This document shows positions 1-64,000 of a DNA stretch of 64,000 bases, in pieces (within the stretch, counting starts at the first letter, position 1; each line of letters opens with the position of its first letter). The translations under genes and the position numbers were made by a program. The stretch is taken from the NCBI RefSeq assembly GCF_051903065.1, contig NZ_CP178438.1; one strand, given 5' to 3'. This DNA comes from Escherichia coli (GTDB taxonomy: Bacteria > Pseudomonadota > Gammaproteobacteria > Enterobacterales > Enterobacteriaceae). Under the pieces are notes generated by a model, which saw only the letters and a list, made by a program, of their open reading frames with translations, did no database searches and was not told where the DNA came from.

Positions 1-1
1 G

Positions 2-1111
2 TTGGAAGAGGCGCTATTACACAGCCAGAAACTGAAAGCGGTCGGGCAACTGACGGGCGGGCTGGCCCATGATTTTAATAATCTGCTGGCGGTGATTATT
101 GGCAGCCTGGAGCTGGTGAATCCGGACTCGCCAGACGCGCCGCGAATACAGCGGGCGCTGCAAGCTGCCGAACGTGGGGCGCTACTGACACAACGACTGC
201 TGGCGTTTTCCCGCAAGCAGTCCTTACATCCGCAAGCCGTTGAACTGAAAACATTGCTGGAAGAGTTAAGCGAATTAATGCGCCACTCCTTACCGGCAAC
301 GCTGGCGCTGGAGATTGAAGCGCAGTCTCCGGCGTGGCCCGCGTGGATTGACGTCAGCCAACTGGAAAATGCCATCATCAACCTGGTGATGAACGCCCGC
401 GATGCGATGGAAGGGCAGACGGGAATTATCAAAATTCGTACCTGGAATCAGCGCGTTACTCGCAGCAGTGGGCAGCGTCAGGACATGGTGGCACTGGAGG
501 TCATCGATCATGGCAGCGGTATGTCGCAGGCGGTGAAAAGCCAGGTATTTGAGCCATTCTTTACCACCAAACAGACGGGCAGCGGCAGCGGGCTGGGTTT
601 GTCGATGGTCTATGGTTTTGTGCGCCAGTCCGGTGGGCGCGTTGAAATTGAAAGCGCGCCGGGGCTGGGGACAACGGTCAGATTACAGCTTCCCCGCGCG
701 CTGACGGCGGCGAAAAACCTATCGCCAGCGGCAGTAGAACAGGCTTCTGTCAGCGGCGATAAACTGGTGTTAGTGCTGGAAGATGAAGCCGCGGTGCGCC
801 AGACCATCTGCGAACAGTTGCACCTGCTGGGCTATTTGACGCTGGAAGCAAGCAGCGGCGAACAGGCGCTGGATCTGCTGGCGGCATCAGCAGAAATCGA
901 TATTTTTATCAGCGATTTAATGCTCCCCGGCGGCATGAGCGGCGCAGAAGTGGTCAATGCGGCCCGCAAACTTTACCCGCACCTGACGCTGCTACTCATC
1001 AGCGGTCAGGATTTACGCCCCAGCCATAACCCCGCGCTGCCAGACGTGGCGCTGTTGCGCAAACCCTTTACCCGTGCGCAGTTGGCGCAGGCGCTGGGGC
1101 AAGAGAATTGA
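2..1111 (+). CDS. Hybrid sensor histidine kinase / response-regulator receiver protein, C-terminal portion (ORF runs to the window edge, so the N-terminal sensor part is probably missing)
   Basis: Translation has an H-box (LAHDFNNLL), N-box (NLVMNARDAM), G-boxes (DHGSGM, GSGSGLGLS) and a C-terminal receiver domain (LVLEDE ... ISDLMLPG ... LRKPF). Domain call is from motifs only. Confidence 0.8.
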   Translation: MEEALLHSQKLKAVGQLTGGLAHDFNNLLAVIIGSLELVNPDSPDAPRIQRALQAAERGALLTQRLLAFSRKQSLHPQAVELKTLLEELSELMRHSLPATLALEIEAQSPAWPAWIDVSQLENAIINLVMNARDAMEGQTGIIKIRTWNQRVTRSSGQRQDMVALEVIDHGSGMSQAVKSQVFEPFFTTKQTGSGSGLGLSMVYGFVRQSGGRVEIESAPGLGTTVRLQLPRALTAAKNLSPAAVEQASVSGDKLVLVLEDEAAVRQTICEQLHLLGYLTLEASSGEQALDLLAASAEIDIFISDLMLPGGMSGAEVVNAARKLYPHLTLLLISGQDLRPSHNPALPDVALLRKPFTRAQLAQALGQEN

Positions 1112-1179
1112 GAATCCTCCTCTACTCGTAACAGGCACCTTTGCCTACCTTGTATTAACTTTGTTGCGAGGCCGAGTTT

Positions 1180-1509
1180 ATGAAACGCCACTCCACGCTT
1201 TTTCTTTTCACCCTGCTCACGCTGACCACCGTACCGGCCCAGGCCGATATTATCGACGACACCATTGGCAATATTCAGCAGGCGATTAACGACGCTTATA
1301 ACCCTGACCGTGGGCGAGACTATGAAGATTCGCGCGACGATGGCTGGCAGCGTGAAGTGAGCGACGATCGGCGCAGACAATATGACGACCGCCGCCGCCA
1401 GTTTGAAGATCGCCGCAGGCAGCTGGACGATCGCCAACGTCAGCTTGATCAGGAGCGTCGGCAACTGGAGGATGAAGAGCGGAGAATGGAAGATGAGTAT
1501 GGGCGGTGA
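1180..1509 (+). CDS. yjdP: YjdP-like small secreted protein with signal peptide and Asp/Arg-rich tandem repeats
   Basis: 109 aa; N-terminal signal peptide ending in AQA; repeated D-R-R-R-Q motifs; position between the kinase gene and phnP matches yjdP. Confidence 0.75.
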   Translation: MKRHSTLFLFTLLTLTTVPAQADIIDDTIGNIQQAINDAYNPDRGRDYEDSRDDGWQREVSDDRRRQYDDRRRQFEDRRRQLDDRQRQLDQERRQLEDEERRMEDEYGR

Positions 1510-1514
1510 GGTAG

Positions 1515-1650
1515 GCTCGGGTGCTGGCATCGCCCCTCACCCTAACCCTCTCCCCAAAGGGGCGAGGGGACCGATGGTGCACGGGGTGATTTTCTCCCTC
1601 TCCCTGTGGGAGAGGGCCGGGATGAGGGCATCAGCGCGCACATTCTCCCC
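1515..1650. repeat. GC-rich tandem hairpin element (boxC-like) in the yjdP-phnP intergenic region
   Basis: Two adjacent imperfect palindromes (ccctctcccc..ggggcgaggg and ccctctccc..gggagaggg); a second copy of the 25-bp core is at 28975-29005. Confidence 0.5.
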
Positions 1651-1652
1651 CA

Positions 1653-2411
1653 TCACGCCACCCCAATCTCCATCCCATCAAACCCCGCCTCAAACCCTGA
1701 CGGCAGCGCGTTCTCCATCAGCCACGCATCAAACTGGTGGCTGATATGGGTCAGAATCACCCGTGGCGAGCGGATAACCTGATTCAGCGCAAGCACGGTA
1801 TTTAAATCACAGTGATTACGCGGTGCATCCTCGCGCGGCGGGTGGCTGCAATCAATCACCATTACCTGTAGCTGATTATTGTGTAAAAATTTCAGCGTTT
1901 TTTCCGGCAGGCCTGCGGTGTCAGACAGCCACGCCACCCGGCTGTGTGCCGTTTCCAGCAGATAACCGAAGGTCAGTTTTGAGTGGTTTAGCGGCAGCGG
2001 TGTCACCTGCAACCCCTGCAAATCGAACACCACAAACGGTTCCACCGTGTGGCTGAAATCAAGCAGGCCCGGATGTTTAAACAGATCGTCGCAGCCCTGT
2101 TCATCCGGCGGGCCGTAGACCGGGATCGAACCGCCCACGCCCCAGCGCAGCGGAAACAGTCCCTGAACGTGATCCATATGATAATGCGTCAGCAAAAACT
2201 GCTGGAACGATCCTGGCGACCAGCGATCGGTGAGATCGTGCAGCCCGGCGTCGATCAGGGTGACAGCCTCGTTAAACTTCACTACGCCGCTGCACGGCTG
2301 GCGGCGATACTGCGGCGAGCGTCGCGCTCGTGCGCAGGCCGCGCACTCGCAGCCCCATGCCGGAACGCCCTGTGCGCCGCCGGTGCCCGTGAGCGTGAGG
2401 GTCAGGCTCAT
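1653..2411 (-). CDS. phnP: Phosphonate metabolism phosphodiesterase PhnP (metallo-beta-lactamase fold)
   Basis: 252 aa; HYHMDH metal-binding motif; last gene of the phn operon by order. Confidence 0.93.
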
Positions 2412-2412
2412 G

Positions 2413-2847
2413 TTACAGCGCCTTGGTGAAGCGGAAATGGCTCTGCTCGTAGCCTTCGCGCAGATAGAAACGGTGCGCGTCGTGGCGCTTCACGTTGGTG
2501 GAAAGCTCGGTCATTTCGGCCCCGGCCTGGCGGGCTTCTTCTTCTGCCCACGCCAGTAACTTACTGCCGACGTTCAGACCGCGCGCCTGCGGCATCACCA
2601 CCAGCTCCTGAATTTCGCCGATCCAGTTGACATGATGCAGATGAAACTGCAAATGCAGGCCGATCATGCCAACAACTTCGCCATCCAGCAGCGCCAGATG
2701 GTAGCGCATGTTTGGGTCACGCAGGTTGGCGTTAAAGCCCACGCGAAACGCGTGATGGTCAAACTCCGCCTGTTTTAGCTCACAAATCAGCGCGTAAACC
2801 GCGTCGGTGTCGTACTGCGTGGCCGGGCGAAGCTCACAAGCAGGCAT
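2413..2847 (-). CDS. phnO: Aminoalkylphosphonate N-acetyltransferase PhnO
   Basis: 144 aa GNAT-type protein; operon position. Confidence 0.92.
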
Positions 2848-3391
2848 GGTGTTTCTCCTTCTGATGAATCAGCGTCAGCAGCGTGTCGACCGACTGGCGC
2901 AGGCTGCCGTCATTATTGAGCGTATGGCAATCCTGTGGAGTATAGCGGGCAGCGCGCGCCAGCCGGGCGTTAATTTCACTGGCGTTTTCACGACCACGGT
3001 TTTCCAGGCGCTGGCGCAGGATCTCCGGCGACACCTGTAAGCAGATGGGCAGCAGCGCCGATGCATAGCGTGCCCGCGCCTGCGGCAGATGGGCGCGTGA
3101 GCCGTTGACCAGCACGTCGAATCCGGCGTGCAGCCAGAGATCAATTTCCAGCCCGACGCCGTAATAGTAGCCGTTAGCATGCCAGCTTAACGCGAAGAGT
3201 TGCTGACCTGCACGGGCAAAAAACTCCTGCTCGCTCAGGGCGATATGGTTTTCACTTCCGGCGCTGGCATCGCGCGTGATGTAGCGATGCGCCACCAGTA
3301 ACTGAGTTTGTTCCCGCAGGCGGAGTTCCGCCAGCAGGCTATCTTTCCCGGAGCCGGACGGCCCCATTAACCAAATCAGTTTTCCCGTCAT
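2834..3391 (-). CDS. phnN: Ribose 1,5-bisphosphate phosphokinase PhnN
   Basis: 185 aa; P-loop GPSGSGKDS; overlaps phnO by 14 nt. Confidence 0.92.
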
Positions 3392-4527
3392 CAGAACACC
3401 CTTTTACCCTGACGCCAGACGTGGTCGATATGAATATGATTGCCCTTGCGATGCGCCAGCACCAGGTCGGCGCGTTTGCCCTCGCCAATCACCCCGCGAT
3501 CCTGGAGATTAAGCGCCTGCGCTGGATTTTTAGTCACCAGCTTCACCGCCTGCGGCAGCGTAAAGCGGTTGCTCTGGTCATCGGCGACGCGGAACGCCGC
3601 ATCCAGCAGGCTGGCGGGGTAGTAGTCGGAAGAGAGGATATCCAGCAGGCCAAGCTGCGCCAGTTCACTGGCCGCCACGTTGCCGGAGTGCGAACCGCCG
3701 CGCACAATATTCGGCGCGCCCATCAGCACGTTCATGCCATGCTTGCGCGAGGCTTCCGCCGCTTCGAACGTAGTGGGAAATTCGGCGATCACGCTGCCAA
3801 GCTGGTGGGATTCGGCAACATGGGCGTGGGTGGCGTCATCGTGGCTGGCGAGCGCAATGTGTCGCGCGCGGCACATTGCGGCGATGGATTCGCGATTTGG
3901 CTGCGACCAGCGTGCAGCAAGCGCCAGCTGTTCCTCTTCATACTGCTGCATCTGCGCGTCGGTGAGCGAGTATTTGCCCTGATAATATTCGCGATACTTC
4001 TCGCGGTTGGCGAACTGGCGCTGGCCCGGCGAGTGGTCCATCAGCGATACCAGCGTCACCGGCTCGCGCTGCACCAGTTTTTCAAACAGCGGCAGCGTGG
4101 TGTGGTGCGGCAGTTCGCAGCGCAGGTGCAGACGGTGCTCGGCGCGGTTGACGCCGCGTTTCTGCGTCTCTTCGATGGCGTTGATCATCTTCTCCAGATT
4201 CTCCAGCCGATCGCCGCCGTCGCGCACGTCGCCAATCGCCACGGCATCCAGTACGGTGGTGATGCCGCTCGCCACCATCAGCGCATCGTGGCTGCTCATC
4301 GCCGAGTGGGCGGGCCAGTCAACTTTCGGGCGCGGGGTGAAGAATTTATCCAGATTATCGGTATGCAGCTCAATCAGGCCCGGCAGCAGCCAGCCGCCTT
4401 CGCCGTCCATCGCCTCCGGCAGGCGGCTCTGGCTTTCGGCAAAGGCGCGGATTTCGCCGTCCTGCACCTCCAGTGAACCGCTTACCACCTCGTTTTCCAG
4501 CACCAATTTGACGTTATTGATAATCAT
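3391..4527 (-). CDS. phnM: C-P lyase pathway triphosphoribosyl-phosphonate diphosphohydrolase PhnM (amidohydrolase family)
   Basis: 378 aa; operon position. Confidence 0.92.
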
Positions 4528-5204
4528 GAAGAGGCTCCCATTGGGTGCAGGCGGTCGGCAACGTCATTACGTACGGCTTCGTCATGGAAGATGCCGACAA
4601 TGGCTGCGCCGCGGGCTTTGGCTTCGCGGATCAGTTCCACCACCGCGGCGCTGTTTTTGGCGTCCAGCGAGGCGGTAGGTTCGTCGAGCAGCAGAATGGG
4701 GTAGTCGACGATAAAGCCGCGGGCGATGTTGACGCGCTGCTGTTCGCCGCCGGAGAAGGTCGATGGTGCCAGGTGCCACAGGCGTTCCGGCACGTTCAGG
4801 CGGGTGAGCAGACGCGCGGCTTTAGCAGCGCAGGCTTCACGCGGTACGCCGGTATCGAGCAGCGGCTGCATTACTACTTCCAGCGCCGAAATGCGCGGGA
4901 TAACTCGCAGAAACTGGCTCACCCAGCCAACGGTGGTTTTGCGGATTTCCACCACTTTGCGCGCTGGCGCGGTGACCAGATCGACCCATTCGTCACCGTG
5001 TTTGATCTGGATTTGCCCTTCGTCGGGCAGATAGTTGGCGTACAGCGAGCGCAGCAGGGTTGATTTGCCGCTGCCGGAGTGGCCGTGGAGCACCACGCAT
5101 TCGCCCGCGTTGACGGTGAGTGAGGCGCGTTGTAAGACGGGCAGGCGCACGCCGTTTTGCTGATGCAGGATGAAGGTTTTACTGACGTTTTGTACGTTAA
5201 TCAT
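4524..5204 (-). CDS. phnL: C-P lyase ATP-binding subunit PhnL
   Basis: 226 aa from [11 protein letters not shown]; Walker [10 protein letters not shown]. The track ORF (432 aa) is an upstream in-frame extension through a REP element and was trimmed. Confidence 0.9.
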
Positions 5205-5224
5205 TTTTCGCCTCGTGGTTCGGG

Positions 5225-5310
<86 letters not shown>

Positions 5311-5314
5311 CGGC

Positions 5315-6073
5315 TCAATTCTGCAAAACCGATGACACCAGCAGCTGTGTATACGGATGATGCGGGTCGTCGAGCACGCGGTCGGTTAACCCACTCTCCA
5401 CCACTTGCCCCTGCTTCATCACCAGCAAACGGTCCGCCAGCAGGCGGGCGACGCCTAAATCGTGGGTGACAATCACCACCGCGAGGTTCAGCTCCACCAC
5501 CAGGCCGCGCAGCAGGTCGAGCAGGCGCGCCTGCACCGACACATCCAGCCCGCCGGTTGGCTCGTCCATAAATACCAGCTTCGGATGCGTCACCAGGTTG
5601 CGGGCAATCTGCAAACGCTGCTGCATGCCGCCGGAAAAGGTGGTCGGCAGGTCGTCGATCCGGTTGGCGGGAATTTCCACCTCTTCCAGCCACTTCTGCG
5701 CGGTGGCGCGAATATCGCCGTAATGACGTGCCCCGGTCGCCATCAGCCGCTCGCCGATATTGCCGCCTGCCGACACCTGGCGGCGCAGGCCGTCGAGCGG
5801 ATGCTGATGCACCACGCCCCATTCGGTGCGCAGCAGGCGACGGCGGTCGGCCTCGCTCATGCCATAGAGGGAACGGTTTTCATAGTGAATCTCCCCCTGC
5901 TGCGGCGTCAGACGCGCGGAAATTGATTTCAGCAGCGTGGTCTTCCCGGAGCCGGATTCCCCGACAATGCCCAGCACTTCCCCCGGCCATAAATCAAAAG
6001 AGACATCGCTAAAGCCTTTGCCCGGCGCGTAAAGGTGGGTCAGGTTATTGACCGAAAGTAACGGTTGATTCAT
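5315..6073 (-). CDS. phnK: C-P lyase ATP-binding subunit PhnK
   Basis: 252 aa from [11 protein letters not shown]; ABC ATPase motifs ([17 protein letters not shown]); start overlaps phnJ stop. Confidence 0.92.
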
Positions 6074-6915
6074 TGGCTTTTTGCCTCGCTCTGTTGGCGG
6101 CAATAATCGGTATCGGAGCAGACAAACATGCGGTTTCCGGCGTCATCCAGCACCACTTCATCAAGATAGCTGTGGGTCGATCCGCAGATGGCGCATGGCT
6201 CATCCCACTGCTGAACGGTGAACGGGTGATCGTCGAAATCGAGGCTTTCCACGCGGGTAAACGGCGGCACCGCATAGATGCGCTTCTCACGCCCGGCGCC
6301 GAACAGTTGCAGGGCGGGCATCATGTCCATTTTCGGGTTATCGAATTTCGGGATCGGCGACGGGTCCATTACGTAGCGCCCGTTCACCTTCACCGGATAG
6401 GCGTAGGTGGTGGCGATATGACCGAAGCGGGCGATATCTTCATACAGCTTCACCTGCATCACGCCGTACTCCTCCAGCGCGTGCATGGTGCGGGTTTCCG
6501 TTTCGCGCGGCTCGATAAAGCGCAGCGGTTCGGGGATCGGCACCTGGAAAATAATGATCTGATCTTCGGTCAGCGGCGTTTCGGGGATGCGGTGACGCGT
6601 CTGGATGACCGTTGCATCGTCCGTGCGCTCGGTGGTGTTTACCCCGGTCACGCGCTTAAAGAAGTTGCGAATCGACACGGCGTTGGTGGTGTCATCCGCG
6701 CCCTGGTCAATCACCTTCAGCACGTCGCTTACGCCAATCACGCTGGCGGTAAGCTGAATGCCGCCGGTTCCCCAGCCGTACGGCATTGGCATCTCGCGCC
6801 CGCCAAACGGCACCTGATAACCGGGGATTGCCACCGCTTTTAAGATGGCGCGGCGGATCATGCGTTTGGTCTGCTCGTCGAGGTAGGCAAAGTTGTAGCC
6901 GCTCAGATTAGCCAT
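6070..6915 (-). CDS. phnJ: Alpha-D-ribose 1-methylphosphonate 5-phosphate C-P lyase PhnJ
   Basis: 281 aa from MANLSGYNFAYLDEQTKR; C-terminal Cys cluster (CAICGSTHSYLDE). Confidence 0.93.
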   Translation of the reverse strand: MANLSGYNFAYLDEQTKRMIRRAILKAVAIPGYQVPFGGREMPMPYGWGTGGIQLTASVIGVSDVLKVIDQGADDTTNAVSIRNFFKRVTGVNTTERTDDATVIQTRHRIPETPLTEDQIIIFQVPIPEPLRFIEPRETETRTMHALEEYGVMQVKLYEDIARFGHIATTYAYPVKVNGRYVMDPSPIPKFDNPKMDMMPALQLFGAGREKRIYAVPPFTRVESLDFDDHPFTVQQWDEPCAICGSTHSYLDEVVLDDAGNRMFVCSDTDYCRQQSEAKSQ

Positions 6916-7972
6916 GGTTCTGCTCCTGTTGCAGACGTTTGAGTAGCTCCAGTTCGGCCTGGAAATCGACGTAGTGCGGGAGTTTGAGGTGCGAGACAAA
7001 GCCTGCGGCTTCGACGTTGTCGGCATGTGCCAGCACGAACTCTTCATCCTGCGCCGGGCCTGTCGCGTGCTCGCCGTACTCCGGGGCTTGCAGAGCGCGG
7101 TCGACCAGCGCCATCGCCATCGCTTTGCGCTCGCTCATGCCGAACACCAGCCCGTAGCCGCGCGTGAAGTGCGGAGATTCATCCGGTGGGTCGATAAAAC
7201 CGTTGACCATTTCACACTCAGTCATCAGCAGTTCGCCGACGTTCACCGCAAATCCCAGCTCTTCCGGCACAATCGACACGTCGATGTAACCACTGCGGAT
7301 TTCACCCGCGAACGGGTGATTGCGCCCGTAACCGCGTTGGGTGGAGTAGGCCAGCGCCAGCAAATAGCCTTCGTCGCCGCGCATCAACTGCTGCAAACGG
7401 GAAGAACGTGAGCAGGGGTAAACCGGCGGCGTGCGGGTGATGTCATCCGGGTGTGCGCCGCTATCCTCTTCAAACTTCGCCAGCCCCTGACGCGCCAGCA
7501 GGCTGAAAACGTGCGGCGACGGCTGTTGTTCGCTGTCGGCGGTGGTCAGCGTCGGCGCTTCGCCGTTTGCCAGCAGGGTGAAATCGAGCAGGCGATGGGT
7601 GTAGTCGTAGGTTGGGCCAAGCAACTGGCCGCCGGGAATATCTTTATAAACCGCTGAAATACGCCGTTCGAGACGCATCTCCGTGGTGTCGAGCGGCTCG
7701 CTTACCGCGAGCTTCGCCAGCGTGGTGCGGTAGGCGCGCAGCAGGAAAATTGCTTCGACGTTATCGCCGCTGGCCTGTTTCAGCGCCAGCGCAGCCAGTT
7801 CGCGGTCGGCAATGCCGCCTTCGGTCATCACGCGATCCACCGCAAGATTAAGCTGCTGTTCAATCTGGGCGACGCTCAGTTCAGGCAAATCAGTGTCGCC
7901 CCGGCGTCGGCTCTCTTGCAGGGCGTGGGCGGCGTCGATCGCCTTCTCGCCCCCTTTCACGGCAACGTACAT
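6908..7972 (-). CDS. phnI: C-P lyase core complex subunit PhnI
   Basis: 354 aa from [13 protein letters not shown]; overlaps phnJ start and phnH stop. Confidence 0.92.
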   Translation of the reverse strand: MYVAVKGGEKAIDAAHALQESRRRGDTDLPELSVAQIEQQLNLAVDRVMTEGGIADRELAALALKQASGDNVEAIFLLRAYRTTLAKLAVSEPLDTTEMRLERRISAVYKDIPGGQLLGPTYDYTHRLLDFTLLANGEAPTLTTADSEQQPSPHVFSLLARQGLAKFEEDSGAHPDDITRTPPVYPCSRSSRLQQLMRGDEGYLLALAYSTQRGYGRNHPFAGEIRSGYIDVSIVPEELGFAVNVGELLMTECEMVNGFIDPPDESPHFTRGYGLVFGMSERKAMAMALVDRALQAPEYGEHATGPAQDEEFVLAHADNVEAAGFVSHLKLPHYVDFQAELELLKRLQQEQNHG

Positions 7973-8556
7973 CAGCACACCTCCACATGAGTGGTTCGCG
8001 GAATAGCCAGCAGGCGCTCGCCGCAGGTCAGGATCAGGTCGATGCCGAGCGGGAACGGGTGCGGGCGCTCGGTGAGTTCGTGCAGAATGCACTCCGGCAG
8101 CTGCGGGGCGATCATTCGTTCTTCGGCAATGCCCGCGCCGGTGAGACGCAACATGCGCCCGCCGCTCAGGCTGGCGACCTGTAAAATCAGCGTTGCACCC
8201 GCTTCCGGCGCAACGGCGGTGCCGGTGGAAAGGGCGTTGAGCTGTTCGCTGGAAATCGCCTCATCCGTTACCGCGAAGGTCGCCTGTTCCGGCTGGCTGA
8301 CCAGCGGCGCGTTGGTATGAAAACGCAGGCTCTGGCTGACGATATCGTTACTTAATGGCGCGGAAAGCCACACCGGCGTGTCGTTATCGGCCAGCGTCAG
8401 CAGCACGCTGGTGGTGGCGATATTCAGCGGCTGCCAGCCGCGTTTGAGCTGATGCAGGGCGACAATCACGCCCGGCTCGCTCATGGCCTTTAACAGGCGA
8501 CGAAAACTGTGCTGGGCATCCTGCACAGGAAGAATAAAAGCGGTTTCCAGGGTCAT
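7972..8556 (-). CDS. phnH: C-P lyase core complex subunit PhnH
   Basis: 194 aa; operon order. Confidence 0.92.
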
Positions 8557-9005
8557 GCGTTGTCTCCGCGAACCATCGTAAAGAAGTCGACCCGGCTGGC
8601 GTTCACTTCGGCCTGGCGTGCGGCAATGCGTGCCATACGGTCAGCGTCCAGCGGGGCAATAAGGGTTTCTGATAAGTTTTGAAAATGGCGAGATTGCTGC
8701 ATCAACGCGTCAATCAGCGCGCAGCGTTCGGCGTGCTGTTTGTCGCGCCCCAGCACCCAGCTGTAGCCGAGGGTGCCGTCAGTCAGGCGTACGGCGGCGC
8801 GGGTGAGCGTGGCGTCGCCGGCAAAAAAGCGTTCGCCGGTGCCGCCCATCCGCGCCTGAATCTGCACCAGACCAGTTTCGGCAGTGCGGATCACTTCATA
8901 GTCGGCGGTGATGTTCAGCGCGTTCAGGCGGGCTGCCAGTTCAGCCGGTTGGCTGTGCGCCAGTACGGACATCCAGTGCTGGCGGGTCGCGGTATCTGCG
9001 TGCAT
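8553..9005 (-). CDS. phnG: C-P lyase core complex subunit PhnG
   Basis: 150 aa; operon order. Confidence 0.92.
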
Positions 9006-9731
9006 TCAGTGCTCCATAGTGAATTCAATCATGTCGGCGCGCGTCAGGCTGACGGAGTACTCCGCCGGGCTGCTTTCACCGTCACGGTGGTTAAGGGTGC
9101 GCACGCACAGCAGCGGCGACATATTCGGGATTTCAAGGCGCTGGCACTCTTTGGCCTGGGCGCGGCGGGCGCTGATCCGCGTCTGGCTGCGGCGCAGCGC
9201 AATCCCCGTTTGCTCGCGCAGAAAATCGTGCAGCGAGCCGCTGTCGAAGCGTTGCAGCGTCGGCCAGAGGGTGAGGTCCGCAAAGTAGTGGTCGATTAAA
9301 CAGAGCGCGATGCCGTTGACCCGGCGCAGGGTGCGCAGGTGGATAACGTTCACCCCCTCGGCGATACCCAGCGCATCCGCCACATGACCAGACGCCGGGC
9401 GCAGCACCGACAGCAGTTTTTCGCTGGTGGGATGGCTGCCCTGGTCCAGCAGGTTCTGGCTAAAACGCGCCTGGGCGTTGAGCGGGTAATCAAACGGGCG
9501 CATCAGCACCAGCACGCCGACGCCCTGACGGCGCTGTACCCAGCCTTTTTCCACCAGTTGGTCGATGGCGCGGCGCAGGGTGTGGCGATTTACCTCAAAG
9601 CGCGCCGCCAGCTGCTGCTCGGCGGGAAGATAGTCGCCGCAGCGGTAGTGTTGACGAAGCTCCTGCTCAAGTTTTGCGGCTATCTCCTGATAGCGTGTTG
9701 GGTAGCTGGTCGGATGTGTAGACAAGTGCAT
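9006..9731 (-). CDS. phnF: GntR-family transcriptional regulator PhnF
   Basis: 241 aa from MHLSTHPTSYPTRYQEIA; N-terminal winged HTH; track ORF extends 3 codons upstream. Confidence 0.9.
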   Translation of the reverse strand: MHLSTHPTSYPTRYQEIAAKLEQELRQHYRCGDYLPAEQQLAARFEVNRHTLRRAIDQLVEKGWVQRRQGVGVLVLMRPFDYPLNAQARFSQNLLDQGSHPTSEKLLSVLRPASGHVADALGIAEGVNVIHLRTLRRVNGIALCLIDHYFADLTLWPTLQRFDSGSLHDFLREQTGIALRRSQTRISARRAQAKECQRLEIPNMSPLLCVRTLNHRDGESSPAEYSVSLTRADMIEFTMEH

Positions 9732-9751
9732 AGCTATCAATGCCTCGCTAA

Positions 9752-10531
9752 TCAGATAAAGTGCTTACGCAACCGTTGAGAGAGGAAATCCAGCAGGCTG
9801 ACCGTGACGATAACCAGCACCATCAGGGCGCAGGTTTGCTGGAACTGGAAACCGCGAATCGCTTCCCACAGCGTGACGCCGATCCCGCCCGCGCCGACCA
9901 TGCCGACGACGGTCGCCGAGCGGACGTTGGATTCGAAGCGATAGAGGGAGTAGGAGATCAGCAGCGGCATCACCTGCGGCAGCACGCCGTAGAGGATCTC
10001 TTCGAGCTTGTTGGCACCGGTGGCGCGAATGCCCTCCACCGGGCCGGGTTCAATCGCTTCCACCGCTTCGGAAAGCAGTTTGGAGAGCACGCCGGTGGTG
10101 TGAATGAACAGCGCCAGCACGCCAGCGAACGGGCCGAGGCCGACGGCGACCACGAACAGCATGGCGAAGACCATTTCGTTAATGGCGCGGCAGGCGTCCA
10201 TCAGGCGGCGAACGGGCTGGTAAACCCACCACGGCACCAGGTTTTCGGCGCTCATCAGGCCGAAGGGGATGGAGAGAATCACCGCCAGCGCGGTGCCCCA
10301 GACGGCGATTTGCAGCGTGACGAGCATTTCGGTGAGGTAATCCTGCCACTGGCTGAAATCGGGCGGGAAGAAGTCGGCGGCGAAGGTCGCCATGTTGCCG
10401 CCGTCTTTGATCAGCGTGAGCGGGGCCATTTCCGCGCCCTGCCACGAGACGACCAACACGGCGAGTACAACGGCCCAGCTCAGAAGCGAGAACCAGCTGC
10501 GCTTGGGTGGGGCGATGGTGATGGTTTGCAT
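9752..10531 (-). CDS. phnE: Phosphonate ABC transporter permease PhnE, intact reading frame
   Basis: 259 aa from [17 protein letters not shown]; membrane-spanning ABC permease; no frameshift seen in this window. Confidence 0.88.
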
Positions 10532-10545
10532 GTTTGGCTCCGGTC

Positions 10546-10634
10546 TGTAGGCCGGATAAGGTGCTTGCACCGCATCCGGCATCAACGCCTGCACATTGTC
10601 GGATGCGACGCCGGGGCGTCTTATCCGACCTACG
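10546..10634. repeat. REP/BIME element (two inverted REP units) between phnE and phnD
   Basis: tgtaggccggataaggtgcttgcaccgcatccggca and gtcggatgcgacgccggggcgtcttatccgacctac read directly. Confidence 0.85.
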
Positions 10635-10636
10635 AT

Positions 10637-11653
10637 TTACTGCACCGCTTTACTCACCGAACTCATCGCGCTTAGCGCGTTGTTCAGGCGGTCCAGGTCA
10701 TCCAGCTGCGCCTGAATCTCGGTGGTTTTTGCCAGCTTGTCCTGCTCATTCAGTCCTTTATTGCTTTTCACGCCCTGCATCTCTTTAAACAGCGCGAGCT
10801 GGCGAATCGGCACCAGTTGCAGGTCGCTGGAGGCGCGGAACGGCGCCCAGCCCAGGCGTTCCAGCACCGCTTTCTCTTCCGGCGTTTTGCCGTAGTTCAT
10901 AAAGAAGTCGTAGATCTTGTCTTTGGTGGTTTCGGAAAGGTTTTTACGCCAGACGATCGGATCGCCTGGGATCAGCGGCGACTTCCAGATCACTTTCAGT
11001 TCTTTCAACTTCTCCGGCGCGGAGGTTTTCAGCTTGTCGAGGTTTTCGGTGTTGTTAGTGGCAACATCCACCTGCTTGTTGGCGACGGCCAGCGCGTTGG
11101 TTTCATGCCCGGCGTTGACGGTGCGCTTGAAGTCGCTGGCGGAGATATTGTTTTTGGCGAAGACGTAGTAGCCGGGGACGAGGAAGCCAGAGGTGGAGTT
11201 AGGATCGCCATTGCCGAAGGTGAGATCTTTCCGCCTGGCCAGCAGATCGTTCAGGTTGTTGATCGGGCTGTCTTTGTTGACGATCAACACGCTCCAGTAA
11301 CCCGGCGATCCATCCGCCGCGACCGTCTGGGCGAAGACCTGGCCGTTGGCGCGATCCACCGCTTCCATTGCCGACAGGTTGCCGTACCAGGCGATATCCA
11401 CTTTGTTGAAGCGCATTCCCTGGATAATGCCCGCGTAGTCCGGGGCAAAGAAGGCGTTGACCTTCACGCCCAGCTTCTTCTCCATATCCTGTAAAAACGG
11501 CGTCCATTGCGGTTTCAGGTTTTGCTGTGATTCCGTTGAAATAATGCCGAAATTCAGCGCCTTTTCCTGCTCTTCGGCGTGCGCCGGGCTAAACAGGGTG
11601 CTGAGGCTGAACATGCTGGTGAAGGCCAGCGAGGCAATTATCTTAGCGTTCAT
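10637..11653 (-). CDS. phnD: Phosphonate ABC transporter periplasmic binding protein PhnD
   Basis: 338 aa with N-terminal signal peptide; operon position. Confidence 0.93.
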   Translation of the reverse strand: MNAKIIASLAFTSMFSLSTLFSPAHAEEQEKALNFGIISTESQQNLKPQWTPFLQDMEKKLGVKVNAFFAPDYAGIIQGMRFNKVDIAWYGNLSAMEAVDRANGQVFAQTVAADGSPGYWSVLIVNKDSPINNLNDLLARRKDLTFGNGDPNSTSGFLVPGYYVFAKNNISASDFKRTVNAGHETNALAVANKQVDVATNNTENLDKLKTSAPEKLKELKVIWKSPLIPGDPIVWRKNLSETTKDKIYDFFMNYGKTPEEKAVLERLGWAPFRASSDLQLVPIRQLALFKEMQGVKSNKGLNEQDKLAKTTEIQAQLDDLDRLNNALSAMSSVSKAVQ

Positions 11654-11677
11654 TCGTTTTCCTCAATGATGGGGATG

Positions 11678-12466
11678 TCAGGCAGCTTTCGCGTTCTCTT
11701 CGACGCGGTTAATGCTGCGGTAGAGATGGTCAAAACGTTCGTTATCAAACTGTTGGCTACTACCGTCGTAGAAGACGTGTCCCTGACGCAGGGCGACGAT
11801 GCGTTCGCAGTAGCGCAGGGCGTAATCCACCTGATGCAGCGTGACGACCACGGTGATGCCGTCGTTCTGATTGATGTCGCGCAGGGTGTCCATCACGATG
11901 CGGGCGGATTCCGGGTCCAGCGAGGCGATCGGTTCGTCGGCCAGAATCACCTTCGCCTGCTGCATCAGCGCGCGGGCAATCGCCACACGCTGCTGCTGGC
12001 CGCCGGAGAGGGTGGAAACGCGCTGATGGGCAAAATGCACCATGCCAACGCGGGTCAGCGCCTGTAACGCGCGCTGTTTCTGCTCGCCGGTGAACCAGCT
12101 AAAACAGGTGCGCCAGAACGGCGTGCTGCCGAGCGCGCCAATCAGCACGTTCTCCAGTACGCTCAGGCGATTCACCAGGTTGAATTGTTGGAAGATGTAG
12201 CCGGTGTTGGCGCGGCTTTTGCGGATATCGCGGGCCAGACGGCCATTTTGCTGGACGGTACGGCCCAGCAGTTCGACGCGGCATTCTGGCTTTTTATCGC
12301 CGACAATCAGGCCGCTTAAGTGACGTAAAAGGGTGGATTTGCCGGAACCCGACGGCCCAAGCAGAGCCACCATTTCACCGTGATGAATGTTCAGATCAAC
12401 CGCATGCAGCGCCTGATGCTGATTGAAGGTTTTGCTCAGTTGTTCGACGCGGATAATCGTTTGCAT
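11678..12466 (-). CDS. phnC: Phosphonate ABC transporter ATP-binding protein PhnC
   Basis: 262 aa; Walker [10 protein letters not shown], signature LSGGQQQR; first gene of the operon. Confidence 0.93.
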
Positions 12467-12510
12467 GATGTAGCCTCCCTAAAAAAGTGGCTCCATCGTG
12501 GCGGATTATT

Positions 12511-12543
12511 GTGACGATTTGGTTAATTAAAAGTGACTAACAG
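12511..12543 (-). promoter_or_regulatory. Putative PhoB-binding Pho box of the phn promoter
   Basis: Minus-strand CTGTTAGTCACTTTTAATTAACCAAATCGTCAC about 45-75 bp upstream of the phnC ATG; CTGT-type 7-bp repeats typical of Pho boxes. Exact extent not verified. Confidence 0.55.
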
Positions 12544-12598
12544 ATGAAGAGTTAACGGGAATTCGATGACAGTGCGGGAGGGCGGGCCTCCCGGCGGA

Positions 12599-13042
12599 TT
12601 ATTGCGTTGGTTGTTGTTTGACGACATTAATCATCCACGGTACGCCAAATTTATCGGTGACTTTGCCAAAGCCATGCGCCCAGAAAGTTTCCTGCCAGGC
12701 CATTTCGATTTTTCCGTTAGCTGCAAGGTTATCAAACCAGCGTTTTCCTTCTTCGACCTGTTGCGAATCGAGCACCAGCGTAAAGCCGGAGTAGCTGGCT
12801 TTTCCTGACGGCATGGCATCGCTCATCATGATGTCGCTTCCGGCAATACGCACGTTGGCATGAGCGATGGCAGTATCGGGAAATTGCATTCCGGAAGGGC
12901 AGTTCTCGGCGCTGTCCTGCGCTGATTTTGGCATTTCGCCGAAGCTGATTTTATAGAGCAGTTCAGCGCCCAACGTACGTTGATAATAGGCAATCGCGTC
13001 GGAGCAGTTACCGGCAAAAGAGAGGTAGGGACTTAACGGCAT
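12599..13042 (-). CDS. yjdN: VOC/glyoxalase-fold protein YjdN (PhnB)
   Basis: 147 aa; position between phnC and yjdM. Confidence 0.85.
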   Translation of the reverse strand: MPLSPYLSFAGNCSDAIAYYQRTLGAELLYKISFGEMPKSAQDSAENCPSGMQFPDTAIAHANVRIAGSDIMMSDAMPSGKASYSGFTLVLDSQQVEEGKRWFDNLAANGKIEMAWQETFWAHGFGKVTDKFGVPWMINVVKQQPTQ

Positions 13043-13104
13043 GATGGTGACCTCAGTTAAGAGAAGCCAGTTAAGTGTAGTTCGAAATTTATACAGATGA
13101 GAGG

Positions 13105-13665
<561 letters not shown>

Positions 13666-13676
13666 TCACAATACAA

Positions 13677-14012
13677 TCAGTTCTTTTTCACAAACTCAGA
13701 TTTCAGTTTCATCGGACCAAAACCGTCGATTTTGCAATCGATGTTATGGTCGCCTTCAACCAGGCGGATATTTTTCACTTTGGTGCCAATTTTCAGCATC
13801 GAAGAGCTACCTTTCACCTTCAGATCTTTAATGATGGTAACGCTGTCGCCGTCAGCCAGCAGATTGCCGTTAGCATCTTTAACGATCAGCTCGTCGCTTT
13901 CCTGTGCAGGTTCTGCGTCGTTCCATTCGTAGGCACATTCCGGGCAGATGTACATGCCGTTATCTTCGTAAGTGTATTCGGAGTTGCATTTTGGGCAGTG
14001 TGGTAATGACAT
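13677..14012 (-). CDS. yjdM: Zinc-ribbon protein YjdM (PhnA)
   Basis: 111 aa from [30 protein letters not shown]; two CxxC pairs; track ORF is a 5-prime extension into the BIME array. Confidence 0.9.
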
Positions 14013-14414
14013 GTGGATTTCCTCAAAAGTCAGCAGGGCAAAAGCGCCAAAAAACGGCAGATTGCCGAAAAAGGCCGCAATTATACACAAAATCCCTGAG
14101 TTTGTCGGGGGTACTGCTGATTTTAGACGACGATCGTTTTCATTTGAAAGAAAACGCAAAAAGAAAATAATCTTTTTGCCTCCATTTATTATTTAAGATA
14201 AGGTTAATGCTCTACTTGTTCTTTTTTTTTATTCACATGATATTTTTATCTTTCTGACGTTTTAAACGTATCGGAAGATGTTATTTATTCTAATAAAAAA
14301 CAACACTCTAAATATAAAATTATTTCTTGCAGTAATTATAAAAGCCGAAAACAGAACTCAAAAACAATCTGGCTAAATAAAAGTAATAAAATTTGCTTTA
14401 AGGAAGAATTTTCT

Positions 14415-16643
14415 ATGTACACACAGACCCTGTATGAGTTAAGTCAGGAGGCTGAACGGCTGTTACAGCTTTCTCGCCAACAGTTGCAGTTACTGGAAAA
14501 AATGCCTCTCTCTGTACCCGGAGACGATGCGCCACAACTGGCTTTACCCTGGAGTCAGCCTAATATCGCCGAGCGTCACGCGATGCTGAATAATGAGTTG
14601 CGTAAAATTTCCCGACTGGAAATGGTGCTGGCGATTGTCGGTACCATGAAAGCAGGGAAATCAACCACCATTAATGCCATTGTTGGTACGGAGGTACTGC
14701 CTAATCGCAATCGCCCAATGACTGCGCTGCCGACGCTTATTCGCCATACGCCCGGGCAAAAAGAACCGGTACTGCATTTTTCACATGTCGCACCAATCGA
14801 TTGTTTAATTCAAAAATTACAACAGCGCCTGCGTGATTGCGATATTAAGCATCTGACCGATGTGCTGGAAATAGATAAAGATATGCGTGCGCTTATGCAG
14901 CGGATCGAAAATGGCGTCGCTTTCGAAAAATATTATCTGGGTGCCCAGCCTATTTTTCATTGTCTGAAAAGTTTGAATGATTTAGTGCGACTGGCGAAGG
15001 CGCTGGACGTCGATTTTCCTTTTTCTGCTTACGCCGCCATTGAGCATATTCCCGTGATTGAAGTGGAGTTTGTCCATCTGGCGGGGCTGGAGAGTTATCC
15101 CGGTCAGTTGACGTTACTGGATACCCCCGGGCCAAATGAAGCCGGGCAACCGCATCTGCAAAAAATGCTTAACCAGCAGCTGGCTCGCGCCTCGGCGGTA
15201 CTGGCGGTGCTGGATTATACGCAACTGAAATCGATCTCCGATGAAGAGGTCCGTGAGGCGATTTTGGCGGTGGGGCAATCGGTGCCGCTGTATGTGCTGG
15301 TCAATAAGTTCGATCAACAGGATCGTAACAGTGACGACGCCGACCAGGTGCGGGCACTGATTTCCGGGACGCTGATGAAAGGCTGTATTACGCCACAGCA
15401 GATATTTCCGGTGTCGTCGATGTGGGGCTACCTGGCAAATCGGGCGCGCCATGAGTTAGCCAACAACGATAAGTTACCAGCGCCAGAGCAACAACGCTGG
15501 GTGGAAGATTTTGCCCATGCCGCGCTCGGCAGGCGCTGGCGTCATGCCGATCTGGCGGACCTCGAACATATTCGTCATGCTGCCGATCAGTTGTGGGAAG
15601 ATTCGCTGTTCGCCCAGCCAATTCAGGCGCTGCTTCATGCCGCTTACGCTAACGCCTCGTTGTATGCTCTGCGATCTGCCGCGCATAAACTGTTGAATTA
15701 TGCGCAGCAGGCGCGGGAATACCTGGATTTTCGTGCGCACGGGTTAAACGTCGCTTGTGAACAATTGCGGCAAAATATCCACCAGATCGAAGAAAGTTTG
15801 CAGCTATTGCAACTCAATCAGGCGCAGGTGAGCGGCGAGATTAAACATGAAATCGAGCTGGCCCTGACCTCCGCCAACCTCTTTCTGCGTCAACAGCAAG
15901 ATGCGCTGAATGCGCAGTTAGCCGCCTTGTTTCAGGATGATTCGGAGCCGTTAAGCGAGATTCGTACCCGCTGTGAGACACTGTTACAGACGGCGCAGAA
16001 CACCATCAGTCGCGACTTTACGCTGCGTTTTGCCGAGCTTGAATCCACCCTTTGCCGGGTGTTAACCGATGTTATTCGCCCCATTGAGCAACAAGTCAAA
16101 ATGGAATTGAGCGAGTCAGGGTTTCGTCCTGGGTTTCATTTTCCTGTTTTTCACGGCGTAGTTCCCCACTTCAACACTCGTCAGCTGTTCAGTGAAGTCA
16201 TTTCGCGCCAGGAAGCAACGGACGAGCAGAGCACGCGTTTAGGCGTTGTGCGTGAGACTTTTTCGCGCTGGTTGAATCAGCCTGACTGGGGACGGGGAAA
16301 TGAGAAATCCCCGACAGAAACGGTTGATTACAGTGTGTTGCAACGAGCATTAAGCGCAGAAGTCGATCTTTATTGCCAACAAATGGCTAAAGTTCTGGCA
16401 GAGCAGGTCGATGAATCTGTTACGGCAGGCATGAATACTTTTTTCGCTGAGTTCGCTTCATGTTTGACGGAATTACAGACGCGTTTACGCGAAAGTCTGG
16501 CTCTGCGTCAACAAAATGAATCGGTGGTCAGGCTGATGCAACAGCAATTGCAGCAGACTGTGATGACTCACGGCTGGATTTACACCGACGCTCAGCTGTT
16601 ACGCGATGATATTCAAACACTTTTCACGGCAGAACGATATTGA
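14415..16643 (+). CDS. crfC: Dynamin-like GTPase CrfC (YjdA)
   Basis: 742 aa; GTPase P-loop GTMKAGKST; long coiled-coil-like C-terminal half. Confidence 0.9.
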   Translation: MYTQTLYELSQEAERLLQLSRQQLQLLEKMPLSVPGDDAPQLALPWSQPNIAERHAMLNNELRKISRLEMVLAIVGTMKAGKSTTINAIVGTEVLPNRNRPMTALPTLIRHTPGQKEPVLHFSHVAPIDCLIQKLQQRLRDCDIKHLTDVLEIDKDMRALMQRIENGVAFEKYYLGAQPIFHCLKSLNDLVRLAKALDVDFPFSAYAAIEHIPVIEVEFVHLAGLESYPGQLTLLDTPGPNEAGQPHLQKMLNQQLARASAVLAVLDYTQLKSISDEEVREAILAVGQSVPLYVLVNKFDQQDRNSDDADQVRALISGTLMKGCITPQQIFPVSSMWGYLANRARHELANNDKLPAPEQQRWVEDFAHAALGRRWRHADLADLEHIRHAADQLWEDSLFAQPIQALLHAAYANASLYALRSAAHKLLNYAQQAREYLDFRAHGLNVACEQLRQNIHQIEESLQLLQLNQAQVSGEIKHEIELALTSANLFLRQQQDALNAQLAALFQDDSEPLSEIRTRCETLLQTAQNTISRDFTLRFAELESTLCRVLTDVIRPIEQQVKMELSESGFRPGFHFPVFHGVVPHFNTRQLFSEVISRQEATDEQSTRLGVVRETFSRWLNQPDWGRGNEKSPTETVDYSVLQRALSAEVDLYCQQMAKVLAEQVDESVTAGMNTFFAEFASCLTELQTRLRESLALRQQNESVVRLMQQQLQQTVMTHGWIYTDAQLLRDDIQTLFTAERY

Positions 16644-17518
16644 CCAAGACGTTACTGGACGGCCCCGGTCGCGTGCTGGAGTCGGTTTATCCCCGCTTTT
16701 TAGTGGATCTGGCGCAGGGCGATGATGCCCGCCTTCCACAAGCCCATCAGCAGCAGTTTCGTGAACGACTGATGCAGGAACTTCTTGCGCGCGTGCAGCT
16801 TCAGACATGGACGAACGGCGGGATGTTAAATGCGCCGCTTAGTCTGCGTCTGACATTGGTGGAAAAACTGGCGTCGATGCTGGATCCCGGTCATCTGGCA
16901 CTGACGCAGATCGCGCAGCATCTGGCGCTGCTGCAAAAAATGGATCACCGCCAGCACTCTGCTTTCCCGGAGCTCCCCCAGCAAATTGCCGCCTTGTATG
17001 AGTGGTTTTCAGCCCGTTGTCGCTGGAAGGAAAAGGCGTTAACGCAACGAGGCCTACTGGTGCAGGCGGGTGAACAGAGCGAGCAAATTTTTACCCGCTG
17101 GCGTGCTGGGGCGTATAACGCCTGGTCGTTGCCTGGGCGCTGTTTTATCGTTCTCGAAGAGTTGCGTTGGGGGGCATTTGGCGATGCCTGTCGTCTGGGA
17201 AGCCCGCAAGCGGTGGCGTTGTTGCTGGGTGATTTGCGCGTGAAAGCGACACAACATCTGGCAGAGAGTATCAATGCGGCCCCGACCACGCGTCACTATT
17301 ACCATCAGTGGTTTGCCTCTTCGACCGTTCCGACGGGCGGGGATCATGCTGATTTTTTAAGTTGGCTGGGAAAGTGGACCACGGCAGATAAACAACCCGT
17401 TTGCTGGTCAGTGACCCAACGCTGGCAAACTGTCGCGCTGGGGATGCCACGACTCTGTTCAGCGCAGCGTCTGGCGGGGGCAATGCTCGAGGAAATCTTC
17501 TCTGTAAATTTGGTGTAA
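16640..17518 (+). CDS. yjcZ: YjcZ, partner protein encoded immediately downstream of crfC
   Basis: 292 aa; start overlaps crfC stop by 4 nt, suggesting translational coupling. Confidence 0.85.
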   Translation: MTKTLLDGPGRVLESVYPRFLVDLAQGDDARLPQAHQQQFRERLMQELLARVQLQTWTNGGMLNAPLSLRLTLVEKLASMLDPGHLALTQIAQHLALLQKMDHRQHSAFPELPQQIAALYEWFSARCRWKEKALTQRGLLVQAGEQSEQIFTRWRAGAYNAWSLPGRCFIVLEELRWGAFGDACRLGSPQAVALLLGDLRVKATQHLAESINAAPTTRHYYHQWFASSTVPTGGDHADFLSWLGKWTTADKQPVCWSVTQRWQTVALGMPRLCSAQRLAGAMLEEIFSVNLV

Positions 17519-17781
17519 ATAATCAGTTACATCAATGAGTCCTAAACGAAATCCATGTGTGAAGTTGATCACAAATTTAAACGCTGGTAGGGTAAAAAGG
17601 TCATTAACTGCCCAATTCAGGCGTCAACTGGTTTGATTGTACATTCCTTAACCGGAGGGTGTAAGCAAACCCGCTACGCTTGTTACAGAGATTGCATCCT
17701 GCAATTCCCGCTCCCCTTTTGCGGCCGTCGCGCTGATTTTTCTGGCGTTTGCGGAAATGGGCCAACTCTGCGAGGAAAGCT

Positions 17782-19284
17782 ATGCTGAAAAGGAAAAAAG
17801 TAAAACCAATTACCCTTCGTGATGTCACCATTATTGATGACGGTAAACTGCGGAAAGCCATTACCGCAGCATCACTGGGTAATGCAATGGAATGGTTCGA
17901 TTTTGGTGTTTATGGTTTTGTTGCTTACGCATTAGGTAAAGTTTTTTTCCCGGGGGCTGACCCCAGCGTGCAGATGGTTGCTGCACTTGCCACGTTCTCC
18001 GTTCCCTTTCTGATTCGACCGCTTGGCGGACTCTTCTTTGGTATGTTGGGCGATAAATATGGTCGCCAGAAGATCCTCGCTATCACTATTGTGATTATGT
18101 CGATCAGTACGTTCTGTATTGGCTTAATACCGTCCTACGACACGATTGGTATTTGGGCACCGATTCTGCTGTTGATCTGTAAGATGGCACAAGGTTTCTC
18201 GGTCGGCGGTGAATATACCGGGGCGTCGATATTTGTTGCGGAATACTCCCCTGACCGTAAACGTGGCTTTATGGGCAGCTGGCTGGACTTCGGTTCTATT
18301 GCCGGGTTTGTGCTGGGTGCGGGCGTGGTGGTGTTAATTTCGACCATTGTCGGCGAAGCGAACTTCCTCGACTGGGGCTGGCGTATTCCGTTCTTTATTG
18401 CTCTGCCGTTAGGGATTATCGGGCTTTACCTGCGCCATGCGCTGGAAGAAACTCCGGCGTTCCAGCAGCATGTTGATAAACTGGAACAGGGCGACCGCGA
18501 AGGTTTGCAGGATGGCCCGAAAGTCTCGTTTAAAGAGATTGCCACTAAATACTGGCGCAGCCTGTTGACATGTATTGGTCTGGTAATTGCCACCAACGTG
18601 ACTTACTACATGTTGCTGACCTATATGCCGAGTTATTTGTCGCATAACCTGCATTACTCCGAAGACCACGGGGTGCTGATTATTATCGCCATTATGATCG
18701 GTATGCTGTTTGTCCAGCCGGTGATGGGCTTGCTGAGTGACCGTTTTGGCCGTCGTCCGTTTGTGCTACTTGGTAGTGTTGCACTGTTTGTGTTGGCGAT
18801 CCCGGCGTTTATTCTGATTAACAGTAACGTCATCGGCCTGATTTTTGCCGGGTTACTGATGCTGGCGGTGATCCTTAACTGCTTTACGGGCGTTATGGCT
18901 TCTACCTTGCCAGCGATGTTCCCGACGCATATCCGTTACAGCGCGCTGGCGGCGGCATTTAATATTTCGGTGCTGGTTGCCGGTCTGACGCCAACATTGG
19001 CGGCCTGGCTGGTCGAAAGCTCGCAGAATCTGATGATGCCAGCCTATTACCTGATGGTAGTGGCGGTGGTTGGTTTAATCACCGGCGTAACCATGAAAGA
19101 GACGGCAAATCGTCCGTTGAAAGGTGCAACACCGGCGGCGTCAGATATACAGGAAGCGAAGGAAATTCTCGTCGAGCATTACGATAATATCGAGCAGAAA
19201 ATCGATGATATTGACCACGAGATTGCCGATTTGCAGGCGAAACGTACCCGCCTGGTGCAGCAACATCCGCGAATTGATGAATAA
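17782..19284 (+). CDS. proP: Proline/glycine betaine:H+ symporter ProP (MFS)
   Basis: 500 aa from MLKRKKVKPITLRDVTIIDDGK; MFS topology with C-terminal coiled-coil tail (IDDIDHEIADLQAKR). Confidence 0.93.
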   Translation: MLKRKKVKPITLRDVTIIDDGKLRKAITAASLGNAMEWFDFGVYGFVAYALGKVFFPGADPSVQMVAALATFSVPFLIRPLGGLFFGMLGDKYGRQKILAITIVIMSISTFCIGLIPSYDTIGIWAPILLLICKMAQGFSVGGEYTGASIFVAEYSPDRKRGFMGSWLDFGSIAGFVLGAGVVVLISTIVGEANFLDWGWRIPFFIALPLGIIGLYLRHALEETPAFQQHVDKLEQGDREGLQDGPKVSFKEIATKYWRSLLTCIGLVIATNVTYYMLLTYMPSYLSHNLHYSEDHGVLIIIAIMIGMLFVQPVMGLLSDRFGRRPFVLLGSVALFVLAIPAFILINSNVIGLIFAGLLMLAVILNCFTGVMASTLPAMFPTHIRYSALAAAFNISVLVAGLTPTLAAWLVESSQNLMMPAYYLMVVAVVGLITGVTMKETANRPLKGATPAASDIQEAKEILVEHYDNIEQKIDDIDHEIADLQAKRTRLVQQHPRIDE

Positions 19285-19337
19285 GCTGAAACGGATGGCC
19301 TGATGTGACGCTGTCTTATCAGACCAACAATTGAACT

Positions 19338-19354
19338 CTTAAGGTTCACTTAAT
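19338..19354 (+). promoter_or_regulatory. PmrA/BasR box upstream of pmrR
   Basis: CTTAAG-gttca-CTTAAT, an exact match to the YTTAAK-N5-YTTAAK direct-repeat consensus, about 45 bp upstream of the pmrR ATG. Confidence 0.7.
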
Positions 19355-19398
19355 CTCTGACGCGCATACTCTCCTCCAGGTTAACGGAGGAGAGTGCA

Positions 19399-19488
19399 AT
19401 GAAAAACCGTGTTTATGAAAGTTTAACTACCGTGTTCAGCGTGCTGGTGGTCAGCAGCTTTCTTTATATCTGGTTTGCCACGTACTGA
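19399..19488 (+). CDS. pmrR: Small membrane protein PmrR (29 aa)
   Basis: ATG preceded by GGAGG; MKNRVYESLTTVFSVLVVSSFLYIWFATY; below the ORF-track size cutoff; 3-prime end overlaps basS convergently. Confidence 0.8.
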   Translation: MKNRVYESLTTVFSVLVVSSFLYIWFATY

Positions 19489-20555
19489 TCTTTCTTCAGC
19501 CGTATCCAGGCGCGCGTGCCAGAAGTCTCTTGCCGGTTTTGCAGGAAAAACTGCCCGTGATGCAACTGTGTAATGCGGCTGACAATACTTAACCCCAGAC
19601 CAATCCCGCCATAACGGCTGTCCATTCGTACAAACGCTTTACTCAACTCCCCGCATTTACTCTCATCAATACCCGGTCCTTCATCTTCAACGGCCATGAC
19701 CGCTCCGTCATCTTCTTGCAGCTTAATCATAATGTTGCTGCCTTGCGGGCTGTAACGATGGGCGTTTTCTACCAGATTTCGCAATAACATCCGCAGCAGG
19801 GTTGCATCACCCTGAACGGTGATGTCGGCGGTGCTCTCTGGCAATAGCAGGGTTTGCTGTCGCTGGTCGAGCATGGTACTGAGTTCGTCATACGAGGGGA
19901 GAATGACATCTTCCAGCAGTTTTACATGTTGATAATTACCGGAAGAAAATGACTGTCCGGCACGCGCCAGTTGCAGCAGCTGGGAGACGCTCTCCATCAT
20001 CTGATCAAGCCGTGCCACTAACGGTGCTACATCAATGTGATGCGTTTTCGCCAGCAGTTCCAGATGCAAACGTACCCCCGCCAGTGGCGTTCGCAGTTCG
20101 TGCGCGACGTCAGCGGTAAACAACCTTTCGTTATCCAGCGTGCTGGTCAGGCGACTGACCAGATCGTTTAACGCCGAAACCACCGCTTCGATTTCGAGGG
20201 TGGCGCTGTGAATGGCAATGGGCGTTAAGTTGTCGGCGGTGCGCGCTTCCAGCTCTTTTTGCAGCTCCGCCAGCGGGCGGGTGATGCGGCGTACCGCCTG
20301 ATAGCAGATAAATAGCGTCAGGCTGACCATAAAGACGCCGGGGACAATCAGGCTGGCGACCGCCTCGCGGATCTCACGCATGATGTGGCGATCGTTGTTG
20401 CGATTGTCGCGTAGCGCCTGCTCAAACAGCTGAATCTGCTCGGTACTTTCATGCCATAGCCAGAAGACGCTGATCAGCTCAAACACCAACAAAATGGCCC
20501 CGATGGTCAATATCAGCCGTTGGCGCAGCGATATTGGTCGGCGCAGAAAACGCAT
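19464..20555 (-). CDS. basS: Sensor histidine kinase BasS (PmrB)
   Basis: 363 aa from the ATG at MRFLRRPISL; HAMP, H-box (DVAHELRTPL) and ATPase motifs; track ORF begins 3 codons earlier at a TTG. Confidence 0.9.
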   Translation of the reverse strand: MRFLRRPISLRQRLILTIGAILLVFELISVFWLWHESTEQIQLFEQALRDNRNNDRHIMREIREAVASLIVPGVFMVSLTLFICYQAVRRITRPLAELQKELEARTADNLTPIAIHSATLEIEAVVSALNDLVSRLTSTLDNERLFTADVAHELRTPLAGVRLHLELLAKTHHIDVAPLVARLDQMMESVSQLLQLARAGQSFSSGNYQHVKLLEDVILPSYDELSTMLDQRQQTLLLPESTADITVQGDATLLRMLLRNLVENAHRYSPQGSNIMIKLQEDDGAVMAVEDEGPGIDESKCGELSKAFVRMDSRYGGIGLGLSIVSRITQLHHGQFFLQNRQETSGTRAWIRLKKDQYVANQI

Positions 20556-20564
20556 CAGATTCAA

Positions 20565-21233
20565 TTAGTTTTCCTCATTCGCGACCAGCATATAGCCAAA
20601 GCCGCGCACGGTGCGGATACGGGCTTTGCCCACTTTGTCGCGCAGATTGTGGATATGCACTTCCAGGGTGTTGGTCGAGGGTTCATTGTCCCAGTTATAG
20701 ATGTCGTTGTAGAGAATTTCCCGATGCACCGGACTGCCTGCTTTGAGCATTAACCGTGACAGCAGAGCATATTCTTTGGGCGTCAGAATCAACTCTTCAC
20801 CGCCCATCCATACCTGACGCCGACCCATGTTCAGCGTCAGATTGCCAACAATCAGCTCACTTTCGCCCTGATTATTATGGCGTCGTAGCAGGGCGCGGAT
20901 ACGGGCATGTAACTCTTCCAGCGCAAAAGGCTTCACCAGATAGTCGTCGGCACCGACATCCAGCCCGGCGATTTTGTCGGTCAGCGTATCGCGAGCGGTG
21001 AGGATCAGTACCGGCAGGGTATATTTTTTCTGCCGGATACGGGCGAGAAAATGCAGTCCATCTTCGTCGGGTAACCCTAAATCCAGTACCACCAGGCTGT
21101 AATGACCTGCCTCAAGGCTTTGTTCCGCCATCCGCGCGGTTGTCACGCCATCGCACGCGTAGCCTTCGGTTTGCGCCGCCAGAATCAGTCCCTGCAATAA
21201 CAGCGTATCGTCTTCAACAATCAGAATTTTCAT
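20565..21233 (-). CDS. basR: Response regulator BasR (PmrA), OmpR family
   Basis: 222 aa; receiver domain plus winged-helix C-terminus. Confidence 0.93.
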
Positions 21234-22873
21234 TCACTCACTCTCCTGCAAGTTTGCAGAATATCATCCGCAGCCTGGTAATACTTCGTCTCAACGCCAG
21301 TTAATCCCAATAGCGTGGAGAATAAATTGTCTTGTGAATAGTGTTGCGTTTGCGCCTGTTTTTGCAGGCAGTTCTGGTCAACCTGATACCGTTTTTGATA
21401 ATCCTCCGACAGCCACAGCAGCATCGGCACCTGTTTTTGGCTATCCGGGGCGATGGCATAAGGCAGACCGTGCAGATAGATGCCATTTTCACCTAACGAT
21501 TCACCGTGGTCAGAAAGATAAACCAGGCTGGTGGTAAATTTATCCTGATGTTCTTTCAGCAGATTAATCGCTTTATCAACAATATAGTCGACGTAAACCA
21601 GCGTGTTGTCGTAAGTGTTCACCAGTTGCTCTTTGGTACAGGTCTGGATCTCATTGGTGTCGCAGGTTGGGGTAAATTTCCTGAACTGCGGCGGATAGCG
21701 GTTGTAATAGGTCGGACCGTGGCTGCCGATGGTGTGTAAGACAATCACGCCATCACCCTGCAGGTTATTGATGTACTCTTCCAGCCCGTGGAACAGCACT
21801 TCGTCATAGCATTCGCCGTTGATGCACTGACCAGGCAGATTCAGCGCGGTGACGTTCTGGTGAGGCACGCGGTCGCAGGCACCTTTACAGCCCCCATCGT
21901 TGTCATTCCACAGCACGTTGATGCCCGCTCGCTGAATGATATCCAGCACGCCTTCCTGGTGCTGTGCCAGCTCTTCTTTGTAATGCTCACGCGGCATATC
22001 CGAGAACATGCACGGTACTGAAACTGCCGTTGCCGTGCCGCAAGATGCGGTATTAGGGAAATAGACCACGTTATCTTTCGCCAACCGCGGGTTAGTTTCA
22101 CGCGGGTAGCCGTTGAGGGAGAAGTTCTCCGCCCGCGAGGTTTCGCCGACAATCAGGATGGTCAAATTTTTACGTTTTTCGTTCTGCATTAACGGGTTGC
22201 GGTGCGCGTCTTCACCAATTCGCACCAGCGGCAGATTTGCCAGTCGCTGATGGGAGTACCATGACCAGCTGGCAACAATGCTGTTAGAGGGGCTTAAGGA
22301 CTTCACCAGCTCTTTGTTGTTGCGGAACAACGAGGCGTAGTCTTTATAAAATAGTGCGGCGACCAGCAAAATCAGCAGTACAGAAACCAGAATATTGGCT
22401 CCACGGAAAAGAACACTGCGCAGACGCGAGGTGGCAGGTTTGATTTTTATCCAGCAGGCAATCAGCGCAGCAAGCACGCCGCTGAATCCCAGCGTTAATA
22501 ACATTTGCGGTGTCATCAACGCATAACTTTCTGCCGGAGTGGTATCAATAATATTGGCAATCATCGAGCGGTCGATGACGATGCCGTAAGTCATTATGAA
22601 ATATTGTGCAGCCGCGCCAACCAGAATAAACAGGCAGGCCAGCGGTCGATTAAGCCATAAGAAAGAGCTTAGTGTCAGGACAATATTAATCACGCTGAAG
22701 GCGACGACCGGCATCGACAAGAAAACCAGTACGTTATGCAGCGAGTCCAGCGGCAGCGCCTGCAACACCTGTTTAAAAAAGGCAATATTCAGGCAGATAG
22801 AGATATAAAAAGCGGCCAACAATAGCCAGGCGAGTAAATTCAAAGAGGGTCTTTTTAGTAGGCGCTTCAACAT
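21230..22873 (-). CDS. eptA: Lipid A phosphoethanolamine transferase EptA (PmrC)
   Basis: 547 aa from [14 protein letters not shown]; N-terminal membrane helices plus sulfatase-like domain; overlaps basR start. Confidence 0.92.
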
Positions 22874-22919
22874 CACGGTGTTTCCATCGAACAAAGTGCG
22901 CATATGCTCGCAAAGCAAA

Positions 22920-22952
22920 ATTAAGCCAACCTTAAGTTCTTAAGGTTGGCTT
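22920..22952 (-). promoter_or_regulatory. PmrA/BasR box for eptA inside a perfect 14-bp inverted repeat that may also act as the adiC terminator hairpin
   Basis: Minus strand reads CTTAAG-gttgg-CTTAAT about 47 bp upstream of the eptA ATG; plus strand shows aagccaaccttaag / cttaaggttggctt arms followed by a T-run. Confidence 0.65.
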
Positions 22953-22976
22953 TTATCTTTGCTGGATTAAGGGGAA

Positions 22977-24314
22977 TTAATCTTTGCTTATTGGTGCATC
23001 TAAGGGATACGGGTTTTTATGCAGCCGGTTGTAATTCAGCGCATACATGGCGGTGATGACCATCAGGGTGACAAATGACCACATAACCTCTTTCGCCCCG
23101 GACCCCACCACGGCCCAGATGCAGTAGAGGAAGGCAATGGTAGTAACTGCCAGATATGCCGGGCGTGCTTTACCAAAGTGACCGTGTCCGAGCAGCAGTA
23201 ACGCCGCACAGGTGTAAAGATATGGCACCAGTGTAAAGATGACCGACACGGAAGAAACCAGACCGAATTCTTTGGTCGCGTTTGGTGAAATGCTGCTGAG
23301 CTGGAAGATGGTCATCAAAATACCGACGATAATCAGCCCCGCCACTGGCGTACCCGCTTTATTTACACGGGCAAAAATCGGTGGGAACAGTCCGTCATCG
23401 GCAGCGGCTTTCGCCGTTTGACCCGCCAGCAATGTCCAGCCGCCCAGTGAACCTAAGCAACCCGCAGCTGCGCAGAAGGAAACAATAGCCCCGGCGGTGT
23501 CACCCAACGCCATCCGTGCGGCATCACCGAATGGCGAGGCAGAAACGCGCAGTGCGGCATTAGGGATCATCCCCATAATCGCGGTGGTGGAGAGCACATA
23601 GCAAACGGCGGCAATCAATACCCCACCAATGGTGGCTATAGGGACGTTGCGTTTCGGGTTTTTCACCACACCTGCGGCAACGGAGGCACTTTCCACACCG
23701 ATGAACGACCACAGCGTAACGTTAAGGGTACTTTGAATTGCACCGAAGGTGCCCAGGCCGCTGACGTTCCATGCCGCCATATAGGTTTCACCACGAAACC
23801 AGAACCAGCCAAATACGGCAATCCCGACGATGGGGATCAGCGCCAGCACGGTGGCAACGGCCTGCACACGGGTGATCATTTTCGGACCGACAATGTTCAG
23901 CAGGACGAAGATCCACAGCACCACGACGCAGGTGATGGTTAATACCAATGGATCTTTCAGAATCGGGAAGAAGTAACTTAAATATCCTACGCCAATGACC
24001 ACCATGGCGATATTGCCGATCCAGCAGGCCAGCCAGTAGAGGACGTTGGTTTGATAACCGAGAAACGGGCCAAAGCAGCGGCGGGCGTAAGCGTAAGAAC
24101 CACCAGGACTTGGGTCGAGGAACGACATTTTGGCGTATACCATCGAGAGCCCCAGCGCACCGATAATCGTCACCAACCATCCATAAATGGCAATCCCGCC
24201 AGTGGAGGCCAGGTTTGCAGGTAACAGAAAAACACCTGACCCCATAATATTCCCCGACACCATCAGGGTGACGGGGATTAAGCCCACTTTGTGAGCATCA
24301 GCATCCGAAGACAT
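22977..24314 (-). CDS. adiC: Arginine:agmatine antiporter AdiC
   Basis: 445 aa APC-family transporter. Confidence 0.93.
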
Positions 24315-24450
24315 AATTAAACTCCTGCGAAGGCGAGCTTCGTGACAATAAATTACGTCATATCATACGCCTGCATTCGATAGTTGAATTATTATCGACC
24401 GGGTTATCGCTGATGCCGTTATTAATATAGCTCTTCGTTAAGGTTAAAAA

Positions 24451-25212
24451 TCAGGCGACAGTGCGTTCTCTGTGCTGACTAACATAATGCAGCGGCGTCA
24501 TACCGTAGAAGTCTTTAAAGACAGAAATAAAGTACGACGTACTGTTGTAGCCGCAGGACTGTGATACCTGAGAGATATTTTTACCGTCCATCATTAATTC
24601 ATTTACGGCATAACGCATGCGGCAGGTGGTGATTATTTGGCTATAACTGGTGTTTTCGCTTTTCAGCTTTTTCTTTAACAGACTTGGGCTAAGACATAAA
24701 CAACTGGCTACCATACTAAGATTCCAGTCTTTGTGAATATCGCTTTCAATAATTTGATAAACGCTGTCACTTACACAATTACGTAACATATACATCATTA
24801 ATGAAAGGAATTTTTTACTGTCGAGAAAACGGGATAGCACCGTGAATAATAATGCGCGTGTTCGTTCCTTTTCTGACTCAGTTTCTGCGGGCATCATGCT
24901 GTGTTGCGCGGCAACGCGAAAGACGTCTGGTGTCAGGCATGGCAGGGTGAGGATGGGCGTAGCGCTACGTTGCCATACTGGTATTTGCGAGAGATCTTTA
25001 TTCAGAAACCGGAGGTAATCTTTGATGATGTCGTGACTAATATGAGCAACCAAAGTGTTGTTAAGAGAGGAGACGTCGATAATATTATTTTCACAATTTA
25101 ATAACGCCATATGGTTAGCTTTAAGGCTAATAGGTTCTTTCCCATTCACCCTTATCCAGACATCTTTTTCAGTCAATAAAACAATACAAGGTTGGTCGCT
25201 GCAAATCCTCAT
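24451..25212 (-). CDS. adiY: AraC-family transcriptional regulator AdiY
   Basis: 253 aa; C-terminal AraC-type HTH; AT-rich gene. Confidence 0.9.
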   Translation of the reverse strand: MRICSDQPCIVLLTEKDVWIRVNGKEPISLKANHMALLNCENNIIDVSSLNNTLVAHISHDIIKDYLRFLNKDLSQIPVWQRSATPILTLPCLTPDVFRVAAQHSMMPAETESEKERTRALLFTVLSRFLDSKKFLSLMMYMLRNCVSDSVYQIIESDIHKDWNLSMVASCLCLSPSLLKKKLKSENTSYSQIITTCRMRYAVNELMMDGKNISQVSQSCGYNSTSYFISVFKDFYGMTPLHYVSQHRERTVA

Positions 25213-25391
25213 ACATGTACTCCTGAGTGCGAATAAAAGACCAGTTCTCGCTAAAGCAAAGCGATACCGGGAAATGGTTATATAATTGTATGATGAATAT
25301 AAACATGCATAAAAATAACGAGTTTTACTAATATTACAAATTTTTATAAAAATTTCTCATGTACATATTTTTTTACAGGGTAAATAACAGG

Positions 25392-25420
25392 CAAAAAAAA
25401 GCGCGGGGTGGGGCCGCGCA
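25392..25420 (-). terminator. Intrinsic terminator downstream of adiA
   Basis: GC hairpin gcgcggggtggggccgcgc followed on the minus strand by a run of eight T. Confidence 0.7.
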
Positions 25421-25536
25421 AAAAGTATGACATTTTTGTTTGCAGCAATTTTTATGAAAACGTTGCCATACTCAAAAGGCCTAAGGCCAGGCGGCGTAAT
25501 GTTATTTAAACAATTACGCCTTCAGCGGAATAGTGG

Positions 25537-27804
25537 TTACGCTTTCACACACATAACGTGGTAAATACCGTCAATAATTTCAGTCCCTTCAGTTTCGTGT
25601 TCAAATCCAGGGAAATGATGGTCCCAGGATTGCAGCGAGCGTAAATAACTTACTTGCGGACTGTTTTTATCGCCGAAGTTTTCACCAGACAGCAGCATCG
25701 GGATTCCTGGCGGATACGGGATAACTGAGTTTGCCGCGATACGTCCTGGCAGATTTTCAATGGATACCAGTTCGACATTGTTGTCGACAATCGCGTTGTA
25801 CGCTTCACGCGGGGTGATTTCCGCCACCGGCAGGCCGGAATAGGCTTCGTTCAACCGTGCGCCAGGGTTGTGTTCTTTCAGCCAGGCAAACATGGTGTCA
25901 CCCAGATCGTGAATCCCCATGTTCGCATAAGTGTCAGGATATTGTTCAACAAGTTCCGGCATCACCTGCGCCAGCGGTGTGTTGGCGTCATAGTGGCGTT
26001 TGAAGGAGCAAAGGGTGTTAACCAGAGTCCCCCATTTCCCACGGGTTACGCCCATAGAGAACAGGAACATAATTTGGAAGTCAGTGGTGCGGGTAGGCAC
26101 AATGCCGTGGCGACCAAGCCAGGCAGTGACCAGCGCCGCCGGAACACCGGTTTCTTCCAGTTCACCATCTTCACCCATTCCCGGAGCAAGGATGCTGACT
26201 TTAATCGGGTCGAGCATACTCCAGTTATCCGGAATATCTTTGAAGCCGTGCCAGCTTTCGCCCGGATGCATTACCCAGCAGTCCTGAACGGTGGTCAACA
26301 GTTTGGTTGGCGCGTCAGCAAAGTCATAGGTTTTGCCGGTTTGTGGGTCGGTGACGACTTCTTTGTTCCACGGTTTGAAGAACCAGCTACCGTCAGCGGT
26401 GAACTCTTTATACAGCCGCGCCATCGCCTGACGGAAATCAACCGCTTCGTCGATCACTTCCTGCGTCAGTGACAGGCCACTGTTGCCGTCCATCATCGAC
26501 ACCGCCACGTCGTTGGATGCGCAGATGGCATACAGCGGGGAGGTGGTGGCATGCATCATGTAGGCCTGGTTGAAGCGGGAGAAGTTAATCGCCCCACGAC
26601 CTTCACGTACATGAATATAAGAGGCCTGTGACAGCGCATTCAGTAGTTTGTGGGTGGAGTGGGTGGCGAAAACGGTAGGACCGTTGTGATCGCCAGGTTC
26701 GCCGCGCATGGCATAGTGATCGGCATAGATCGGGTTGAAACGTGCATAGCCGTACCAGGCTTCGTCAAAGTGCAGACGATCGGAGGTTTTTTCCAGCAGA
26801 TCCTGCGCTTCTTTAGCGTTATAACACACGCCGTCATAGGTGCAGTTGGTCACCACGCAGTAAGACGGTTTTTGCCCGGCTTTGTCTTTAGTCAGCGGGC
26901 TTTCACTGATTTTCTTCTGCAAGGTTTCAGGTTGCATTTCCTGCGGATAGATTGGCCCGATAATGCCGTAGCGGTTGCGGCTTGGCACCATGTAGACCGG
27001 TTTCGCGCCTGTCAGCATCAAACCTTGTTCGATGGATTTATGGCAGTTACGGTCAACAACCACGACATCGTTATCGGTCATGCAAGCCTGCATGATGGTG
27101 CGGTTAGAGCCGGAAGTACCGACGACTACCGACCAGGAGCGATCGGCACCAAATACGCGTGCGGCATATTTTTCGCTTTCGCCAAATGCGCCAGTATGGT
27201 CAAGCAAAGAACCGAGGGAAGTTCGTTCGATGCCCATGTCGGTGCGGAACAGATTTTCACCATAGTAGTCATGGTAGAAACGTCCGGCGGGTGTTTTGGT
27301 AAAACCAACGCCGCCCTGGTGGCCTGGCGCTGCCCAGGAATATTCATGGATGTCGCTATATTTCATCAGCGCGCTGAACAGTGGCGGCAACAGCTGCTGG
27401 CGGTAGCGGGTCATCGCGGCAACGGCGCGTCCGGCGATAAAGTCGGCGGTATCTTCCAGAATCCAGGCGAATTCATCGACAAGCTCCAGCAGGTCGCGAT
27501 CCATTGCGGCGAGGGCTTTTTCCCGATCGCCCAACAGGAAGACCGGCACGTTTTGTTGGCGCTCATGAAGCTTACCGATCAATTGTCTGACGTTTTGATG
27601 TTCGTCCGGATGTTCCATTTGATAGCTGAACATCAGGCAGTCAATGGCTTCGTTTGAAGAGAGAATGGCAAAACCATCATCAAAGGAGGTGGATTTAATC
27701 ACGGTAACATTTTGCTGGTTTAAAGCATCTGCCAGACGCTCAACAGCGTTACCGACCCAGGTGTCTTGATGGAGAAACTCGCTTTCAACAATTAATACTT
27801 TCAT
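25537..27804 (-). CDS. adiA: Biodegradative arginine decarboxylase AdiA
   Basis: 755 aa from MKVLIVESEF (a second in-frame ATG lies one codon upstream); PLP-dependent decarboxylase. Confidence 0.93.
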   Translation of the reverse strand: MKVLIVESEFLHQDTWVGNAVERLADALNQQNVTVIKSTSFDDGFAILSSNEAIDCLMFSYQMEHPDEHQNVRQLIGKLHERQQNVPVFLLGDREKALAAMDRDLLELVDEFAWILEDTADFIAGRAVAAMTRYRQQLLPPLFSALMKYSDIHEYSWAAPGHQGGVGFTKTPAGRFYHDYYGENLFRTDMGIERTSLGSLLDHTGAFGESEKYAARVFGADRSWSVVVGTSGSNRTIMQACMTDNDVVVVDRNCHKSIEQGLMLTGAKPVYMVPSRNRYGIIGPIYPQEMQPETLQKKISESPLTKDKAGQKPSYCVVTNCTYDGVCYNAKEAQDLLEKTSDRLHFDEAWYGYARFNPIYADHYAMRGEPGDHNGPTVFATHSTHKLLNALSQASYIHVREGRGAINFSRFNQAYMMHATTSPLYAICASNDVAVSMMDGNSGLSLTQEVIDEAVDFRQAMARLYKEFTADGSWFFKPWNKEVVTDPQTGKTYDFADAPTKLLTTVQDCWVMHPGESWHGFKDIPDNWSMLDPIKVSILAPGMGEDGELEETGVPAALVTAWLGRHGIVPTRTTDFQIMFLFSMGVTRGKWGTLVNTLCSFKRHYDANTPLAQVMPELVEQYPDTYANMGIHDLGDTMFAWLKEHNPGARLNEAYSGLPVAEITPREAYNAIVDNNVELVSIENLPGRIAANSVIPYPPGIPMLLSGENFGDKNSPQVSYLRSLQSWDHHFPGFEHETEGTEIIDGIYHVMCVKA

Positions 27805-28002
27805 CATTGCTTACCCGGTTATGAAGGAATCTTCGTTGCGGGCAAGTATCTTCCGGCCTTTTCGGGCTGTAAAGCGCGTAAAAAACAAACATTTTTGAAA
27901 TATTTGTTTTTATAAACAATATGTTATGTGATTATTTTAAATTATTTTCACTGCTTATTATCGACGTCTAAACTATTTTTTGGGCTGATACTGATATCGT
28001 CT

Positions 28003-28911
28003 TTAGCCGGGAAACGTCTGGCGGCGCTGTTGGCTAAGTTTGCGGTATTGTTGCGGCGACATGCCGACATATTTGCCGAACGTGCTGTAAAAACGACTAC
28101 TTGAACGAAAGCCTGCCGTCAGGGCAATATCGAGAATACTTTTATCGGTATCGCTCAGTAACGCGCGAACGTGGTTGATGCGCATCGCGGTAATGTACTG
28201 TTTCATCGTCAATTGCATGACCCGCTGGAATATCCCCATTGCATAGTTGGCGTTAAGTTTGACGTGCTCAGCCACATCGTTGATGGTCAGCGCCTGATCA
28301 TAGTTTTCGGCAATAAAGCCCAGCATCTGGCTAACATAAAATTGCGCATGGCGCGAGACGCTGTTTTTGTGTGTGCGCGAGGTTTTATTGACCAGAATCG
28401 GTTCCCAGCCAGAGAGGCTAAATCGCTTGAGCATCAGGCCAATTTCATCAATGGCGAGCTGGCGAATTTGCTCATTCGGACTGTTTAATTCCTGCTGCCA
28501 GCGGCGTACTTCAAACGGGCTAAGTTGCTGTGTGGCAAGTGATTTGATCACCATGCCGTGAGTGACGTGGTTAATCAGGTCTTTATCCAGCGGCCAGGAG
28601 AGAAACAGATGCATCGGCAGATTAAAAATCGCCATGCTCTGACAGGTTCCGGTATCTGTTAGTTGGTGCGGTGTACAGGCCCAGAACAGCGTGATATGTC
28701 CCTGATTGATATTCACTTTTTCATTGTTGATCAGGTATTCCACATCGCCATCGAAAGGCACATTCACTTCGACCTGACCATGCCAGTGGCTGGTGGGCAT
28801 GATATGCGGTGCGCGAAACTCAATTTCCATCCGCTGGTATTCCGAATACAGCGACAGCGGGCTGCGGGTCTGTTTTTCGTCGCTGCTGCACATAAACGTA
28901 TCTGTATTCAT
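28003..28911 (-). CDS. melR: AraC-family melibiose operon activator MelR
   Basis: 302 aa; C-terminal AraC HTH; divergent from melA. Confidence 0.92.
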   Translation of the reverse strand: MNTDTFMCSSDEKQTRSPLSLYSEYQRMEIEFRAPHIMPTSHWHGQVEVNVPFDGDVEYLINNEKVNINQGHITLFWACTPHQLTDTGTCQSMAIFNLPMHLFLSWPLDKDLINHVTHGMVIKSLATQQLSPFEVRRWQQELNSPNEQIRQLAIDEIGLMLKRFSLSGWEPILVNKTSRTHKNSVSRHAQFYVSQMLGFIAENYDQALTINDVAEHVKLNANYAMGIFQRVMQLTMKQYITAMRINHVRALLSDTDKSILDIALTAGFRSSSRFYSTFGKYVGMSPQQYRKLSQQRRQTFPG

Positions 28912-28974
28912 GGATGGCTCTCTTTCCTGGAATATCAGAATTATGGCAGGAGTGAGGGAGGATGACTGCGAGTG

Positions 28975-29005
28975 GGAGCACGGTTTTCACCCTCTTCCCA
29001 GAGGG
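28975..29005. repeat. Second copy of the GC-rich hairpin motif (ccctcttcccagaggggcgagggga)
   Basis: Shares a core of about 25 bp with the element at 1515-1650. Confidence 0.5.
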
Positions 29006-29061
29006 GCGAGGGGAGTGTCCGAGCATCATGAGGCCGAAAACTCTGCTTTTCAGGTAAATTA

Positions 29062-29115
29062 TTCCCATAAACTCAGATTTACTGCTGCTTCACGCAGGAT
29101 CTGAGTTTATGGGAA
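29062..29115. promoter_or_regulatory. Perfect 17-bp inverted repeat in the melAB promoter region, consistent with a pair of MelR operator sites
   Basis: ttcccataaactcagat ... atctgagtttatgggaa, arm centres about 38 bp apart, 80-130 bp upstream of the melA ATG. Confidence 0.55.
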
Positions 29116-29193
29116 TGCTCAACCTGGAAGCCGGAGGTTTTCTGCAGATTCGCCTGCCATGATGAAGTTATTCAAGCAAGCCAGGAGATCTGC

Positions 29194-30549
29194 ATGATGT
29201 CTGCACCCAAAATTACATTTATCGGCGCTGGTTCGACGATTTTCGTTAAAAATATTCTTGGTGATGTGTTCCATCGCGAGGCGCTGAAAACGGCGCATAT
29301 TGCCCTGATGGACATTGACCCCACCCGCCTGGAAGAGTCGCATATTGTGGTGCGTAAGCTGATGGATTCAGCAGGGGCCAGCGGCAAAATCACCTGCCAC
29401 ACCCAACAGAAAGAAGCCTTAGAGGATGCCGATTTTGTCGTGGTGGCATTTCAGATTGGCGGTTATGAACCTTGCACGGTGACTGATTTCGAGGTCTGTA
29501 AGCGGCATGGTCTGGAACAAACCATTGCCGATACGTTGGGGCCGGGCGGTATTATGCGCGCGCTACGTACCATTCCGCACCTGTGGCAAATTTGCGAGGA
29601 CATGACGGAAGTCTGCCCCGATGCCACCATGCTCAACTACGTTAACCCAATGGCGATGAATACCTGGGCGATGTATGCCCGCTATCCGCATATCAAACAG
29701 GTAGGGCTGTGCCATTCGGTGCAGGGAACGGCGGAAGAGCTGGCGCGTGACCTCAATATCGACCCGGCTACGCTGCGTTACCGTTGCGCAGGTATCAACC
29801 ATATGGCGTTTTACCTGGAGCTGGAGCGCAAAACCGCCGACGGCAGTTACGTGAATCTCTACCCGGAACTGCTGGCGACTTATGAAGCAGGGCAGGCACC
29901 GAAGCCGAATATTCACGGCAATACTCGCTGCCAGAATATTGTGCGCTATGAAATGTTCAAAAAGCTGGGCTACTTCGTCACGGAATCGTCAGAACATTTT
30001 GCTGAGTACACACCGTGGTTTATTAAGCCAGGTCGTGAGGATTTGATTGAGCGTTATAAAGTACCGCTGGATGAGTACCCGAAACGCTGCGTCGAGCAGC
30101 TGGCGAACTGGCATAAAGAGCTGGAGGAGTATAAGAACGCCTCCCGGATTGATATTAAACCGTCACGGGAATATGCCAGCACAATCATGAACGCTATCTG
30201 GACTGGCGAGCCGAGTGTGATTTACGGCAACGTCCGTAACGATGGTTTGATTGATAACCTGCCACAAGGATGTTGCGTGGAAGTAGCCTGTCTGGTTGAT
30301 GCTAATGGCATTCAGCCGACCAAAGTCGGTACGCTACCTTCGCATCTGGCCGCCCTGATGCAAACCAACATCAACGTACAGACGCTGCTGACCGAAGCTA
30401 TTCTTACGGAAAATCGCGACCGTGTTTACCACGCCGCGATGATGGACCCGCATACTGCCGCCGTGCTGGGCATTGACGAAATATATGCTCTTGTTGACGA
30501 CCTGATTGCCGCCCACGGCGACTGGCTACCAGGCTGGTTGCACCGTTAA
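29194..30549 (+). CDS. melA: Alpha-galactosidase MelA (NAD/Mn-dependent, GH4)
   Basis: 451 aa; N-terminal Rossmann motif FIGAGSTIF. Confidence 0.93.
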   Translation: MMSAPKITFIGAGSTIFVKNILGDVFHREALKTAHIALMDIDPTRLEESHIVVRKLMDSAGASGKITCHTQQKEALEDADFVVVAFQIGGYEPCTVTDFEVCKRHGLEQTIADTLGPGGIMRALRTIPHLWQICEDMTEVCPDATMLNYVNPMAMNTWAMYARYPHIKQVGLCHSVQGTAEELARDLNIDPATLRYRCAGINHMAFYLELERKTADGSYVNLYPELLATYEAGQAPKPNIHGNTRCQNIVRYEMFKKLGYFVTESSEHFAEYTPWFIKPGREDLIERYKVPLDEYPKRCVEQLANWHKELEEYKNASRIDIKPSREYASTIMNAIWTGEPSVIYGNVRNDGLIDNLPQGCCVEVACLVDANGIQPTKVGTLPSHLAALMQTNINVQTLLTEAILTENRDRVYHAAMMDPHTAAVLGIDEIYALVDDLIAAHGDWLPGWLHR

Positions 30550-30651
30550 AACGCGACTAAACGCTACTGCGCCGGGGGATTTATTCCGGCGCACACCTCT
30601 GACGATACCAATAACAGAAGGCGGGCGTTGGTAACAGCGACCCGATACCCT

Positions 30652-32073
30652 ATGAGCATTTCAATGACTACAAAACTCAGTTATGGATTTGGAGCGTTCG
30701 GGAAGGATTTTGCGATCGGCATTGTGTATATGTACCTCATGTATTACTACACCGATGTCGTCGGGCTGTCTGTGGGTTTGGTCGGTACTTTGTTTCTGGT
30801 GGCGAGGATCTGGGATGCTATTAACGATCCGATTATGGGATGGATTGTAAATGCTACGCGATCGCGATGGGGTAAGTTCAAACCCTGGATCCTGATCGGT
30901 ACGTTGGCAAACTCTGTAATCTTATTTCTCCTCTTTAGTGCGCATCTGTTTGAAGGTACTACTCAGATTGTCTTTGTTTGCGTGACCTACATCCTCTGGG
31001 GCATGACTTACACCATTATGGATATTCCCTTCTGGTCGCTGGTTCCAACCATCACGCTCGATAAACGTGAGCGTGAACAACTGGTTCCTTATCCGCGTTT
31101 TTTTGCCAGTCTGGCGGGCTTTGTTACGGCAGGTGTGACGCTACCATTTGTTAATTATGTCGGCGGTGGCGATCGGGGATTTGGCTTTCAGATGTTCACA
31201 CTGGTACTGATCGCCTTTTTTATTGTTTCAACCATCATCACTCTGCGCAATGTGCATGAAGTCTTTTCGTCAGACAATCAACCGTCTGCTGAAGGAAGCC
31301 ATCTGACACTTAAAGCCATCGTTGCGCTTATTTATAAAAACGATCAGCTTTCATGCCTCTTGGGTATGGCTCTTGCTTATAATGTAGCCAGCAATATTAT
31401 TACCGGCTTTGCTATCTATTATTTCTCATATGTTATCGGTGATGCGGATTTATTCCCCTATTATCTGTCGTATGCGGGAGCTGCTAACCTGGTGACGTTA
31501 GTATTCTTCCCACGCTTAGTTAAATCATTATCCCGACGCATTTTATGGGCCGGAGCATCTATTCTTCCGGTGTTAAGCTGTGGTGTTCTCCTGTTAATGG
31601 CATTAATGAGCTATCACAACGTCGTCCTCATTGTGATTGCGGGTATCTTGCTGAATGTGGGAACGGCGCTTTTCTGGGTATTACAGGTCATCATGGTGGC
31701 AGATACCGTTGATTACGGTGAATATAAACTGCACGTACGCTGTGAAAGCATCGCTTACTCCGTGCAGACTATGGTGGTGAAGGGCGGTTCAGCCTTTGCG
31801 GCTTTTTTCATTGCGGTTGTGTTAGGGATGATTGGCTATGTACCGAATGTTGAACAGTCTACGCAAGCCCTATTAGGTATGCAGTTTATTATGATTGCTC
31901 TACCGACTCTGTTTTTCATGGTAACGCTGATTCTCTACTTCCGTTTCTATCGCCTCAATGGCGACACGCTGCGCAGGATCCAGATTCATCTGCTGGATAA
32001 ATATCGCAAAGTACCGCCCGAGCCTGTTCATGCTGATATTCCGGTCGGTGCAGTGAGTGATGTGAAAGCCTGA
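30652..32073 (+). CDS. melB: Melibiose:cation symporter MelB
   Basis: 473 aa from [20 protein letters not shown]; track ORF starts 8 codons upstream. Confidence 0.92.
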
Positions 32074-32096
32074 CGTGGACAATAGCTAACGAAAAT

Positions 32097-32123
32097 GGCC
32101 TGATGTGATATGTTTATCAGGCC
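32097..32123 (+). terminator. Hairpin downstream of melB (possible terminator or degenerate REP)
   Basis: ggcctgat..atcaggcc stem; no clean U-tract. Confidence 0.4.
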
Positions 32124-32156
32124 ACGTCTTAATGTAATGCTTTGGATTTGCAAATT

Positions 32157-32198
32157 TTGTAGACCGGATAAGGAATTCACGCCGCATCCGGCATCAAC
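32157..32198. repeat. REP element between melB and yjdF
   Basis: tgtagaccggataaggaattcacgccgcatccggca read directly. Confidence 0.8.
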
Positions 32199-32211
32199 AA
32201 AGTGCACGTTG

Positions 32212-32841
32212 TTATCCGGTTATCAAGCCAAAGCGCCGTAGCTGACGGCAATGAAAGCGAGCGAGGAATATCACCGTGGTTAATGCGCCAAGCAGCGCGC
32301 AGAACATATCGGATTGCGTGTCCCACTGGTCGCCCTGGGTGCCGAGAAAATCATCCGCTCCCTGACCCATTGCCAGCGCCGCCCACCACTCGATTAATTC
32401 ATACATCGCGCTTATCGCCAGCGCCACGCAACAGACCAGAAACGCCACCATTTTACGTCCGCGAACGTACATCCCGCGCACAAGGATCTCACGTGCCACC
32501 AGTGCAGGCACCAGCCCCTGGAAAAAATGCCCCAGCTTGTCATACGGATTACGGCTCAACTTCAGCCATTCCTGCACCTCAAAACCAACGGGGACTTTCG
32601 CGTAGGTGTATTGTCCGCCGACCATCAGGATGATGGCGTGAAAGAAAATGAGCGTATAAAGCAGCGGCGTTAACGGATAACGTTTCGCGGTGGCAAGGAG
32701 TAGCGGCACGACAATAATCACCGGTGTCACTTCCATCAGCCAGGTGAGTTTGTCATGGGCCGAAATGCCGGTATAAATCAGGATTAACGTTAGCGCCAGT
32801 GCGCCGGTGTTAAGAATTAACGGCTTGAGTGTGCGGGTCAT
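32212..32841 (-). CDS. yjdF: Inner membrane protein YjdF
   Basis: 209 aa, multiple hydrophobic helices. Confidence 0.85.
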   Translation of the reverse strand: MTRTLKPLILNTGALALTLILIYTGISAHDKLTWLMEVTPVIIVVPLLLATAKRYPLTPLLYTLIFFHAIILMVGGQYTYAKVPVGFEVQEWLKLSRNPYDKLGHFFQGLVPALVAREILVRGMYVRGRKMVAFLVCCVALAISAMYELIEWWAALAMGQGADDFLGTQGDQWDTQSDMFCALLGALTTVIFLARFHCRQLRRFGLITG

Positions 32842-32963
32842 GGTGAGTTCGCAAGTCAGGGAAAATACTGACTATTCACCAGCAAGCGTGAAATTACAAT
32901 CGCAAAAGAGGTGGCCCAGGGGGATCACCTGGCAGCATGCTGCCAGGCGCTGGGCCGAAGAGG

Positions 32964-34610
32964 TTACTTAGTGCAGTTCGCGCACTGTTTGTTGACGATT
33001 TGCTGGAAGAAGTCGTTACCTTTGTCATCGACCAGGATAAACGCCGGGAAATCTTCTACTTCGATTTTCCAGATAGCTTCCATACCCAGCTCCGGATAAG
33101 CGACGCATTCCAGATGCTTGATGCTCTGCTGCGCCAGTACCGCCGCCGGACCGCCGATGCTACCGAGGTAGAAGCCGCCGTGTTTATGACACGCGTCGGT
33201 AACCTGCTGACTGCGGTTACCTTTCGCTAGCATGATCATGCTGCCGCCGTGGGATTGCAGCAGATCCACGTAGGAGTCCATACGACCTGCGGTGGTTGGG
33301 CCAAGTGAACCTGATGGATAACCGGCAGGGGTTTTCGCCGGACCCGCGTAGTAGATCGGGTGATCTTTGATGTACTGCGGAAGTTCTTTACCGGCGTCAA
33401 TCAGCTCTTTCAGCTTGGCGTGTGCAATATCTCGGCCCACGATAATGGTGCCGGTGAGCGACAAACGGGTGGATACCGGATATTGCGAAAGCTGGGCGAG
33501 GATCTCTTTCATCGGGCGGTTAAGGTCGACCTTCACCGCTTCGCCTTCACCGGCCTGGCGCAGTTCTTGTGGAATGTACTGACCTGGATTGTGTTCCAGT
33601 TTTTCGATCCAGATACCTTCGCGGTTGATTTTCGCTTTAATGTTACGGTCAGCGGAGCAGGAGACGCCCATGCCTACCGGGCAGGATGCGCCGTGACGTG
33701 GCAGACGGATAACGCGAATGTCGTGCGCGAAGTATTTACCGCCAAACTGCGCGCCAAGACCGAGTTTCTGGGCCTCTTCCAGCAGTTCCTGTTCCAGCTG
33801 GACATCGCGGAACGCCTGACCATGTTCGTTCCCTTCCGTCGGCAGTTCATCGTAATAGTGAGCGCTTGCTAACTTGACGGTTTTCAGGTTGGTTTCCGCA
33901 GACGTACCGCCAATCACAAACGCGATATGGTACGGCGGGCAGGCTGCAGTACCGAGGGTACGCATTTTCTCGACGAGGAAGTTTTTCAGTTTGCCGGGAG
34001 TCAGCAGGGCTTTGGTTTCCTGGTAGAGATAGGTTTTGTTGGCAGAGCCGCCGCCTTTCGCAACGCAAAGGAATTTGTACTCATCGCCATCTACCGCGTA
34101 CAGGTCGATTTGTGCAGGCAGGTTAGTGCCGGTGTTGACCTCTTTGTACATGTCCAGCGCCGCGTTTTGCGAGTAGCGCAGGTTATCCTCGATATAGGTG
34201 TTATAGACGCCTTTCGACAGCGCTTCTTCATCACCGCCACCGGTCCACACGCGCTGGCCTTTTTTACCGACGATGATCGCGGTGCCGGTATCCTGGCAGG
34301 TCGGCAGCACGCCTTTGGCGGCGATTTCGGAGTTTCTTAAGAATTGCAGTGCCACGTACTTGTCGTTTTCGCTGGCTTCTGGATCGTGAAGAATAGCCGC
34401 AACCTGTTTCTGGTGTGCCGGACGGAGCATGAAAGAAGCGTCGTGAAAGGCTTGCTGCGCCAGCAGGGTCAGGGCTTCTGGTTCCACTTTCAGGATGGTT
34501 TCGCCGTCGAAGTCGGCAACGCTAACGTAATCGGAAGTGAGTAGATAGTATTCGGTATTGTCTTTCCCCATCGGGAAAGGTGCCTGGTAGATAAAGGGTT
34601 TGTTTGACAT
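32964..34610 (-). CDS. fumB: Class I (Fe-S) fumarate hydratase FumB
   Basis: 548 aa; downstream of dcuB on the same strand. Confidence 0.93.
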
Positions 34611-34687
34611 AGCTTCCAGCCTGTAACTCTGTATTTGTTATTCGAAAATGGCGTGCCGCGTAGTCACGGGCGGCACGCAAAGTGCAT

Positions 34688-36028
34688 TTATAAGAACCCG
34701 TACATCGCGGCGAAGATCCAGCCGAAGACGCACGATACGCTCACACCAATCAACCCCGGCAGAATAAAGCTGTGGTTGATGACGAAGCGACCGATGTGGG
34801 TGGTGCCGGAACGGTCAAACTGAATCGCTGCCAGATCGCTCGGATAAGTCGGCAGGATGTAATAACCGTAGCAAGCCGGTGCTGAAGCCACGATGTATGC
34901 CGGATCAACGCCGATCGCCAGCGCGACCGGAACAATCGCCGCCAGCGCCGCAGCCTGAGAGTTTACAAACTTGGAAACCAGCAGCAGAACAATGGCATAG
35001 GCCCACGGATACTCTTTCACCATTTCACCCAGTACGCCCTGAATTTCAGACATATGCGCACCGAACATGGTTTCTGCCATCCATGCGATACCGTACACCG
35101 CCACGATGGCGATCATACCGGAACGGAAGACTTCGTTTTTTGAGATAGACGCGGGATTGGTTTTGGTCAGGATAATAATCAGCGCCCCGGTCAGCAGCAT
35201 AAACATCTGAATAACCAGTACCATCGACAGCGGTTTGCCGCCGAAGGATGGACGCAGGTCCGAATCAGCACCAAGAAGTGCGACTACAGCGATTGCCCCG
35301 AGGAAAATCCACATTGCCAGCCAGTTGCTTTTCGGCAGTTTTTTATCGAGCAGCGTCGCGGTATCACCGTAAACATACTCACGGTTTTCCGGTACTGAGA
35401 TGAATTTCTGGAACTCTTCGTCTTTATCCAGATCTTTACCGCGGAACCAGCTGAAGATACCGATCGCCAGGATACCGATTAACGTCGATGGAATGGTGAT
35501 TGCCAGCAGGTCGAGGAACTCAAGATGGCGACCATCAAAGGTGACATTACCCAGCATTGCAACCAGAGACACGACCGCAACCGACACCGGACTGGCGATA
35601 ATCCCCATCTGTGCACCGATAGAACTTGCCGCCATCGGACGTTCCGGACGGATGTTGTTCTTAATGGCGACGTCGTAGATGATCGGCAGAATGGTGTAAA
35701 CCACATGACCCGTACCGCAAAGAATGGTCAGTGTACAGGTCACAAACGGCGCGACAATTGAGACATATTTCGGGTTGCGGCGCAGCAGCTTCTCGGCAAT
35801 TTGCAGCATGACATCAAGACCGCCCGAAGCTTGCAAGGTCGCCGATGCCGCCACCACCGCAATGATAACCAGCATGACATCAACCGGTGGTTTACCTGGC
35901 TGAAGGTGGAAGACGAAGACCAGAATGACCAGACCGATACCGCCTAATAAACCCAGCGCGATACCACCCTTTCTGGCACCATAAAACAGACATATCAGTA
36001 TTATGATAAGTTGGATAGTAAATAACAT
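34688..36028 (-). CDS. dcuB: Anaerobic C4-dicarboxylate antiporter DcuB
   Basis: 446 aa polytopic membrane protein. Confidence 0.93.
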
Positions 36029-36598
36029 GTGTGAACCCTCGCGATAATCCTATTTAAATTTTTGCTGAATAGATCACAGTCACGTTCTGTTTTGTATGAA
36101 CTGTTTTCAGAGCCTGACTAAATATCCGTTTGGTCGTTACCGGCTTTAGCAAATACCTCACAGTGAATATTGGCTGATTAAAGCAGCGGCAAATTTATGC
36201 ACTGTGATAAGCGGCTTTTTCAGAGAGAAAGACTCTCTGGCGATGGGTTTATAGTTTGTACTGCGCAGATGTTAATGTTTTGTTTGCTGTTATCTTATTG
36301 ATATTTATCGGTCTATTTTTTGTTCTCAGGGCAGATATCATTAGGTTTATAGATTAATCTGATCTACCCATTTGTGGGTAAAAATACACATAATGCGGGT
36401 GACATAATAGTTAATTAACTTTTGTTAGCGTTTTGAAATTAAAAACACCGTTCACCGGAAGAGATATTAATTTTTAGCGATGATGGAGGGATAATTATAT
36501 TTGATCTGGCACAAGTTTTACTGATGAAGGATGTAACTTGTGCCAGGGGTATTTTGCATTACGGTAATAATTATTACTTACAGATAACCAGCGATCCG
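36029..36598 (-). promoter_or_regulatory. Long AT-rich dcuB control region
   Basis: About 570 bp with no convincing ORF; contains an FNR-like TTGAT-N4-ATC half-site pair near 36298-36310. Confidence 0.45.
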
Positions 36599-37318
36599 TT
36601 ATTGGCAATATTGTTTCAGTAGTGAGTAGTGTTCTGCCTGAATACGGTAACGGTAAACCGGACGCCCCGTGACGCCATAATGGATACTGGTGAACAAGAT
36701 GTGGCAGTTGACCAGCCAGATGAGGTATTTACGGCAGGAAACACGCGAGATGTTAACCTCGTTAGCCAGCTCGTCGGTTGAAAACTCATAGTCCTGATGC
36801 GCGTCAATCCACTGGCACAGCGTGCGTAACGTCTGCGGCGTTAAGCCTTTTGGCAAGCGACGAGGATCCTGCTCGTTGGAGCTGCTGCCGTGGATTAACT
36901 GATCAAGCTCGGCCTGGTCATAATACTGATGTTTTTCCAGCGCCATTTTCTTTTGCCGCCAGCCGGTGAGCGCCTCTTCAAAGCGGGAAGCCTGGAAGGG
37001 TTTGATCAGGTAATCCACGACACCGTAATGCAGCGAATCTTTAATGGTTGCCGCATCGGCTGCGGAGGAGATGACAATCACATCACTTTTGCAACGCGCG
37101 TTATGCAGGACAGGCAGTAAATCGAGCCCGTTCTCTTTTTGCATATAGATATCGAGCAATATCAGGTCGATAGGCGTATCGCTATTGAAGATAATCTCTT
37201 TGGCTTTCTCCAGCGTCGAGGCTGTTCCACAGCATTGAAAGCCTGGGATTTGTGCTACGTATCGGCGATTCAGCTCCGCGACCATTGCGTCGTCATCGAT
37301 AATTAATACATTGATCAT
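36599..37318 (-). CDS. dcuR: Response regulator DcuR
   Basis: 239 aa; receiver domain plus C-terminal HTH. Confidence 0.93.
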   Translation of the reverse strand: MINVLIIDDDAMVAELNRRYVAQIPGFQCCGTASTLEKAKEIIFNSDTPIDLILLDIYMQKENGLDLLPVLHNARCKSDVIVISSAADAATIKDSLHYGVVDYLIKPFQASRFEEALTGWRQKKMALEKHQYYDQAELDQLIHGSSSNEQDPRRLPKGLTPQTLRTLCQWIDAHQDYEFSTDELANEVNISRVSCRKYLIWLVNCHILFTSIHYGVTGRPVYRYRIQAEHYSLLKQYCQ

Positions 37319-38946
37319 CTGTTCGACCTCTCCCCGTCCCAGGGTATCTGGACAAAAAATTGTGTGAAAATCCCGGGTTCCGATTCCACGGCGATGCTGC
37401 CGCCGAGATTTTCTACCTGTTGTTTGACAAGTGCTAAACCGACGCCTCGCTCGCTTCCTTTTGTCGAGACACCTTTGTCAAAAATGTGATCGATTTTGTC
37501 GGGTGCGATCCCCGGTCCATCATCGTTAACTTCGCAGTGCAGCCAGCCGTGACGGTAGTGCAATGTTACGCTAATTTCGCCACCGGGTTCCGGCCCTAAT
37601 GCTTCCAGCGCGTTTTCTATCAGATTTCCCAATGTGGTAATCAGCGTCGCGACCTGGTCCTCACTGCCGCTGTCTGGCAGCTGGCTTTCACTGTTTAAAA
37701 TCAGCGTATGGCCTAAATCGGTCGCGCGGTTAATCTTGCTGATTAAAAAACCAGCGATAACCGGAGATTTGATCTTACCCAGCAGAGAGCCAATCTCTTC
37801 CTGATAGTTATTGGCTGTTTTGAGAATGTAATCTTCCAACTGCTTATAACTCTTCAGATGCAATAATCCGAGAATCACATGCAATTTATTCATAAATTCG
37901 TGGGATCGTTCACGAAGTGCATCAGCATAGTTGACCAGACCGTCGAGTCGCTGCATCAGTTTACGAACTTCAGTTTTGTCCCTGAAGGTTGAAATGGCAC
38001 CGATGATAACGCCATTACTGCGCACCGGAACGGTGTTGATCAGTAATAGCCGATCTTTAATCGTAATCTCTTCGTCGCGGCGCGGCGTACCGTCGCGTAA
38101 CACTTCCGAGACATCTACCACCTGTGACCATGAGTGGCTGAGCGTCGACAGTTTCTCATCGTCCTGCGACTTACGGTAATTCAGCAATTCTTGTGCGGCA
38201 TCGTTGATCAGCGTGACCTCGCCGCGATCGTCCACGGCAACGACGCCTTCTTTGATAGACTGCAACATGGCCTGGCGTTGCTCAAACAGCGTGGAGATTT
38301 CGTAGGGTTCCAGGCCGAAAAGGATTTTTTTCAGTACTTTAACCAGAATGCAGGTGCCAATCAGTCCGACCAGCATGCCAAATAATACTGACCAGATAAT
38401 GCTCCAGCGACTGTCATTGATCTGTTGGGTCACGCGGCTTAACTCAAGGCCGATCGCCACCACGCCAATTTGTTTATGATTTTCATCGTAGATGGGGGTA
38501 AATACGCGTAAAGCCTGCGCCAGAAAACCGCGATTGATAGCGACATTTTCTTCGCCATTCAGCGCTTTAAGGATGTCATCACCTTTAAATGGCTGACCAA
38601 TACGCTGGGCTTCAGGATGCGAGTAGCGAAGACTTTGCATATCGGTAACGACAATAAACAGCAGATCGTTGCGTTTGCGCACGGCTTCCGCGATGGCCTG
38701 GATGCCGCTCTCCTGCGGTTTTTTCTGCAAGCCCTGACGGATTTCCGGCGAGTCGGCGAGAGTACGCGCCACTGCCAGTGCCTTGTTGGCTAGCCCGTCT
38801 CGCGTCATATCACTGATTTGCGAGAAGTAAATCAGATGCACCACCAATAGCACCGAGAACAGTACTGCGCTGACCATTAAGATCACAGTGGTACTCAATT
38901 TCATCGGACGTTTGCGTAACATGCGGTAGGGCAATGAATGTCTCAT
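37315..38946 (-). CDS. dcuS: C4-dicarboxylate sensor histidine kinase DcuS
   Basis: 543 aa; two membrane helices flanking a periplasmic domain, PAS and kinase domains; overlaps dcuR start by 4 nt. Confidence 0.93.
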   Translation of the reverse strand: MRHSLPYRMLRKRPMKLSTTVILMVSAVLFSVLLVVHLIYFSQISDMTRDGLANKALAVARTLADSPEIRQGLQKKPQESGIQAIAEAVRKRNDLLFIVVTDMQSLRYSHPEAQRIGQPFKGDDILKALNGEENVAINRGFLAQALRVFTPIYDENHKQIGVVAIGLELSRVTQQINDSRWSIIWSVLFGMLVGLIGTCILVKVLKKILFGLEPYEISTLFEQRQAMLQSIKEGVVAVDDRGEVTLINDAAQELLNYRKSQDDEKLSTLSHSWSQVVDVSEVLRDGTPRRDEEITIKDRLLLINTVPVRSNGVIIGAISTFRDKTEVRKLMQRLDGLVNYADALRERSHEFMNKLHVILGLLHLKSYKQLEDYILKTANNYQEEIGSLLGKIKSPVIAGFLISKINRATDLGHTLILNSESQLPDSGSEDQVATLITTLGNLIENALEALGPEPGGEISVTLHYRHGWLHCEVNDDGPGIAPDKIDHIFDKGVSTKGSERGVGLALVKQQVENLGGSIAVESEPGIFTQFFVQIPWDGERSNR

Positions 38947-39126
38947 CAGCTTCCTTGTGTGACAAATTTCTTAAGCATTATCTCTGATGAGGCGGGTAAT
39001 TCAAAGGGAGTAAGAATGATTGGCTATATAGGGGAAGAGACTCTGGCAACGGAAACTGCCAGTGCTGTATGAAGATTCCAGGGCTATGCTTATAGTGAAA
39101 ACCATACTGATGAGAGAGGGAAGGTC

Positions 39127-39357
39127 ATGGATCAGGCGCTACTGGACGGGGGTTATCGCTGTTATACCGGCGAAAAGATCGATGTCTATTTCAACACTGC
39201 GATATGCCAGCATTCTGGCAATTGCGTACGTGGCAACGGCAAGTTATTTAATCTCAAACGAAAGCCGTGGATCATGCCGGATGAAGTCGACGTTGCCACT
39301 GTGGTGAAAGTGATTGATACGTGCCCGAGCGGCGCGCTGAAATACCGTCATAAATAA
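39127..39357 (+). CDS. yjdI: Small Cys-containing protein YjdI
   Basis: 76 aa; Cys residues spaced like a metal or Fe-S site (CYTG, CQHSGNC, CPSG). Confidence 0.8.
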
Positions 39358-39368
39358 GCGAGGGTAAA

Positions 39369-39641
39369 ATGGAAATACGCGAAGGCCACAATAAATTTTA
39401 CATTAATGACGAACAAGGCAAGCAAATCGCTGAAATTGTCTTTGTGCCGACCGGAGAGAATTTAGCGATTATCGAACATACCGATGTCGATGAAAGCCTG
39501 AAAGGGCAAGGGATTGGTAAACAGCTGGTTGCGAAAGTCGTGGAAAAAATGCGTCGGGAAAAACGAAAAATTATCCCATTATGTCCATTTGCGAAACACG
39601 AATTTGATAAAACGCGGGAGTATGATGATATTCGCAGTTGA
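39369..39641 (+). CDS. yjdJ: GNAT-like small acetyltransferase YjdJ
   Basis: 90 aa; GQGIGKQLV acetyl-CoA binding motif. Confidence 0.8.
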
Positions 39642-39867
39642 TGGAAGAGTACAGATTCACGATATTTTTCATGCTCTCCGCGGAGTGATGCAGGAGAGCA
39701 TCTGAAGGGTAGGGGGATGCACAAAGAATGGGCAGAGAGAGCGTTTTTTTGTCCCAAGTCATCCCCTTTACTGAGCAAAAAAAAGAATATCTCCTATATG
39801 AGAATCATCAATCGGGGTTAATAAGTTTTGCGTCCCCAGAGCGTTTAATATTGATAGGAGTCATATT

Positions 39868-40164
39868 ATGGAAGGTAAAAACAAGTTCAATACTTATGTT
39901 GTTTCTTTTGATTATCCATCATCTTATTCCTCAGTGTTCTTAAGGTTAAGATCATTGATGTATGATATGAATTTCTCCTCTATCGTGGCTGATGAATATG
40001 GGATACCACGACAATTGAATGAAAACTCCTTCGCAATAACGACATCATTAGCCGCAAGTGAAATCGAAGATTTAATCAGGCTTAAATGCTTAGACTTACC
40101 GGATATTGATTTTGACCTCAACATTATGAAAGTTGATGACTATTTCCGTCAGTTTTACAAATAG
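39868..40164 (+). CDS. ghoS: Type V antitoxin GhoS (endoribonuclease specific for ghoT mRNA)
   Basis: 98 aa, MEGKNKFNTYVVSFDYPSSYSSVFLRL; immediately upstream of ghoT. Confidence 0.88.
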   Translation: MEGKNKFNTYVVSFDYPSSYSSVFLRLRSLMYDMNFSSIVADEYGIPRQLNENSFAITTSLAASEIEDLIRLKCLDLPDIDFDLNIMKVDDYFRQFYK

Positions 40165-40191
40165 CCAGGAAGGATAAGAAGAACATAAAAA

Positions 40192-40365
40192 ATGGCACTA
40201 TTCTCTAAAATATTAATTTTTTATGTGATTGGTGTGAACATATCCTTTGTCATTATCTGGTTTATCTCACATGAGAAAACACATATTCGTTTACTTAGTG
40301 CATTCCTGGTAGGAATAACCTGGCCAATGAGTCTGCCTGTGGCATTACTTTTTTCTCTCTTTTAG
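40192..40365 (+). CDS. ghoT: Small membrane-lytic toxin GhoT (57 aa)
   Basis: MALFSKILIFYVIGVNISFVIIWFISHEKTHIRLLSAFLVGITWPMSLPVALLFSLF; two hydrophobic helices; below the ORF-track cutoff. Confidence 0.85.
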   Translation: MALFSKILIFYVIGVNISFVIIWFISHEKTHIRLLSAFLVGITWPMSLPVALLFSLF

Positions 40366-40440
40366 GAGCTGTAGTTGAGTGGACCCGCTGGTTATCGTGA
40401 AACGAAGCGTCTCTCCTCAAAACTGGATTTGCGGAACGAT

Positions 40441-40470
40441 GAACGAAGCAGTCGCCTGACTGCTTCGTTC
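40441..40470. terminator. Hairpin between convergent ghoT and lysU
   Basis: 13-bp stem gaacgaagcagtc / gactgcttcgttc with a 4-nt loop; no strong U-tract. Confidence 0.45.
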
Positions 40471-40483
40471 ACTAAAGTGAAAT

Positions 40484-42001
40484 TTATTTCTGTGGGCGCA
40501 TCGCCGGGAAGAGAATAACGTCGCGAATAGTATGACTGTTTGTAAACAGCATAATCATTCGGTCTATACCAATACCCAGACCAGCGGTTGGCGGCAGACC
40601 ATATTCCAGCGCAGTCACGTAATCTTCGTCATAGAACATGGCTTCGTCGTCACCTGCAGCTTTAGCGTTAACCTGTTCCTGGAAACGTTCAGCCTGATCT
40701 TCTGCGTCGTTTAATTCGCTAAAACCATTACCGATTTCACGACCACCGATGAAGAATTCAAAACGGTCGGTGATTTCCGGGTTAACATCATTACGGCGCG
40801 CCAGCGGTGACACTTCTGCCGGATATTCCGTAATAAAGGTTGGCTGAATCAGATGTGCTTCTGCCACTTCATCAAAGATCTCCGTGACAATACGTCCCAG
40901 CCCCCAGCTTTTCTCTACCGTAATTCCGATAGATTCAGCTAATGCTTTAGCAGCATCAAAATTATCCAGGTCGGCCATATCGGTTTCTGGACGATATTTT
41001 TTGATTGCTTCGCGCATGGTGAGTTTTTCAAACGGTTTGCCGAAATCAAACACATGCTCGCCATAAGTGACTTTAGTGGTACCCAGAACCTCTTGTGCCA
41101 GGGTGCGGAACAGTGACTCTGTCAGTTCAATCAAATCGTGGTAATCCGCATACGCCATGTAGAGTTCCATCATTGTGAACTCAGGATTATGGCGAACAGA
41201 AATACCTTCATTACGGAAGTTACGGTTGATTTCGAATACCCGTTCAAAACCGCCTACAACCAGACGTTTCAGATACAGCTCCGGCGCGATACGCAGATAC
41301 ATATCTAAATCCAGAGCATTATGATGGGTAATAAACGGGCGAGCAGATGCCCCACCTGGAATTACCTGCATCATCGGGGTTTCTACTTCCATAAAGCCGC
41401 GCGCGACCATGAACTGACGGATAGCGGCCAGAATTTTTGAACGGACAACAAACGTTTGACGGGATTTATCGTTAGCGATGAGGTCCAGATAACGTTGACG
41501 ATAACGGACTTCCTGATCCTGCAGACCATGGAATTTATCTGGTAAAGGACGTAGTGCTTTTGTCAGCAGGCGCAACTCAGTACAGTGAATGGAAAGCTCA
41601 CCCGTTTGCGTCTTAAACAGCGTACCGCGGGCACCGATAATGTCACCCAGATCCCATTTTTTAAACTGATCGTTATAAACACCTTCTGGCAGGCTATCTC
41701 GTGCGACGTACAGTTGAATACGGCCACCGACATCCTGCAACGTTACAAAGGAGGCTTTCCCCATGATACGACGGGTCATCATTCGGCCAGCAACCGAGAC
41801 TTCAATGTTTAAGGATTCCAGTTCCTGGTTATCCTTCGCATCAAACTCTTCGTGCAACTGGTCAGAGGTATGGTCGCGGCGAAAATCATTGGGAAACGCC
41901 ACACCTTGCTGACGTAGTGCCGCCAGTTTTTCGCGGCGATTTCTCAGTTCATCGTTAAAATCAATAGCCTCATTGGCTCCCCGTGTTTCTTGTTCAGACA
42001 T
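40484..42001 (-). CDS. lysU: Lysine--tRNA ligase, inducible form LysU
   Basis: 505 aa from [30 protein letters not shown]; class II aaRS motifs; track ORF begins at an upstream TTG. Confidence 0.92.
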
Positions 42002-42237
42002 TTTGGTTCCTCTAAATCCAGCTTTCAATTTAGCGTAGATAAAGAGACAGATCGGTACACTGTATTATCTGCCTCGACTATTAGTAACTCAGTTTATCTT
42101 ATCGAAACTAACGCTTACCTCAAGTTGATATCACTAATAAATAACCATCAAAATGGTTTAAATGACTTATTAATATCGATTTTCTAGTGTTATAAACTGA
42201 AAGTTAATTTATTCATAACTAATTGTTTTTACGACAG

Positions 42238-43695
42238 TTAATCGTTGCTCTCCTGTATCATATTCGTCGGCGTGCTAAACAGGAAACGGGTAGCAAAGGC
42301 CAATACGACGATGATCGCGACACAAGCCAACGTCCACTCTCCCATCTGAGAAAAGAATCGCTGGTAAGCTGCAATTGCCATACCGCTAATTTGCGACTCT
42401 GTCGTCTGCTGTGCTACTACGCCTGCCAGCCAGTTGGCGACCGCGCCTGTTGCCAGCATATAAATCCCGGTTAATACGCCAGACATTTTCAGACGCGTGA
42501 TTTGCGCAATCGCCACCGGGTCAATAAAGAGTTCGGCAAAGCCCATTAGCGCCAGCCCGGATACCATCACGCCCATTGACGCTTGACCGTCAGCTGCTGC
42601 ATGTCGGGCATCAAATGCCAGCAACATAAAGCCACAAGCCATCAGCAGTAAGCCAAAGGCAAACTTCAGCCAGACGCGCAATGTTGAGTTGCCGTGGCTT
42701 TCTGGCGACGCCAGCCAGGCCAGAACAACCCCAGCGAGCATCACCGCAATTGCATTCACCGACTGGAATAGTGCTGTAGGTACTTCAATATTGAATGCCT
42801 GACGATTCACAAAGCGATCGATAAACAAGCTGATGGTACTGCCGCCCTGTTGTGCCAGTACCCAGAACAATGTCCCGACAAACATCAACAATACAATTTG
42901 CCAAAGAGCACGGCGGTGTTCGGGGAATTTGATCATCATGCGGGCAATGATTTGTGCGGCAATGAGGCAAACGATCGCCAGCAAATATCCGGACCAGTCG
43001 TTCTCCAGCAGCAGGGTAAAAAATACTGGGGCTAAACAGAGCATCACCACTAACCAGCTCCATACCGGTAAGGCAAATTTGACGCTAGTGAGCGCTTTTT
43101 TATCCATACTACGCGTGGACTGGAAATGACGATGACCGCTTAAGAAAATCAACAAACCGATAAACATGCCGCCACCCGCAAGGGCAAAGCCAACATGCCA
43201 TCCATACCACTGAGCAGCCAGGCCGCAGGCGATTGGGGCGGCGATAGAACCGATATTGCCCGCAGCATACAGCAGCGAAAAACCGCCATCACGTCGATGA
43301 TCGTTCTCGTCGTAGAGCTCGCCAAGCAAACAGCTGATGTTTGATTTGAATAAACCGTAGCCACAAATAATGATTGCCAGCGCCAGATACAGGCTAAAGG
43401 TTGAATTTGTATCAATGCCCAGCACCACATGGCCAAGGGTCATTAACAGCGCGCCGGCAATCACTGCAGTGCGGTTGCCGAGCAGGCGGTCGGCAAGCCA
43501 GCCGCCGAGAATAGGGGTAACGTAAACCAGAGAAGCATATGCGCTGAACAGGCTGATGGCATGGTTATCATCAAAACCAAGCTGATGGGTGAGATAGAGA
43601 ATGAGTAAGGCACGCATGCCGTAAAAACTGAAGTACTCCCAGATTTGGATCGCCACGATATAGTATATCGCGCGCGGCTGTGAGGGTGTTTTCAT
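42238..43695 (-). CDS. dtpC: Dipeptide/tripeptide:H+ symporter DtpC (YjdL), POT family
   Basis: 485 aa. Confidence 0.9.
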
Positions 43696-43711
43696 GTGTT
43701 CTCCTTATGAG

Positions 43712-43740
43712 CAAAAAAGGGAAGTGGCAAGCCACTTCCC
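43712..43740 (-). terminator. Intrinsic terminator of the cadBA operon
   Basis: Hairpin gggaagtggcaagccacttccc followed on the minus strand by six T, just downstream of the cadA stop. Confidence 0.7.
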
Positions 43741-43753
43741 TTGTACGAGCTAA

Positions 43754-45901
43754 TTATTTTTTGCTTTCTTCTTTCAATACCTTAACGGTATAGCGGCCAT
43801 CAGCCTGACGGTATGCACCGTGAATATCGGTTTCAAAGCCCGGATAGTGAGCGCCGATTTCACACAGCATCTGCAGGAACTCCAGAACCGGGCGGCTTTC
43901 TTCGGTGATCATTTCACCCGGCATTACCAGAGGAACTCCCGGCGGATATGGAAGGATCATATTGGCGTTAATACGACCTACCATTTCGTCGAGGTAAACT
44001 TCTTCGGTCATACCGTGCAGCTCTTTCTGGAACGCAGCATACGGAGTCATTACCATTGTCGGCAGCACTTCAAATGCGCGATACATCAGATCCGGCAGAT
44101 TGTGGTGAACAATCAGTTTGTGGATATTCTGAGCCAGTTCCTGAATACGCATGTTTTCATAGAATTCAGGATCTTCACGATACAGAGACGGCAGCATGTT
44201 TTTCACACGCAGGTTCAGGTCGAACGCACGTTTGAAGTCAGTCAGAGCACGCAGCAGGCTCAGTGCTTTGGTCTTATCGATACCGATGCTGAACAGGAAC
44301 AGCAGGTTATACGGACCGGTTTTCTCAACAACGATGCCATGTTCGTCGAGGTATTTCGCCACGATGCTGGCCGGAATACCAAAGTCGCTCATGGTGCCGT
44401 CTTTTTCCATCCCCGGAGTCAGCAGGGTGACTTTGATCGGGTCAAGATACATGTGCTCGTTATCGATGTTTTTGAAGCCGTGCCAGGTGCTGTCAGAACG
44501 CAGCGGCCAGCATTCAGTCGTATCGATATGATCCGGCTGCCATACATCAAAGAACCAGCCATCAGATTCCGTTCTCAGACGTTTGATCTCTTTACGGAAT
44601 TTGATCGCACGTTCAATGGAACCGTTGATCAGACGCTTACCAGCATTACCTTTCATCATCGCCGCAGCGGTTTCAGTGGACGCCACGATACCGTAGTGCG
44701 GAGAAGTGGTGGTGTGCATCATGTAGGCTTCGTTAAAGGTTTCTTCGTTTACGTCACCTTTAACGTGGATCATGGAAGCCTGAGAGAACGCCGCCAGCAG
44801 TTTGTGAGTAGACTGGGTTTCGTAAATCACTTTCCCTTCTACACGGCCACCGCTCATACCGCATTTACCTTCGTAAATCGGTGAGAAGTTGGTGTAAGGC
44901 ACCCACGCGGAGTCAAAGTGGATGGATTTCACATCCAGTGTTTTCTTGATGAAGTCGGTGTTGTACAGCAGACCATCATAGGTAGAGTTGGTAATTACAG
45001 CATGTACCGGCCAGGTTGCGTTTGGTGTTTCTTTCACGCGCTTAGCAATGGTAGCGTGCTGGAATTCACTCTGTGGGATACCACCAAGAATACCGTAAGC
45101 GTTACGGGTCGGGCGGAAATAGATTGGCGTAACATCGCTCATCATCATCAGGTGGGTCAGCGATTTATGGCAGTTACGGTCAATCAGAATGGTGCTGCCT
45201 GCCGGAGCAGAGTACATACCAACAATTTTGTTCGCAGTGGAAGTACCGTTGGTCACCATGTAGCTGCGGTCTGCGTTAAAGACGCGAGCGATATACTGTT
45301 CTGCTTCTTTGTGTGGACCACTGTGATCCAGCAGAGAACCCAGTTCAGATACTGAAATGGAAATATCAGATTTCATGGTATTCGGACCAAAGAAATCATA
45401 GAACAGGCTACCTACCGGGCTTTTCTGGAATGCAGTACCGCCCATGTGACCAGGAGTACAGAAAGTATATTTACCTTCACGAACATATTTAAACAGTGCT
45501 TTAGTCAGCGGAGGCAGAATAGTGTTGATATATTCGTCAGTGGTCTGCTTGATCTTGTTAGCAATATCTTCAGCAGCACCTAGCGCATATTCAAAGAAGC
45601 TAATCTGTAAACGCAGGTCATTCAGGCTTACATCGAGAGTGGAATACGTATTAGCGAACGCGTACAACGGCAGGTTCTCGTTCATTTTGCTAATTTCTTC
45701 GCACAGCTCGAGATTATATTTATCCCAGTCAAAAATAACGCCGCACAGACGCGCATTGTTTTCGATCAGTTTTAATAAGTCGTCACGGTCGTTCGGGTAA
45801 ACAATCTGGAAGTTCAGACGTTCAAGCGCGCGATGAAGTTCACGGATGGGTTCTTCTTTAAAATAAACCCCCATGTGATTCAATATTGCAATAACGTTCA
45901 T
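43754..45901 (-). CDS. cadA: Inducible lysine decarboxylase CadA
   Basis: 715 aa from MNVIAILNHMGVYFKEEP; paralogous in sequence to AdiA at 25537-27804. Confidence 0.93.
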   Translation of the reverse strand: MNVIAILNHMGVYFKEEPIRELHRALERLNFQIVYPNDRDDLLKLIENNARLCGVIFDWDKYNLELCEEISKMNENLPLYAFANTYSTLDVSLNDLRLQISFFEYALGAAEDIANKIKQTTDEYINTILPPLTKALFKYVREGKYTFCTPGHMGGTAFQKSPVGSLFYDFFGPNTMKSDISISVSELGSLLDHSGPHKEAEQYIARVFNADRSYMVTNGTSTANKIVGMYSAPAGSTILIDRNCHKSLTHLMMMSDVTPIYFRPTRNAYGILGGIPQSEFQHATIAKRVKETPNATWPVHAVITNSTYDGLLYNTDFIKKTLDVKSIHFDSAWVPYTNFSPIYEGKCGMSGGRVEGKVIYETQSTHKLLAAFSQASMIHVKGDVNEETFNEAYMMHTTTSPHYGIVASTETAAAMMKGNAGKRLINGSIERAIKFRKEIKRLRTESDGWFFDVWQPDHIDTTECWPLRSDSTWHGFKNIDNEHMYLDPIKVTLLTPGMEKDGTMSDFGIPASIVAKYLDEHGIVVEKTGPYNLLFLFSIGIDKTKALSLLRALTDFKRAFDLNLRVKNMLPSLYREDPEFYENMRIQELAQNIHKLIVHHNLPDLMYRAFEVLPTMVMTPYAAFQKELHGMTEEVYLDEMVGRINANMILPYPPGVPLVMPGEMITEESRPVLEFLQMLCEIGAHYPGFETDIHGAYRQADGRYTVKVLKEESKK

Positions 45902-45980
45902 AGTCATATCTCCAGGTAAAAAAGGCCCCTCCCAACACATGGGACAAAATGAAAGGAGGAGCCTCGGAAAATACTTTTAA

Positions 45981-47315
45981 TTAATGTGCGTTAGACGCGG
46001 TGTGGTTATCCATTGAGTGGCTCTGGCGCTCGTGCATTTTGCGAGCATAGAACATCAGGATAATCAGGCTGACGATGAAGGTACCTGCCAGCTCGAAGGA
46101 GCTTGCGCCCATCAGCGCGATGAAGCAGAACACGCAACCCAGTACAGAGCAGATCAGGCTGACAAAGTTGCGGATGTTAACGCCTTCAAAACGAATCAGG
46201 TCAACGCAAGAGTAGAAGTACGGCAGCATAGTCAGCAGTACTGCGATACCGGTCAGTTCACCGAACAGGTCAGATGCTTTACCACCGGCAGAGTTCATCA
46301 GAGTGATGAGGATCATCAGGGCAGTCATTTTCACTGCAGCCAGCAGCAGACCTTTTTTCGGAATACCGTTGCTGTCGACTTCACCATAAACTTTCGGGAA
46401 GTTACCGTCGTTAGCGGCACGTACACCTGCCTGGCCTACCAACATCATCCAGGAGCCCAGAGAAGTCAGGCACGCAAAGGCGGTGAATGCAGAAACCAGC
46501 GGCGCAGCCCAGTTACCGAGGATAGTTGAAGCACTGATTGCAAACGGAGCACCGGAGGCCGCCATTACAGAAGACGGATACATACCGGAAAGCACCTGAG
46601 TCGCAGCGATATAAACAATACCTGCTAAACCAGTACCCAGCATGGTTGCCAGCGGAACGGTACGTTTCGGGTTTTTAACCATACCAGTACTTACAGCTGC
46701 GGATTCAACACCCACGAAGGCCCACAGGCAGAGCAGAATACTTTTAATGATCGCATGACCATCAGTGGTATCCGCAGTATTCCAGTTAGCTGCATAAGTT
46801 GCCGCATCAAACCAATGCCAGCCAACAATAGCAGTCATCACCACAGGAATAAGAACCAGCACCAGACCAATAGTGGTTAAACGGCTTACCCAGGTACCGC
46901 CGAGCATATTTACAAAGGTAAATACCCAGACGATAGCAATACAGGCGATACCCGCCGGAACAGGATCATTTAATACTGGGAAGAAGGTGGAAAGATAAGA
47001 TACAGCGGTAATACCAATCGCCAGGTTACCAATCCAGTTAGCATGGTAATAAAGAACACCTGTCTGAAAACCAAATGCAGGAGAAATTTCTCCGGCATAA
47101 GCAATTGGGCCACCTTGTTGCGGGTTTTTTGTTGCCAGTCGGGCATATACATACGCCAGCGACATTGCACCAATAATAGAGATAATCCAACCCCAGATAG
47201 CAATACCACCGATACTTGCTAGGTTCGCAGGTAATAATGCAATACCGCTCCCCATCATATTACCGGCAACAACACCGGTACAGGCAAATAGCCCGATCTT
47301 CTTGGCAGAACTCAT
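45981..47315 (-). CDS. cadB: Lysine:cadaverine antiporter CadB
   Basis: 444 aa APC-family transporter, paralogous to AdiC. Confidence 0.93.
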   Translation of the reverse strand: MSSAKKIGLFACTGVVAGNMMGSGIALLPANLASIGGIAIWGWIISIIGAMSLAYVYARLATKNPQQGGPIAYAGEISPAFGFQTGVLYYHANWIGNLAIGITAVSYLSTFFPVLNDPVPAGIACIAIVWVFTFVNMLGGTWVSRLTTIGLVLVLIPVVMTAIVGWHWFDAATYAANWNTADTTDGHAIIKSILLCLWAFVGVESAAVSTGMVKNPKRTVPLATMLGTGLAGIVYIAATQVLSGMYPSSVMAASGAPFAISASTILGNWAAPLVSAFTAFACLTSLGSWMMLVGQAGVRAANDGNFPKVYGEVDSNGIPKKGLLLAAVKMTALMILITLMNSAGGKASDLFGELTGIAVLLTMLPYFYSCVDLIRFEGVNIRNFVSLICSVLGCVFCFIALMGASSFELAGTFIVSLIILMFYARKMHERQSHSMDNHTASNAH

Positions 47316-47680
47316 GCTCTTCTCCTAATTTCATTTTTGAATTTGGAGTCCGGGTCATGATGTATAACTATTTCCTGACCAGACCAAACTGGCGCTAAGA
47401 TTACTCACGAAAAAAGGATTAATCCTAAAGATTAGGTGAAATAACACAAAAGTTTCTGTAAGTGAGAACTTGAGGTTTTTTATTAACACATCAGGATCGC
47501 AAGTTGATATCATGAAAAGATAAACATTCAATGTTTACAATAGATTGCGTGACGTCTTCTGGTTAAATTTATGTAATAAAAATTATGCGGCAAATAAATT
47601 GCCGCAACATATTATACCAACAGGAACATACAAAAACTCAACAACAAATATTCCCGAGCATGAATCAACCCGGGGGTTAC
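47316..47680 (-). promoter_or_regulatory. cadBA promoter / CadC operator region
   Basis: AT-rich 365-bp gap between the cadC stop and cadB start; individual sites not resolved. Confidence 0.5.
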
Positions 47681-49219
47681 TTATTCTGAAGCGAGAAATT
47701 TGTCGAGATAAGGTACAACATAAGGAACAGAAGTCTGGAATATACCATTTTCAATCCAGTAAAGGGTGTTTGCCCCTGGGCGTAAATTAAAGGCGGTGAG
47801 ATATGCATCAGCCGCTTCCCGGTTCATCCCCTTCATTTCATAAACCTTGCCAAGCAATACATAATTTAGCCAGGACATTTCAAGATCAATGCCAGTATTT
47901 ATCGCCTGGTAAGACTCATCTGTTTTACCTTTTACCAGAGCACTGATCGCTTTTATTTGATATATAATGGACAGGTTATTCAATTCCGGTAGTGTAACAA
48001 TGTTATCTATTTCTGTGTTCAGTGCTGCTAATTGTTTTTCATCTAAAGGATGTTGAGAATAGCGCACGATATCAACTAATGCTTTTTCTGCTCTCGCGTA
48101 GGTAAATTCTGGGGATGATTGAACAATCTCACCTAATAATTCACTGGCACGGTTCAATGATTTATCATCGCCATGCAGTAAATAATCATGTGCCTGATAA
48201 AAATTAGTTAATAACGCACCACGATGAGGCAAAATTTGCTGGAGCGTCTCCTGCATTCGTTGTGGCCACGGTTGGTTTAACGCTTTTGATAAACTCTCCA
48301 GTAAATCATTTTGAATCGCCAGCTGATTACCGTTAGTGATGACATAACGTTTATCCAGCATGGTTGAACCATCTGCATTGTCTACCAATTTTATCGACAT
48401 AAAGCATTGTTGAGCACGGTATTGGCGCTGATTAACAAACGCAATAGATAATGTTTTACCGGAACTGCTCGGTTCATCAATGTTGTAGTTGATTTTGTCA
48501 TGCACCATAAAGGTGGAGAAGGTGTTAAGTGATGTCGCCACCAAATCACCCACGCCTATCGCGTAAGAGAGCTGATACGGGGAACTCCAGCTGTTACAAC
48601 TTTTATTTACCATATTAATGTCAATATCGCGTGGATTGAGCAAAATACGCGATTTGCTCATCGGAAGACGTGTATCAAGACTTGAAAACGCTACCAGTGC
48701 TACACAGATACCTAAGGACAACAGGAAAAAAAACCATACCCAAAAGGTAGTGAATCGTTTGCTTTTAACTGGGGATTGTTCAGGTGGCGTTGCAGTGTTT
48801 TGAATGTTAAGACTGTGGGAGGGAGAATCTGTGGCAGGAACCGCCTCTGGTATAGGGGGAGGCGAAGATAGCATTATTTCCTCTCCCTCTTCTTCGCTGT
48901 ACCAGATAACCGGCACCATTAATTTATAGCCGCGCTTTGGTACAGTAGCGATATAGACAGGACTATCTTCATCATTATCTTTTAATGACTTACGTAGTTC
49001 TGAGATACTCTGCGTCACAACGTGATTGGTGACAATACTTCTCTTCCAGACATTATCGATAAGTTCATCCCTGCTAAGTACTTCGCCACTGTGTTGAGCA
49101 AAGAAAACCAGAAGGTCGATTAATCTCGGCTCAAGGGTAAGTTGACGCCCATTGCGGCTAATTTGGTTTATGGACGGAGTAACAAGCCATTCGCCAACGC
49201 GAACTACAGGTTGTTGCAT
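47681..49219 (-). CDS. cadC: ToxR-like membrane-bound transcriptional activator CadC
   Basis: 512 aa; N-terminal winged HTH, one membrane helix (FWVWFFFLLSLGICVALVAF), periplasmic sensor domain. Confidence 0.92.
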   Translation of the reverse strand: MQQPVVRVGEWLVTPSINQISRNGRQLTLEPRLIDLLVFFAQHSGEVLSRDELIDNVWKRSIVTNHVVTQSISELRKSLKDNDEDSPVYIATVPKRGYKLMVPVIWYSEEEGEEIMLSSPPPIPEAVPATDSPSHSLNIQNTATPPEQSPVKSKRFTTFWVWFFFLLSLGICVALVAFSSLDTRLPMSKSRILLNPRDIDINMVNKSCNSWSSPYQLSYAIGVGDLVATSLNTFSTFMVHDKINYNIDEPSSSGKTLSIAFVNQRQYRAQQCFMSIKLVDNADGSTMLDKRYVITNGNQLAIQNDLLESLSKALNQPWPQRMQETLQQILPHRGALLTNFYQAHDYLLHGDDKSLNRASELLGEIVQSSPEFTYARAEKALVDIVRYSQHPLDEKQLAALNTEIDNIVTLPELNNLSIIYQIKAISALVKGKTDESYQAINTGIDLEMSWLNYVLLGKVYEMKGMNREAADAYLTAFNLRPGANTLYWIENGIFQTSVPYVVPYLDKFLASE

Positions 49220-49794
49220 AATAGAAACTCATTCGAAAAGGGAATGATGCAATGATAATTGCCACAACCTATTTTTACCATCTATAGATGGGTTTATTTA
49301 CATATTATTGGTGAATGCAAGACGTTATTTTTACCAGCCATAAACTTCTTGATTACATGGTATTAAGAAAGGATTTTACTGAGAACCAGAAGTAATATTC
49401 CTTACCATCAAAATTCATCATCTTTGCCAAAGAAAAATGTTCAGAAAATAATCCATGGAAAATTGTCCGGAGCGCTTACTATTTTAATGGATTGTTAGTC
49501 TTTGCATGAGCAAGCGGACTGATACATTTCTCTTTGTTCTCATTCAGAAAATCTCATCAGTCGCCGTTCAGACCGGTGTTGTGCTTTATGGATGCGTTAC
49601 GCTCCTGATGACGTCATTTGACGTTCAACAGCATCACGGGGTCGCACGACATTTCACGTCAGTTAGTGCTATCGCTCAGGAACAAATTTTCCCGAATTGG
49701 GATATGCCCGCAAATTGCTGGTGATGTGGGGAGAATCTGGTTGAGTTCGGTAGAATTGATTTGGCGGCAGAACGCTTAAATCGTGGCGTCCTGA

Positions 49795-49828
49795 AACGAA
49801 AAACGGACCTCCGTGGAGGTCCGTTTAT
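49795..49828 (-). terminator. Intrinsic terminator downstream of pheU
   Basis: Hairpin aaacggacctccgtggaggtccgttt with U-rich tail on the minus strand. Confidence 0.65.
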
Positions 49829-49835
49829 ATGAATT

Positions 49836-49911
49836 TGGTGCCCGGACTCGGAATCGAACCAAGGACACGGGGATTTTCAATCCCCTGCTCTACCGACTGA
49901 GCTATCCGGGC
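49836..49911 (-). tRNA. pheU: tRNA-Phe (anticodon GAA)
   Basis: Minus strand reads GCCCGGATAGCTCAGTCGGTAGAGCAGGGGATTGAAAATCCCCGTGTCCTTGGTTCGATTCCGAGTCCGGGCACCA, 76 nt with encoded CCA. Confidence 0.97.
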
Positions 49912-50017
49912 AACGGGGCGCATTAAACCGTAATCTGCACATCTCGTCAACCTAATTTCAGTAAAAGCGATTCAACTGCTTAAGATTGCGGCAAATCGCT
50001 TCTTTTCTGTGTTTCTG

Positions 50018-50593
50018 TCAGGTCAATGCGCCACCCTGGCGGCAGCGGGCGAAGCGCAGGATATCTTCCGCCAGCCGATGTGCAGTGTCGACATCCGCCT
50101 GGCTACGATTCACCAGCATTCGGCTTAAACAGCCTTCCAGCACCAGTTCCATCTGCTTTGCTACCATCGCCGGATCGTCAACTTCCAGCGTGGTTAACAG
50201 TTCGTGGGTGAAATCGTAGGCCGCGCTTTTTTGCTGATCGGCTAGTTGATGAATAGGGTGGCCAGGATCGGGATAAAACGTACAGGCAGCGATAAATAGA
50301 CAGCCCGGATAGCGGTTGTTTTTAACGCACTCCGATAACGCCTGATAACGTGCCAGCAGCTTTTGTTCGGCGGTTTGCGTTTCGTCCAGCATCAGCTGAC
50401 GACGCCAGACATCTATCTGTTGGCTAAGATAACGCAGCGCATCGTAGAGGATTGCCTCTTTGTCTGGCCAGAAGCGGCGCAGCTCGTCCAGTGGATAATC
50501 CACACGTTCAGCAACCATCTCCAGCGTGGTGTTGGCAATCCCTTGTAATTCTAATAATTTCAGGGCTTCTCCCAGTACATCTTCACGTTGCAC
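50018..50593 (-). CDS. yjdC: TetR-family transcriptional regulator YjdC
   Basis: 191 aa if started at the GTG giving (M)[30 protein letters not shown]; N-terminal TetR HTH; start uncertain. Confidence 0.8.
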
Positions 50594-50629
50594 GCTATTT
50601 TCCTCCGTCTTTCCCACTGCAAGTGTCGT

Positions 50630-52327
50630 TCACGGTTGGCGATCGCGCAAATGTGCGCTGAAGGTTTCAGCATCCATAAAGCCCGTGACGCGTGCTTGTG
50701 GATGCTCCTGGCCTTGTCCGTCAAAAAAGAGAATTGTCGGTAGGCCAAGGACATTAAGATGCTTTAACAGCGCCACATCTTGTGCGTCGTTGGCCGTGAC
50801 GTTGGCCTGAAGTAAGACCGTGTCTGCTAACGCTTTTTGCACCTGCGGGTCGCTGAAGGTGTATTTCTCAAACTCTTTACAAGCGACGCACCAGTCGGCA
50901 TAAAGATCTAACATCACCGGTTTGCCTTTGGCTTCAACGAGCGCCTGATTTAACTCATCTACCGTTTTGATTTGTGTAAAGTTGAGATGCGTCTGAGTTT
51001 GCGCGGTATGCGTCGCACCAAATGCCCAATCCTGAAGTGGGCGCACGCTAACCAATGCCGCTGCAAGCAGGATTATTTGCACCACGCGCATCCAGCCGCG
51101 TTTGGCCTGTAGGCTGGTGATAAAGGCCCAGCCAAAGAATGCGACACCCAGCGCCGACCACAAGCGTAATCCCCATATATCACCAATCACTCGCTCCAGC
51201 AGGAAGACCGGCAGTGCGAGGATCACAAAACCAAACGCGGTTTTGACTTGTTCCATCCACGGGCCGCTTTTCGGCAGCAAGCGGTTACCAAAGACGGTAA
51301 TTAGCATCAGCGGCAGGCCCATGCCCAACGCATAGAGATAAAGCGTGCCGCCGCCCAGCCACATGTTCCCGCTTTGGGCGATATACAGCAGAATCGCGCT
51401 AAGCGGTGCGGTGGTGCATGGTGAACAGATCAGTCCGGCAATCGCCCCCATAATAAACACTCCGCCGGGTGAGCCGCCCTGTTGGCGATTGCTCATCAGC
51501 GTGAGGCGCGTTTGCAGCGAAGAGGGGAGTTGCAGGGTAAACAAGCCAAACATTGACATCGCCAGCAAGGTAAAGATGATGGCGAGGCCAATGAGCACGT
51601 ATGGGTGCTGTAGCGCCGCCTGGAACTGTAACCCTGCGGCGGCAACCACCAGACCCAGCGCCGTGTAGGTCAGCGCCATCCCCTGCACATAAATAAAGGT
51701 CAGCAACAATGCTCTGGCAGTGGAGAGCCGCTGTTTACCGCCCAGCACGATGCCAGAAATCAGTGGGTACATTGGCAGCACGCATGGCGTAAAGGCGATA
51801 CCAATACCGATCAACAACGCCCAGAGCGCGGAAAAGGGCAATTGCGCGGTGTACTGCTCTTGCTGCGAAACAGACACAGGCTGTGACGCTGCGTTGTTGG
51901 CGACCACTTCGCTTAACGGAACGGTTTTGGTTTCTGGCGGATAACAGAAACCGGCATCAGCACAGCCCTGGTAGGTGACAGTTAACGTCGCTCCCGCACT
52001 CGCCTGGTTGATGGTTACGGGAAGCGTCAGCCGATCGCGGTAAATCTCGCTTTTGCCGTAAAACTCATCTTCATGCCAGACGCCTTGCGGCAGCTGCACG
52101 TCGGCAATTTTCGCGTGTTCCGGCGTAATGCGGATCTGTTTACGGTAGAGGTAGTAACCGTCTTTGATCTGCCAGGTCAGATTAAGGTCATGTTGGTTTT
52201 GCTGAAAATCAAAAGCAAAGGCTTGATCCGCGGGGACAAATTGTGAACGTCCCGGCGCGTCGAATAATCCGGCAAAAACGGAAGTGCTGCAAAGTAGCAG
52301 GATCAGCGTAAAGATGCGTTGAGCCAT
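50630..52327 (-). CDS. dsbD: Thiol:disulfide interchange protein DsbD (DipZ)
   Basis: 565 aa from [19 protein letters not shown]; C-terminal thioredoxin-like CVAC motif. Confidence 0.92.
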
Positions 52328-52641
52328 GAGAGGTAATCTGTGTCTCCGTGTGTAACAGGTAAAACCAGAAGTTCCGGGGTTTGATATGGATGATGAGACT
52401 TCAGGCATTCCAGCAGTGCCTGCTGGTGAGATACGGTAGTTTTTAAAATCATCTGCACTTCGTATTCTTGCTCCAGCTTACCTTCCCAGTAATAGAGAGA
52501 GGTAGCGCCGGGGATCAAGGTCGCGCAGGCCGCCAGTTTTTCCGCCAGCACTTTGGCGGCTAAATCCTGGGCTGTCGCTTCATCCGGTGCGGTACATAGC
52601 ACCACGACAGACGCGGTATTCGAACTTTTTTCATCAAGCAT
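52303..52641 (-). CDS. cutA: Divalent-cation tolerance protein CutA
   Basis: 112 aa from [22 protein letters not shown]; 3-prime end overlaps the dsbD start by 25 nt. Confidence 0.9.
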
Positions 52642-52756
52642 AAACACCTCGCAAGAACAGATGGAACCGCAAGAGAGAGGTCACTATACAACGGACGGGG
52701 GAAGGATGTTAGTCGGCGGGAAAGAAAGCGGGGCGTGAACGCCCCGCGATTGGTCA

Positions 52757-54058
52757 TTACAGCATGAAGCTACCCAGCACGAAGCCGAAGCAAACGGCCA
52801 GGGCAACACCCAGAGTACCCGGGATGAAGAACGGATGGTTGAAGACGAATTTACCGATACGGGTAGTACCCGTGTCATCCATCTGTACCGCAGCAACCAG
52901 CGTCGGGTAGGTCGGCAGAATGAACAGACCAGACACCGCAGCGAAAGAAGCAACAGCGGTCAGCGGAGAAACGTTCAGTGCCAGAGCCATCGGCATCAGT
53001 GCTTTTGCGGTTGCAGCCTGAGAGTACAGCAGAGCAGAAGCAAAGAAGAAGATGACGGCCAGCAGCCACGGATGACCCTGAATCACTTCACCAGCGGTAT
53101 CTTTGATCCAGTCGATGTTGTTGGAAACGAAAGTATCGCCCAGCCACGCAACACCCAGGATACAAATACAGGCGCTCATACCTGCTTTGAAGGTACTGGA
53201 GTTGAGGATGTTGTCGGTATCGACTTTACAGATAACGGTGGTCAGAGTTGCAACGCTGAGCATGATGATCAGGATTGCGTTGGTGGTGTTCATCAGCGGT
53301 TTTTCAACCAGACCCATGCTTGGGCTGTTGATGATTGCATAGATAACCACGCCAACTACGCCCAGCAGGAACAGCCAGACGGACGTTTTTGCACCGGATT
53401 TGATTTCAATCTGCTTTTCACCGCGCAGTTCAACCAGGCCCTCTTCCAGACGCTTGCGATAAATCGGATCGTCAGAGAGTTTGGAGTTGAACAGCATAGT
53501 GACCAGGAAGGACATCACCAGAACCGCCAGCAGGGTGGACGGGATGACCACGGAGAGCAGATGGAGGTAGCTGATGCCATGACCTTCCATCACGGAAGAC
53601 ATGTAAACCACTGCCGCTGAGATTGGCGATGCGGTGATCGCAATCTGCGCGGATACCACTGCAGTAGACAGCGGACGGCAAGGTTTAACGCCTTGTTCCT
53701 TCGCAACTTCAGCGATAACTGGCAGTGTCGCCAGAGAGATGTTGCCAGTACCAGCAAAGATTGTCAGGAAATAGGTCACGATCGGTGCGAGGATCGTGAT
53801 GTATTTCGGGTTACGGCGCAGCAGCTTTTCTGTCTGATGAACCAGATAGTCCAGACCGCCAGCAACCTGCATGGCAGAAATAGCGGCGATAACCGCCATG
53901 ATAATGGAAATGACATCGAACGGGATGTTACCGGGTTTAACGCCAATAGCGGCAAGAACCAGCACCCCCAATCCGCCTGCAAAACCAATACCTATTCCCC
54001 CCAATCTGGCGCCCAAGAAGATCGCCAGCAAAACTATGATGAGTTCTACAACTAGCAT
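52757..54058 (-). CDS. dcuA: C4-dicarboxylate transporter DcuA
   Basis: 433 aa; paralogous to DcuB at 34688-36028. Confidence 0.93.
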   Translation of the reverse strand: MLVVELIIVLLAIFLGARLGGIGIGFAGGLGVLVLAAIGVKPGNIPFDVISIIMAVIAAISAMQVAGGLDYLVHQTEKLLRRNPKYITILAPIVTYFLTIFAGTGNISLATLPVIAEVAKEQGVKPCRPLSTAVVSAQIAITASPISAAVVYMSSVMEGHGISYLHLLSVVIPSTLLAVLVMSFLVTMLFNSKLSDDPIYRKRLEEGLVELRGEKQIEIKSGAKTSVWLFLLGVVGVVIYAIINSPSMGLVEKPLMNTTNAILIIMLSVATLTTVICKVDTDNILNSSTFKAGMSACICILGVAWLGDTFVSNNIDWIKDTAGEVIQGHPWLLAVIFFFASALLYSQAATAKALMPMALALNVSPLTAVASFAAVSGLFILPTYPTLVAAVQMDDTGTTRIGKFVFNHPFFIPGTLGVALAVCFGFVLGSFML

Positions 54059-54122
54059 ATTAGCCTTCCTTGTTTTTTAACAAGTTGATATTAGATTGTT
54101 ATTTTTAAGTTACTGCTCACAA

Positions 54123-54158
54123 GAAAAAAGGCACGTCATCTGACGTGCCTTTTTTATT
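54123..54158. terminator. Bidirectional intrinsic terminator between aspA and dcuA
   Basis: Hairpin aggcacgtca..tgacgtgcct flanked by an A-run on one side and a T-run on the other. Confidence 0.75.
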
Positions 54159-54175
54159 TGTACTACCCTGTACGA

Positions 54176-55612
54176 TTACTGTTCGCTTTCATCAGTATAG
54201 CGTTTTGCTTTGTAAGCCGGGTGCATCAGATTCTGTACGGAGAAAATATCGTCAAGTTCCGCTTCAGTCAACAGACCGCGTTCCAGAACGACTTCACGTA
54301 CACTCTTACCGGTTTCGGCACAGATTTTACCCACGATGTCACCGTTGTGGTGACCGATGAACGGGTTCAGGTAAGTAACGATACCGATAGAGTTGTAAAC
54401 GTAACCTTCGCACACTTCTTTGTTAGCAGTGATGCCGTTAATGCATTTTTCCAGCAGGTTGTAGCAAGCGTTGGTCAGAATGTGAACGGATTCGAACATG
54501 GCCTGGCCAATGACCGGCTCCATAACGTTCAACTGCAGCTGACCTGCTTCTGCTGCCATGGTAACAGTGGTGTCGTTACCGATGACTTTGAAGCATACCT
54601 GGTTAACCACTTCCGGAACAACCGGGTTTACTTTAGCTGGCATGATGGAAGAGCCCGCCTGCAGTTCCGGCAGGTTGATCTCGTTCAGGCCGGCACGTGG
54701 ACCAGAAGAGAGCAAGCGCAGGTCGTTACAGATTTTGGACATCTTCACAGCCAGGCGTTTCAGCGCGCCGTGAACCATAACATAAGCGCCGCAGTCTGAG
54801 GTCGCTTCGATCAGGTCTTCAGCCGGTACGCATGGGAAGCCAGTGACTTCAGCCAGTTTTTTCACTGCCAGCGGAGAGTACTCTTTCGGCGTGTTCAGAC
54901 CAGTACCGATTGCTGTTGCGCCAAGGTTAACTTCCAGCAGCAGTTCAGCGGTACGTTGGATGTTTTTCACTTCTTCTTTCAGCAGGATGCTGAAAGCGCG
55001 GAATTCCTGACCGAGGGTCATCGGTACTGCGTCCTGCAGCTGGGTACGACCCATTTTCAGGATGTCCTGGAATTCGACAGCTTTACGTTCAAAGCCTTCA
55101 CGCAGTTGGTTAATCGCATCTACCAGCTTAATCAGGGAAGAGTAAACTGCGATACGGAAACCGGTCGGGTAGGCGTCGTTAGTGGACTGACATTTGTTAA
55201 CATGGTCGTTCGGGTTCAGGTACTGATATTCACCTTTCTGGTGACCCATCAGTTCCAGACCGATATTGGCCAGCACTTCGTTGGTGTTCATGTTTACGGA
55301 AGTACCTGCGCCGCCCTGGTAGACGTCTACCGGGAACTGATCCATGCATTTTCCGTTGTTCAGGACTTCATCACATGCGGCAATGATGGCATTCGCTACA
55401 CTTTTAGGAATGGTTTGCAGCTCTTTGTTTGCCATAGCTGCGGCTTTTTTAACCATTACCATACCGCGAACAAATTCAGGAATATCACTGATTTTGTTGT
55501 TGCTGATATAGAAGTTTTCAATCGCTCTCAGAGTGTGAACACCATAGTAGGCATCAGCTGGAACTTCCCTGGTACCCAACAGATCTTCTTCGATACGAAT
55601 GTTGTTTGACAT
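54176..55612 (-). CDS. aspA: Aspartate ammonia-lyase AspA
   Basis: 478 aa from [30 protein letters not shown]; fumarase/aspartase signature [10 protein letters not shown]. Confidence 0.93.
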
Positions 55613-55948
55613 GTGAACCTTCTTTTTCAAGCTGCCAATGATTTGCTTTAAACACACAGAATATATGTGGTTTCGAATGTTTTTCGACCGACGATTATCC
55701 CCTGCATCGACCGAATACCCGAGATCATATGCTGCTTGAGGATTTCTACCGTAATCTGGATCACTTTAAGTGTCGGTTTTTACCCCTTAATTATTAATTT
55801 GTGAAATAGATCACCGCTTTGGGATTACTACCAAAAATAGTTGCGCAAATATCTTGAAATTTTGCTAATGACCACAATATAAGCTGAACGCGATTCGCAA
55901 CCCATTCAGGTAGCCGGGTTTAACCGGCTGCTATTACAGGAGAAACCT

Positions 55949-56425
55949 TTGCGCTGGTTACCTTTTATTGCCATTTTCCTTTATGTCTATATTGAGATTT
56001 CAATCTTTATTCAGGTTGCCCATGTATTGGGGGTATTGCTGACTCTCGTGCTGGTTATATTTACGTCAGTTATCGGTATGTCACTGGTACGTAACCAGGG
56101 CTTTAAGAATTTCGTGCTGATGCAGCAAAAAATGGCGGCGGGTGAAAACCCAGCGGCGGAGATGATTAAAAGTGTTTCGCTGATCATTGCCGGTTTGCTG
56201 CTTTTATTACCGGGCTTTTTCACCGACTTCCTCGGTCTTCTGCTTTTATTGCCGCCGGTGCAAAAGCATCTGACAGTGAAGTTGATGCCGCATTTGCGCT
56301 TTTCTCGCATGCCAGGCGGCGGTTTTAGCGCCGGGACCGGTGGCGGTAATACTTTTGATGGTGAGTACCAGCGAAAGGATGATGACCGCGACCGCCTTGA
56401 TCATAAAGACGATCGCCAGGATTAA
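55949..56425 (+). CDS. fxsA: Inner membrane protein FxsA
   Basis: 158 aa; two hydrophobic segments and a charged Asp/Arg-rich C-terminal tail. Confidence 0.88.
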   Translation: MRWLPFIAIFLYVYIEISIFIQVAHVLGVLLTLVLVIFTSVIGMSLVRNQGFKNFVLMQQKMAAGENPAAEMIKSVSLIIAGLLLLLPGFFTDFLGLLLLLPPVQKHLTVKLMPHLRFSRMPGGGFSAGTGGGNTFDGEYQRKDDDRDRLDHKDDRQD

Positions 56426-56440
56426 TGTCGAAACGCCGGA

Positions 56441-57697
56441 TTATGTGGTTATGCCATTTTCCGGCGTTTTTCGTTTTGGCAGAAACAGCCATAACCCCGC
56501 CAGCATGATCAGCGCATAGAGACTTTTCCAGCCGACCATTGTCAGTAACAGAACGCATAACAGCCCGCCAACCACCGCCAGTAGTCGATAACGTCCTTGC
56601 AATAATTTACAGCCTGCCAGCATGCATAACAGATAAATCATAATAAAGATGCCATTGGCATAAATAATAAGAGCGTCCAGATTGATCTCTAAAGCATGAA
56701 TCACCAAAGTGCTCACCACGCAGCAGCCGAGCACCGCATTGAGGGCATTATTCGGGATATGGCGAGAAGAGAGGCGTGCCAGGTAGTGGTCAGGATTATG
56801 TTGCGCCTGCGACCAGACCAGGCGGGCGAAGCTCTGTATATAAATGTTGAGACTGGCAAAGCAGGCCAGATAGCCAATCACGCAGGCAATCCATAACGCT
56901 CCTACACCGAACAACTGCACTACAATTTTTGGAAGCGATGCTGCCGCCGCCATTTGTTCACCATAGGCGTCGAAGTGTAAGACGACTACCGTACAGCCCC
57001 AGTAGACTAATCCTGCCAGCAGCAGACCAATCATCAAAGCACGAGGAAAATCACGTTCTGGATTTTTAAATTCCGAGGCAAGATGGGCAAATGCTTCAAG
57101 ACCGACAAAACACCAGAACATCACTGATAATGCAGCAAATAACCCGGTAAGTTCGATATTTCCTGGCGCAGGGAAGGGGATATTCGCAGGTTTGATATCG
57201 CCCGCCCACCAGATAGCGACAATCAGCGCGACGATAAGTCCGGCAATAACTGTTTGTAGATTTGCACTGGAACTGGCACCGCGAGTACCGATATACCACA
57301 CCAACGCCAGCGTACCGAGTTCTGCCAACAACAGTTGCCAGCTATGCCAGCCAAACATTGCCTGGCCGAATCCGGCAGCAATTTGTAGCGCGGCAGGCAA
57401 ACCCACGGGAATGACCGATAAAAACAGCCAGCCGGTGACTCGCTCAAGCCGCGAACCAAACGCCATACCGACGAAGTGCGCGACGCCGCCTGCACTGGGA
57501 TAGTGGCGACCCAGAATCGCAAACACAATCGCAATCGGGAACACTAAGATAATCAAAACGGGCCACGCCCACAGGCTGTTATTGCCCGCTACCAGCGCAG
57601 CTAACGCAGGAACGGCAAACACGCCAGTGCCTAATAATGACGTCGATAGCAGGCCAATGCCCTGGGCCAGCCCCAGTTCTTGTTTGAGTCCACTCAT
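56441..57697 (-). CDS. yjeH: APC-family amino-acid exporter YjeH
   Basis: 418 aa from MSGLKQELGLAQGIGLLSTSLLGTGVF; track ORF begins 20 codons upstream. Confidence 0.88.
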   Translation of the reverse strand: MSGLKQELGLAQGIGLLSTSLLGTGVFAVPALAALVAGNNSLWAWPVLIILVFPIAIVFAILGRHYPSAGGVAHFVGMAFGSRLERVTGWLFLSVIPVGLPAALQIAAGFGQAMFGWHSWQLLLAELGTLALVWYIGTRGASSSANLQTVIAGLIVALIVAIWWAGDIKPANIPFPAPGNIELTGLFAALSVMFWCFVGLEAFAHLASEFKNPERDFPRALMIGLLLAGLVYWGCTVVVLHFDAYGEQMAAAASLPKIVVQLFGVGALWIACVIGYLACFASLNIYIQSFARLVWSQAQHNPDHYLARLSSRHIPNNALNAVLGCCVVSTLVIHALEINLDALIIYANGIFIMIYLLCMLAGCKLLQGRYRLLAVVGGLLCVLLLTMVGWKSLYALIMLAGLWLFLPKRKTPENGITT

Positions 57698-57859
57698 GGG
57701 TTGATGTCCGATTGCGCCCAAATTTTGGGCAACTGCGTAGATTTTCGATGGTAGCACAATCAGATTCGCTTATGACGGCGATGAAGAAATTGCGATGAAA
57801 TGTGAGGTGAATCAGGGTTTTCACCCGATTTTGTGCTGATCAGAATTTTTTTTCTTTTT

Positions 57860-57895
57860 CCCCCTTGAAGGGGCGAAGCCTCATCCCCATTTCTC
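57860..57895 (+). promoter_or_regulatory. Sigma-32 heat-shock promoter of groESL
   Basis: -35 CCCCCTTGAA and -10 CCCCATTTC with appropriate spacing, about 80 bp upstream of groES. Confidence 0.8.
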
Positions 57896-57921
57896 TGGTC
57901 ACCAGCCGGGAAACCACGTAA

Positions 57922-58266
<345 letters not shown>

Positions 58267-58297
58267 TCCTCGCACGACACTGAACATACGAATTTAA

Positions 58298-59956
<1,659 letters not shown>

Positions 59957-59985
59957 TTGCCCTGCACCTCGCAGAAATAAACAAA

Positions 59986-60019
59986 CCCCCGGGCAGAAAT
60001 GTCTGGGGGTTTTTCTTTT
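59986..60019 (+). terminator. Intrinsic terminator of groESL
   Basis: Hairpin cccccgggcagaaatgtctggggg followed by tttttctttt. Confidence 0.85.
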
Positions 60020-60093
60020 GGTCATCTTTCTAGTATAAGATTCAGACACGGACGACGCGAGTGGCGTCCAGCTCATTGATTATGGGGAATAAC

Positions 60094-60447
60094 ATGCACG
60101 TAAAATACTTAGCAGGGATTGTCGGTGCCGCGCTACTGATGGCGGGTTGTAGCTCCAGCAACGAATTGAGTGCTGCCGGTCAGAGTGTACGCATTGTGGA
60201 CGAGCAGCCAGGCGCAGAGTGCCAGCTGATTGGTACTGCGACAGGTAAGCAAAGCAACTGGCTTTCCGGGCAACACGGAGAAGAGGGCGGTTCTATGCGC
60301 GGCGCAGCAAACGATCTGCGCAACCAGGCAGCTGCAATGGGCGGTAACGTGATTTATGGCATCAGTAGCCCGTCGCAGGGAATGTTGTCCAGTTTTGTCC
60401 CGACGGATAGCCAGATTATCGGCCAGGTATATAAGTGCCCGAACTGA
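60094..60447 (+). CDS. yjeI: Predicted lipoprotein YjeI
   Basis: 117 aa from MHVKYLAGIVGAALLMAGCSSS (lipobox LMAGC). Confidence 0.85.
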   Translation: MHVKYLAGIVGAALLMAGCSSSNELSAAGQSVRIVDEQPGAECQLIGTATGKQSNWLSGQHGEEGGSMRGAANDLRNQAAAMGGNVIYGISSPSQGMLSSFVPTDSQIIGQVYKCPN

Positions 60448-60471
60448 TGTGATGGTGACAAACGTATAATT

Positions 60472-60571
<100 letters not shown>

Positions 60572-60639
60572 TGACCAACGATCACGTTATCAGTCATTTC
60601 AGGCTGGATGGCTCCAGCCTCGCATTAGCAAAGATGAGA

Positions 60640-61509
60640 TTATTTCGCCTGTGGTGCAGTTTTGCTGGTGGATTGAACACGTAAGTGATGCAGCGCGCGT
60701 AAGCATTGATCCTGGGTTAGCGGTTGGGCGTTATTCGCCGCTACGGTGCGAACATAGACCTGACATGGCACACCCGCGAGTTTTTTCAGTCGTGGGCTGA
60801 AATCAAGCATTCGGCGAGTGATCGCCTCTATTTCTTTACCCGGCGTTGCTTCACGCGTTTTCACCACTGCGCCGCTAAATTGTTCTTTGCCACTTTCATC
60901 TTTAAAGCGGTAAAGCACCGCCAGATAATGGTCGAACAAGTTATGTTTCCATTCCGGTTGGGAATAGGTGTCATATTCCAGATTGCCATTTTCCTGGCAG
61001 TCAACATCATATAACGGCAGGAAATCTAATAGTGAGGTAATACGTAATGCCAGTTCACGCATTTCCGCATTATTAATTGCATGAATGATTGCTCGCGCCA
61101 GCATTTCAATCTGCAACTCATTGACGACTAACTCACATTTGCTACCGTCATGTAGCGTTAATACGAAGGTAAGATTTTCGCCTTGATTATCGGTAAGTTC
61201 CAGCGTGTTAACCCGACGATTAATATCGGCATTTTTAAGCTCATCAACCAGAATTTCTGGGATGTTTTCTGCCATTTTCTTAATGACTTTATCGCGAGCT
61301 TGCTCATACTGAAGGCGTGCAGCAGCATCCAGTTTATGCTTTTGATGCAGACGACTTTCCAGCGCAATCAGCAGGTCGCGCAGTTCCATGACAGACATAA
61401 AGAACAACGATTCTTTATTACGGAGTTCTTTAATTTTCAGCGCCAGTGCAATGAAATTATTACTCTTGCGAATAACACCGGTATTAACACCCTTGATGCT
61501 TATGGCCAT
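60640..61509 (-). CDS. yjeJ: Protein of unknown function YjeJ
   Basis: 289 aa; gene and its upstream region are visibly AT-rich relative to neighbours (by eye). Confidence 0.8.
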   Translation of the reverse strand: MAISIKGVNTGVIRKSNNFIALALKIKELRNKESLFFMSVMELRDLLIALESRLHQKHKLDAAARLQYEQARDKVIKKMAENIPEILVDELKNADINRRVNTLELTDNQGENLTFVLTLHDGSKCELVVNELQIEMLARAIIHAINNAEMRELALRITSLLDFLPLYDVDCQENGNLEYDTYSQPEWKHNLFDHYLAVLYRFKDESGKEQFSGAVVKTREATPGKEIEAITRRMLDFSPRLKKLAGVPCQVYVRTVAANNAQPLTQDQCLRALHHLRVQSTSKTAPQAK

Positions 61510-61743
61510 GTAGGTTCTCCCTAACCATTTCTCAATTAAATAATTAATTTTAATTTATAAGCCAGATAAATGGGCTTGGTAGTAATAGTTGTTAAAATAA
61601 CATAAATAGCCGTACTCACTCTATATAAACAGAAAAGAAAGGTTAATTATTGGTGTTGGTTATATAAAGAGTAACAACAGCAATGTATATGAATAATTAA
61701 AGGTTATGCAACGGGCAAAGATTAAACTTCCCTGTTTAATCAG

Positions 61744-62772
61744 TTACTGCTGGCGTAGCTGGAGATCCAGCGGCGTTTTGCTGGGTTCGCCGCCAATTTC
61801 TCGCGCCAGTTTCGGCACCAGATATCCCGACACCAGTGTCAGCAACTCACGCATAATCTGCCGTGCTTCGTCATCACTCACCATAAAATGCGCCGCGCCC
61901 TGTACTTTATCGAGCACATGCAGGTAATACGGCATCACGCCTGCATCGAACAACGCATTACTCAGGTTTGCCAGCGTTTGTGCGTTATCGTTCACACCAC
62001 GTAACAGAACGCTCTGGTTCAGCAAAGTAACGCCCGCCCGGCGCAACTTAGCCATCGCCTGACGGAATGTTTCATCTATCTCATTGGCATGGTTGATGTG
62101 ATTCACCAGCAAGATTTGCAGCGTAGAATGTGAAAAGCGTTCAACCAGCGCATCTGTGATGCGTGCCGGGATCACAATCGGCAGACGACTGTGAATCCGC
62201 AGACGTTTGATATGCGGGATGGCTTCCAGTTGTGTGAGCAACCAGTCCAGCTCGTGATCTTTCGCCATCAGCGGATCGCCGCCGGAGAAAATCATCTCGT
62301 CCAGTTCCGGATGCGCAGCAACATACTCAAGTGCAGTTTGCCAGTTACGCTTGTTGCCCTGATTTTCGGCATAAGGGAAGTGGCGACGGAAGCAATAACG
62401 GCAATTTACCGCGCAGCCGCCTTTGACCAGCAAAAGCGCCCGGTTGTGGTATTTATGCAACAAACCAGGCACTACGCTGTGCTGTTCTTCCAGCGGGTCG
62501 GTGGAGAATCCGGGCGCGATGGCAAACTCATCTTGCGAGGTAAGTACCTGACGCAAAAGCGGATCGTCCGGATTGCCTTTCTCCATGCGATCGATAAATG
62601 AGCGGGGCACACGCAGGGCAAACAGCTTTTTGGCGTTGCGTCCGGCCAACAGTTTTTTGTCCGCGTCTATATTCAAAAGACGCAGAAGTTCATCAGGATC
62701 GGTCACAACATCGGCAAGTTGCGTTAACCAATCTTCTCTGGATGGGGTATTTAGGGTTACAATATGCGCCAT
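61744..62772 (-). CDS. epmB: EF-P beta-lysylation enzyme EpmB (lysine 2,3-aminomutase-like, radical SAM)
   Basis: 342 aa; radical-SAM Cys cluster CAVNCRYCFRR; divergent from efp. Confidence 0.92.
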   Translation of the reverse strand: MAHIVTLNTPSREDWLTQLADVVTDPDELLRLLNIDADKKLLAGRNAKKLFALRVPRSFIDRMEKGNPDDPLLRQVLTSQDEFAIAPGFSTDPLEEQHSVVPGLLHKYHNRALLLVKGGCAVNCRYCFRRHFPYAENQGNKRNWQTALEYVAAHPELDEMIFSGGDPLMAKDHELDWLLTQLEAIPHIKRLRIHSRLPIVIPARITDALVERFSHSTLQILLVNHINHANEIDETFRQAMAKLRRAGVTLLNQSVLLRGVNDNAQTLANLSNALFDAGVMPYYLHVLDKVQGAAHFMVSDDEARQIMRELLTLVSGYLVPKLAREIGGEPSKTPLDLQLRQQ

Positions 62773-62813
62773 TTTGTGGCTTAGCTACCAATTAACAAAT
62801 TTCAGAGGGCCTT

Positions 62814-63380
62814 ATGGCAACGTACTATAGCAACGATTTTCGTGCTGGTCTTAAAATCATGTTAGACGGCGAACCTTACGCGGTTGAAGCGAGTGAATTC
62901 GTAAAACCGGGTAAAGGCCAGGCATTTGCTCGCGTTAAACTGCGTCGTCTGCTGACCGGTACTCGCGTAGAAAAAACCTTCAAATCTACTGATTCCGCTG
63001 AAGGCGCTGATGTTGTCGATATGAACCTGACTTACCTGTACAACGACGGTGAGTTCTGGCACTTCATGAACAACGAAACTTTCGAGCAGCTGTCTGCTGA
63101 CGCAAAAGCAATTGGCGACAACGCTAAATGGCTGCTGGATCAGGCAGAGTGTATCGTAACTCTGTGGAATGGTCAGCCGATCTCCGTTACTCCGCCGAAC
63201 TTCGTTGAACTGGAAATCGTTGATACCGATCCGGGCCTGAAAGGTGATACCGCAGGTACTGGCGGCAAACCGGCTACCCTGTCTACTGGCGCTGTGGTTA
63301 AAGTTCCGCTGTTCGTACAAATCGGCGAAGTCATCAAAGTGGATACCCGCTCTGGTGAATACGTCTCTCGCGTGAAGTAA
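62814..63380 (+). CDS. efp: Translation elongation factor P
   Basis: 188 aa, [42 protein letters not shown] (modified Lys in the KPGKG loop). Confidence 0.96.
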
Positions 63381-63431
63381 TGCGGTTGTGGTGCGGCCTG
63401 CAGGCTGCACCATCACTTATTCAGGTCAGAG

Positions 63432-63557
63432 ATGATGAAACGCCTTATCGTTCTTGTTTTGCTTGCCAGCACGTTGCTCACGGGCTGTAACACCGCTCGC
63501 GGTTTCGGCGAAGACATCAAACATCTCGGCAACTCCATCTCCCGCGCTGCCAGCTAA
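63432..63557 (+). CDS. ecnA: Entericidin A lipoprotein (antidote)
   Basis: 41 aa, [41 protein letters not shown]; lipobox LTGC; below track cutoff. Confidence 0.85.
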
Positions 63558-63667
63558 TTTTTCTTCTCTTCCGAAAAATCATCAGATTTCCATCATTTTT
63601 GGCGATGTTGTCTATTATTAATTTGCTATAGGCAAACATAAATAACATTACCTAAAAGGAAGACGTT

Positions 63668-63814
63668 ATGGTGAAGAAGACAATTGCAGCGATCTTTTCT
63701 GTTCTGGTGCTTTCAACAGTATTAACTGCCTGCAACACCACGCGTGGCGTTGGTGAAGACATTTCTGATGGCGGTAACGCGATTTCTGGTGCAGCAACGA
63801 AAGCGCAGCAATAA
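63668..63814 (+). CDS. ecnB: Entericidin B lipoprotein (bacteriolytic toxin)
   Basis: 48 aa, [48 protein letters not shown]; paralogous to ecnA. Confidence 0.85.
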
Positions 63815-63821
63815 GCAATAA

Positions 63822-63858
63822 CGGTACGACAGCTGTGTCGTGCCGTTTGTTTTTTCTG
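63822..63858 (+). terminator. Intrinsic terminator downstream of ecnB
   Basis: Hairpin cggtacgacagctgtgtcgtgccg followed by tttgttttttctg. Confidence 0.8.
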
Positions 63859-63924
63859 CGATAGTCACAAAGGTAATAGTTGAAATTCCCCTGCCACCTG
63901 GCAAAATATCCGTTCAACCATCAG

Positions 63925-63975
63925 CTTTGCAGGACGACCTGCAAACGCGTCTTTTCACCGGGGACGGCCCCAATT
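63925..63975 (+). promoter_or_regulatory. Guanidine-II (mini-ykkC) riboswitch upstream of gdx
   Basis: Two short GC hairpins with ACGR tetraloops, GCAGG-ACGA-CCTGC (63929-63942) and GGGG-ACGG-CCCC (63960-63971), 17-nt linker, then GGAG and an ATG at 63990. Confidence 0.65.
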
Positions 63976-63989
63976 CTCCGGAGCCTGAT

Positions 63990-64000
63990 ATGTCCTGGAT
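63990..64000 (+). CDS. gdx: First codons (MSW...) of the guanidinium exporter gene gdx (sugE), cut by the window end
   Basis: ATG TCC TGG at the expected distance after ecnB and the riboswitch; only 11 nt present. Confidence 0.5.

What the first reader, a model, noticed from the sequence alone, without database searches (positions are those of the whole stretch)
2..1111. Hybrid histidine kinase/receiver gene at the left edge, where the K-12 backbone is not expected to have one
The ORF carries HisKA, ATPase and a C-terminal receiver domain and runs to the window edge, so the sensor half lies upstream. From memory of the K-12 gene order (rpiR, rpiB, yjdP, phnP) I would expect rpiB directly upstream of yjdP, not a kinase. 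This may be a strain-variable two-component gene at the boundary of the als/rpiB region; its signal and cognate regulator are unknown from this window.
Basis: partly seen in the sequence, partly recalled or inferred. Interest (0 to 1): 0.5.

Follow-up and report, generated by a model that had tools for sequence, protein, structure and literature searches.

The report
Known mannose/riboflavin sensor kinase gene lmvK (rbfS)

Summary
Window 2-1111 (+) is a real coding sequence. It holds codons 385-753 and the stop of a 753-aa hybrid histidine kinase (HisKA, HATPase_c, receiver). The upstream half is intact in a genome that is 100% identical over this stretch. Here the als/rpiB segment between yjcS and yjdP is replaced by an eight-gene module. 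That module comprises an OmpR-type regulator, a sugar kinase, an aldolase, a D-lyxose/D-mannose isomerase, a sugar ABC transporter and this kinase. It is O-island 167 of O157:H7 EDL933. The kinase is Z5692 = LmvK = RbfS, and its partner is Z5684 = LmvR = RbfR. Published work reports mannose and riboflavin as signals, and the lmuKAIZYX operon and ler as targets. Signal and cognate regulator are therefore already described. My additions are modest. The complete island is in 410 of 5426 complete E. coli genomes, including isolates not labelled as the reported serotypes. It sits at the same site in E. ruysiae and E. marmotae, and in tandem with als-rpiB in Citrobacter. The sensor is modelled as a TorS/McpS-like helical bimodular domain. 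Linkage to a sugar-binding protein gene persists in distant relatives. The role of the terminal receiver remains open.

The parts
2..1111 (+). 3' part of lmvK (= rbfS, Z5692): codons 385-753 plus the stop of a 753-aa hybrid histidine kinase
   Evidence: Open frame. 100% nt match to the annotated 'hybrid sensor histidine kinase/response regulator' of NZ_CP083585.1, and 99.4% to EDL933. The fragment differs from EDL933 Z5692 at 3 of 369 residues.
44..223 (+). HisKA/DHp domain; the phospho-accepting His407 (His410 in EDL933 numbering) is codon 68-70, in the motif AHDFNNLL
   Evidence: Pfam HisKA aa 15-74; motif position; H410A loss of function reported in PMC10128022.
350..697 (+). HATPase_c catalytic domain with N, G1, F and G2 boxes
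   Evidence: Pfam E 6.3e-21. The best solved relative is the CckA DHp-CA core 5idj, E 1.6e-39.
767..1096 (+). C-terminal receiver (REC) domain; phospho-acceptor Asp689 (Asp692 in EDL933) is codon 914-916. The protein ends 15 residues after Lys738 of the KPF motif, and no Hpt domain follows.
   Evidence: Pfam Response_reg; residues E644, D645, D689, S718, K738. All relatives down to about 25% identity also end after REC.
1112..1179 (.). 68-nt spacer between lmvK and yjdP, island-specific allele
   Evidence: Identical in EDL933. The 80 nt upstream of yjdP are only 56-59% identical to the K-12 (rpiB|yjdP) and O145 (GNAT|yjdP) alleles, and 66% to Citrobacter rpiB|yjdP.
1180..1509 (+). yjdP. Its first ~16-27 nt still carry the island-type allele (MKRHSTLFLF versus K-12 MKRFPLFLLF). 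Uninterrupted K-12 homology starts at about 1196.
   Evidence: Alignments. Megablast of the window against K-12 starts at window 1196 = K-12 4313881 and runs collinear to the end of the fetched K-12 sequence (4375000 = window 62115).

Best explanation
The ORF is the 3' 1.1 kb of lmvK (also named rbfS; Z5692/EDL5436 in O157:H7 EDL933). This is the membrane sensor kinase of the OI-167 module that replaces the als/rpiB genes between yjcS and yjdP. Shown here: the full protein has TM1, a ~270-aa all-helical periplasmic domain, TM2, HAMP, DHp (His407), CA and REC (Asp689). It is encoded divergently from the sugar ABC transporter/isomerase/aldolase/kinase operon (lmuXYZIAK), with the OmpR-family regulator lmvR/rbfR at the far end. 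Taken from the literature, not tested here: mannose (and lyxose) and riboflavin activate the system. His410 and LmvR Asp54 are needed. Purified kinase autophosphorylates and passes phosphate to the regulator in vitro. The regulator binds the lmuX promoter and, in LEE-positive strains, the ler promoter. Inferred by me: the periplasmic domain is a helical bimodular sensor of the TorS/McpS type. The sugar signal probably reaches it through the periplasmic binding protein LmuZ, as with TorT-TorS or ChvE-VirA. Phosphate most likely goes directly from His407 to the regulator. The terminal REC would then act as a modulating or competing acceptor, as in VirA, because no Hpt domain is present in the protein, the island or any related locus examined.
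For: Identity and position. K-12 comparison. Domains and residues. Partner and operon. Published function: PMC9860305, PMC10128022, review PMC11644481. Sensor fold: an AlphaFold2 model with mean pLDDT 90.7, all helical. Foldseek puts PilJ, the TorS sensor domain (3i9y, target-normalised TM 0.74, rmsd 3.6) and McpS on top. Conserved linkage to a sugar ABC transporter/binding-protein gene in four of the six more distant relatives sampled below the Citrobacter level. Full-length (sensor-domain) identities are 63% (61%), 51% (44%) and 39% (29%); the fourth has 26% sensor-domain identity. One of these loci is a kinase/binding-protein/regulator operon like torS-torT-torR. No Hpt family is listed for any gene of the related loci fetched.
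Against: Yang et al. draw the pathway with an 'unknown Hpt', and Asp692 has never been mutated, so a relay is not excluded. Foldseek E-values for the sensor fold are weak (6e-4 to 3e-3). The binding-protein co-sensor idea rests on gene neighbourhood only. One distant relative (P0227) has no binding-protein gene nearby. The contig of another (P0125) starts at the kinase, so it is uninformative. Riboflavin was reported to stimulate the purified kinase, which suggests direct ligand binding. The window itself holds only the cytoplasmic half, so everything upstream comes from a genome that is identical over the overlap, not from the window.
Confidence: 0.93

Rival explanations
1. True phosphorelay: His407 passes phosphate to Asp689 of the kinase's own REC, then to a histidine phosphotransfer protein encoded elsewhere in the chromosome, and only then to LmvR. 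This is the model drawn by Yang et al.
For: The REC domain keeps every catalytic residue, and it is conserved at the C-terminus across the whole family. CckA, the closest solved kinase core, uses a separate Hpt protein (ChpT; established knowledge). The model is proposed in PMC10128022.
Against: Direct transfer from the purified kinase to the regulator was reported in vitro. No Hpt gene lies in the island or in any related locus fetched. From general knowledge, E. coli has no free-standing Hpt protein apart from the one in RcsD.
Confidence: 0.25
2. The ORF is a decayed remnant, either a pseudogene or an orphan kinase without a partner, left at a deletion-prone site.
For: The yjcS-yjdP interval is clearly deletion-prone. 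There are rpiB remnants in about 1578 genomes, GNAT remnants, and truncated lmuK/lmuA in strain R32_14_1F.
Against: The frame is open over all 369 codons. All motifs are intact, and the full 753-aa gene plus regulator and operon are intact in the identical genome. The fragment differs from the functional EDL933 protein at only 3 of 369 residues.
Confidence: 0.02
3. The kinase senses its ligand(s) directly in the helical periplasmic domain, as McpS binds malate or acetate, with no role for the binding protein. On this view riboflavin is a genuine second ligand.
For: McpS and PilJ ligand-binding domains are among the top fold matches. Riboflavin raised autophosphorylation of the purified kinase.
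Against: The divergent sugar ABC operon with its binding-protein gene stays next to the kinase down to about 25% sensor identity, while the catabolic genes change. TorS, which does use a binding protein, gives the best TM-score.
Confidence: 0.35

Closest known systems
LmvK/LmvR = RbfS/RbfR of E. coli O157:H7 EDL933 (Z5692/Z5684, island OI-167)
   Same: It is the same gene. Nucleotide identity is 99.4%, and 366 of 369 residues are identical in the fragment. It has the same neighbours, the same site between yjcS and yjdP, and the same domain order and phosphorylation residues.
   Different: The allele here has a 3-aa shorter NDF repeat in the sensor domain and 4 substitutions over the full length. 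It comes from a K-12-like backbone whose best match is a 4.8-Mb isolate from meat, not a genome labelled O157.
VirA/VirG with ChvE (Agrobacterium)
   Same: A membrane kinase ending in a REC domain without Hpt, and an OmpR-family partner. VirG is the second-best NCBIfam hit of the regulator, and the VirA-like model hits residues 376-750. A periplasmic sugar-binding protein of an ABC transporter acts as co-sensor (established knowledge for ChvE).
   Different: Scores are far below the family cut-offs (216.7 against 647). There is no phenol-sensing linker, and the co-sensor role of LmuZ is untested.
TorS/TorT/TorR (TMAO system)
   Same: The periplasmic domain model superposes on the TorS sensor domain. 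The regulator resembles TorR. The literature notes 43% and 56% similarity. One distant relative has a kinase/binding-protein/regulator operon.
   Different: TorS carries a C-terminal Hpt domain, and this protein stops after REC. The NCBIfam TorS score is 135 against a cut-off of 676.5.
CckA (Caulobacter/Brucella)
   Same: It has the closest solved kinase core (5idj, E 1.6e-39), the same AHDFNNLL H-box, and a REC at the C-terminus.
   Different: CckA has cytoplasmic PAS sensors and uses ChpT. Here the PAS_7 domain found in the ~870-aa relatives is missing, and the NCBIfam scores are below a third of the cut-off.

Membership tests
LmvK/RbfS (OI-167 hybrid kinase) | Near-identity to EDL933 Z5692 | tested here: met
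   99.4% nt over window 1-1111. 366/369 residues are identical in the fragment. Over the full length of the identical genome's gene there are 4 substitutions plus a 3-aa indel.
LmvK/RbfS (OI-167 hybrid kinase) | [quoted passage not shown] | tested here: met
   yjdP starts 68 nt after the stop in the window. The yjcS side is seen in the 100%-identical genome and in EDL933. K-12 has alsK...rpiB there.
LmvK/RbfS (OI-167 hybrid kinase) | Accompanied by lmvR and lmuKAIZYX | tested here: met
   All seven genes are intact in NZ_CP083585.1. The whole 9.3-kb module is found in 410 genomes. They lie outside the window, so this is inferred for the source genome.
LmvK/RbfS (OI-167 hybrid kinase) | Responds to mannose/riboflavin and phosphorylates LmvR | not testable with these tools
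   Reported in PMC10128022 and PMC9860305 only.
Hybrid histidine kinase (HisKA-HATPase_c-REC) | H-box His, the N/G1/F/G2 boxes, and REC Asp and Lys | tested here: met
   Pfam hits; residues located.
TorS-type sensor kinase | C-terminal Hpt domain after REC and a score above the family cut-off | tested here: not met
   The protein ends 15 residues after Lys738 of the REC KPF motif. TIGR02956 scores 135 bits against a cut-off of 676.5.
TorS-type sensor kinase | Helical bimodular periplasmic sensor domain | tested here: inconclusive
   A high-confidence model (pLDDT 90.7) matches 3i9y with TMt 0.74. Foldseek E-values are only 6e-4 to 3e-3, and McpS and PilJ score alike.
VirA-like kinase | Score above the NF010411 cut-off | tested here: not met
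   216.7 bits against a cut-off of 647.
CckA | Score above the equivalog cut-off; PAS sensor domains | tested here: not met
   299 and 245 bits against a cut-off of 1000. No PAS domain is found in this protein.

The most novel reading that the evidence does not exclude
The OI-167 module may not be an EHEC-specific foreign acquisition. It could be an old Escherichia/Citrobacter sugar-sensing locus that most E. coli lineages lost and a few re-exchanged by recombination. Three observations point this way. It sits at the same site in E. ruysiae and E. marmotae, with the same divergence as the flanking core genes. It lies in tandem with als-rpiB-yjdP in C. freundii. It also occurs in E. coli isolates from birds, water and meat. 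On this reading, its ancestral job is control of a lyxose/mannose-type ABC operon. A TorS-like helical sensor would read the loaded binding protein, and the terminal receiver would act as a VirA-like modulator rather than a relay step. The link to ler would be a later add-on.
Probability: 0.4. Interest if true: 0.3.

Novelty: already known. Interest (0 to 1): 0.12.

Why it matters
For the scan, this removes a candidate: the gene, its partner, its operon and its position are all in the literature. The residual value is corrective. The published view of an EHEC-restricted, horizontally acquired system does not fit the wider distribution seen here or the same-site orthologues in other Escherichia species and in Citrobacter. 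Two mechanistic points are also still untested: what the receiver domain does, and how the sugar is detected.

Tried and rejected
1. Hpt lost by truncation. Relatives of ~870 aa suggested a missing C-terminal Hpt. Pfam and alignment show instead that the extra ~100 aa is a PAS_7 domain between HAMP and HisKA, and all relatives end after REC.

2. Window-type lmvK|yjdP junction as a simple deletion of the GNAT gene seen in O145/14EC033. The 80 nt upstream of yjdP are only 56% identical between the two types, so this is not supported.

3. Junction as a deletion of als-rpiB from a Citrobacter-like tandem ancestor. The last codons, the stop and the spacer resemble the rpiB 3' end. But identity is only 66%, so this is suggestive and unproven.

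4. Traces of the island in genomes that keep only an rpiB remnant (KW21). None were found; that state derives from the K-12 type.

5. LEE or another island at pheU inside the window. pheU is unoccupied, and the window is collinear with K-12.

6. Not done: I did not determine whether the source genome carries LEE elsewhere (selC, pheV), or whether it has any Hpt protein.

7. No NCBIfam equivalog model reaches its cut-off for the kinase or the regulator.

Full report
**Observation**

Window 2-1111 (+) is open in one frame up to a TGA at 1109-1111. Pfam finds HisKA, HATPase_c and Response_reg in that order, with E-values from 4.5e-07 to 6.3e-21. The listed TTG 'start' is only the first codon after the window edge.

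The stretch matches E. coli ECNB21-M121 (NZ_CP083585.1) at 100%. There it is the last 369 codons of an intact 753-aa gene annotated as a hybrid sensor histidine kinase/response regulator.

All catalytic residues are in place. These are His407 in AHDFNNLL (window 68-70), the N, G1 and G2 boxes, and in the receiver E644/D645, Asp689 (window 914-916), S718 and K738.

**Context**

In MG1655 the order is yjcS, alsK-E-C-A-B, alsR, rpiB, yjdP, phnP, and rpiB ends 68 nt before yjdP.

In the identical genome and in O157:H7 EDL933, the als/rpiB segment is replaced by eight genes:
- an OmpR-family response regulator;
- a PfkB sugar kinase;
- a ketose-bisphosphate aldolase;
- a D-lyxose/D-mannose isomerase (NCBIfam equivalog above cut-off);
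- an RbsB-like binding protein, a permease and an ATPase;
- this kinase, transcribed divergently from the ATPase gene.

Against K-12, the window is collinear from position 1196 (inside the yjdP signal peptide) to the end of the fetched K-12 sequence (4375000 = window 62115). The kinase fragment is therefore the only non-K-12 DNA in the window.

**What it is**

This is O-island 167.
- Yang et al. 2023 (mBio, PMC10128022) describe exactly this arrangement. They report the hybrid kinase LmvK (TM1, TM2, HAMP, DHp His410, CA, REC Asp692) and the regulator LmvR (Asp54). [quoted passage not shown] The system supports growth on lyxose and mannose, LmvR footprints on the lmuX promoter, and mannose induces the LEE.
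- Liu et al. 2022 (PNAS, PMC9860305) name the same pair RbfS/RbfR (Z5692/Z5684). They report induction by riboflavin, autophosphorylation of the purified kinase, phosphotransfer to the regulator in vitro, and binding of the regulator to the ler promoter.
- A 2024 review merges the two accounts.

The window's fragment differs from the EDL933 protein at 3 of 369 residues. Over the full length there are 4 substitutions and a 3-aa indel, which shifts the numbering to His407/Asp689. The finding is therefore correct and already known.

**Mechanism: what is shown and what is inferred**

Shown here are the domain order and the intact catalytic residues. The kinase core is closest to CckA among solved structures (5idj, E 1.6e-39). 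No curated NCBIfam family reaches its cut-off for the kinase.

An AlphaFold2 model of residues 1-372, built on 46 homologues, is confident (mean pLDDT 90.7) and entirely helical. Foldseek ranks the periplasmic regions of PilJ, TorS (3i9y, TM 0.74 normalised by target, rmsd 3.6) and McpS first, although with weak E-values. That is the helical bimodular fold. Such a domain can bind small ligands itself (McpS) or dock a periplasmic binding protein (TorS-TorT).

Gene neighbourhoods favour a functional tie to the binding protein.
- At 63% full-length identity (61% over the sensor domain), the whole eight-gene module is conserved.
- At 51% full-length identity (44% sensor), the kinase is still divergent from ATPase-permease-binding protein, but the catabolic gene is an FGGY kinase.
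- At 39% full-length identity (29% sensor), isomerase, aldolase, regulator, ABC genes and kinase are again together.
- At 26% sensor-domain identity, the kinase gene overlaps a solitary binding-protein gene followed by the regulator, as in torS-torT-torR.
- One distant relative (P0227) lacks a nearby binding-protein gene, and the P0125 contig starts at the kinase and is uninformative.

None of these loci lists an Hpt family, and every family member ends after REC. Together with the reported direct transfer in vitro, I favour His407 to LmvR directly, with REC as a modulating acceptor as in VirA. The relay through an unknown Hpt drawn by Yang et al. remains possible, because Asp692 has not been mutated.

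**Points that go beyond the papers**

1. *Distribution.* The complete 9.3-kb module is in 410 of 5426 complete E. coli genomes. In an evenly spaced sample of 58 carriers, about 10 are not labelled O157, O55 or O145. These have genomes of 4.6-5.2 Mb and come from meat, chicken, pigeon, guinea fowl, fresh water, cattle and a human clinical specimen. The window's own best match is one of them. Both papers describe the system as restricted to O157:H7, O145:H28 and O55:H7. I did not determine the pathotype of the other carriers.

2. *Other species.* Orthologues exist in E. ruysiae, E. marmotae, unnamed Escherichia clades, Shigella boydii and the Citrobacter freundii group.
   - In E. ruysiae and E. 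marmotae the module is at the same yjcS-yjdP site.
   - Its nucleotide identity to the window-type allele (89-94.5%) equals that of the flanking core genes (88.7-94%). This fits vertical descent.
   - In C. freundii the module lies directly beside alsK...rpiB-yjdP-phnP, so both cassettes coexist there.
   - Within E. coli, island genes are more alike between the window type and EDL933 (99.0-99.9%) than most flanking genes are: mdtN 94.5%, yjdP 96.0%, yjdN 97.7%, yjcS 97.8%, ytcA 98.2%. The exception is yjdM, at 99.7%. This fits recent exchange within the species.

3. *A variable interval.* The yjcS-yjdP interval has at least four states in E. coli:
   - als plus intact rpiB (3402 genomes);
   - an internally deleted rpiB only (about 1578 genomes);
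   - the module abutting yjdP (the window, O157);
   - the module followed by a GNAT gene or its remnant (O145:H28, 14EC033, R32_14_1F).

   The 80 nt upstream of yjdP fall into three alleles only 54-59% identical to one another.

4. *A missing PAS domain.* The E. coli/Citrobacter kinase lacks a ~100-aa PAS_7 domain that relatives of ~870 aa carry between HAMP and HisKA. The gap falls after residue 376, just upstream of the window edge.

**Verdict**

The gene is a published, experimentally studied two-component kinase. Remaining interest is limited to the unresolved role of its receiver domain, the way the sugar is sensed, and a distribution wider than reported.

Noticed in passing
window 13163-13662: About five tandem copies of a 100-bp unit (92% matches) made of REP-like palindromes, in the yjdN-yjdM spacer. 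K-12 has the same array with a different register or copy number (blast offsets of 100 nt).
   Followed up: partly
window 1196-13163 versus 13163-61740: The yjdP-phn segment next to the island is only 95.9% identical to K-12, while the following 48.6 kb is 98.9% identical. This suggests a recombination tract that includes the island's right flank. In the identical genome phnE is annotated intact, whereas it is a pseudogene in K-12.
   Followed up: partly
window 1510-1652: The yjdP-phnP spacer (143 nt) carries G+C-rich inverted repeats (…CCCTCTCCCCAAAGGGGCGAGGGG… and …CCCTCTCCCTGTGGGAGAGGG…), which resemble a box C-type repeat. The spacer is 146 nt in K-12 but only 76 nt in EDL933 and O145, so the element is probably absent there.
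   Followed up: no
window 49836-49911: tRNA-Phe (pheU), a common integration site for LEE and other islands, is unoccupied. The flanks are collinear with K-12.
   Followed up: yes
L009:12227-12859; remnants at L007:12255-12458 and L008:12225-12542: A 210-aa N-acetyltransferase gene lies between lmvK and yjdP in strain 14EC033 and in E. marmotae, and is reduced to fragments in O145 and R32_14_1F. In those strains LmvK ends ...GQIEG (754 aa) or ...LG (750 aa) instead of ...GQEN.
   Followed up: partly
L020 and L022 (E. ruysiae, E. marmotae): The module there lacks the aldolase and isomerase genes (regulator, PfkB kinase, ABC genes and kinase only). The whole phn operon is also absent, with yjdP followed directly by yjdN. 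Strain R32_14_1F shows a similar partial decay of lmuK/lmuA and of phn.
   Followed up: no
L016:4228-8630: A relative whose sensor domain is about 26% identical forms a kinase / solitary periplasmic binding protein / OmpR-type regulator operon. A second ABC transporter with its own binding protein is divergent upstream. The layout looks like torS-torT-torR.
   Followed up: no
L015:6708-7862: In the relative whose sensor domain is ~29% identical, a flavohaemoglobin-like gene (globin plus FAD/NAD-binding domains) sits between the ABC operon and the kinase gene.
   Followed up: no

Follow-up and report, generated by a model that had tools for sequence, protein, structure and literature searches.

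The small gene at positions 1180 to 1509 of a 64,000-nucleotide stretch of Escherichia coli DNA (the whole stretch is here called the window) raises two questions: what kind of protein is built from repeated Asp and Arg residues, and what controls its production? An earlier note, made from the sequence alone, described it as YjdP, a secreted, highly charged and probably disordered protein of no assigned function, encoded between a signalling gene and the Pho-regulated phn operon. Here we describe the heptad structure of the repeats and a candidate promoter upstream of the gene. The account that we favour is of an Rcs-controlled, Sec-exported periplasmic charged-helix protein, to which we give a probability of about 60%.

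The ORF (1180-1509, plus strand) begins with ATG and has 109 codons and a stop, giving 109 aa. It is YjdP, with all the marks of membership in that family. It scores 149.1 bits against a cutoff of 90 with NCBIfam NF041443, "DDRRRQL repeat protein YjdP" (residues 1-103 on profile positions 1-101 of 101), a full-length match, and its homologues carry Pfam PF28054. Its mature sequence is that of K-12-like strains and it has the same position beside phnP. The earlier naming is thus borne out. Neither the gene nor its repeat is new, since the repeat forms part of the curated family name. A local Pfam-A search returned sub-threshold coiled-coil noise only (DUF7900, Arm-DNA-bind_5, DUF4140). The open-access literature assigns no function to yjdP (b4487), as the note had stated.

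The gene is found in 5404 of 5426 complete E. coli genomes, and the other 22 are without a match. In the complete genome of E. coli FLI21 an IS1X2 insertion splits it (locus L012:574-1679). The split copy and the 22 genomes without a match indicate that at least some strains can do without yjdP. Among 1.84 billion protein representatives searched exhaustively with HMMER, only 51 matched, and these are representatives at 50% identity. All of the named members are Enterobacteriaceae (Escherichia, Shigella, Citrobacter, a Klebsiella MAG, Buttiauxella, Cronobacter and Entomohabitans), and across genera the ORF is conserved over its full extent, at identities as low as 41%. yjdP is a true gene that has been inherited vertically, and it belongs to the core genes of Escherichia, Citrobacter and a small number of related Enterobacteriaceae. 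When the 102-aa allele was compared with plasmids by tblastn, the matches listed were non-mobilizable records of 18 kb to several Mb, in which the repeat region was unaligned.

The case that the earlier note named against itself was that the repeat tract is an artefact, the by-product of another gene or of a frameshifted pseudogene. Two alternative ORFs, a 174-aa antisense frame at 1006-1530 and a +1 frame at 1382-1744, are indeed open across the GC-rich repeats. Read in the yjdP frame, however, the great majority of substitutions are silent: between the repeat regions here and in Citrobacter, 26 codons differ synonymously and 3 non-synonymously, which excludes a frameshifted other gene. The conservation from start to stop across genera and the curated HMM for the family also speak against an artefact, and the probability of this reading is negligible.

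Table 1. Features of the yjdP region, with window coordinates
Feature	Position	Strand	Basis
Candidate RcsB-type box TGAGAATCCTCCTC	1109..1122	+	consensus match 7/8; same offset in 13 loci
Inferred -10 hexamer TACCTT (TAnnnT)	1146..1151	+	exactly 23 nt after the box in 13/13 loci
Shine-Dalgarno GAGG	1168..1171	+	8 nt 5' of the ATG; direct reading of the sequence
yjdP CDS	1180..1509	+	NF041443 match; yjdP annotation in a 100% identical genome
Signal peptide, residues 1-22 (MKRHSTLFLFTLLTLTTVPAQA)	1180..1245	+	rules; predicted SPase I cleavage after A22
Predicted acidic amphipathic N-terminal helix, residues 23-40 (DIIDDTIGNIQQAINDAY)	1246..1299	+	hydrophobic moment, conservation, AlphaFold2
Predicted acidic flexible linker, residues 41-54 (NPDRGRDYEDSRDD)	1300..1341	+	AlphaFold2, family variation
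Predicted long charged alpha-helix, residues 55-108	1342..1503	+	AlphaFold2, salt-bridge pattern, hydrophobic stripe, 21-nt units
Six heptads; partial seventh	1363-1488; 1489-1506	+	within the long-helix region
yjdP-phnP convergent spacer, G-rich dispersed repeats	1510..1652	.	inverted arms, folding, dispersed copies

The repeats have been read as D-R-R-R-Q and E-D-R-R-R-Q units. Asp/Arg repeats do dominate the mature part of the protein, but the unit has 7 residues, not 5 or 6. It is a strict heptad, D-D-R-R-R-Q-[Y/F/L/M], present in six copies and a partial one. The six copies are in register (DDRRRQY, DDRRRQF, EDRRRQL, DDRQRQL, DQERRQL and EDEERRM) and are followed by EDEYGR. In the DNA, Tandem Repeats Finder reports a 21-nt period with 3.5 copies and 75% matches. 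The repeat residues are under strong purifying selection.

The comparison of repeat number across strains that the note had proposed as a check shows length variants in whole heptads. Among the cluster representatives these variants are 95, 102, 109, 116 and 123 aa long. Among complete E. coli genomes almost all copies are of the 109-aa form, and a 102-aa allele occurs in about 18 records. A hypervariable contingency locus was considered for the heptad tract. It is rejected because likeness among the 21-nt units is only about 75% and because the 109-aa form so nearly prevails in E. coli.

Mature YjdP has 87 residues, a mass of 11 kDa and a pI of 4.6, and 55% of its residues are charged. AlphaFold2 (AF2) was run with a 22-sequence family alignment. 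It draws residues 55-108 as one 54-residue helix with a pLDDT of 88-97. Within this segment the i/i+3 and i/i+4 charge pairs are ordered (35 favourable, 4 unfavourable; z = 4.9), and none of 20000 composition-preserving shuffles reaches the score. Each heptad has one hydrophobic residue (Y68, F75, L82, L89, L96 and M103), and this stripe at every seventh residue is kept in 20 of the 20 family members examined, the most distant at 41% identity. The net charge per heptad runs +1, +1, +1, 0, 0, -2, -2 along the helix. Residues 41-54 (14 residues) are modelled without secondary structure (pLDDT about 50), and their length and sequence vary across the family. Residues 23-40 are well conserved across genera and have a hydrophobic moment of 0.52, which is attained by 0.3% of shuffles (p = 0.003). 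AF2 makes them helical with low confidence (about pLDDT 60). A sequence profile search of the PDB gave nothing below E = 0.03, and its matches were coiled-coil noise.

These predictions bear on the suggestion that the protein is disordered. In its fullest form this reading takes YjdP for a polyampholyte without stable structure, a hydrophilin- or LEA-like periplasmic solute or buffer. The high share of charged residues and the very few hydrophobic ones fit it, as do the low pLDDT of the linker and N-terminal part and the lack of matches among PDB folds. Asp, a poor helix former, is abundant, and long helices are what AlphaFold is inclined to predict for charged periodic sequences of any kind. 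Yet a polyampholyte defined by composition alone would tolerate shuffling and out-of-register indels. The heptad register and charge order of YjdP are not matched by shuffled sequences, its repeats are modelled at high pLDDT, its codon differences are mostly synonymous and its indels are solely whole heptads. The hydrophilin criterion is 6% Gly, and YjdP, with 4.6%, falls below it. We therefore consider a wholly disordered protein quite unlikely. The predicted helix, the salt-bridge order, the ratio of synonymous to non-synonymous substitutions and the whole-heptad length variants together argue for a structural helix in the repeats, similar to a charged single alpha-helix (CSAH) and with a single hydrophobic seam, rather than disorder. 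Of the earlier description the high charge stands, whereas the disorder is predicted only for the linker, residues 41-54.

A helix with one stripe may also be part of an oligomer. The Leu stripe, flanked by Arg and Gln, would then drive formation of a dimer or trimer, and in one variant the basic N-terminal half could pair antiparallel with the acidic C-terminal half to give an Lpp-like periplasmic rod. The heptad periodicity is perfect and each seventh residue is Y/F/L/M across the family, which agrees with such a coiled coil, as does the charge gradient. The length of the helix, about 8 nm, is close to that of the Lpp helix. A linked construct (mature protein, 30-residue Gly/Ser linker, mature protein) was also modelled with AF2. 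Its pTM was 0.46 against 0.36 for the monomer, in a model judged by its scores; both helices stayed at pLDDT 81-95 and the N-terminal helix fell to about 40. However, there is one hydrophobic position per heptad and the would-be second core site is Arg, and Foldseek found no PDB match, helical bundles included, for the linked-dimer model, nor any for the monomer model. A lipobox and a C-terminal Lys are also lacking for an Lpp-like rod. The oligomer is a possibility to be kept in mind, though less likely than not.

Comparison with known systems places this helix more closely. The CSAH or ER-K helices of the myosin X and caldesmon type share with YjdP a 7-residue charge periodicity, dense i/i+3 and i/i+4 pairs, a long isolated helix (by prediction in YjdP) and very low hydrophobicity. 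YjdP differs in that its acidic partner is mainly Asp and not Glu, and in being bacterial and periplasmic. Whereas a CSAH is defined by having no hydrophobic seam, YjdP has a conserved Y/F/L/M in every heptad. Nor does it have the a/d core of a canonical coiled coil, as its other core position is Arg. Lpp is likewise a small periplasmic all-helical heptad-repeat rod of about 8 nm, a description that fits YjdP by prediction. YjdP, in contrast, has no lipobox Cys, ends in Arg and not Lys, has one core position and shows no sequence similarity to Lpp. Spy and CpxP (LTXXQ) are small, helical proteins with a signal peptide, and the RNA-seq data that include yjdP (see below) show them, too, as induced by envelope stress. 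They differ in regulon, and YjdP has no LTXXQ Pfam match even at E = 1 and no hydrophobic cradle.

The N-terminus has the form of a canonical Sec/SPase I-type signal peptide on rule-based inspection, in agreement with the signal peptide noted before. It reads M-K-R-H, an uncharged 14-residue core (S5-V18), P19-A20-Q21-A22 and then D23. The positive residues of the n-region are K2 and R3, the Kyte-Doolittle maximum of the h-region is 2.6 (9-mer), and small residues stand at -3 and -1 (A20-Q21-A22|D23). In the family alignment A22 is invariant, and A20 and D23 are conserved at 90% or more. The sequence has no Cys, hence no lipobox, and no twin-arginine motif. Export by Sec and cleavage after A22 are likely on these rules, which were used in place of a trained predictor or proteomics. 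The mature protein would then begin with DIIDD. The signal-peptide region evolves fast: of its differences from K-12-like strains, 6 are non-synonymous and 2 synonymous.

In some other E. coli strains the h-region contains a perfect 9-nt microsatellite, (TTCACGCTG)n, translated as (TLF)n, which is far more variable than the heptad tract. Examples are L018:328-386, L019 and L020:336-450. It is present in about 5-6 of 60 rank-spread rows, and the corresponding segment of the window, 1206-1232, has imperfect copies only. Translated alleles are 118, 121 and 139 aa long, and match spans suggest forms of 112 and 115 aa too. For strain AREA_487, where n is about 12.6, the PGAP annotation uses an internal start in place of the ATG. 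A megablast search with the (TLF)n segment alone gave no match; its unique flanks are shorter than 28 nt and the repeat was probably masked. Long (TLF)n hydrophobic cores could alter the targeting or cleavage of YjdP.

The second question, that of control, was approached by aligning the DNA upstream of yjdP from 13 loci of about ten lineages. The flanks are unalignable except for one conserved island, (A/T)TTGAGAATCCTCCGCT. Its core is TGRGA-N4-TCY, placed 57-59 nt 5' of the ATG at each of the 13 loci. The island contains a candidate RcsB-type box, TGAGAATCCTCC, exactly 23 nt 5' of a TAnnnT hexamer in 13 of the 13 loci examined. The consensus for the RcsB homodimer, obtained by crystallography and EMSA, is TN(G/A)GAN4TC(T/C)NA (PMC7913699). 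The yjdP box matches it at 7 of the 8 specified positions; the last consensus A is C or G in every locus. The left half of the box, ATTGAGA, is that of the rprA box that was co-crystallised with RcsB. The rprA box lies at -49 to -36, within a 23-mer that spans -53 to -33 (PMC7913699). Because the distance from box to -10 hexamer is exactly 23 nt, as in rprA, the box would lie at about -49 to -36 in the yjdP promoter also. The transcription start is predicted at about 1158-1160.

Six regulator motifs were tested, and RcsB alone was consistently placed. None of the PhoB, CpxR, sigma-E, BaeR and PhoP motifs is conserved upstream of yjdP. The box-spacer-hexamer pattern has one match in the 64-kb window, at yjdP, with 0.23 expected. 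The promoter has no recognisable -35. A scan with the sigma-70 consensus found no promoter, as expected for one that depends on an activator and lacks a -35. Rfam gave chance-level matches only for positions 900-1900. In MG1655 the intergenic region of bdm and osmC reads TCGGAATATCCTGC, then 23 nt, then TAGTCT, by our own reading, presumably at osmC p1. The likeness to promoters of the rprA type, with osmC p1 and bdm among them, thus consists of a TNRGA-N4-TCY box that would be centred near -42.5 in place of the -35, together with the left half shared with rprA and induction under a strongly Rcs-activating condition. The difference is that the last consensus base is not A at yjdP, where the likeness is known from sequence.

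The gene upstream of yjdP varies among loci (hybrid kinase, rpiB, nitroreductase, a protein with a metallo-beta-lactamase fold, or an unknown protein). Since the box and its 23-nt spacing are kept despite these different neighbours, the promoter is likely to be autonomous. The TGA stop of the upstream gene forms the first three bases of the box (window 1109-1111; L002:4917-4919; L015:2929-2931), that gene being the hybrid kinase here and in Citrobacter and rpiB in K-12-like strains. With the stop codon inside the box, the whole 68-nt intergenic gap would be promoter.

Published expression data are consistent with this assignment. An inhibitor of LolCDE, a stress on lipoprotein trafficking, induces yjdP 9.5- and 10.6-fold (J Bacteriol 2016 RNA-seq, PMC5105897). 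The table in which yjdP appears is dominated by Rcs targets such as osmB, bdm, wca genes, rcsA, ivy, mliC and ygdR, in an experiment that also induces Cpx, sigma-E and RpoS genes and did not include an rcsB mutant (PMC5105897). The conserved promoter suggests that yjdP is under Rcs control in response to envelope damage, and we infer direct activation by phosphorylated RcsB at about -42.5. The open-access literature holds no statement that yjdP is regulated by RcsB, and yjdP is absent from the supplements of the Rcs-related papers examined; prior knowledge elsewhere is possible.

The box may instead serve another regulator, or yjdP may be expressed mainly by read-through from the hybrid kinase or rpiB, or through RpoS. 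The sites of NarL/FixJ-family regulators resemble one another, and a UvrY box presumably also fits the core of the yjdP box. Every locus has a mismatch at one consensus position, the upstream gene runs in the same direction as yjdP and its end lies within the box, many of the genes co-induced in the LolCDE study are RpoS-dependent, and a ChIP/RNA study lists yjdP among the genes changed by another regulator. Set against this are the box and its exact spacing to the -10, kept although the upstream gene differs, and the half-site identical to that bound by RcsB in the rprA crystal. Control by something other than RcsB is, on balance, unlikely, and we retain RcsB as the probable activator.

The pieces can be assembled as follows. 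A promoter of its own, without a -35, would drive yjdP when a phosphorylated RcsB homodimer occupies the box centred near -42.5, as at rprA. Rcs would sense damage to the outer membrane, the peptidoglycan or lipoprotein trafficking, and YjdP would be made. Sec would export the preprotein, with cleavage after A-Q-A22. Mature YjdP would then comprise a short acidic amphipathic helix, a flexible acidic linker and a rod of roughly 8 nm. The rod, a single 54-residue helix with six D-D-R-R-R-Q-L heptads, would be held by i/i+3 and i/i+4 salt bridges between Asp/Glu and Arg, and would carry a narrow Leu/Gln/Arg stripe and a charge gradient from basic to acidic. More speculatively, the rod may dock electrostatically or self-associate along its stripe, acting as a stress-induced periplasmic shield, holdase, decoy or spacer, and the N-terminal helix may be a specific binding module.

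A bolder form of the proposal is that YjdP is an unrecognised Rcs effector and the first bacterial periplasmic CSAH-like rod (~8 nm), acting electrostatically and anchored to a partner by its N-terminal helix. We regard this as a long shot. If true, the protein could serve as a decoy, with cationic antimicrobial peptides or host proteins of the lysozyme type as its targets, or as a spacer or ruler that affects periplasmic width.

Beyond the existing annotation, the repeat becomes a conserved structural heptad in a predicted long charged helix, and the gene gains a candidate RcsB-type promoter. Both points, the helix and the link to Rcs, add modestly to what is known and can be tested. The conserved promoter and the published induction give an orphan core gene a testable place in the Rcs regulon. 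They direct the search for a phenotype to polymyxin and cationic peptides, lysozyme, beta-lactams or A22, and also to Lol or Bam defects and desiccation, rather than to phosphate limitation.

A link to phosphate was implied by the placement of yjdP beside the Pho-regulated phn operon, and it is not supported. yjdP converges on phnP in most loci, where the stop codons sometimes overlap, and because of this orientation it is not co-transcribed with phnP. It is kept where the phn genes are reduced or lost. Upstream of yjdP in 11 loci the best matches to a Pho box have 6-8 mismatches in 18 and scattered positions. The adjacency to phn is conserved synteny without co-transcription.

The location given before is right in that a signalling gene lies upstream and phn lies alongside, but the signalling gene is the hybrid histidine kinase of an OI167-type island, and in K-12-like strains the neighbour is rpiB. 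The 701 bases around yjdP are 100% identical to those of E. coli ECNB21-M121, in which the gene lies between a hybrid sensor kinase and phnP. This identity indicates that the window comes from an E. coli that carries an OI167-type island. Mature YjdP is identical in island-bearing and K-12-like backgrounds. Similarity to K-12-like strains is lost upstream of the gene and within signal-peptide codons 4-9. The differences are confined to roughly the first nine codons and to the promoter-proximal DNA, and both stretches resemble those of Citrobacter and E. albertii. We attribute the differences at the 5' end to the island, which abuts the gene.

The right-hand junction of the OI167-type island falls inside codons 4-9 of yjdP (window 1100-1210). 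The 5' end encodes MKRHSTLFLF here, as in Citrobacter and E. albertii, and MKRFPLFLLF in K-12-like strains. The adjacency of hybrid kinase and yjdP is found also in Citrobacter and Entomohabitans (L015:667-3330; L006:2085-4321), and in Entomohabitans the C-terminal 387 residues of the kinase show 74% identity. Recombination with yjdP as the anchor may have brought in the island.

On the other side, the spacer between yjdP and phnP has inverted arms at 1534-1554 and 1608-1628 that are 81% complementary, and it folds at -73 kcal/mol (z = -1.8). The median E. coli genome has copies of parts of it at 6 places. It is probably a structured or terminator region. An HPGQ site (G-quadruplex-hairpin element) is listed between yjdP and phnP (PMC5100583). 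In some other genera yjdP and phnP overlap and the spacer is absent. In Citrobacter a HigB-like toxin and HTH antitoxin pair is inserted between the two genes (L015:3486-4156).

The upstream side of yjdP appears to be an insertion hotspot across genera. In Cronobacter dublinensis an HSP90-like HATPase_c_3 protein and a 771-aa protein without a Pfam match are encoded upstream of yjdP (L003:1-3894). This two-gene cassette looks like an inserted accessory module, possibly one of defence.

Follow-up and report, generated by a model that had tools for sequence, protein, structure and literature searches.

An inverted BoxC pair in the variable yjdP-phnP spacer of Escherichia coli

What is the GC-rich, hairpin-forming sequence that lies between the convergent genes yjdP and phnP of Escherichia coli, and does it do anything for the transcripts that meet there? 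One copy is present in the 64-kb stretch of DNA analysed here (the window), where a preliminary description made from the letters alone had noticed it. It is very probably an inverted BoxC pair, a non-coding and structure-prone repeat that has no dedicated gene-regulatory job and has been remodelled into a series of alleles. The BoxC family has been known since the 1990s. Its naming literature is said to comprise Bergler 1992 and Bachellier et al. 1999, and the PIT elements are reportedly BoxC under the name of Hoyne et al. 2000.

BoxC anatomy of the spacer

The limits of the spacer (Table 1) come from the list of open reading frames and from the RefSeq annotation of NZ_CP083585.1, which is 100% identical to the window over the region 1100-2100. 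The product of yjdP, named 'DDRRRQL repeat protein YjdP' in RefSeq, has 109 amino acids, with an N-terminal hydrophobic stretch resembling a signal peptide followed by DDRRRQ(L/F/Y)-type repeats; a longer version is present in one strain with the 27-bp allele of the spacer. To the left of yjdP, RefSeq gives a hybrid sensor histidine kinase/response regulator for a plus-strand open reading frame that is open at the window's edge (2-1111); in K-12 this place upstream of yjdP is taken by rpiB/alsR. The OI167 island has its junction roughly 70 bp upstream of yjdP, at a distance of some 400 bp from the BoxC pair.

Judged by its sequence, the element is an inverted BoxC pair of a kind already known, a type A unit on the minus strand followed by a type B unit on the plus strand, head to head and 26 nt apart. 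Holder et al. (2015, PMC4666352), who describe BoxC repeats as TMECO triplex motifs, give their consensus as CCCTCNCCC-N3-6-GGGNGAGGG-N3-GGGNGAGGG. The only exact match to this consensus in the window lies at 1534-1568 on the minus strand (unit 1), and the 36-mer of this unit is identical to K-12 TMECO #7, #11, and #15 (Table 1 of PMC4666352). Unit 2 fits the consensus exactly in blocks 1 and 2 (1596-1616) and has one mismatch in block 3, a G to A change at 1622; it is nearly identical to K-12 TMECO #1 and #4. A two-block version of the consensus matches at 1546-1568 and 1596-1616, and the same two intervals form hairpins. The twin hairpin of the preliminary description was thus correctly seen, but its anatomy was understated, each unit consisting of three blocks (C-block, G-block, G-block).

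The five inverted pairs of K-12 always join type A with type B (PMC4666352), and the same pairing is found at yjdP-phnP, where the loops TTA and CCG lie on opposite strands. The K-12 version of this spacer is itself on record, as TMECO #22 (MG1655 4,314,285-4,314,320; PMC4666352) and as HPG1 #51, 'yjdP >>> ... <<< phnP', among the HPGQ elements (HPG1/HPG2) described as G-quadruplex/hairpin switches by Kaplan et al. (2016, PMC5100583). BoxC was also recovered as a known stem-loop family of E. coli in another study (PMC2267715). Together with the consensus matches, these listings bear out the likeness to the BoxC class that had been suggested from the letters. A search of positions 1000-2200 against Rfam in E-value mode returned no family, only spurious matches to eukaryotic miRNAs and snoRNAs (E ≥ 0.6).

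Sequence conservation extends beyond the blocks. In an alignment of 17 units, type A has the 5' flank G.GC.C.ATCGGTC and type B the 5' flank G.TTTTCT, and a loosely conserved 3' flank, ..CAGC.CGCAC, is common to both; the copy between hrpB and mrcB has these flanks too. The internal spacer of the pair is made of these elements, ACCGAT.G.GCAC being the reverse complement of the type A flank and G.TTTTCT the type B flank. With these conserved flanks counted in, the true repeat unit comes to some 60 bp at least, compatible with the literature figure of 50-56 bp for BoxC. The nhmmer matches of the two extended units (Table 1) describe them and are no independent test, since both units belong to the training set of the profile.

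Table 1 Coordinates of the BoxC-related features and their surroundings in the window
Feature	Position	Strand	Details
yjdP	1180-1509	+	stop codon 1507-1509
Spacer holding the whole composite element	1510-1652		143 bp, gap between convergent yjdP and phnP
BoxC unit 1, type A (loop 2 = TTA)	1533-1569	-	CCCCTCGCCCC-TTT-GGGGAGAGGG-TTA-GGGTGAGGGG
Unit 1, block 3 (plus coordinates)	1533-1542	-	
Unit 1, block 2 (plus coordinates)	1546-1555	-	
Unit 1, block 1 (plus coordinates)	1559-1569	-	
Internal spacer	1570-1595		26 nt, accgatggtgcacggggtgattttct, type-specific 5' flanks of both units
BoxC unit 2, type B (loop 2 = CCG)	1596-1629	+	CCCTCTCCC-TGT-GGGAGAGGG-CCG-GGATGAGGG-C
Extended unit 1 with conserved flanks	1506-1596	-	nhmmer E = 2.1e-18, profile-match envelope
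Extended unit 2 with 3' flank	1570-1656	+	nhmmer E = 6.3e-16; 3' flank atcagcgcgcacattc, common to the hrpB-mrcB copy
G4 motif, unit 1	1533-1555	-	
G4 motif, unit 2	1608-1628	+	
phnP	1653-2411	-	stop codon 1653-1655
melR-melA spacer	28914-29194		between the starts of melR and melA
Predicted -10 hexamer of melR	28940-28945		reverse complement
Predicted CRP2 site	~28964-28986		TGCGA-N6-GCACG
Degenerate BoxC half-unit	28989-29026	-	nhmmer E = 2.8e-5, 19 bits, profile positions 15-52 only; type-A-like 5' flank ATGCTCGGACACTC
Half-unit, block 2	28990-28999	-	
Half-unit, block 1	29003-29013	-	

The genome-wide search that the preliminary description had proposed returns many further copies. Using positions 1512-1652 (141 nt) as a blastn query, 86,796 places were found in 5,413 of 5,426 complete E. 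coli genomes, nearly all of them chromosomal, the median per genome being 17 and the maximum 32; the source-like strain has 12. These per-genome figures are BLAST places, read together with the literature, which gives 22-32 BoxC copies in E. coli and, for MG1655, 23 strict copies, all of them intergenic (Holder et al. 2015, PMC4666352).

The element had been set apart from REP sequences, and rightly: no REP consensus (Y or Z) matches at up to 12 substitutions within 1500-1665, and a search for the ERIC consensus found nothing in the yjdP-phnP spacer. Eleven REP-like matches (Y and Z2 consensus, up to 6 edits) lie elsewhere in the window, so BoxC and REP coexist in it as separate families. Both are short, GC-rich, palindromic intergenic repeats found at gene ends. 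However, BoxC is a three-block motif rather than a two-arm palindrome as in REP/BIME, and its copy number in E. coli is far lower than that of REP.

Alleles of the spacer and the terminator question

Nine further alleles of the yjdP-phnP spacer were read directly besides that of the window; the classes below are counted among 5,426 genomes and leave out about 1,086 of them. The 158-bp and 146-bp spacers together account for 2,314 genomes. The 158-bp form holds a full pair, B(-)/39-nt spacer/A(+), and the 146-bp form, that of K-12, has a 12-bp deletion by which the left unit becomes a short perfect hairpin, fitting the 'palindrome effect' of Holder et al. The 143-bp form of the window, A(-)/26-nt spacer/B(+), was found in 22 genomes. 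A 76-bp spacer that retains blocks 2-3 of an A unit is present in 354 genomes, including O157:H7, and a 34-bp spacer with one C-block left in 639; both are deletions with endpoints in repeated CCCCTC motifs. A 27-bp spacer with no BoxC block is present in 1,011 genomes, including Nissle 1917 and ATCC 11775. At least 2,004 genomes therefore lack the element or keep only fragments of it (1,011 empty and 993 with remnants).

The 27-bp allele may be either the pre-insertion site or an old deletion remnant. It retains GGGGCCGGCGCGGGTATTTTCCC, which looks like the last part of block 3 followed by the BoxC 3' flank GGGGGCCAGCGCGCACATTCCC of the filled alleles and of the hrpB-mrcB copy. Comparison of the 27-bp allele with the filled alleles gave no clear target-site duplication. 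The stop codon of phnP sits within a CCCTCAC motif.

The window allele is flipped relative to the common full pair. Aligned against the reverse complement of the 158-bp allele, its core (1533-1629) scores 131 with 88 identities, both spacer ends included, and against the direct form it scores 65 with 76 identities; the sequence beyond the outermost blocks is in direct orientation. The simplest reading of this alignment would be an inversion by recombination between the inverted outer blocks. Alternatively, the flip may reflect gene conversion from another pair, which would be indistinguishable from inversion in situ. In the window, the B unit with its 3' flank is almost the same as the hrpB-mrcB copy, and the unit is less like the reverse complement of the B unit in the 158-bp allele.

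We infer that a gene-end spacer of this kind would tolerate the BoxC pair, that slippage or microhomology deletion between C-blocks would remodel it, and that inversion or gene conversion between the inverted arms would flip it. The allele series across E. coli would be the outcome of these rearrangements. Variability at TMECO loci is significantly above that at control sites (PMC4666352), an instability that the window allele illustrates. Compared with the published BoxC/PIT/TMECO/HPGQ elements, the pair in the window has the same three-block sequence, A and B loops, and A+B inverted pairing; its intergenic site, its copy number, and the K-12 locus already listed agree as well, as do the variability of the locus and the 'palindrome effect' deletions. 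It differs in the rarity of its allele (22 of 5,426 genomes), in a composite that is inverted relative to the common full pair, with an internal spacer of 26 nt as opposed to 39 nt, and in the single third-block mismatch of unit 2.

The preliminary description had proposed the element as the terminator of the phn operon or of yjdP. More broadly, the pair could terminate the convergent yjdP and phn transcripts in both directions or stabilise their 3' ends, with hairpins that stop polymerase or 3'-to-5' exonucleases. REP hairpins block exonucleases. The pair sits between two convergent gene ends, and the folding suggested at the outset gave RNA hairpins on both strands that are stable in absolute terms, at -18 to -22 kcal/mol per unit and -77.7 kcal/mol for the whole minus strand. 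In addition, HPG1 copies are enriched between convergent genes, for which a terminator role has been speculated (Kaplan et al., PMC5100583), and BIME and boxC sequences are stated in general to be transcribed and to act in attenuation or mRNA stabilisation (PMC3738161). Like intrinsic bidirectional terminators, the element places GC-rich hairpins between converging gene ends.

However, unlike such terminators, the pair has no flanking A- or U-tract, is not conserved at the locus, and belongs to a family for which assays were negative. Neither hairpin leads into a T/U-run, whichever strand is read; the closest T-run, at 1590-1593, comes 20 nt past hairpin 1 and ahead of hairpin 2. A terminator scan of positions 1100-2000 gave three candidate sites, none of them within 1510-1652, and a promoter scan found nothing in the yjdP-phnP spacer. 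Hoyne and Maher (2002), as reported in Holder et al. (PMC4666352), found promoter and terminator activity to be absent. The orientation and the unit type vary among the alleles, and since 1,011 genomes have the 27-bp spacer without BoxC and 993 have remnants only, yjdP and phnP evidently work without the element. A terminating or stabilising role is thus unlikely, and the pair is not supported as a terminator but is better regarded as variable, dispensable DNA. A passive influence of the hairpins on 3'-end stability, or a transcription roadblock, is still conceivable; any effect on the 3' ends of yjdP and phn transcripts, such as an exonuclease block, would be incidental.

A half-unit between melR and melA

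The second hairpin, in the melR-melA spacer, had been related to the first through a shared core. Two exact copies of the 13-mer AGGGGCGAGGGGA are indeed present in the window, both on the plus strand (1558-1570 and 29002-29014), with no other occurrence at up to one mismatch. The expectation that two copies were very unlikely by chance is upheld by 100 dinucleotide shuffles of the window, which gave a mean of 0.02 copies and none with two or more. The wider core is shared as well, as ccctctccccaaaggggcgagggga at 1546-1570 and ccctcttcccagaggggcgagggga at 28990-29014, but the range first given for the second copy (28975-29005) lay about 10-15 nt too far to the left. Both copies are intergenic, as had been claimed.

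The mel copy was also found by a profile built from 17 full units with this copy left out (Table 1). The match takes in block 1, block 2, and the type-A-like 5' flank, and the first 28 positions show only two differences from K-12 type A units with a CTCT loop. The copy is without loop 2, block 3, and the 3' flank, and because the third block is missing it is best considered a remnant rather than a full member of the family. A chance likeness between the two GC-rich hairpins (1546-1570 and 28990-29014) could draw on this missing block and on the mere 19 bits of the match. That reading is hardly credible against two matches where 0.02 were expected, against an independent profile match (E = 2.8e-5) that includes the 5' flank, and against the near-identity of the first 28 positions to K-12 type A units. 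The mel copy is accordingly a true relative of the yjdP-phnP element, though a half-unit only.

The mel spacer is single-copy and was found in 5,398 of 5,426 genomes. When the window is compared with a B2-type allele (strain O18), identity is 66% in the half-unit, 93% on the side of the melR promoter, and 89% on the side of the MelR sites and the melAB promoter, so that no part of the mel regulatory region is less conserved than the half-unit. This difference in identity suggests an old remnant that drifts without evident constraint. The melR promoter has the -10 hexamer CATAAT and a CRP2 site 41 bp upstream of the melR start (PMC2377442). Placing these elements on the window (Table 1) would put the half-unit immediately upstream of the predicted CRP2 site, where it probably occupies some of the space that separates CRP2 from MelR site 1'. 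A melR promoter cut at -59 retains MelR expression (PMC2377442).

Non-B structure and the motif beyond E. coli

Nearest-neighbour folding, which models hairpins and not triplexes or G4 structures, gave -18 to -22 kcal/mol for single units as RNA and -9 to -11.6 kcal/mol as DNA, with modest z-scores of -1.2 to -2.7 against composition-matched shuffles. In the minimum-energy fold of unit 1, block 1 pairs with block 3 (with a G-T wobble) and not with block 2. The whole pair folds unit 1 on unit 2, with a z-score of -3.2 for the minus-strand RNA (-77.7 kcal/mol) and -2.0 for the DNA (-24.7 kcal/mol). In these models the pair can form a cruciform or long hairpin of about 100 nt. The sequence of each unit potentially allows a hairpin, an alternative hairpin, an intrastrand triplex of the purine motif, or a G-quadruplex. 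The sequence of unit 1 is identical to that of the 'type A mm' units, and for oligonucleotides of this class CD and NMR support a triplex (Holder et al. 2015, PMC4666352). The block-3 mismatch of unit 2 breaks the triplex register and leaves the G4 motif intact.

The three-block motif also occurs far from E. coli. A strict-consensus scan of species-representative genomes gave matches of which those listed come from four unrelated genomes. Mitsuaria chitosanitabida has at least 145 exact units, at least 196 by a looser pattern, and at least 27 head-to-head inverted pairs with gaps of 30-272 bp; its units have a conserved 3' flank of their own, TCTTCGGGCT. At least one dense Mitsuaria array (about 7150-7780 of its stretch) gives spurious long open reading frames. 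A Methylomirabilota metagenome-assembled genome has at least 13 units by the strict consensus, Ca. Contendobacter at least three, and an unclassified metagenome-assembled genome at least five. The motif is common in metagenomic viral contigs, with at least 146 strict units in the first 120 IMG/VR stretches listed, and almost none were found in the genomes of cultured phages, where there were three short matches only. BLAST of the E. coli element on plasmids returned 295 records, including Sinorhizobium, Rhizobium, Azospirillum, Klebsiella, and Enterobacter; the matches on Rhizobium, Sinorhizobium, and Azospirillum plasmids may extend the spread. This agrees with the report of the motif in more than 260 genomes (Holder et al., PMC4666352).

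The 9-mer blocks CCCTC[T/G]CCC, GGGAGAGGG, and GGG[T/A]GAGGG recur in unrelated lineages in high copy. Among the units listed, flanks and loops are specific to each lineage, and the nominally variable positions in the blocks are in fact restricted: 97-99% of units have A at N2, about 80% have T at N3 with A in the remainder, and T or G stands at N1. N1 and N3 showed no significant covariation among these units (p = 0.06 and 0.29), and the only compensation seen was a rare one of N1=C with N2=G. These values support no specific fold.

These patterns bear on whether the units are functional non-B DNA switches under selection that modulate replication or recombination or make local adaptive variation. 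The two BoxC units are the sole canonical G4 motifs in the window, and the junction of the OI167 island is about 400 bp away. A triplex is formed in vitro by the identical 36-mer family and variability is raised around its loci (PMC4666352), and across phyla the block positions that are nominally free show constraint (A at N2 in 97-99%, T or A at N3). However, DMS footprinting in vivo saw no triplex (PMC4666352), the N1/N3 covariation is not significant, any cluster of inverted or direct repeats predicts equal instability, and the pattern at the yjdP-phnP locus resembles decay rather than maintenance. A selected switch is therefore very unlikely here.

Inverted BoxC pairs could also be non-autonomous mobile doublets akin to the REPIN doublets, which RAYT transposases mobilise, or could be recognised by a conserved protein specific for their sequence, a doubtful proposal but one with some explanatory reach. 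If it were true, the flip at yjdP-phnP would be a re-insertion or an enzyme-mediated inversion rather than passive recombination, and the same blocks in high copy, often head to head, across unrelated lineages would be explained together with their lineage-specific flanks and loops. Like REPIN doublets, BoxC units are often arranged as inverted doublets able to make a long hairpin, and folding of the yjdP-phnP pair gave such a hairpin, a REPIN- or MITE-like feature. We know of no RAYT-like gene that goes with BoxC. Clustering of open reading frames of at least 100 amino acids within 400 bp of 196 Mitsuaria units gave no recurrent transposase-like neighbour; the clusters were ordinary paralog families, the longest of which resembled, by eye, signalling, chemoreceptor, and dehydrogenase proteins, and spurious reading frames through repeat arrays. 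Identical blocks in distant phyla are hard to account for by neutrality alone and hint at a sequence-specific factor or at structural selection.

For E. coli, the preferred reading of the yjdP-phnP element as an inverted BoxC pair brings little new biology, the element, its family, the pairing rule, the locus, and its local instability all having been published, and what the window contributes is limited to a rare inverted allele and, at mel, a decayed half-copy. In annotation, 1510-1652 is to be given as a BoxC inverted pair (type A + type B) and not as a terminator, and 28989-29026 as a degenerate BoxC half-unit adjoining the CRP2 site of melR. The yjdP-phnP alleles (27, 34, 76, 143, 146, and 158 bp, with a switch of orientation) are a compact natural example of decay and flipping, and the series could serve to measure BoxC-driven rearrangement.

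Follow-up and report, generated by a model that had tools for sequence, protein, structure and literature searches.

The gene at positions 9752–10531 of the analysed stretch of Escherichia coli DNA (64,000 nucleotides, hereafter the window) is very probably a wild-type, in-frame "on" allele of phnE, embedded in a complete phn operon that, judged from its sequence, would be phosphonate-competent. As such the feature is already known and ordinary: the literature describes the 8-bp insertion that disrupts this gene in K-12, its removal through slippage and the Phn+ phenotype that follows.

The phnE frame, its product and the 8-bp tract

Translation of 9752–10531 on the minus strand runs from an ATG to a TGA through 259 codons with zero internal stops, confirming the intact frame that the first-pass annotation had claimed for this gene. 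In the program-made list of open reading frames, the phnE frame opens earlier, with a GTG at 10594. The near-identical genome of strain ECNB21-M121 (NZ_CP083585.1), however, has its annotated phnE start at the ATG at 10531; its coding sequence maps exactly onto 9752–10531 and shows no differences from the window sequence. The product, the membrane permease subunit of the PhnCDE phosphonate ABC importer, scores 311 bits against the NCBIfam equivalog model TIGR01097 (cutoff 216.7), with residues 16–258 aligned to positions 8–251 of the 252 in the model. The frameshift that might have been misread in the original reading is absent, the gene being in frame and its product matching the equivalog nearly end to end. 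Pfam BPD_transp_1 (PF00528) covers residues 88–258 (91.7 bits) and, by sequence, the closest solved relatives of PhnE are the MetI-type permeases.

A conserved cytoplasmic loop with an EAA-type motif occupies residues about 154–184 (9980–10072, minus strand), which we take to be the coupling loop through which an ABC-importer permease touches its ATPase. Seven residues of the loop (T170, G171, A172, E177, G181, V182 and P184) do not vary across 20 homologues, and the window protein has all of them. Compared with the common E. coli PhnE, the window protein is 98% identical and carries three changes, A70L, V85I and I239V, each of which is found in orthologues of other genera. The gene should be annotated as one intact PhnE of 259 amino acids, and not as two pieces as in K-12.

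The homologue comparison also yielded a set of variant PhnE proteins (P0002, P0003, P0001, P0049 and P0025). Among E. coli PhnE variants, residues 145–169 (25 amino acids) are either duplicated in frame, giving a protein of 284 amino acids, or deleted, giving one of 234 amino acids; the deletion form is present on 126 contigs. The segment corresponds to window positions 10025–10099, overlaps the conserved coupling loop in part and has CCACCGG at its boundaries in the DNA. P0002 carries the window's own L70/I85/V239 haplotype, and P0025 (261 amino acids) looks like a three-unit frameshift that is compensated ~26 codons downstream.

The slippage tract, GCTGGCGTGCTGGCG, lies at 10112–10126 on the minus strand and encodes codons 136–140 of phnE (FAGVL). 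It consists of two tandem GCTGGCGT units, the second without its last T, and is thus a perfect tandem repeat inside a coding sequence, with a unit length that is not a multiple of three. An exact match to the tract occurs once within the 64-kb window. With only 15 nt, the tract does not reach statistical prominence by itself, and Tandem Repeats Finder, run with a minimum score of 30, did not report it; what gives it meaning is the alignment to K-12.

For this comparison, the K-12 gene was taken from genome NZ_CP064678.1, in which the RefSeq annotation lists phnE as a frameshifted pseudogene. Pairwise alignment of the window and K-12 genes, proposed beforehand as a search for the 8-bp repeat, revealed 19 substitutions and one indel only, namely the extra unit of K-12: the K-12 sequence GCTGGCGT GCTGGCGT GCTGGCG corresponds to GCTGGCGT GCTGGCG in the window. 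With three GCTGGCGT units against two in the window, K-12 phnE is 8 nt longer (788 vs 780 nt), and its translation departs from PhnE beyond residue 139 and ends 49 codons on, at 188 residues in total. The window frame is intact because this third 8-bp unit is absent. The three tandem units and the +8 frameshift that define the K-12-type cryptic allele are not found in the window phnE, which has two copies in an assembly showing just the majority state of a tract known to slip. The conserved loop at residues ~154–184 is located downstream of the tract and is therefore lost in the frameshifted product of K-12.

The phn operon and its origin

The phnCDEFGHIJKLMNOP operon is complete, with its 14 genes in K-12 order, each with an ATG start, zero internal stops or frameshifts and the same length as in K-12. 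Twelve of the 14 products exceed the curated cutoffs of NCBIfam equivalog models; the other two, PhnI and PhnJ, have no NCBIfam model and match Pfam families at 515 and 500 bits, respectively. The statement that the phnCDE transporter and the 14-gene operon are complete was accordingly upheld, with intact frames and a family match for every gene.

Directly upstream of phnE on the same strand lie phnD and phnC, the products of which are both above their equivalog cutoffs. phnD (10637–11653, minus strand) encodes the periplasmic phosphonate-binding protein of 338 amino acids (TIGR03431, 376 bits, cutoff 261), of which 336 are identical to K-12. phnC (11678–12466, minus strand) encodes the ATPase subunit of 262 amino acids (NF007438, 595 bits over the full length, cutoff 365; 250/262 identical to K-12), and its product keeps the Walker A sequence GPSGSGKS and the LSGG signature. 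The gene for the GntR-type regulator PhnF (9006–9731, minus strand; 241 amino acids) is intact and its product scores 514 bits against NF007486 (cutoff 363). The C-P lyase core, phnG–phnK, spans 5315–9005 on the minus strand and comprises phnG (8553–9005), phnH (7972–8556), phnI (6908–7972), phnJ (6070–6915) and phnK (5315–6073), all intact, with scores above the cutoffs of TIGR03293, TIGR03292 and TIGR02323 and with the Pfam PhnI and PhnJ matches given above. PhnJ retains G32, C241, C244, C266 and C272, presumably the glycyl-radical and the Fe-S/radical-SAM residues of the enzyme. The phnL–phnP block (1653–5204, minus strand) consists of phnL (4524–5204), phnM (3391–4527), phnN (2834–3391), phnO (2413–2847) and phnP (1653–2411), all of which are intact, of K-12 length and above NCBIfam equivalog cutoffs.

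The yjdN–phnC spacer upstream of phnC, which is identical to K-12 at 136 of 138 positions, holds the motif ATTAACCAAATCGTCACA (12510–12527, minus strand), unique in the window and a predicted PhoB site. The motif exactly matches that of the phnC ChIP-seq peak of MG1655, a strain in which the phn operon is strongly PhoB-dependent (PMC10294691), and this identity points to a PhoB-dependent promoter at the same place in the window. The phnD–phnE spacer is identical to K-12 and contains a palindromic repeat element (10550–10630, plus strand) that matches Rfam naRNA4 (RF02564) at 69.1 bits (gathering score 59.5). Between yjdN and yjdM (13163–13662), some five units of 100 bp follow one another in tandem, and a similar array is present in K-12; each of the units in the window matches naRNA4/CssrE (RF02564) at 86–111 bits, the copy in the phnD–phnE spacer being weaker. 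Further Rfam matches at the gathering score in the window are an STnc630 sRNA (19330–19495, plus strand, 182 bits), a tRNA (49839–49911, minus strand) and, at the right edge, a guanidine-II (mini-ykkC) riboswitch (63926–63972, plus strand).

Relative to K-12, the changed codons of the operon comprise 295 synonymous and 54 non-synonymous ones, a pattern expected under purifying selection. PhnP has ten changes. The most divergent gene of the operon is phnC (6.2% nucleotide difference), in which residues 55–64 (12275–12304) form a hypervariable patch that departs non-conservatively from the K-12 sequence TGDKSVGSHI, with 17 substitutions in 50 nt. A compensated double frameshift was considered for this patch and rejected, as the nucleotide alignment consists of substitutions only, with no indel.

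An open frame could still accompany a transporter or pathway that does not function, either through missense changes (A70L in PhnE, the 55–64 patch in PhnC or the ten changes in PhnP) or through a defect outside the operon. The rarity of the haplotype, represented by six records at an identity of at least 99%, and the non-conservative nature of the PhnC patch would be compatible with such a loss. However, position 70 of PhnE orthologues can be L, I, V, G or S, PhnC matches its equivalog over the full length with its ATPase motifs kept, and the preponderance of synonymous changes comes with no stop or frameshift in any gene. We consider a non-functional operon improbable, and retain the reading of phnE as a working allele in a phosphonate-competent operon.

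The source of the window is not K-12. The phn operon is 95.9% identical to that of K-12 (455 mismatches in 12 kb), and homology to K-12 starts only at position 1196. By contrast, positions 1–22701 are 99.991% identical to ECNB21-M121 (NZ_CP083585.1). Positions 1–1195 have no counterpart at the K-12 locus, where rpiB and alsR are found instead; in the near-identical genome NZ_CP083585.1, the left flank carries a hybrid sensor kinase/response regulator and a sugar ABC transporter. The window's phnE haplotype is found at an identity of at least 99% in only six complete E. coli genomes, and the next nearest alleles outside this group are of the O157:H7 type (98.7%, 10 nt differences).

The first-pass annotation had deduced a non-K-12 source from the open frame. 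The conclusion holds on the strength of the operon identity and the left flank, but the open frame alone was insufficient for it: a K-12 MG1655 record (NZ_CP032679.1) has the two-copy form, so an intact frame does not in itself exclude K-12, whereas the haplotype does. That record and others (PMC6469041) are sequenced revertants and lend some plausibility to the idea that the window comes from a K-12 derivative returned to Phn+ by the loss of one 8-bp unit. This idea is refuted by the 19 further differences in phnE, the 455 mismatches across the operon, the different genes of the left flank and the near-identity to ECNB21-M121. The window phnE is thus best read as an intact allele of a non-K-12 strain. 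The proposal that its frame is open by chance or as a shadow, and that the real gene is the plus-strand ORF at 9761–10675 (304 amino acids), which is longer than phnE, is almost certainly wrong. The minus strand encodes a PhnE equivalog of full length, with the gene order of the operon conserved around it, whereas the plus-strand ORF was rejected as a gene for having zero Pfam matches and merely shadows the G+C-rich coding frame, long antisense ORFs being expected in such DNA.

Copy number of the tract across E. coli

We surveyed the tract in 5426 complete E. coli genomes using short probes for which the longest exact word shared with a wrong copy number is shorter than the 28-base megablast seed. 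Three or more units were detected in 1012 of the 5426 genomes (~19%; the denominator is 5396 elsewhere in the analysis) and four or more in 14, counts that do not represent population frequencies, as the complete genomes in RefSeq are sampled with bias and include many K-12 derivatives. The perfect two-unit tract with matching flanks was present in 2421 genomes, and two interrupted units were present as GCTGGCGTACTGGCG in 409 and as GCTGGTGTGCTGGCG in 309, the latter mostly O157:H7. Together the probes classify 4151 of about 5396 genomes, and ~1245 matched none of them, presumably owing to other SNPs inside the probe. Among 59 evenly spaced full-length phnE matches, 48 were 780 nt and 11 were 788 nt long; the resulting estimate, a phnE of 780 nt in ~81% of complete E. 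coli genomes, agrees with the 19% share of genomes with extra units.

Many of the 1012 genomes with three or more units are isolates from humans, animals, food and water. The six natural isolates that were sampled, CE0011b, Z1323CEC0017, MMC-J-0105, N10, VR50 and TB4019, with three or four units, all have a single phnE haplotype that lies 1 nt from K-12. The two-unit form is rare on this K-12-like haplotype, with five records at 99.9–100% identity, one of which is a K-12 MG1655 substrain; the 780-nt two-copy phnE of MG1655 record NZ_CP032679.1 is 99.9% identical to the haplotype. On the K-12-like haplotype, therefore, two, three and four copies are all found with 0–1 other differences. Strain 2013C-4974 (NZ_CP027587.1) has ten 8-bp units (locus 604–682) in an 844-nt phnE that is annotated as frameshifted; its haplotype lies 23 nt from K-12.

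The three-copy allele thus extends beyond K-12 as a laboratory lineage. The 8-bp duplication that had been attributed to K-12 phnE is present there and does shift the frame, but its attribution to the K-12 laboratory lineage only did not survive the survey. Reversible high-frequency switching of phnE in K-12 was reportedly described by Iqbal et al. in 2004, and the off form is said to have been considered peculiar to K-12. The frequent occurrence of the three-copy off allele in natural isolates, on one haplotype, modestly corrects the textbook statement. No relevant survey of how the phnE repeat number varies in nature came up in a literature search, and the AllTheBacteria preprint mentions phnE just as phnE_2::FRT strain markers.

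Proposed function and relation to known phnE alleles

In the phn system, PhoB turns the operon on at phosphate limitation. PhnD captures phosphonate in the periplasm, the PhnE permease moves it across the membrane with PhnC powering the transfer, and PhnG to PhnP turn it into phosphate and an alkane through ribosyl intermediates and the PhnJ radical step. Given the intact operon and the unchanged PhoB site, transcription, alkylphosphonate import and C-P lyase cleavage are to be expected under phosphate starvation, and we infer expression, phosphonate transport and growth on phosphonates for the window operon on this basis. PhnCDE has been reported to import phosphate too (PMC6469041). Under phosphate starvation, the source strain can probably use phosphonates and take up phosphate via PhnCDE, as most E. 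coli do. In K-12, the third unit shifts the frame after residue 139 and cuts off the C-terminal half of PhnE, the presumed PhnC-docking loop included; phosphonate is therefore not imported, despite the intact C-P lyase genes of K-12.

The 8-bp tract of phnE is prone to slippage, with two units in frame and three or four out of frame. As the two-copy tract of the window is still perfect, slippage during replication could in principle add a unit and turn the allele off. Beyond being a plain wild-type gene, the window phnE may represent one phase, the "on" state, of a contingency locus that spans the species, a suggestion that we advance only tentatively. If it were true, the loss of phosphonate uptake would be maintained in a large natural lineage (~19% of complete genomes); selection for the off state, clonal inheritance or RefSeq sampling bias may each account for the off-state counts. 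The interrupted tracts GCTGGCGTACTGGCG and GCTGGTGTGCTGGCG should slip less, and the synonymously broken tract of the O157:H7-type and D10-type alleles may lock phnE on.

The known alleles provide the frame for this reading. The 8-bp insertion renders PhnCDE cryptic in K-12, and deletion of GCTGGCGT at nt 407–414 restores it (PMC6469041); such revertants arise by slippage and are easily selected on phosphonate or by phosphate starvation (PMC6469041, PMC4759930). According to PMC6469041, which cites Makino 1991 and Iqbal 2004, phnE is functional in E. coli B and in Phn+ revertants of K-12, where it has two 8-bp units. The window gene resembles these functional alleles in length (780 nt, 259 amino acids), in its position in the operon and in its two GCTGGCGT copies at nt 406–420, but belongs to another haplotype, differing from the functional K-12-like sequence by 18–19 nt and by the three amino acid changes A70L, V85I and I239V. 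With the cryptic allele of K-12 it shares the gene, the tract, the flanks and an identical phnD–phnE spacer; the K-12 allele differs in having one unit more (788 nt) and in losing the frame after residue 139, whereas the window gene stays in frame. The O157:H7-type and D10-type alleles are likewise in frame and 780 nt long, and the O157 type is the nearest relative outside the window's small group. In these alleles, a synonymous change breaks the tract (GCTGGTGTGCTGGCG and GCTGGCGTACTGGCG, respectively), whereas the tract of the window is perfect.

Follow-up and report, generated by a model that had tools for sequence, protein, structure and literature searches.

The closest described counterpart of the locus examined here is the rdcA-rdcB pair of Escherichia coli K-12 (Pfiffer, Sarenko, Possling and Hengge 2019, PMC6510439). 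Two-hybrid assays showed that RdcA binds RdcB, and RdcA was also shown to bind DgcE through the MASE1 domain of the latter. Activation of DgcE required both proteins, deletion of either gene phenocopying a dgcE knockout. GTPase activity was reported for RdcA, which was found to be soluble, and substitution T103D at its G2 threonine (T103) rendered the protein inactive in vivo. According to this literature, a soluble dynamin-like GTPase (RdcA) and a small, all-alpha, non-GTPase partner (RdcB) together convert DgcE to its active state in a step that needs GTP hydrolysis by RdcA, and the resulting rise in c-di-GMP induces CsgD, curli and cellulose. Low c-di-GMP has also been described for transposon mutants of dgcE, rdcA and rdcB (PMC13031359).

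Three further groups of systems bear comparison with this pair. Bacterial dynamin-like proteins (Nostoc BDLP, 2J68; Campylobacter DLP1/DLP2, 5OWV; LeoA/LeoBC; DynA) share with RdcA, also named CrfC or YjdA, an N-terminal dynamin-type G domain, a long, putatively helical C-terminal half and an adjoining partner gene. The solved members, however, resemble CrfC in sequence only around the P-loop (E 2e-6 to 5e-3), its partner is not a second dynamin, and CrfC is reported to be soluble, with a signaling enzyme rather than a membrane as its target. The FliA promoter of motA, termed a 'duon' by Fitzgerald et al., lies inside the upstream gene flhC, drives a downstream mRNA and constrains the codons that it overlaps, as does a FliA site within yjdA. 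Finally, dynamin/YjcZ-like/patatin operons of genomic islands and metagenomic contigs contain homologous genes that are ordered and overlap as in crfC-yjcZ, but are only about 30% identical, carry an extra gene for a patatin phospholipase, are uncharacterized and are not represented in PADLOC.

Identity and arrangement of the locus

The window, that is, the whole 64 kb stretch of DNA that was analyzed, is 100% identical to one E. coli chromosome, and the locus is the already characterized E. coli rdcA (crfC/yjdA)-rdcB (yjcZ) operon. From the open reading frames of the window, crfC occupies positions 14415-16643 (+ strand; 742 aa, ATG start) and yjcZ positions 16640-17518 (+ strand; 292 aa, TTG start, as also annotated in K-12), confirming the CrfC length and the 4-nt overlap that had been claimed in an earlier note on this DNA. 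Compared with K-12, where the RefSeq names of the pair are rdcA and rdcB, the locus, gene order and TTG start are the same and lie at corresponding positions, and the differences are at strain level only (a T-run of 9 here and of 7 in K-12, and a few substitutions). The locus was found, annotated as crfC/rdcB, in 5,400 of 5,426 complete genomes. Among 80 genome loci encoding YjcZ, crfC was directly 5' of yjcZ in every case, and a divergent phnA/yjdM homologue was present in 76, being absent only where a contig end cut the locus. In the window this neighbor is yjdM (phnA; 13677-14012, - strand; RefSeq yjdM, 111 aa), whose real ATG is at 14012, while proP lies 3' of yjcZ at the chromosomal locus and a patatin gene is not found there.

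The first observation made on this DNA re-describes a named and experimentally characterized operon and therefore opens no new question. The RdcA-RdcB system is already known, and its expression provides a modest new angle; new here are the variants of the gene overlap, the missing Shine-Dalgarno sequence of yjcZ, the conservation of a sigma-28 site and the link to patatin operons. Taken as a whole, it is very probable that the locus encodes the RdcA-RdcB pair activating DgcE, with rdcB fed by two routes and one of its promoters under selection at synonymous sites.

CrfC and YjcZ proteins

CrfC matched the NCBIfam equivalog NF007368 over residues 1-742 with 1590 bits, passing the curated cut-off of 1146 bits, and matched Pfam Dynamin_N (3e-18) with a score of 66.8 against a cut-off of 27 bits. 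Motifs G1 (GTMKAGKS), G3 (DTPG) and G4 (NKFD) were located at residues 76, 236 and 297, respectively. By the G-domain criteria (G1 GxxxxGKS/T, G3 DxxG, G4 N/TKxD), the sequence places CrfC in the dynamin superfamily, and the earlier description of the protein as dynamin-like agrees with both the Dynamin_N match and the three motifs.

The same description had been extended to YjcZ, the two genes being called a GTPase pair, and this part did not stand. YjcZ matched PF13990 over model positions 1-272 of 272 (482.8 bits, above the gathering score) and is all-alpha; a search for G motifs yielded neither a P-loop nor NKxD, and the protein matched no GTPase family. A single DxxG-pattern match, DGPG at residue 7, was rejected as a G3 motif. 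Nor is the role of YjcZ poorly defined, as had been stated: it has been known since 2019 as RdcB, a co-activator of DgcE, and is so named in RefSeq. The N-terminus of YjcZ is conserved from residue 1 onwards, and the most conserved segment, residues 253-277 (PVCWSVTQRWQTVALGMPRLCSA; 17396-17470, + strand), modeled with low confidence in the monomer, is proposed as a candidate partner-binding motif. A prediction of the CrfC-YjcZ complex, in which the proteins were fused via a 25-residue linker and a paired 12-sequence alignment was used, gave an AF2 model that was poor overall and uninformative (pTM 0.36, pLDDT about 30 for the G domain). In this model CrfC residues 400-505, 513-567 and 639-743 were helical with pLDDT 70-87, and the change in pLDDT of the conserved YjcZ segment from about 35-50 to about 40-60 is, given the quality of the model, likewise uninformative.

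Region upstream of crfC

The 255 bp preceding crfC (14160-14414) have a GC content of 23.5%, against 51.4% for the whole window, and are essentially the lowest-GC stretch of this length in the 64 kb, the minimum being 23.1% at 14158 and only 0.02% of windows being equally low. They contain a T9 homopolymer (14222-14230, + strand), the longest in the window, and the AT-rich upstream region with a T-run that had been noticed earlier was thus confirmed. The run measures 7 T in K-12 and most strains and 8 or 9 in others, and lies in an Escherichia-specific segment that could not be aligned outside the genus. No evidence was found for a functional role of the T-run; phase variation was considered and rejected, as its length varies between 7 and 9 among strains, yet is tied to no promoter element.

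The boundary at 14160 is an artefact of the ORF finder, which extended the yjdM/phnA reading frame from a TTG to 14159. Counted from the yjdM ATG, the true yjdM-crfC intergenic region is 402 bp with 31% GC, and its first ~100-150 bp comprise a conserved yjdM promoter and leader, including a sigma-70-like promoter (CCGACA-17-TATAAT; 14080-14108, - strand) in a block conserved across genera. Closer to crfC, the conserved non-coding block GTAATTATAAAAGCCGAAAA (14332-14351, + strand) is a candidate crfC promoter or operator; AGCCG within it (14343-14347) and TGGCT (14370-14374) form a weak 5-bp inverted repeat. A conserved crfC leader, GGCTAAATAAAAGTAATAAAATTTGCTTTAAGGAA (14371-14405, + strand), carries at its 3' end the Shine-Dalgarno sequence AAGGAA (14400-14405; dG -6.1 kcal/mol). 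The conserved block upstream of crfC matches neither a canonical sigma-70 nor a canonical sigma-28 site. The only sigma-70 match on the + strand, at 14144-14171, was rejected as a crfC promoter and is Escherichia-specific. The best sigma-28 score in 14013-14414, obtained with a position weight matrix (PWM), was only 5.0 bits, in agreement with a published statement that a sigma-28 promoter upstream of crfC had been mispredicted. When the crfC leader was folded as an alignment of 28 loci, no consensus structure emerged (-1.4 kcal/mol) and compensatory pairs were absent, a hand-drawn 5-bp stem being only 72% paired, and an Rfam search of 12900-17900 returned only REP325/naRNA4 copies, which lie outside crfC-yjcZ.

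Association of crfC-yjcZ with H-NS has been recorded in two genome-wide datasets, and the genes are up-regulated 2.6-fold by SlyA (PMC5797941). The suggestion that the upstream region is typical of silenced or tightly regulated genes fits these data as well as the AT-richness, but a single silenced source of transcription does not, as yjcZ has a promoter of its own (below).

Stop/start junction and possible translational coupling

The nucleotides TTGA at 16640-16643 (+ strand) are common to both genes, the junction reading ...CGA TAT TGA with the yjcZ TTG start lying over the crfC TGA stop. Across the window and the 80 loci, the overlap was 4 nt in 74 cases (70 ATGA and 4 TTGA); two loci (L076 and L077) have an ATGA overlap too, one codon upstream of the assumed start, and the other junctions were a 1-nt overlap in one locus and a 2-nt gap in four. 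TTGA with a TTG start was seen in Escherichia only, and ATGA in most genera. No Shine-Dalgarno sequence was detected for yjcZ, the dG being -2.8 kcal/mol here and -2.4 kcal/mol as the median across loci, compared with -2.2 kcal/mol for the in-gene background and -6.1 kcal/mol for crfC.

Overlaps of 4 nt occur frequently in operons and are unremarkable alone. The present one becomes meaningful because it is conserved across genera and, together with the missing Shine-Dalgarno sequence of yjcZ, it makes translational coupling of crfC and yjcZ plausible at the sequence level. One route to RdcB, suggested by these features, would be a bicistronic mRNA that begins within the AT-rich DNA associated with H-NS on the 5' side of crfC. 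Lacking a Shine-Dalgarno sequence, rdcB would be translated from this mRNA by termination-reinitiation at the conserved ATGA/TTGA overlap. No start-occluding structure was found in the junction RNA (z +0.75 and -0.68), and the folds of the crfC/yjcZ junction and of the inferred sigma-28 leader were no more stable than those of shuffled sequence.

Sigma-28 promoter within crfC

An intragenic sigma-28 (FliA) promoter of yjcZ, TAAAGTTC-N11-GTCGATGA, is present at 16388-16415 (+ strand), where it exactly matches the published site and is identical to the K-12 sequence. It runs from the last base of codon 658 of crfC through codon 667, with 225 nt separating its end from the start of yjcZ, and agrees with the TAAAGTTT-N11-GCCGATAA-type motif in 7/8 and 6/8 positions; the transcript would start near 16421-16424. 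With a PWM derived from 24 FliA sites other than this one, the site scored 16.0 bits, the best value in the 64 kb (training sites, 8.8-29.4). Published data include a FliA ChIP-seq site inside crfC (FAT score 19), a genomic SELEX peak of the RpoF holoenzyme at the same coordinate and a FliA-dependent lacZ fusion, by which the yjdA site was found to be an active promoter (Fitzgerald et al.). In published RNA-seq, deletion of fliA took yjcZ from 52 to 1 and crfC from 111 to 11, though crfC has no FliA site upstream. By this second route, published and conserved here, rdcB is transcribed from its own sigma-28 promoter in crfC codons 658-667, which places RdcB, though not full-length RdcA, directly in the flagellar regulon. 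The sigma-28 transcript lacks the crfC start, and yjcZ must therefore be initiated there in some way other than coupling.

Fitzgerald et al. regarded flhC as the only broadly conserved intragenic FliA promoter and mentioned the yjdA site only as active, whereas the present comparison found the latter conserved across Citrobacter, Enterobacter, Kosakonia and other genera. Of 76 non-redundant loci, 61 had a site of at least 10 bits in this position, and 15 lacked it. It might be supposed that the motif is kept only through conservation of the encoded protein (K-A-L..Q-V-D), the promoter being an E. coli accident of no selective value; the residues are indeed well conserved, and most intragenic FliA sites are non-conserved and probably non-functional (Fitzgerald et al.). 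However, synonymous recodings of the same peptide averaged 0.1 bits against 13.5 bits observed (median p 2e-4), and at codons 659, 660, 665 and 666 third bases were kept in 79% of loci, compared with 19% on average for control quartets, none of which (0/343) equaled them. Codon 658 retained its third-base T although its residue varies (R, L, A, G, C, Y), the fifteen motif-negative loci encode this peptide by different codons, and codon 656 (CAA) and codons 669-670 co-vary with the presence of the motif though they lie outside the PWM. As the division into motif-positive and motif-negative loci rests on the motif itself, only the all-loci and flanking-position tests are non-circular. Conservation through the protein was considered very unlikely. 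The sigma-28 promoter would instead be maintained by selection on crfC synonymous sites and, for this reason, be a 'duon', providing a clean example of a promoter conserved via the synonymous sites of the upstream gene.

Function and origin of the pair

The earlier note had proposed an obligate two-protein module, and the full model to which this leads, an obligately coupled pair of dynamin-like GTPases with one tightly silenced upstream promoter as the only source, accounts for the conserved 4-nt overlap without a Shine-Dalgarno sequence, the AT-rich, H-NS-associated upstream region and the strict synteny. CrfC and YjcZ do form a functional pair, and their sequence makes coupling plausible. 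Obligate coupling, however, is unsupported because yjcZ has its own FliA promoter inside crfC, kept by selection. Against the model also stand the absence of G motifs from YjcZ and the fall of yjcZ RNA to 1 on fliA deletion, where crfC remains at 11. Of independent expression and lack of interaction, which together were to count against the module, only the former applies, as yjcZ is transcribed independently through FliA, yet its product interacts with CrfC. The model as a whole was therefore judged unlikely. A main role in chromosome biology, in which CrfC would bind the clamp and act as a nucleoid partition factor, with YjcZ as an accessory and DgcE control as a secondary function, was judged about as unlikely. 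In its favor, the literature contains an alternative role for CrfC, at the replication clamp (Ozaki 2013, as discussed in PMC6510439), the NCBIfam family is named 'clamp-binding protein CrfC', and nucleoid-pole localization has been described (PMC6374313). Against it, growth rate was unchanged in a yjdA knockout, clamp binding was GTP-independent, much of the evidence came from plasmid expression, and the DgcE phenotype required both proteins and GTPase activity (Pfiffer et al., PMC6510439), while an unbiased screen yielded rdcA and rdcB together with dgcE (PMC13031359).

A last alternative concerns the distant YjcZ-family genes, which sit between a CrfC-like dynamin gene (its product shares 32% identity with CrfC across 717 aa; E 1e-95) and a patatin gene, mostly with 4-nt overlaps, and whose E. 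coli island copies are found close to defense systems (PMC12922286). The chromosomal pair might then be left over from, or related to, a three-gene membrane-acting or defense system, still acting on membranes or phage, and the weak matches of CrfC to LeoBC and LeoA in PADLOC (only E 1e-5 and 3e-5, about 22 bits) point the same way. This is highly improbable: patatin is not encoded at the chromosomal locus, where yjcZ is followed by proP; a PADLOC v2 search (Eleos/LeoA-LeoBC and others) gave no significant system match for CrfC or YjcZ, YjcZ matching nothing at all; and RdcA is reported to be soluble, with a defined signaling target (PMC6510439). For the DgcE-activating pair, a joint reading is offered tentatively, as somewhat short of an even chance when its three parts are taken as one claim: that the promoter is an ancient duon under selection in at least 12 enterobacterial genera, that RdcB is flagellar-gated and that RdcAB has been domesticated. 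Under this reading, RdcB, and not RdcA, would be gated by the flagellar regulon, possibly be limiting and license DgcE after the motile phase, and RdcAB would be a patatin-less offshoot of the uncharacterized island system. The separate wiring of RdcB supply to the flagellar cascade that is suggested here bears on the timing of the motility-to-biofilm transition in E. coli, and the patatin-operon link hints at the origin of the RdcAB signaling module. The dynamin/YjcZ-like/patatin operons themselves constitute an uncharacterized three-gene system that deserves a study of its own.

The Known RdcA-RdcB System and Its Genes

The crfC-yjcZ system is already known and named, and the sole new elements of the present analysis are the conservation of a promoter inside crfC and a set of patatin-linked relatives. 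The sequence observations of the earlier note proved correct, its interpretation partly so. YjdA (CrfC) and YjcZ were renamed RdcA and RdcB by Pfiffer et al. in 2019 (PMC6510439), in whose work deletion of either gene reproduced the phenotype of a dgcE deletion (CsgD, curli, macrocolony matrix and c-di-GMP), two-hybrid assays showed RdcA to self-associate and to bind both RdcB and the MASE1 domain of the diguanylate cyclase DgcE, and a GTPase-dead RdcA variant (T103D) was unable to activate DgcE. The name CrfC goes back to a role in nucleoid partition, through clamp binding, that had been proposed for the protein and that the same authors consider secondary (PMC6510439). A genome-wide FRET sorting screen published in 2026 recovered low-c-di-GMP mutants in dgcE, rdcA and rdcB, and also in ynjH (PMC13031359).

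A 4.2-kb query around crfC-yjcZ was 100% identical to one RefSeq genome, and the window is E. coli chromosome; the region was found in 5,400 of 5,426 complete E. coli genomes (at least 80% coverage of the query), across which the gene order was annotated as yjdM, crfC, rdcB, proP. The proposed reading frames of crfC (14415-16643, 742 aa) and yjcZ (16640-17518, 292 aa) were confirmed. CrfC matched the NCBIfam equivalog 'clamp-binding protein CrfC' (1590 bits) and Pfam Dynamin_N (3e-18), with the G1, G3 and G4 motifs read as GTMKAGKS (residue 76), DTPG (residue 236) and NKFD (residue 297). The earlier note had described the two products as a GTPase pair, which was wrong because YjcZ carries neither a P-loop nor NKxD, matched no GTPase family (its sole family match being Pfam PF13990, 483 bits), and has a single DxxG-pattern match (DGPG, residue 7) that is not a G3 motif. 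The predicted structure of YjcZ was all-alpha (pLDDT 73), with no convincing relative by fold or sequence among solved structures. Residues 253-277 (17396-17470) form the most conserved stretch of the family, yet received the lowest confidence in the AlphaFold monomer, a pattern that would be expected of a segment folding on a partner. At 770-789 aa, the CrfC orthologues of other genera exceed the E. coli protein by about 40 residues. In some E. coli assemblies, single proteins of 438-442 aa (P0020-P0022) contain both Dynamin_N and YjcZ domains, and appear to have arisen through a deletion that left the 5' part of crfC fused to the final ~70% of yjcZ.

A Conserved Sigma-28 Promoter inside crfC

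A FliA (sigma-28) site with the motif TAAAGTTCTGGCAGAGCAGGTCGATGAA was mapped inside yjdA by Fitzgerald, Bonocora and Wade, who found that it drives yjcZ, the RNA of which dropped from 52 to 1 when fliA was deleted (PMC4183435). FliA-dependent activity of a lacZ fusion of the site was reported in a preprint by Fitzgerald et al., and genomic SELEX with the RpoF holoenzyme gave a peak at the same coordinate (PMC5493296). In the window, an exact copy of the motif lies at 16388-16415, its end 225 nt 5' of the yjcZ start; a weight matrix derived from 24 other FliA sites gave it 16.0 bits, the best value in the 64 kb, and gave no more than 5 bits to anything in 14013-14414. With an active FliA promoter inside crfC, yjcZ has a transcript of its own, independent of crfC. 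Such independence is one of the two grounds that the earlier note named against an obligate module; the second, a lack of interaction with CrfC, does not apply, since RdcA binds RdcB. The RNA of crfC itself also fell about tenfold (111 to 11) in the fliA deletion (PMC4183435); no FliA site lies upstream of the gene, and the internal promoter spans only its last ~220 nt.

Conservation of the site was assessed in 76 non-redundant loci. In most loci it was the best-scoring site in crfC and lay at an identical distance to yjcZ; 61 of the 76 reached at least 10 bits (median 13.5 bits), whereas random synonymous recodings of its ten codons averaged 0.1 bits (median p 2e-4). The third bases of codons 659, 660, 665 and 666 were jointly kept in 79% of all 76 loci, a level reached by none of 343 control quartets of equal amino-acid conservation (mean 19%, maximum 66%). 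The amino acid at codon 658 varies (R, L, A, G, C or Y), yet its third base stays T, the first base of the -35 element. In the 15 loci that lack the motif, K-A-L..Q-V-D is likewise encoded, but by other codons (CTG AAG GCG CTG .. GTG GAC). Outside the matrix, codon 656 was CAA in all 61 motif-positive loci vs 4 of the 15 motif-negative ones, with similar co-variation at codons 669-670, and in the motif-positive loci the 20-codon window from codon 654 had the lowest third-position entropy in crfC (0.71 vs a mean of 1.22 bits). From these sequence comparisons it was concluded that the intragenic sigma-28 promoter is under purifying selection. It is then a second example of the kind of case represented by the flhC/motA 'duon' of Fitzgerald et al., in whose preprint the yjdA site was named only as an active promoter and flhC was given as the one broadly conserved case.

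The crfC/yjcZ Junction

The 4-nt overlap described earlier was present, and since the junction reads CGA TAT TGA / TTG ACC AAG, the two genes share the four bases TTGA, and yjcZ begins with TTG at 16640. When junctions were scored in the window and 80 further loci, 70 had a 4-nt ATGA overlap, four (the window and three other Escherichia loci) a 4-nt TTGA overlap, two (L076 and L077) an ATGA overlap one codon 5' of the initially assumed start and one a 1-nt overlap, and in four TAA was followed after a 2-nt gap by ATG. The TTG start was confined to Escherichia (the window and loci L001, L002 and L007), with ATG in other genera, and the N-terminus of YjcZ was conserved from residue 1; the Escherichia TTG is thus best read, on this comparison, as a genus-specific derivative of an ancestral ATG. 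Predicted anti-Shine-Dalgarno pairing upstream of yjcZ (median -2.4 kcal/mol) equalled the in-gene background (-2.2) and was far weaker than that of crfC (-6.1). A conserved overlap without a Shine-Dalgarno sequence is what genes coupled by termination-reinitiation usually show, and such coupling is what we infer for crfC-yjcZ. Folding of the junction RNA gave no unusual structure. RIL-seq chimeras of the sRNA GlnZ with rdcA-rdcB were described in a preprint, with predicted pairing at or beside the rdcB ribosome-binding site (window 16600-16660), which would mean that rdcB translation is regulated separately from that of rdcA.

In the mechanism proposed, the GTPase RdcA and its partner RdcB activate DgcE via the MASE1 domain, as established by others, and rdcB is served by its own sigma-28 promoter, which is published and to which conservation is added here. 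On the long transcript, rdcB would be read through reinitiation at the overlap, while the sigma-28 route would let RdcB supply track the flagellar cascade. For the short transcript, one idea is that ribosomes may start at an in-frame AUG, crfC codon 673 (16431), and then reinitiate at the junction with yjcZ.

The Region Upstream of crfC

The AT-richness noted for 14160-14414 was borne out (23.5% GC vs 51.4% for the window, with essentially no other 255-bp stretch of the 64 kb richer in AT), as was its T-run, a T9 longer than any other homopolymer in the 64 kb. The left limit of 14160 did not stand, as it reflects a TTG-extended reading of the divergent yjdM; the true yjdM start is 14012, so the crfC-yjdM intergenic region is 402 bp, its yjdM-proximal part containing a conserved yjdM promoter. 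The T-run varies among E. coli strains (7, 8 or 9 T), and its segment could not be aligned outside Escherichia. Reading the AT-rich DNA as silenced agrees with published data, in which crfC-yjcZ was H-NS-associated in two genome-wide datasets and rose 2.6-fold upon SlyA over-production (PMC5797941). Two non-coding blocks (14332-14351 and 14371-14405) were kept across at least 15 genera amid divergent intergenic DNA, and crfC codons 2-11 (14418-14447) lie within the first 11 codons, which show the strongest synonymous constraint of the gene. Neither a canonical promoter nor an Rfam family nor a consensus RNA fold accounted for the blocks or these codons, and an inverted repeat (AGCCG-N22-TGGCT, 5 bp) was only weakly supported. 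Between yjdN and yjdM, five tandem full copies and one partial copy of REP325/naRNA4 (Rfam RF02564, 86-111 bits) occupy 13107-13659 on the minus strand, over which the ORF finder called many spurious ORFs.

Synteny and Patatin-Linked Relatives

A scan of one genome per species yielded 80 YjcZ-encoding loci, in Escherichia, Citrobacter, Enterobacter, Kosakonia, Phytobacter, Leclercia, Lelliottia, Pluralibacter, Yokenella, Trabulsiella, Superficieibacter, Atlantibacter, Franconibacter and others. A crfC homologue lay immediately 5' of yjcZ in all 80, and a divergent yjdM homologue upstream in 76. The family is small, with only 262 members found by profile search of 1.84 billion representative proteins. 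Six distant full-length members were inspected on metagenomic contigs (L082, L083, L085, L086, L088 and L089). In one (L085, 6001-7599), DUF3944 and a Ubiq_cyt_C_chap-like region are fused to the YjcZ domain and the patatin gene is next, the dynamin gene being absent. Each of the other five has a gene on its upstream side and a patatin phospholipase gene on its downstream side, and most of the junctions are 4-nt overlaps; where readable, the upstream gene encoded a full-length CrfC homologue, one matching Dynamin_N and sharing 32% identity with CrfC over 717 aa (E 1e-95) and another 45% identical over 319 aa. None of these proteins was recognised by PADLOC. In E. coli, a 2026 paper places operons of dynamin, YjcZ-like protein and patatin on genomic islands, in the neighbourhood of defence systems (PMC12922286). 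Unlike these three-gene operons, chromosomal rdcAB has no patatin gene, and the distant operons therefore indicate that the pairing of dynamin and YjcZ predates the patatin-less chromosomal rdcAB.

Follow-up and report, generated by a model that had tools for sequence, protein, structure and literature searches.

A conserved hairpin at the convergent pmrR-basS junction of Escherichia coli that plausibly encloses the BasR-dependent start of pmrR

Introduction

The short gene pmrR of E. coli lies between proP, which runs in the same direction, and the sensor kinase gene basS (also called pmrB), which faces it, and the nucleotides directly ahead of its start codon can fold into a hairpin that takes in the pmrR Shine-Dalgarno sequence. 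The question that this locus raises is what such a hairpin is for: whether it acts within the pmrR message, at the end of one of the two flanking transcripts, or at more than one of these levels. The answer may bear on how much PmrR is made. PmrR sets the balance at position 1 of lipid A between phosphorylation by LpxT and phosphoethanolamine addition by EptA, a balance in which polymyxin resistance is traded against bile-salt resistance, making the control of PmrR synthesis clinically relevant.

Part of the arrangement is already known, namely the pmrR gene, its BasR/PmrA-box promoter and its overlap with basS. The promoter and the overlap were drawn in Fig. 7 of Tian 2021 (PMC8129183), and the 25-bp pmrR/pmrB overlap was noted by Xu 2021 (PMC8004244). 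What we add is a rereading of the hairpin, which can plausibly be seen as a shared 3'-end stem that has the pmrR promoter inside it.

Results

Identity and distribution of pmrR

The window, by which we mean the whole 64-kb stretch of E. coli DNA that was analysed (64,000 nt), has the gene order proP-pmrR-basS-basR-eptA-adiC. The coding features at issue are the following.

19399-19488, + strand: pmrR coding sequence, a 29-aa membrane peptide and LpxT inhibitor (NCBIfam, RefSeq and published data)
19464-20564, - strand: basS (pmrB) sensor kinase coding sequence, given as the longest ORF (the K-12 annotated start lies 9 nt later)
19464-19488, both strands: pmrR/basS coding overlap of 25 nt (ORFs and RefSeq annotation)

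The pmrR ORF opens with the ATG at 19399 and its 29-aa translation, MKNRVYESLTTVFSVLVVSSFLYIWFATY, reads as a peptide with a hydrophobic core. The NCBIfam PmrR equivalog model NF033224 covers residues 1-29 of 29 with 74.2 bits (cutoff 30). A Pfam search of the peptide gave no PmrR match, the copy searched presumably being one without that model; PF28106 is recorded on the Salmonella PmrR ortholog. We found the 311-nt pmrR region in 5408 of 5426 complete E. coli genomes, where it carries the RefSeq label 'pmrR: LpxT activity modulator PmrR', and the MG1655 locus tag of the gene is b4703. Published work adds that the tagged peptide is found in the membrane fraction and that complementation is lost with a start-codon mutant of pmrR (Vellappan preprint), and that PmrR is required for polymyxin resistance in E. 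coli (Tian 2021, PMC8129183). The locus is pmrR (b4703), encoding a BasR/PmrA-activated 29-aa inner-membrane LpxT inhibitor, convergent with and overlapping basS.

To place the locus in a wider context we compared 76 loci, one genome per species, with BasS as the anchor so that the feature itself was not presupposed. A PmrA box together with a PmrR-like ORF of roughly 29-40 aa, convergent with pmrB, was present at 34 loci and at a separately fetched Salmonella locus; pmrR accordingly lies directly downstream of and convergent with basS/pmrB in E. coli, at these 34 loci (about a dozen genera) and in Salmonella. The genera concerned are Escherichia, Citrobacter, Phytobacter, Pseudocitrobacter, Enterobacter, Raoultella (with Klebsiella MAGs), Kluyvera, Kosakonia, Pluralibacter, Pantoea, Tatumella and Erwinia. 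Among the loci compared, the combination was absent from Siccibacter, Pseudescherichia vulneris, Superficieibacter, Pectobacterium, Rosenbergiella and Gilliamella. The pmrR gene described for Salmonella enterica and E. coli (Tian 2021, PMC8129183) is the same gene, situated between proP and pmrB, and the Salmonella locus has the same box, hexamer and hairpin as that of E. coli; its overlap is 7 nt versus 25 nt.

The gene that precedes the box in the same direction, with flanking genes taken as the longest ORF, differs between groups. Escherichia, Citrobacter and Salmonella have proP at this place; in the group of Klebsiella, Enterobacter, Kosakonia and Kluyvera it is a gene whose product has a UvrB-like C-terminus. 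At several loci of Erwinia, Pantoea and Pluralibacter gergoviae no co-directional gene lies close upstream.

The BasR-dependent promoter

Upstream of the coding sequence the window contains these elements, listed here with the second box, which belongs to the facing operon.

19338-19354, + strand: PmrA/BasR box CTTAAGGTTCACTTAAT, an exact YTTAAK-N5-YTTAAK match
22920-22936, - strand: second exact PmrA box, in the promoter of the eptA-basRS operon, the other BasR target in the window
19365-19370, + strand: putative -10 hexamer CATACT, 10 nt past the box, with invariant A and T and the same layout at eptA and arnB
19377-19380, + strand: predicted BasR-dependent pmrR start, 7-10 nt past the T of the -10 hexamer
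19386-19392, + strand: pmrR Shine-Dalgarno GGAGGAG, read from the sequence

The pmrR box reads CTTAAG-N5-CTTAAT, with 44 nt between its last base and the ATG at 19399. Exact copies of YTTAAK-N5-YTTAAK number 2 over both strands of the 64 kb, against 0.12 expected, and a count of 2 was reached in 1 of 100 shuffles. Since the second copy is at the eptA-basRS promoter, for which the legend of Fig. 7 in Tian 2021 (PMC8129183) describes a PmrA-dependent promoter P1, the transcript that faces pmrR is also BasR-activated. Deletion of the pmrR box alone in the PmrA-constitutive E. coli strain WD101 abolishes polymyxin resistance, and deletion of lpxT fully suppresses this phenotype (Tian 2021, PMC8129183); a transcriptional reporter of the pmrR region was not induced by low Mg (Vellappan preprint).

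A preliminary description of this DNA, made from the sequence alone, had put a perfect box about 45 bp upstream of a 29-codon membrane peptide ORF, had taken control of that ORF by the regulator of the facing operon as likely, and had let the ORF overlap basS by 25 nt. All of this holds up: the box is at 19338-19354, 44 nt from the ATG, the ORF at 19399-19488 matches the NCBIfam PmrR model, RefSeq agrees on the overlap at 19464-19488, and the regulation is supported by the PmrA-box genetics of Tian 2021 (PMC8129183).

The hexamer CATACT begins exactly 10 nt after the box, a spacing that is kept in most of the 34 aligned sequences. Its position 2 (A, 19366) and position 6 (T, 19370) are invariant (34 of 34), and the variants seen elsewhere are GATACT, CACACT and GACACT. 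The -10 element of sigma-70 promoters has its hallmark in an A at position 2 and a T at position 6. Box, 10 nt and xAxxxT follow one another at the three BasR promoters examined, those of pmrR, eptA (GAGCAT) and arnB (TAAAAT), as they do in class II promoters of the PhoB type. A sigma-70 consensus scan over 19150-19700 called no promoter, as is to be expected because an activator-dependent promoter of this kind lacks a -35 element.

Judged from this geometry and conservation, transcription of pmrR should begin at about 19377-19380, on the last base of the 5' arm of the hairpin or on the first bases of its loop. The distance from the start of the box to the ATG is 55-61 nt in the 34 loci (mostly 58-61), and the AGG/GAGG of the Shine-Dalgarno is nearly invariant in the 34-sequence alignment. 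We propose that BasR~P, bound to the box at 19338-19354, would work as a class II activator of the OmpR/PhoB type 10 nt before CATACT, and that the mRNA it drives would carry a leader of some 20 nt in which the Shine-Dalgarno is free.

A conserved hairpin between the box and the start codon

The hairpin straddles the predicted start.

19368-19395, both strands: conserved 10-bp hairpin, the 5' arm being part of the -10 and discriminator and the 3' arm holding the pmrR Shine-Dalgarno

Its arms, ACTCTCCTCC (19368-19377) and GGAGGAGAGT (19386-19395), pair across a loop of 8 nt, with a folding energy of -19.9 kcal/mol on the + strand (z -4.4) and of -20.3 kcal/mol on the - strand (z -3.5). What forms in a given RNA depends on where that RNA begins. 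An RNA running on from proP folds the hairpin (z -3.9), whereas in an RNA folded from 19378 the Shine-Dalgarno is unpaired and the structure is ordinary (z +0.2). The preliminary description had reported the hairpin as including the Shine-Dalgarno, thereby implying a role within the pmrR message. The hairpin is indeed present at 19368-19395 and the Shine-Dalgarno does lie in it; the implied role is probably wrong, as the 5' arm overlaps the -10 and discriminator. With only the 3' arm transcribed from the BasR promoter, the hairpin would not be an operator of the BasR-driven pmrR mRNA.

The pairing is conserved over about 30 species with compensatory changes, which we found in Escherichia, Salmonella, Citrobacter, Klebsiella/Raoultella, Kosakonia, Kluyvera, Tatumella and Pluralibacter. 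In the 34 sequences 75.6% of cells pair in the proposed register, versus 38-53% in control registers with the 3' partner shifted by 1-3 columns. Covariation scored 0.261, whereas shuffles gave 0.156 and 0 of 500 came up to the observed score, and changes on both sides occur in 5 of 13 hairpin pairs of the 34-sequence alignment. Equivalent stems built of other sequence stand between box and ATG in Raoultella (GACACTATCTTCAT/ATGAGGATAGTGTC), in Kosakonia (CACTGCCCCCA/CTGGAGGGCAGTG, with one internal mismatch) and in Pluralibacter (ACTCTGCTGAT/ATCAGGAGAGT). RNAalifold returned no consensus pairs on the 34-sequence MAFFT alignment, to which two Phytobacter rows lying 2 nt off register may contribute. 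Wobble counts over the hairpin pairs (36 G.U versus 38 A.C) gave no strand preference.

The hairpin is not a canonical intrinsic terminator, because neither strand has a U-tract after the stem: the + strand continues with GUGCAAUGAAAAA and the - strand with AUGCGCGUCAGAG, and a scan of both strands for intrinsic terminators did not call it. Stem stability does vary with the upstream gene. The mean is -22 kcal/mol (z -5.7) behind proP, -15.4 kcal/mol (z -4.2) behind the uvrB-like gene, and -9.7 kcal/mol (z -2.2) at loci with no close co-directional gene. The stem is thus strongest beside a co-directional gene, which suggests that it may counter transcription reading in from there, in a trend that is confounded by phylogeny.

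RNA 3' ends on the plus strand

Published 3'-end data place several further features on the + strand; MG1655 coordinates were converted to those of the window by alignment (19368 is MG1655 4332085).

19399-19400, + strand: published RNA 3' end (Term-seq and TRS), the end of the proP mRNA, 4-5 nt past the hairpin
19442-19456, + strand: weak terminator-like stem inside the pmrR coding sequence (scan: 6 pairs, tail GCTTTCTTTA), also in the Rfam consensus
19588, + strand: primary 3' end of the pmrR mRNA (TRS supplement), antisense to basS
19751, + strand: peak of a Rho termination region (Adams 2021 supplement), antisense to basS

The first of these rests on two methods. Term-seq found a + strand 3' end at MG1655 4332116, preceded by ...GGAGGAGAGTGCA (Adams 2021, PMC7815308), and TRS found a + strand 3' terminus with its peak at 4332117 (Nat Commun 2023), the text of the latter study also stating, with a citation of SEnd-seq, that the upstream gene terminates within the pmrR coding sequence. 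For pmrR itself the TRS 2023 supplement gives a 3' end at 4332305 and a 3' UTR of 101 nt; the region around this end (19588) folds without significant structure (z 0.04). Further on, the Rho peak at 4332468 has a score of 8.58 (p 2.7e-37) and, being derived from 800-nt windows, is of coarse resolution; coverage upstream/downstream of it is 248/32 without BCM and 400/443 with BCM (Adams 2021, PMC7815308).

A 3' end 4-5 nt past a stem, with no U-tract and a Rho region downstream, fits trimming back to a protective stem. On the + strand we envisage that Rho would stop proP transcripts downstream and that they would then be trimmed to the hairpin, which would cap the proP mRNA. In read-through RNA from proP the hairpin would mask the pmrR Shine-Dalgarno, and this masking could itself promote the loading of Rho. 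PmrR would then be made solely from the BasR-dependent start; its mRNA crosses the basS overlap to the mapped 3' end near 19588, and Rho would stop the remaining + strand transcription within basS.

The weak stem at 19442-19456 was considered as a terminator of proP or pmrR and rejected: the 3' ends map to 19399/19400 and 19588, and the Term-seq and TRS tables have none at this stem, which is probably non-functional.

Taking promoter, hairpin and 3' ends together, we think it likely that pmrR has its BasR-dependent start inside the hairpin, and that the hairpin serves as a shared 3'-end stem-loop at the convergent junction.

The basS side of the junction

Evidence on the opposite strand comes mainly from Xu 2021 (PMC8004244), who reported that pmrB needs its downstream region for colistin resistance. 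MICs were 0.5 for constructs ending at +34 and +86, 4 at +103, and 16 at +126, +134 and +176; pmrB mRNA was about 315-fold lower for +86 than for +126, its half-life was unchanged, and its highest level was seen in the ORF-only construct (Xu 2021, PMC8004244). We placed the endpoints of this series from the basS stop codon at MG1655 4332181-4332183. The +86 endpoint falls at window 19378, on the first loop base, so that the hairpin is broken; +103 falls at 19361, which leaves hairpin and -10 intact with the box absent; +126, at 19338, coincides exactly with the base at which the PmrA box begins; and +176 is the base following the proP stop codon. Xu et al. (PMC8004244) themselves drew no connection from these endpoints to a box or promoter.

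The endpoints fit two readings that are not exclusive of each other: the basS 3' end may require the stem, or the level of resistance may follow how complete the pmrR promoter on the plasmid is. Carried to its conclusion, the second reading would make pmrR expression alone the explanation of the requirement seen by Xu 2021, with the completeness of the pmrR promoter on the plasmid setting resistance and the hairpin having no function at the RNA level. The MIC steps of 0.5, 4 and 16 do correspond to the coding sequence only (+86), the coding sequence with the -10 (+103), and the coding sequence with -10 and box (+126), and PmrR is needed for E. coli polymyxin resistance (Tian 2021, PMC8129183). 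This account nevertheless leaves unexplained the roughly 315-fold gap in pmrB mRNA between +86 and +126, as well as the covariation of the stem across genera and the 3' end that lies at it, and we regard it as rather unlikely, though deserving of some weight.

Carried equally far, the first reading would give the hairpin to the - strand only, as a terminator or 3' stabiliser of the eptA-basRS mRNA, and would turn the overlap with promoter and Shine-Dalgarno, together with the + strand end, into by-products. With the +86 and +103 endpoints, which bracket the hairpin, both MIC and pmrB mRNA level change, the - strand fold is the slightly more stable one (-20.3 kcal/mol), and the RNAfold figure of Xu 2021 (PMC8004244) marks a predicted Rho-independent terminator in the 3' region. 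Against this, the Term-seq and TRS tables that we searched hold no - strand 3' end for basS and no U-tract follows the - strand stem, while the + strand 3' end at the hairpin was found by two methods. The stem is moreover weakest (- strand mean -6.1 kcal/mol, z -1.1) at loci that do have pmrB but no co-directional gene upstream. Finally, mRNA half-life was unchanged, and this, along with the high mRNA level of the ORF-only construct (Xu 2021, PMC8004244), does not fit a simple stabiliser role. We find an exclusive - strand function unlikely.

A hairpin shared by the two strands, as we prefer, would still lie in the 3' UTR of basS, and the deletion series suggests that it may be needed for a normal level of basS mRNA.

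Overlap and antisense transcription

Across genera the two coding sequences range between being 11 nt apart and sharing 57 nt (-11 to +57 nt). At the loci compared the 25-nt overlap is confined to E. coli, E. albertii and one Citrobacter, while Salmonella and the C. freundii group have 7 nt. The conserved trait is tight convergence, not overlap as such. As had been anticipated from the sequence, the convergent transcripts do overlap: the TRS 3' end of the pmrR mRNA is inside basS, to which the mRNA extends by at least 125 nt, and ExcludonFinder (NAR 2025, PMC12288877) has pmrR-basS among its 165 MG1655 convergent excludons, a list made up of cases that recur in half or more of 58 MG1655 transcriptomes. 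The shared coding sequence alone makes an overlap of the two transcripts by at least 25 nt unavoidable. If the basS mRNA reaches the stem, the entire pmrR mRNA would be complementary to it. The likeness to convergent excludons (PMC12288877) lies in convergent genes with overlapping transcripts; the difference is that excludons stand for mutually exclusive expression, whereas pmrR and basS each have a BasR box and are co-induced. The presence of this box on both units argues against mutually exclusive expression.

These observations bear on a further possibility, that the hairpin acts in the pmrR 5' UTR to gate translation while convergent pmrR transcription lowers basS through antisense or collision effects, giving feedback from BasR to BasS. 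The Shine-Dalgarno is in the 3' arm of a hairpin conserved with covariation, tight convergence is kept in many genera, the pair is on the excludon list with at least 125 nt of basS covered, and the level of pmrB mRNA depends on the downstream region (Xu 2021, PMC8004244). The gate is contradicted by the 5' arm, which as a conserved -10/discriminator would not be transcribed from the BasR promoter, and by the free Shine-Dalgarno of an RNA beginning at 19378. The feedback is contradicted by the drift in overlap length (-11 to +57 nt), by the activation of both units by one regulator, which is not excludon logic, and by the finding that extending the downstream region to take in the pmrR promoter yields more pmrB mRNA, not less (Xu 2021, PMC8004244). 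Deletion of the box also left arnT induction unchanged, in a pmrA-constitutive strain that makes this an insensitive test, and its effect is suppressed by deletion of lpxT (Tian 2021, PMC8129183). We doubt the combined gate and feedback, and functional antisense coupling of pmrR and basS taken by itself seems improbable to us.

It is very improbable that the locus is the non-coding sRNA STnc630, instead of or besides a peptide mRNA: the match to Rfam RF02052 at 19330-19495 is well over the gathering score (181.8 bits against 55), but the model begins 8 nt upstream of the PmrA box and so includes a promoter and no defined transcript, the encoded peptide stays conserved well past nucleotide similarity and passes the NCBIfam model, complementation is lost in start-codon mutants (Vellappan preprint), and we found no mention of STnc630 in the literature searched. 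Rfam files STnc630 as an sRNA gene, whereas the region consists of promoter, peptide mRNA and proP 3' UTR; with a conserved, model-matching peptide ORF and a promoter box inside the model, it does not qualify as a non-coding transcript. The STnc630 consensus structure contains both the pmrR hairpin and the stem at 19442-19456.

Discussion

With the BasR start of pmrR lying inside a shared 3'-end stem-loop, one stem might fulfil three functions, in that it would end or cap the upstream mRNA, end or stabilise the basS mRNA, and carry the -10/discriminator and Shine-Dalgarno of pmrR. We put this complete version forward tentatively, as a real possibility about which we have some reservations. If it is true, only the transcript started by BasR~P escapes 3'-end formation and masking of the Shine-Dalgarno, and PmrR would be made under strict BasR control even though a stress-induced neighbour constantly reads in. 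A start inside a terminator-like stem would in this way provide insulation, keeping PmrR off during proP transcription. The same arrangement is a candidate explanation for why colistin resistance in BL21 needs at least 103-126 bp downstream of pmrB.

Parts of this design have counterparts elsewhere. A stable stem between convergent units is a trait shared with hairpin-protected 3' ends and bidirectional terminators (Adams 2021, PMC7815308; 10.1101/2022.10.23.513370). The likeness to the hairpin-protected ends of Rho-terminated transcripts consists of a 3' end a few nt past the stem and of Rho termination downstream. Unlike bidirectional terminators, the pmrR stem has no U- or A-tract on either side, has an end documented on the + strand only, and is interleaved with a complete small gene and its promoter.

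A second counterpart is the fold-back inhibition of IS10/Tn10 (Kleckner lab), in which transcripts that read in from outside reportedly carry a segment that pairs with the transposase ribosome-binding site, while the element's own promoter is said to start downstream of that segment and to give a translatable transposase mRNA. The logic that we propose for pmrR would be the same; the difference is that the anti-Shine-Dalgarno segment of pmrR would also be the -10/discriminator and part of the 3'-end stem of the upstream gene.

The eptA promoter offers a sister arrangement within the window: the adiC terminator has the PmrA box of eptA in its 3' arm and U-tail. This may point to a more general plan for BasR promoters that lie right behind other genes.

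The adiC terminator and the eptA promoter share one DNA segment

Published RNA 3'-end mapping (TRS, Nat Commun 2023) places the primary 3' end of adiC at MG1655 position 4335633, which converts to 22916 in the window and bounds a region with a strong inverted repeat on the minus strand:

22916-22952, minus strand: perfect 13-bp palindrome with arms AAGCCAACCTTAA and TTAAGGTTGGCTT, its U-tail, and the eptA PmrA box

The folding energy of this palindrome is -25.9 kcal/mol (z -6.1), and the eptA box (22936 to 22920, minus strand), a binding site for BasR (PmrA), sits within its 3' arm and U-tail. Since the adiC transcript ends at 22916 and the box lies in this arm and tail, the terminator of adiC and the BasR site of the next operon are one and the same DNA. 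This is a sister arrangement to that found between proP and pmrR, the gene of a 29-aa membrane peptide, where a conserved 10-bp hairpin (19368-19395) overlaps the inferred -10 hexamer.

A common BasR promoter layout

Three BasR promoters, those of pmrR, eptA and arnB (the last on locus L080, outside the window), have in common a box, a spacing of exactly 10 nt, and a hexamer with A at its second and T at its sixth position:

19365-19370, plus strand: pmrR hexamer CATACT, 10 nt past the box
22904-22909, minus strand: eptA hexamer GAGCAT, 10 nt past the box
L080 2814-2846 (promoter): arnB hexamer TAAAAT, 10 nt past the box

Rfam family RF02052 (STnc630), which is filed as an sRNA and of which no mention was found in the literature searched, covers 19330-19495. 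Because its model takes in the PmrA box, -10 hexamer, hairpin and entire pmrR coding sequence, it describes a promoter plus peptide mRNA, and no defined sRNA. Its consensus structure includes a further element, at which no 3' end is mapped in the published RNA 3'-end datasets searched:

19442-19456, plus strand: weak terminator-like stem followed by GCTTTCTTTA, within the pmrR coding sequence and upstream of its stop codon

Flanking regions of pmrR

Neither box nor pmrR is present downstream of pmrB (basS) in L013 and L016, the loci from Pseudescherichia vulneris and Escherichia sp. ESNIH1; there pmrB is faced by a convergent reading frame with a UvrB-like C-terminus, and the two stop codons lie just 18-31 nt apart, too close for a separate terminator to fit.

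In the window a REP-like stem-loop, GGCCTGATGTGACGCTGTCTTATCAGACC, lies directly 3' of the proP stop codon (19296-19326; -12 kcal/mol, z -2.1), and three bases at its 3' end (19324-19326) are added relative to MG1655. The longest basS ORF, which adjoins the basR stop codon, begins at a TTG 9 nt upstream of the annotated K-12 start (interval 20555-20564), giving 366 aa versus 363 aa.
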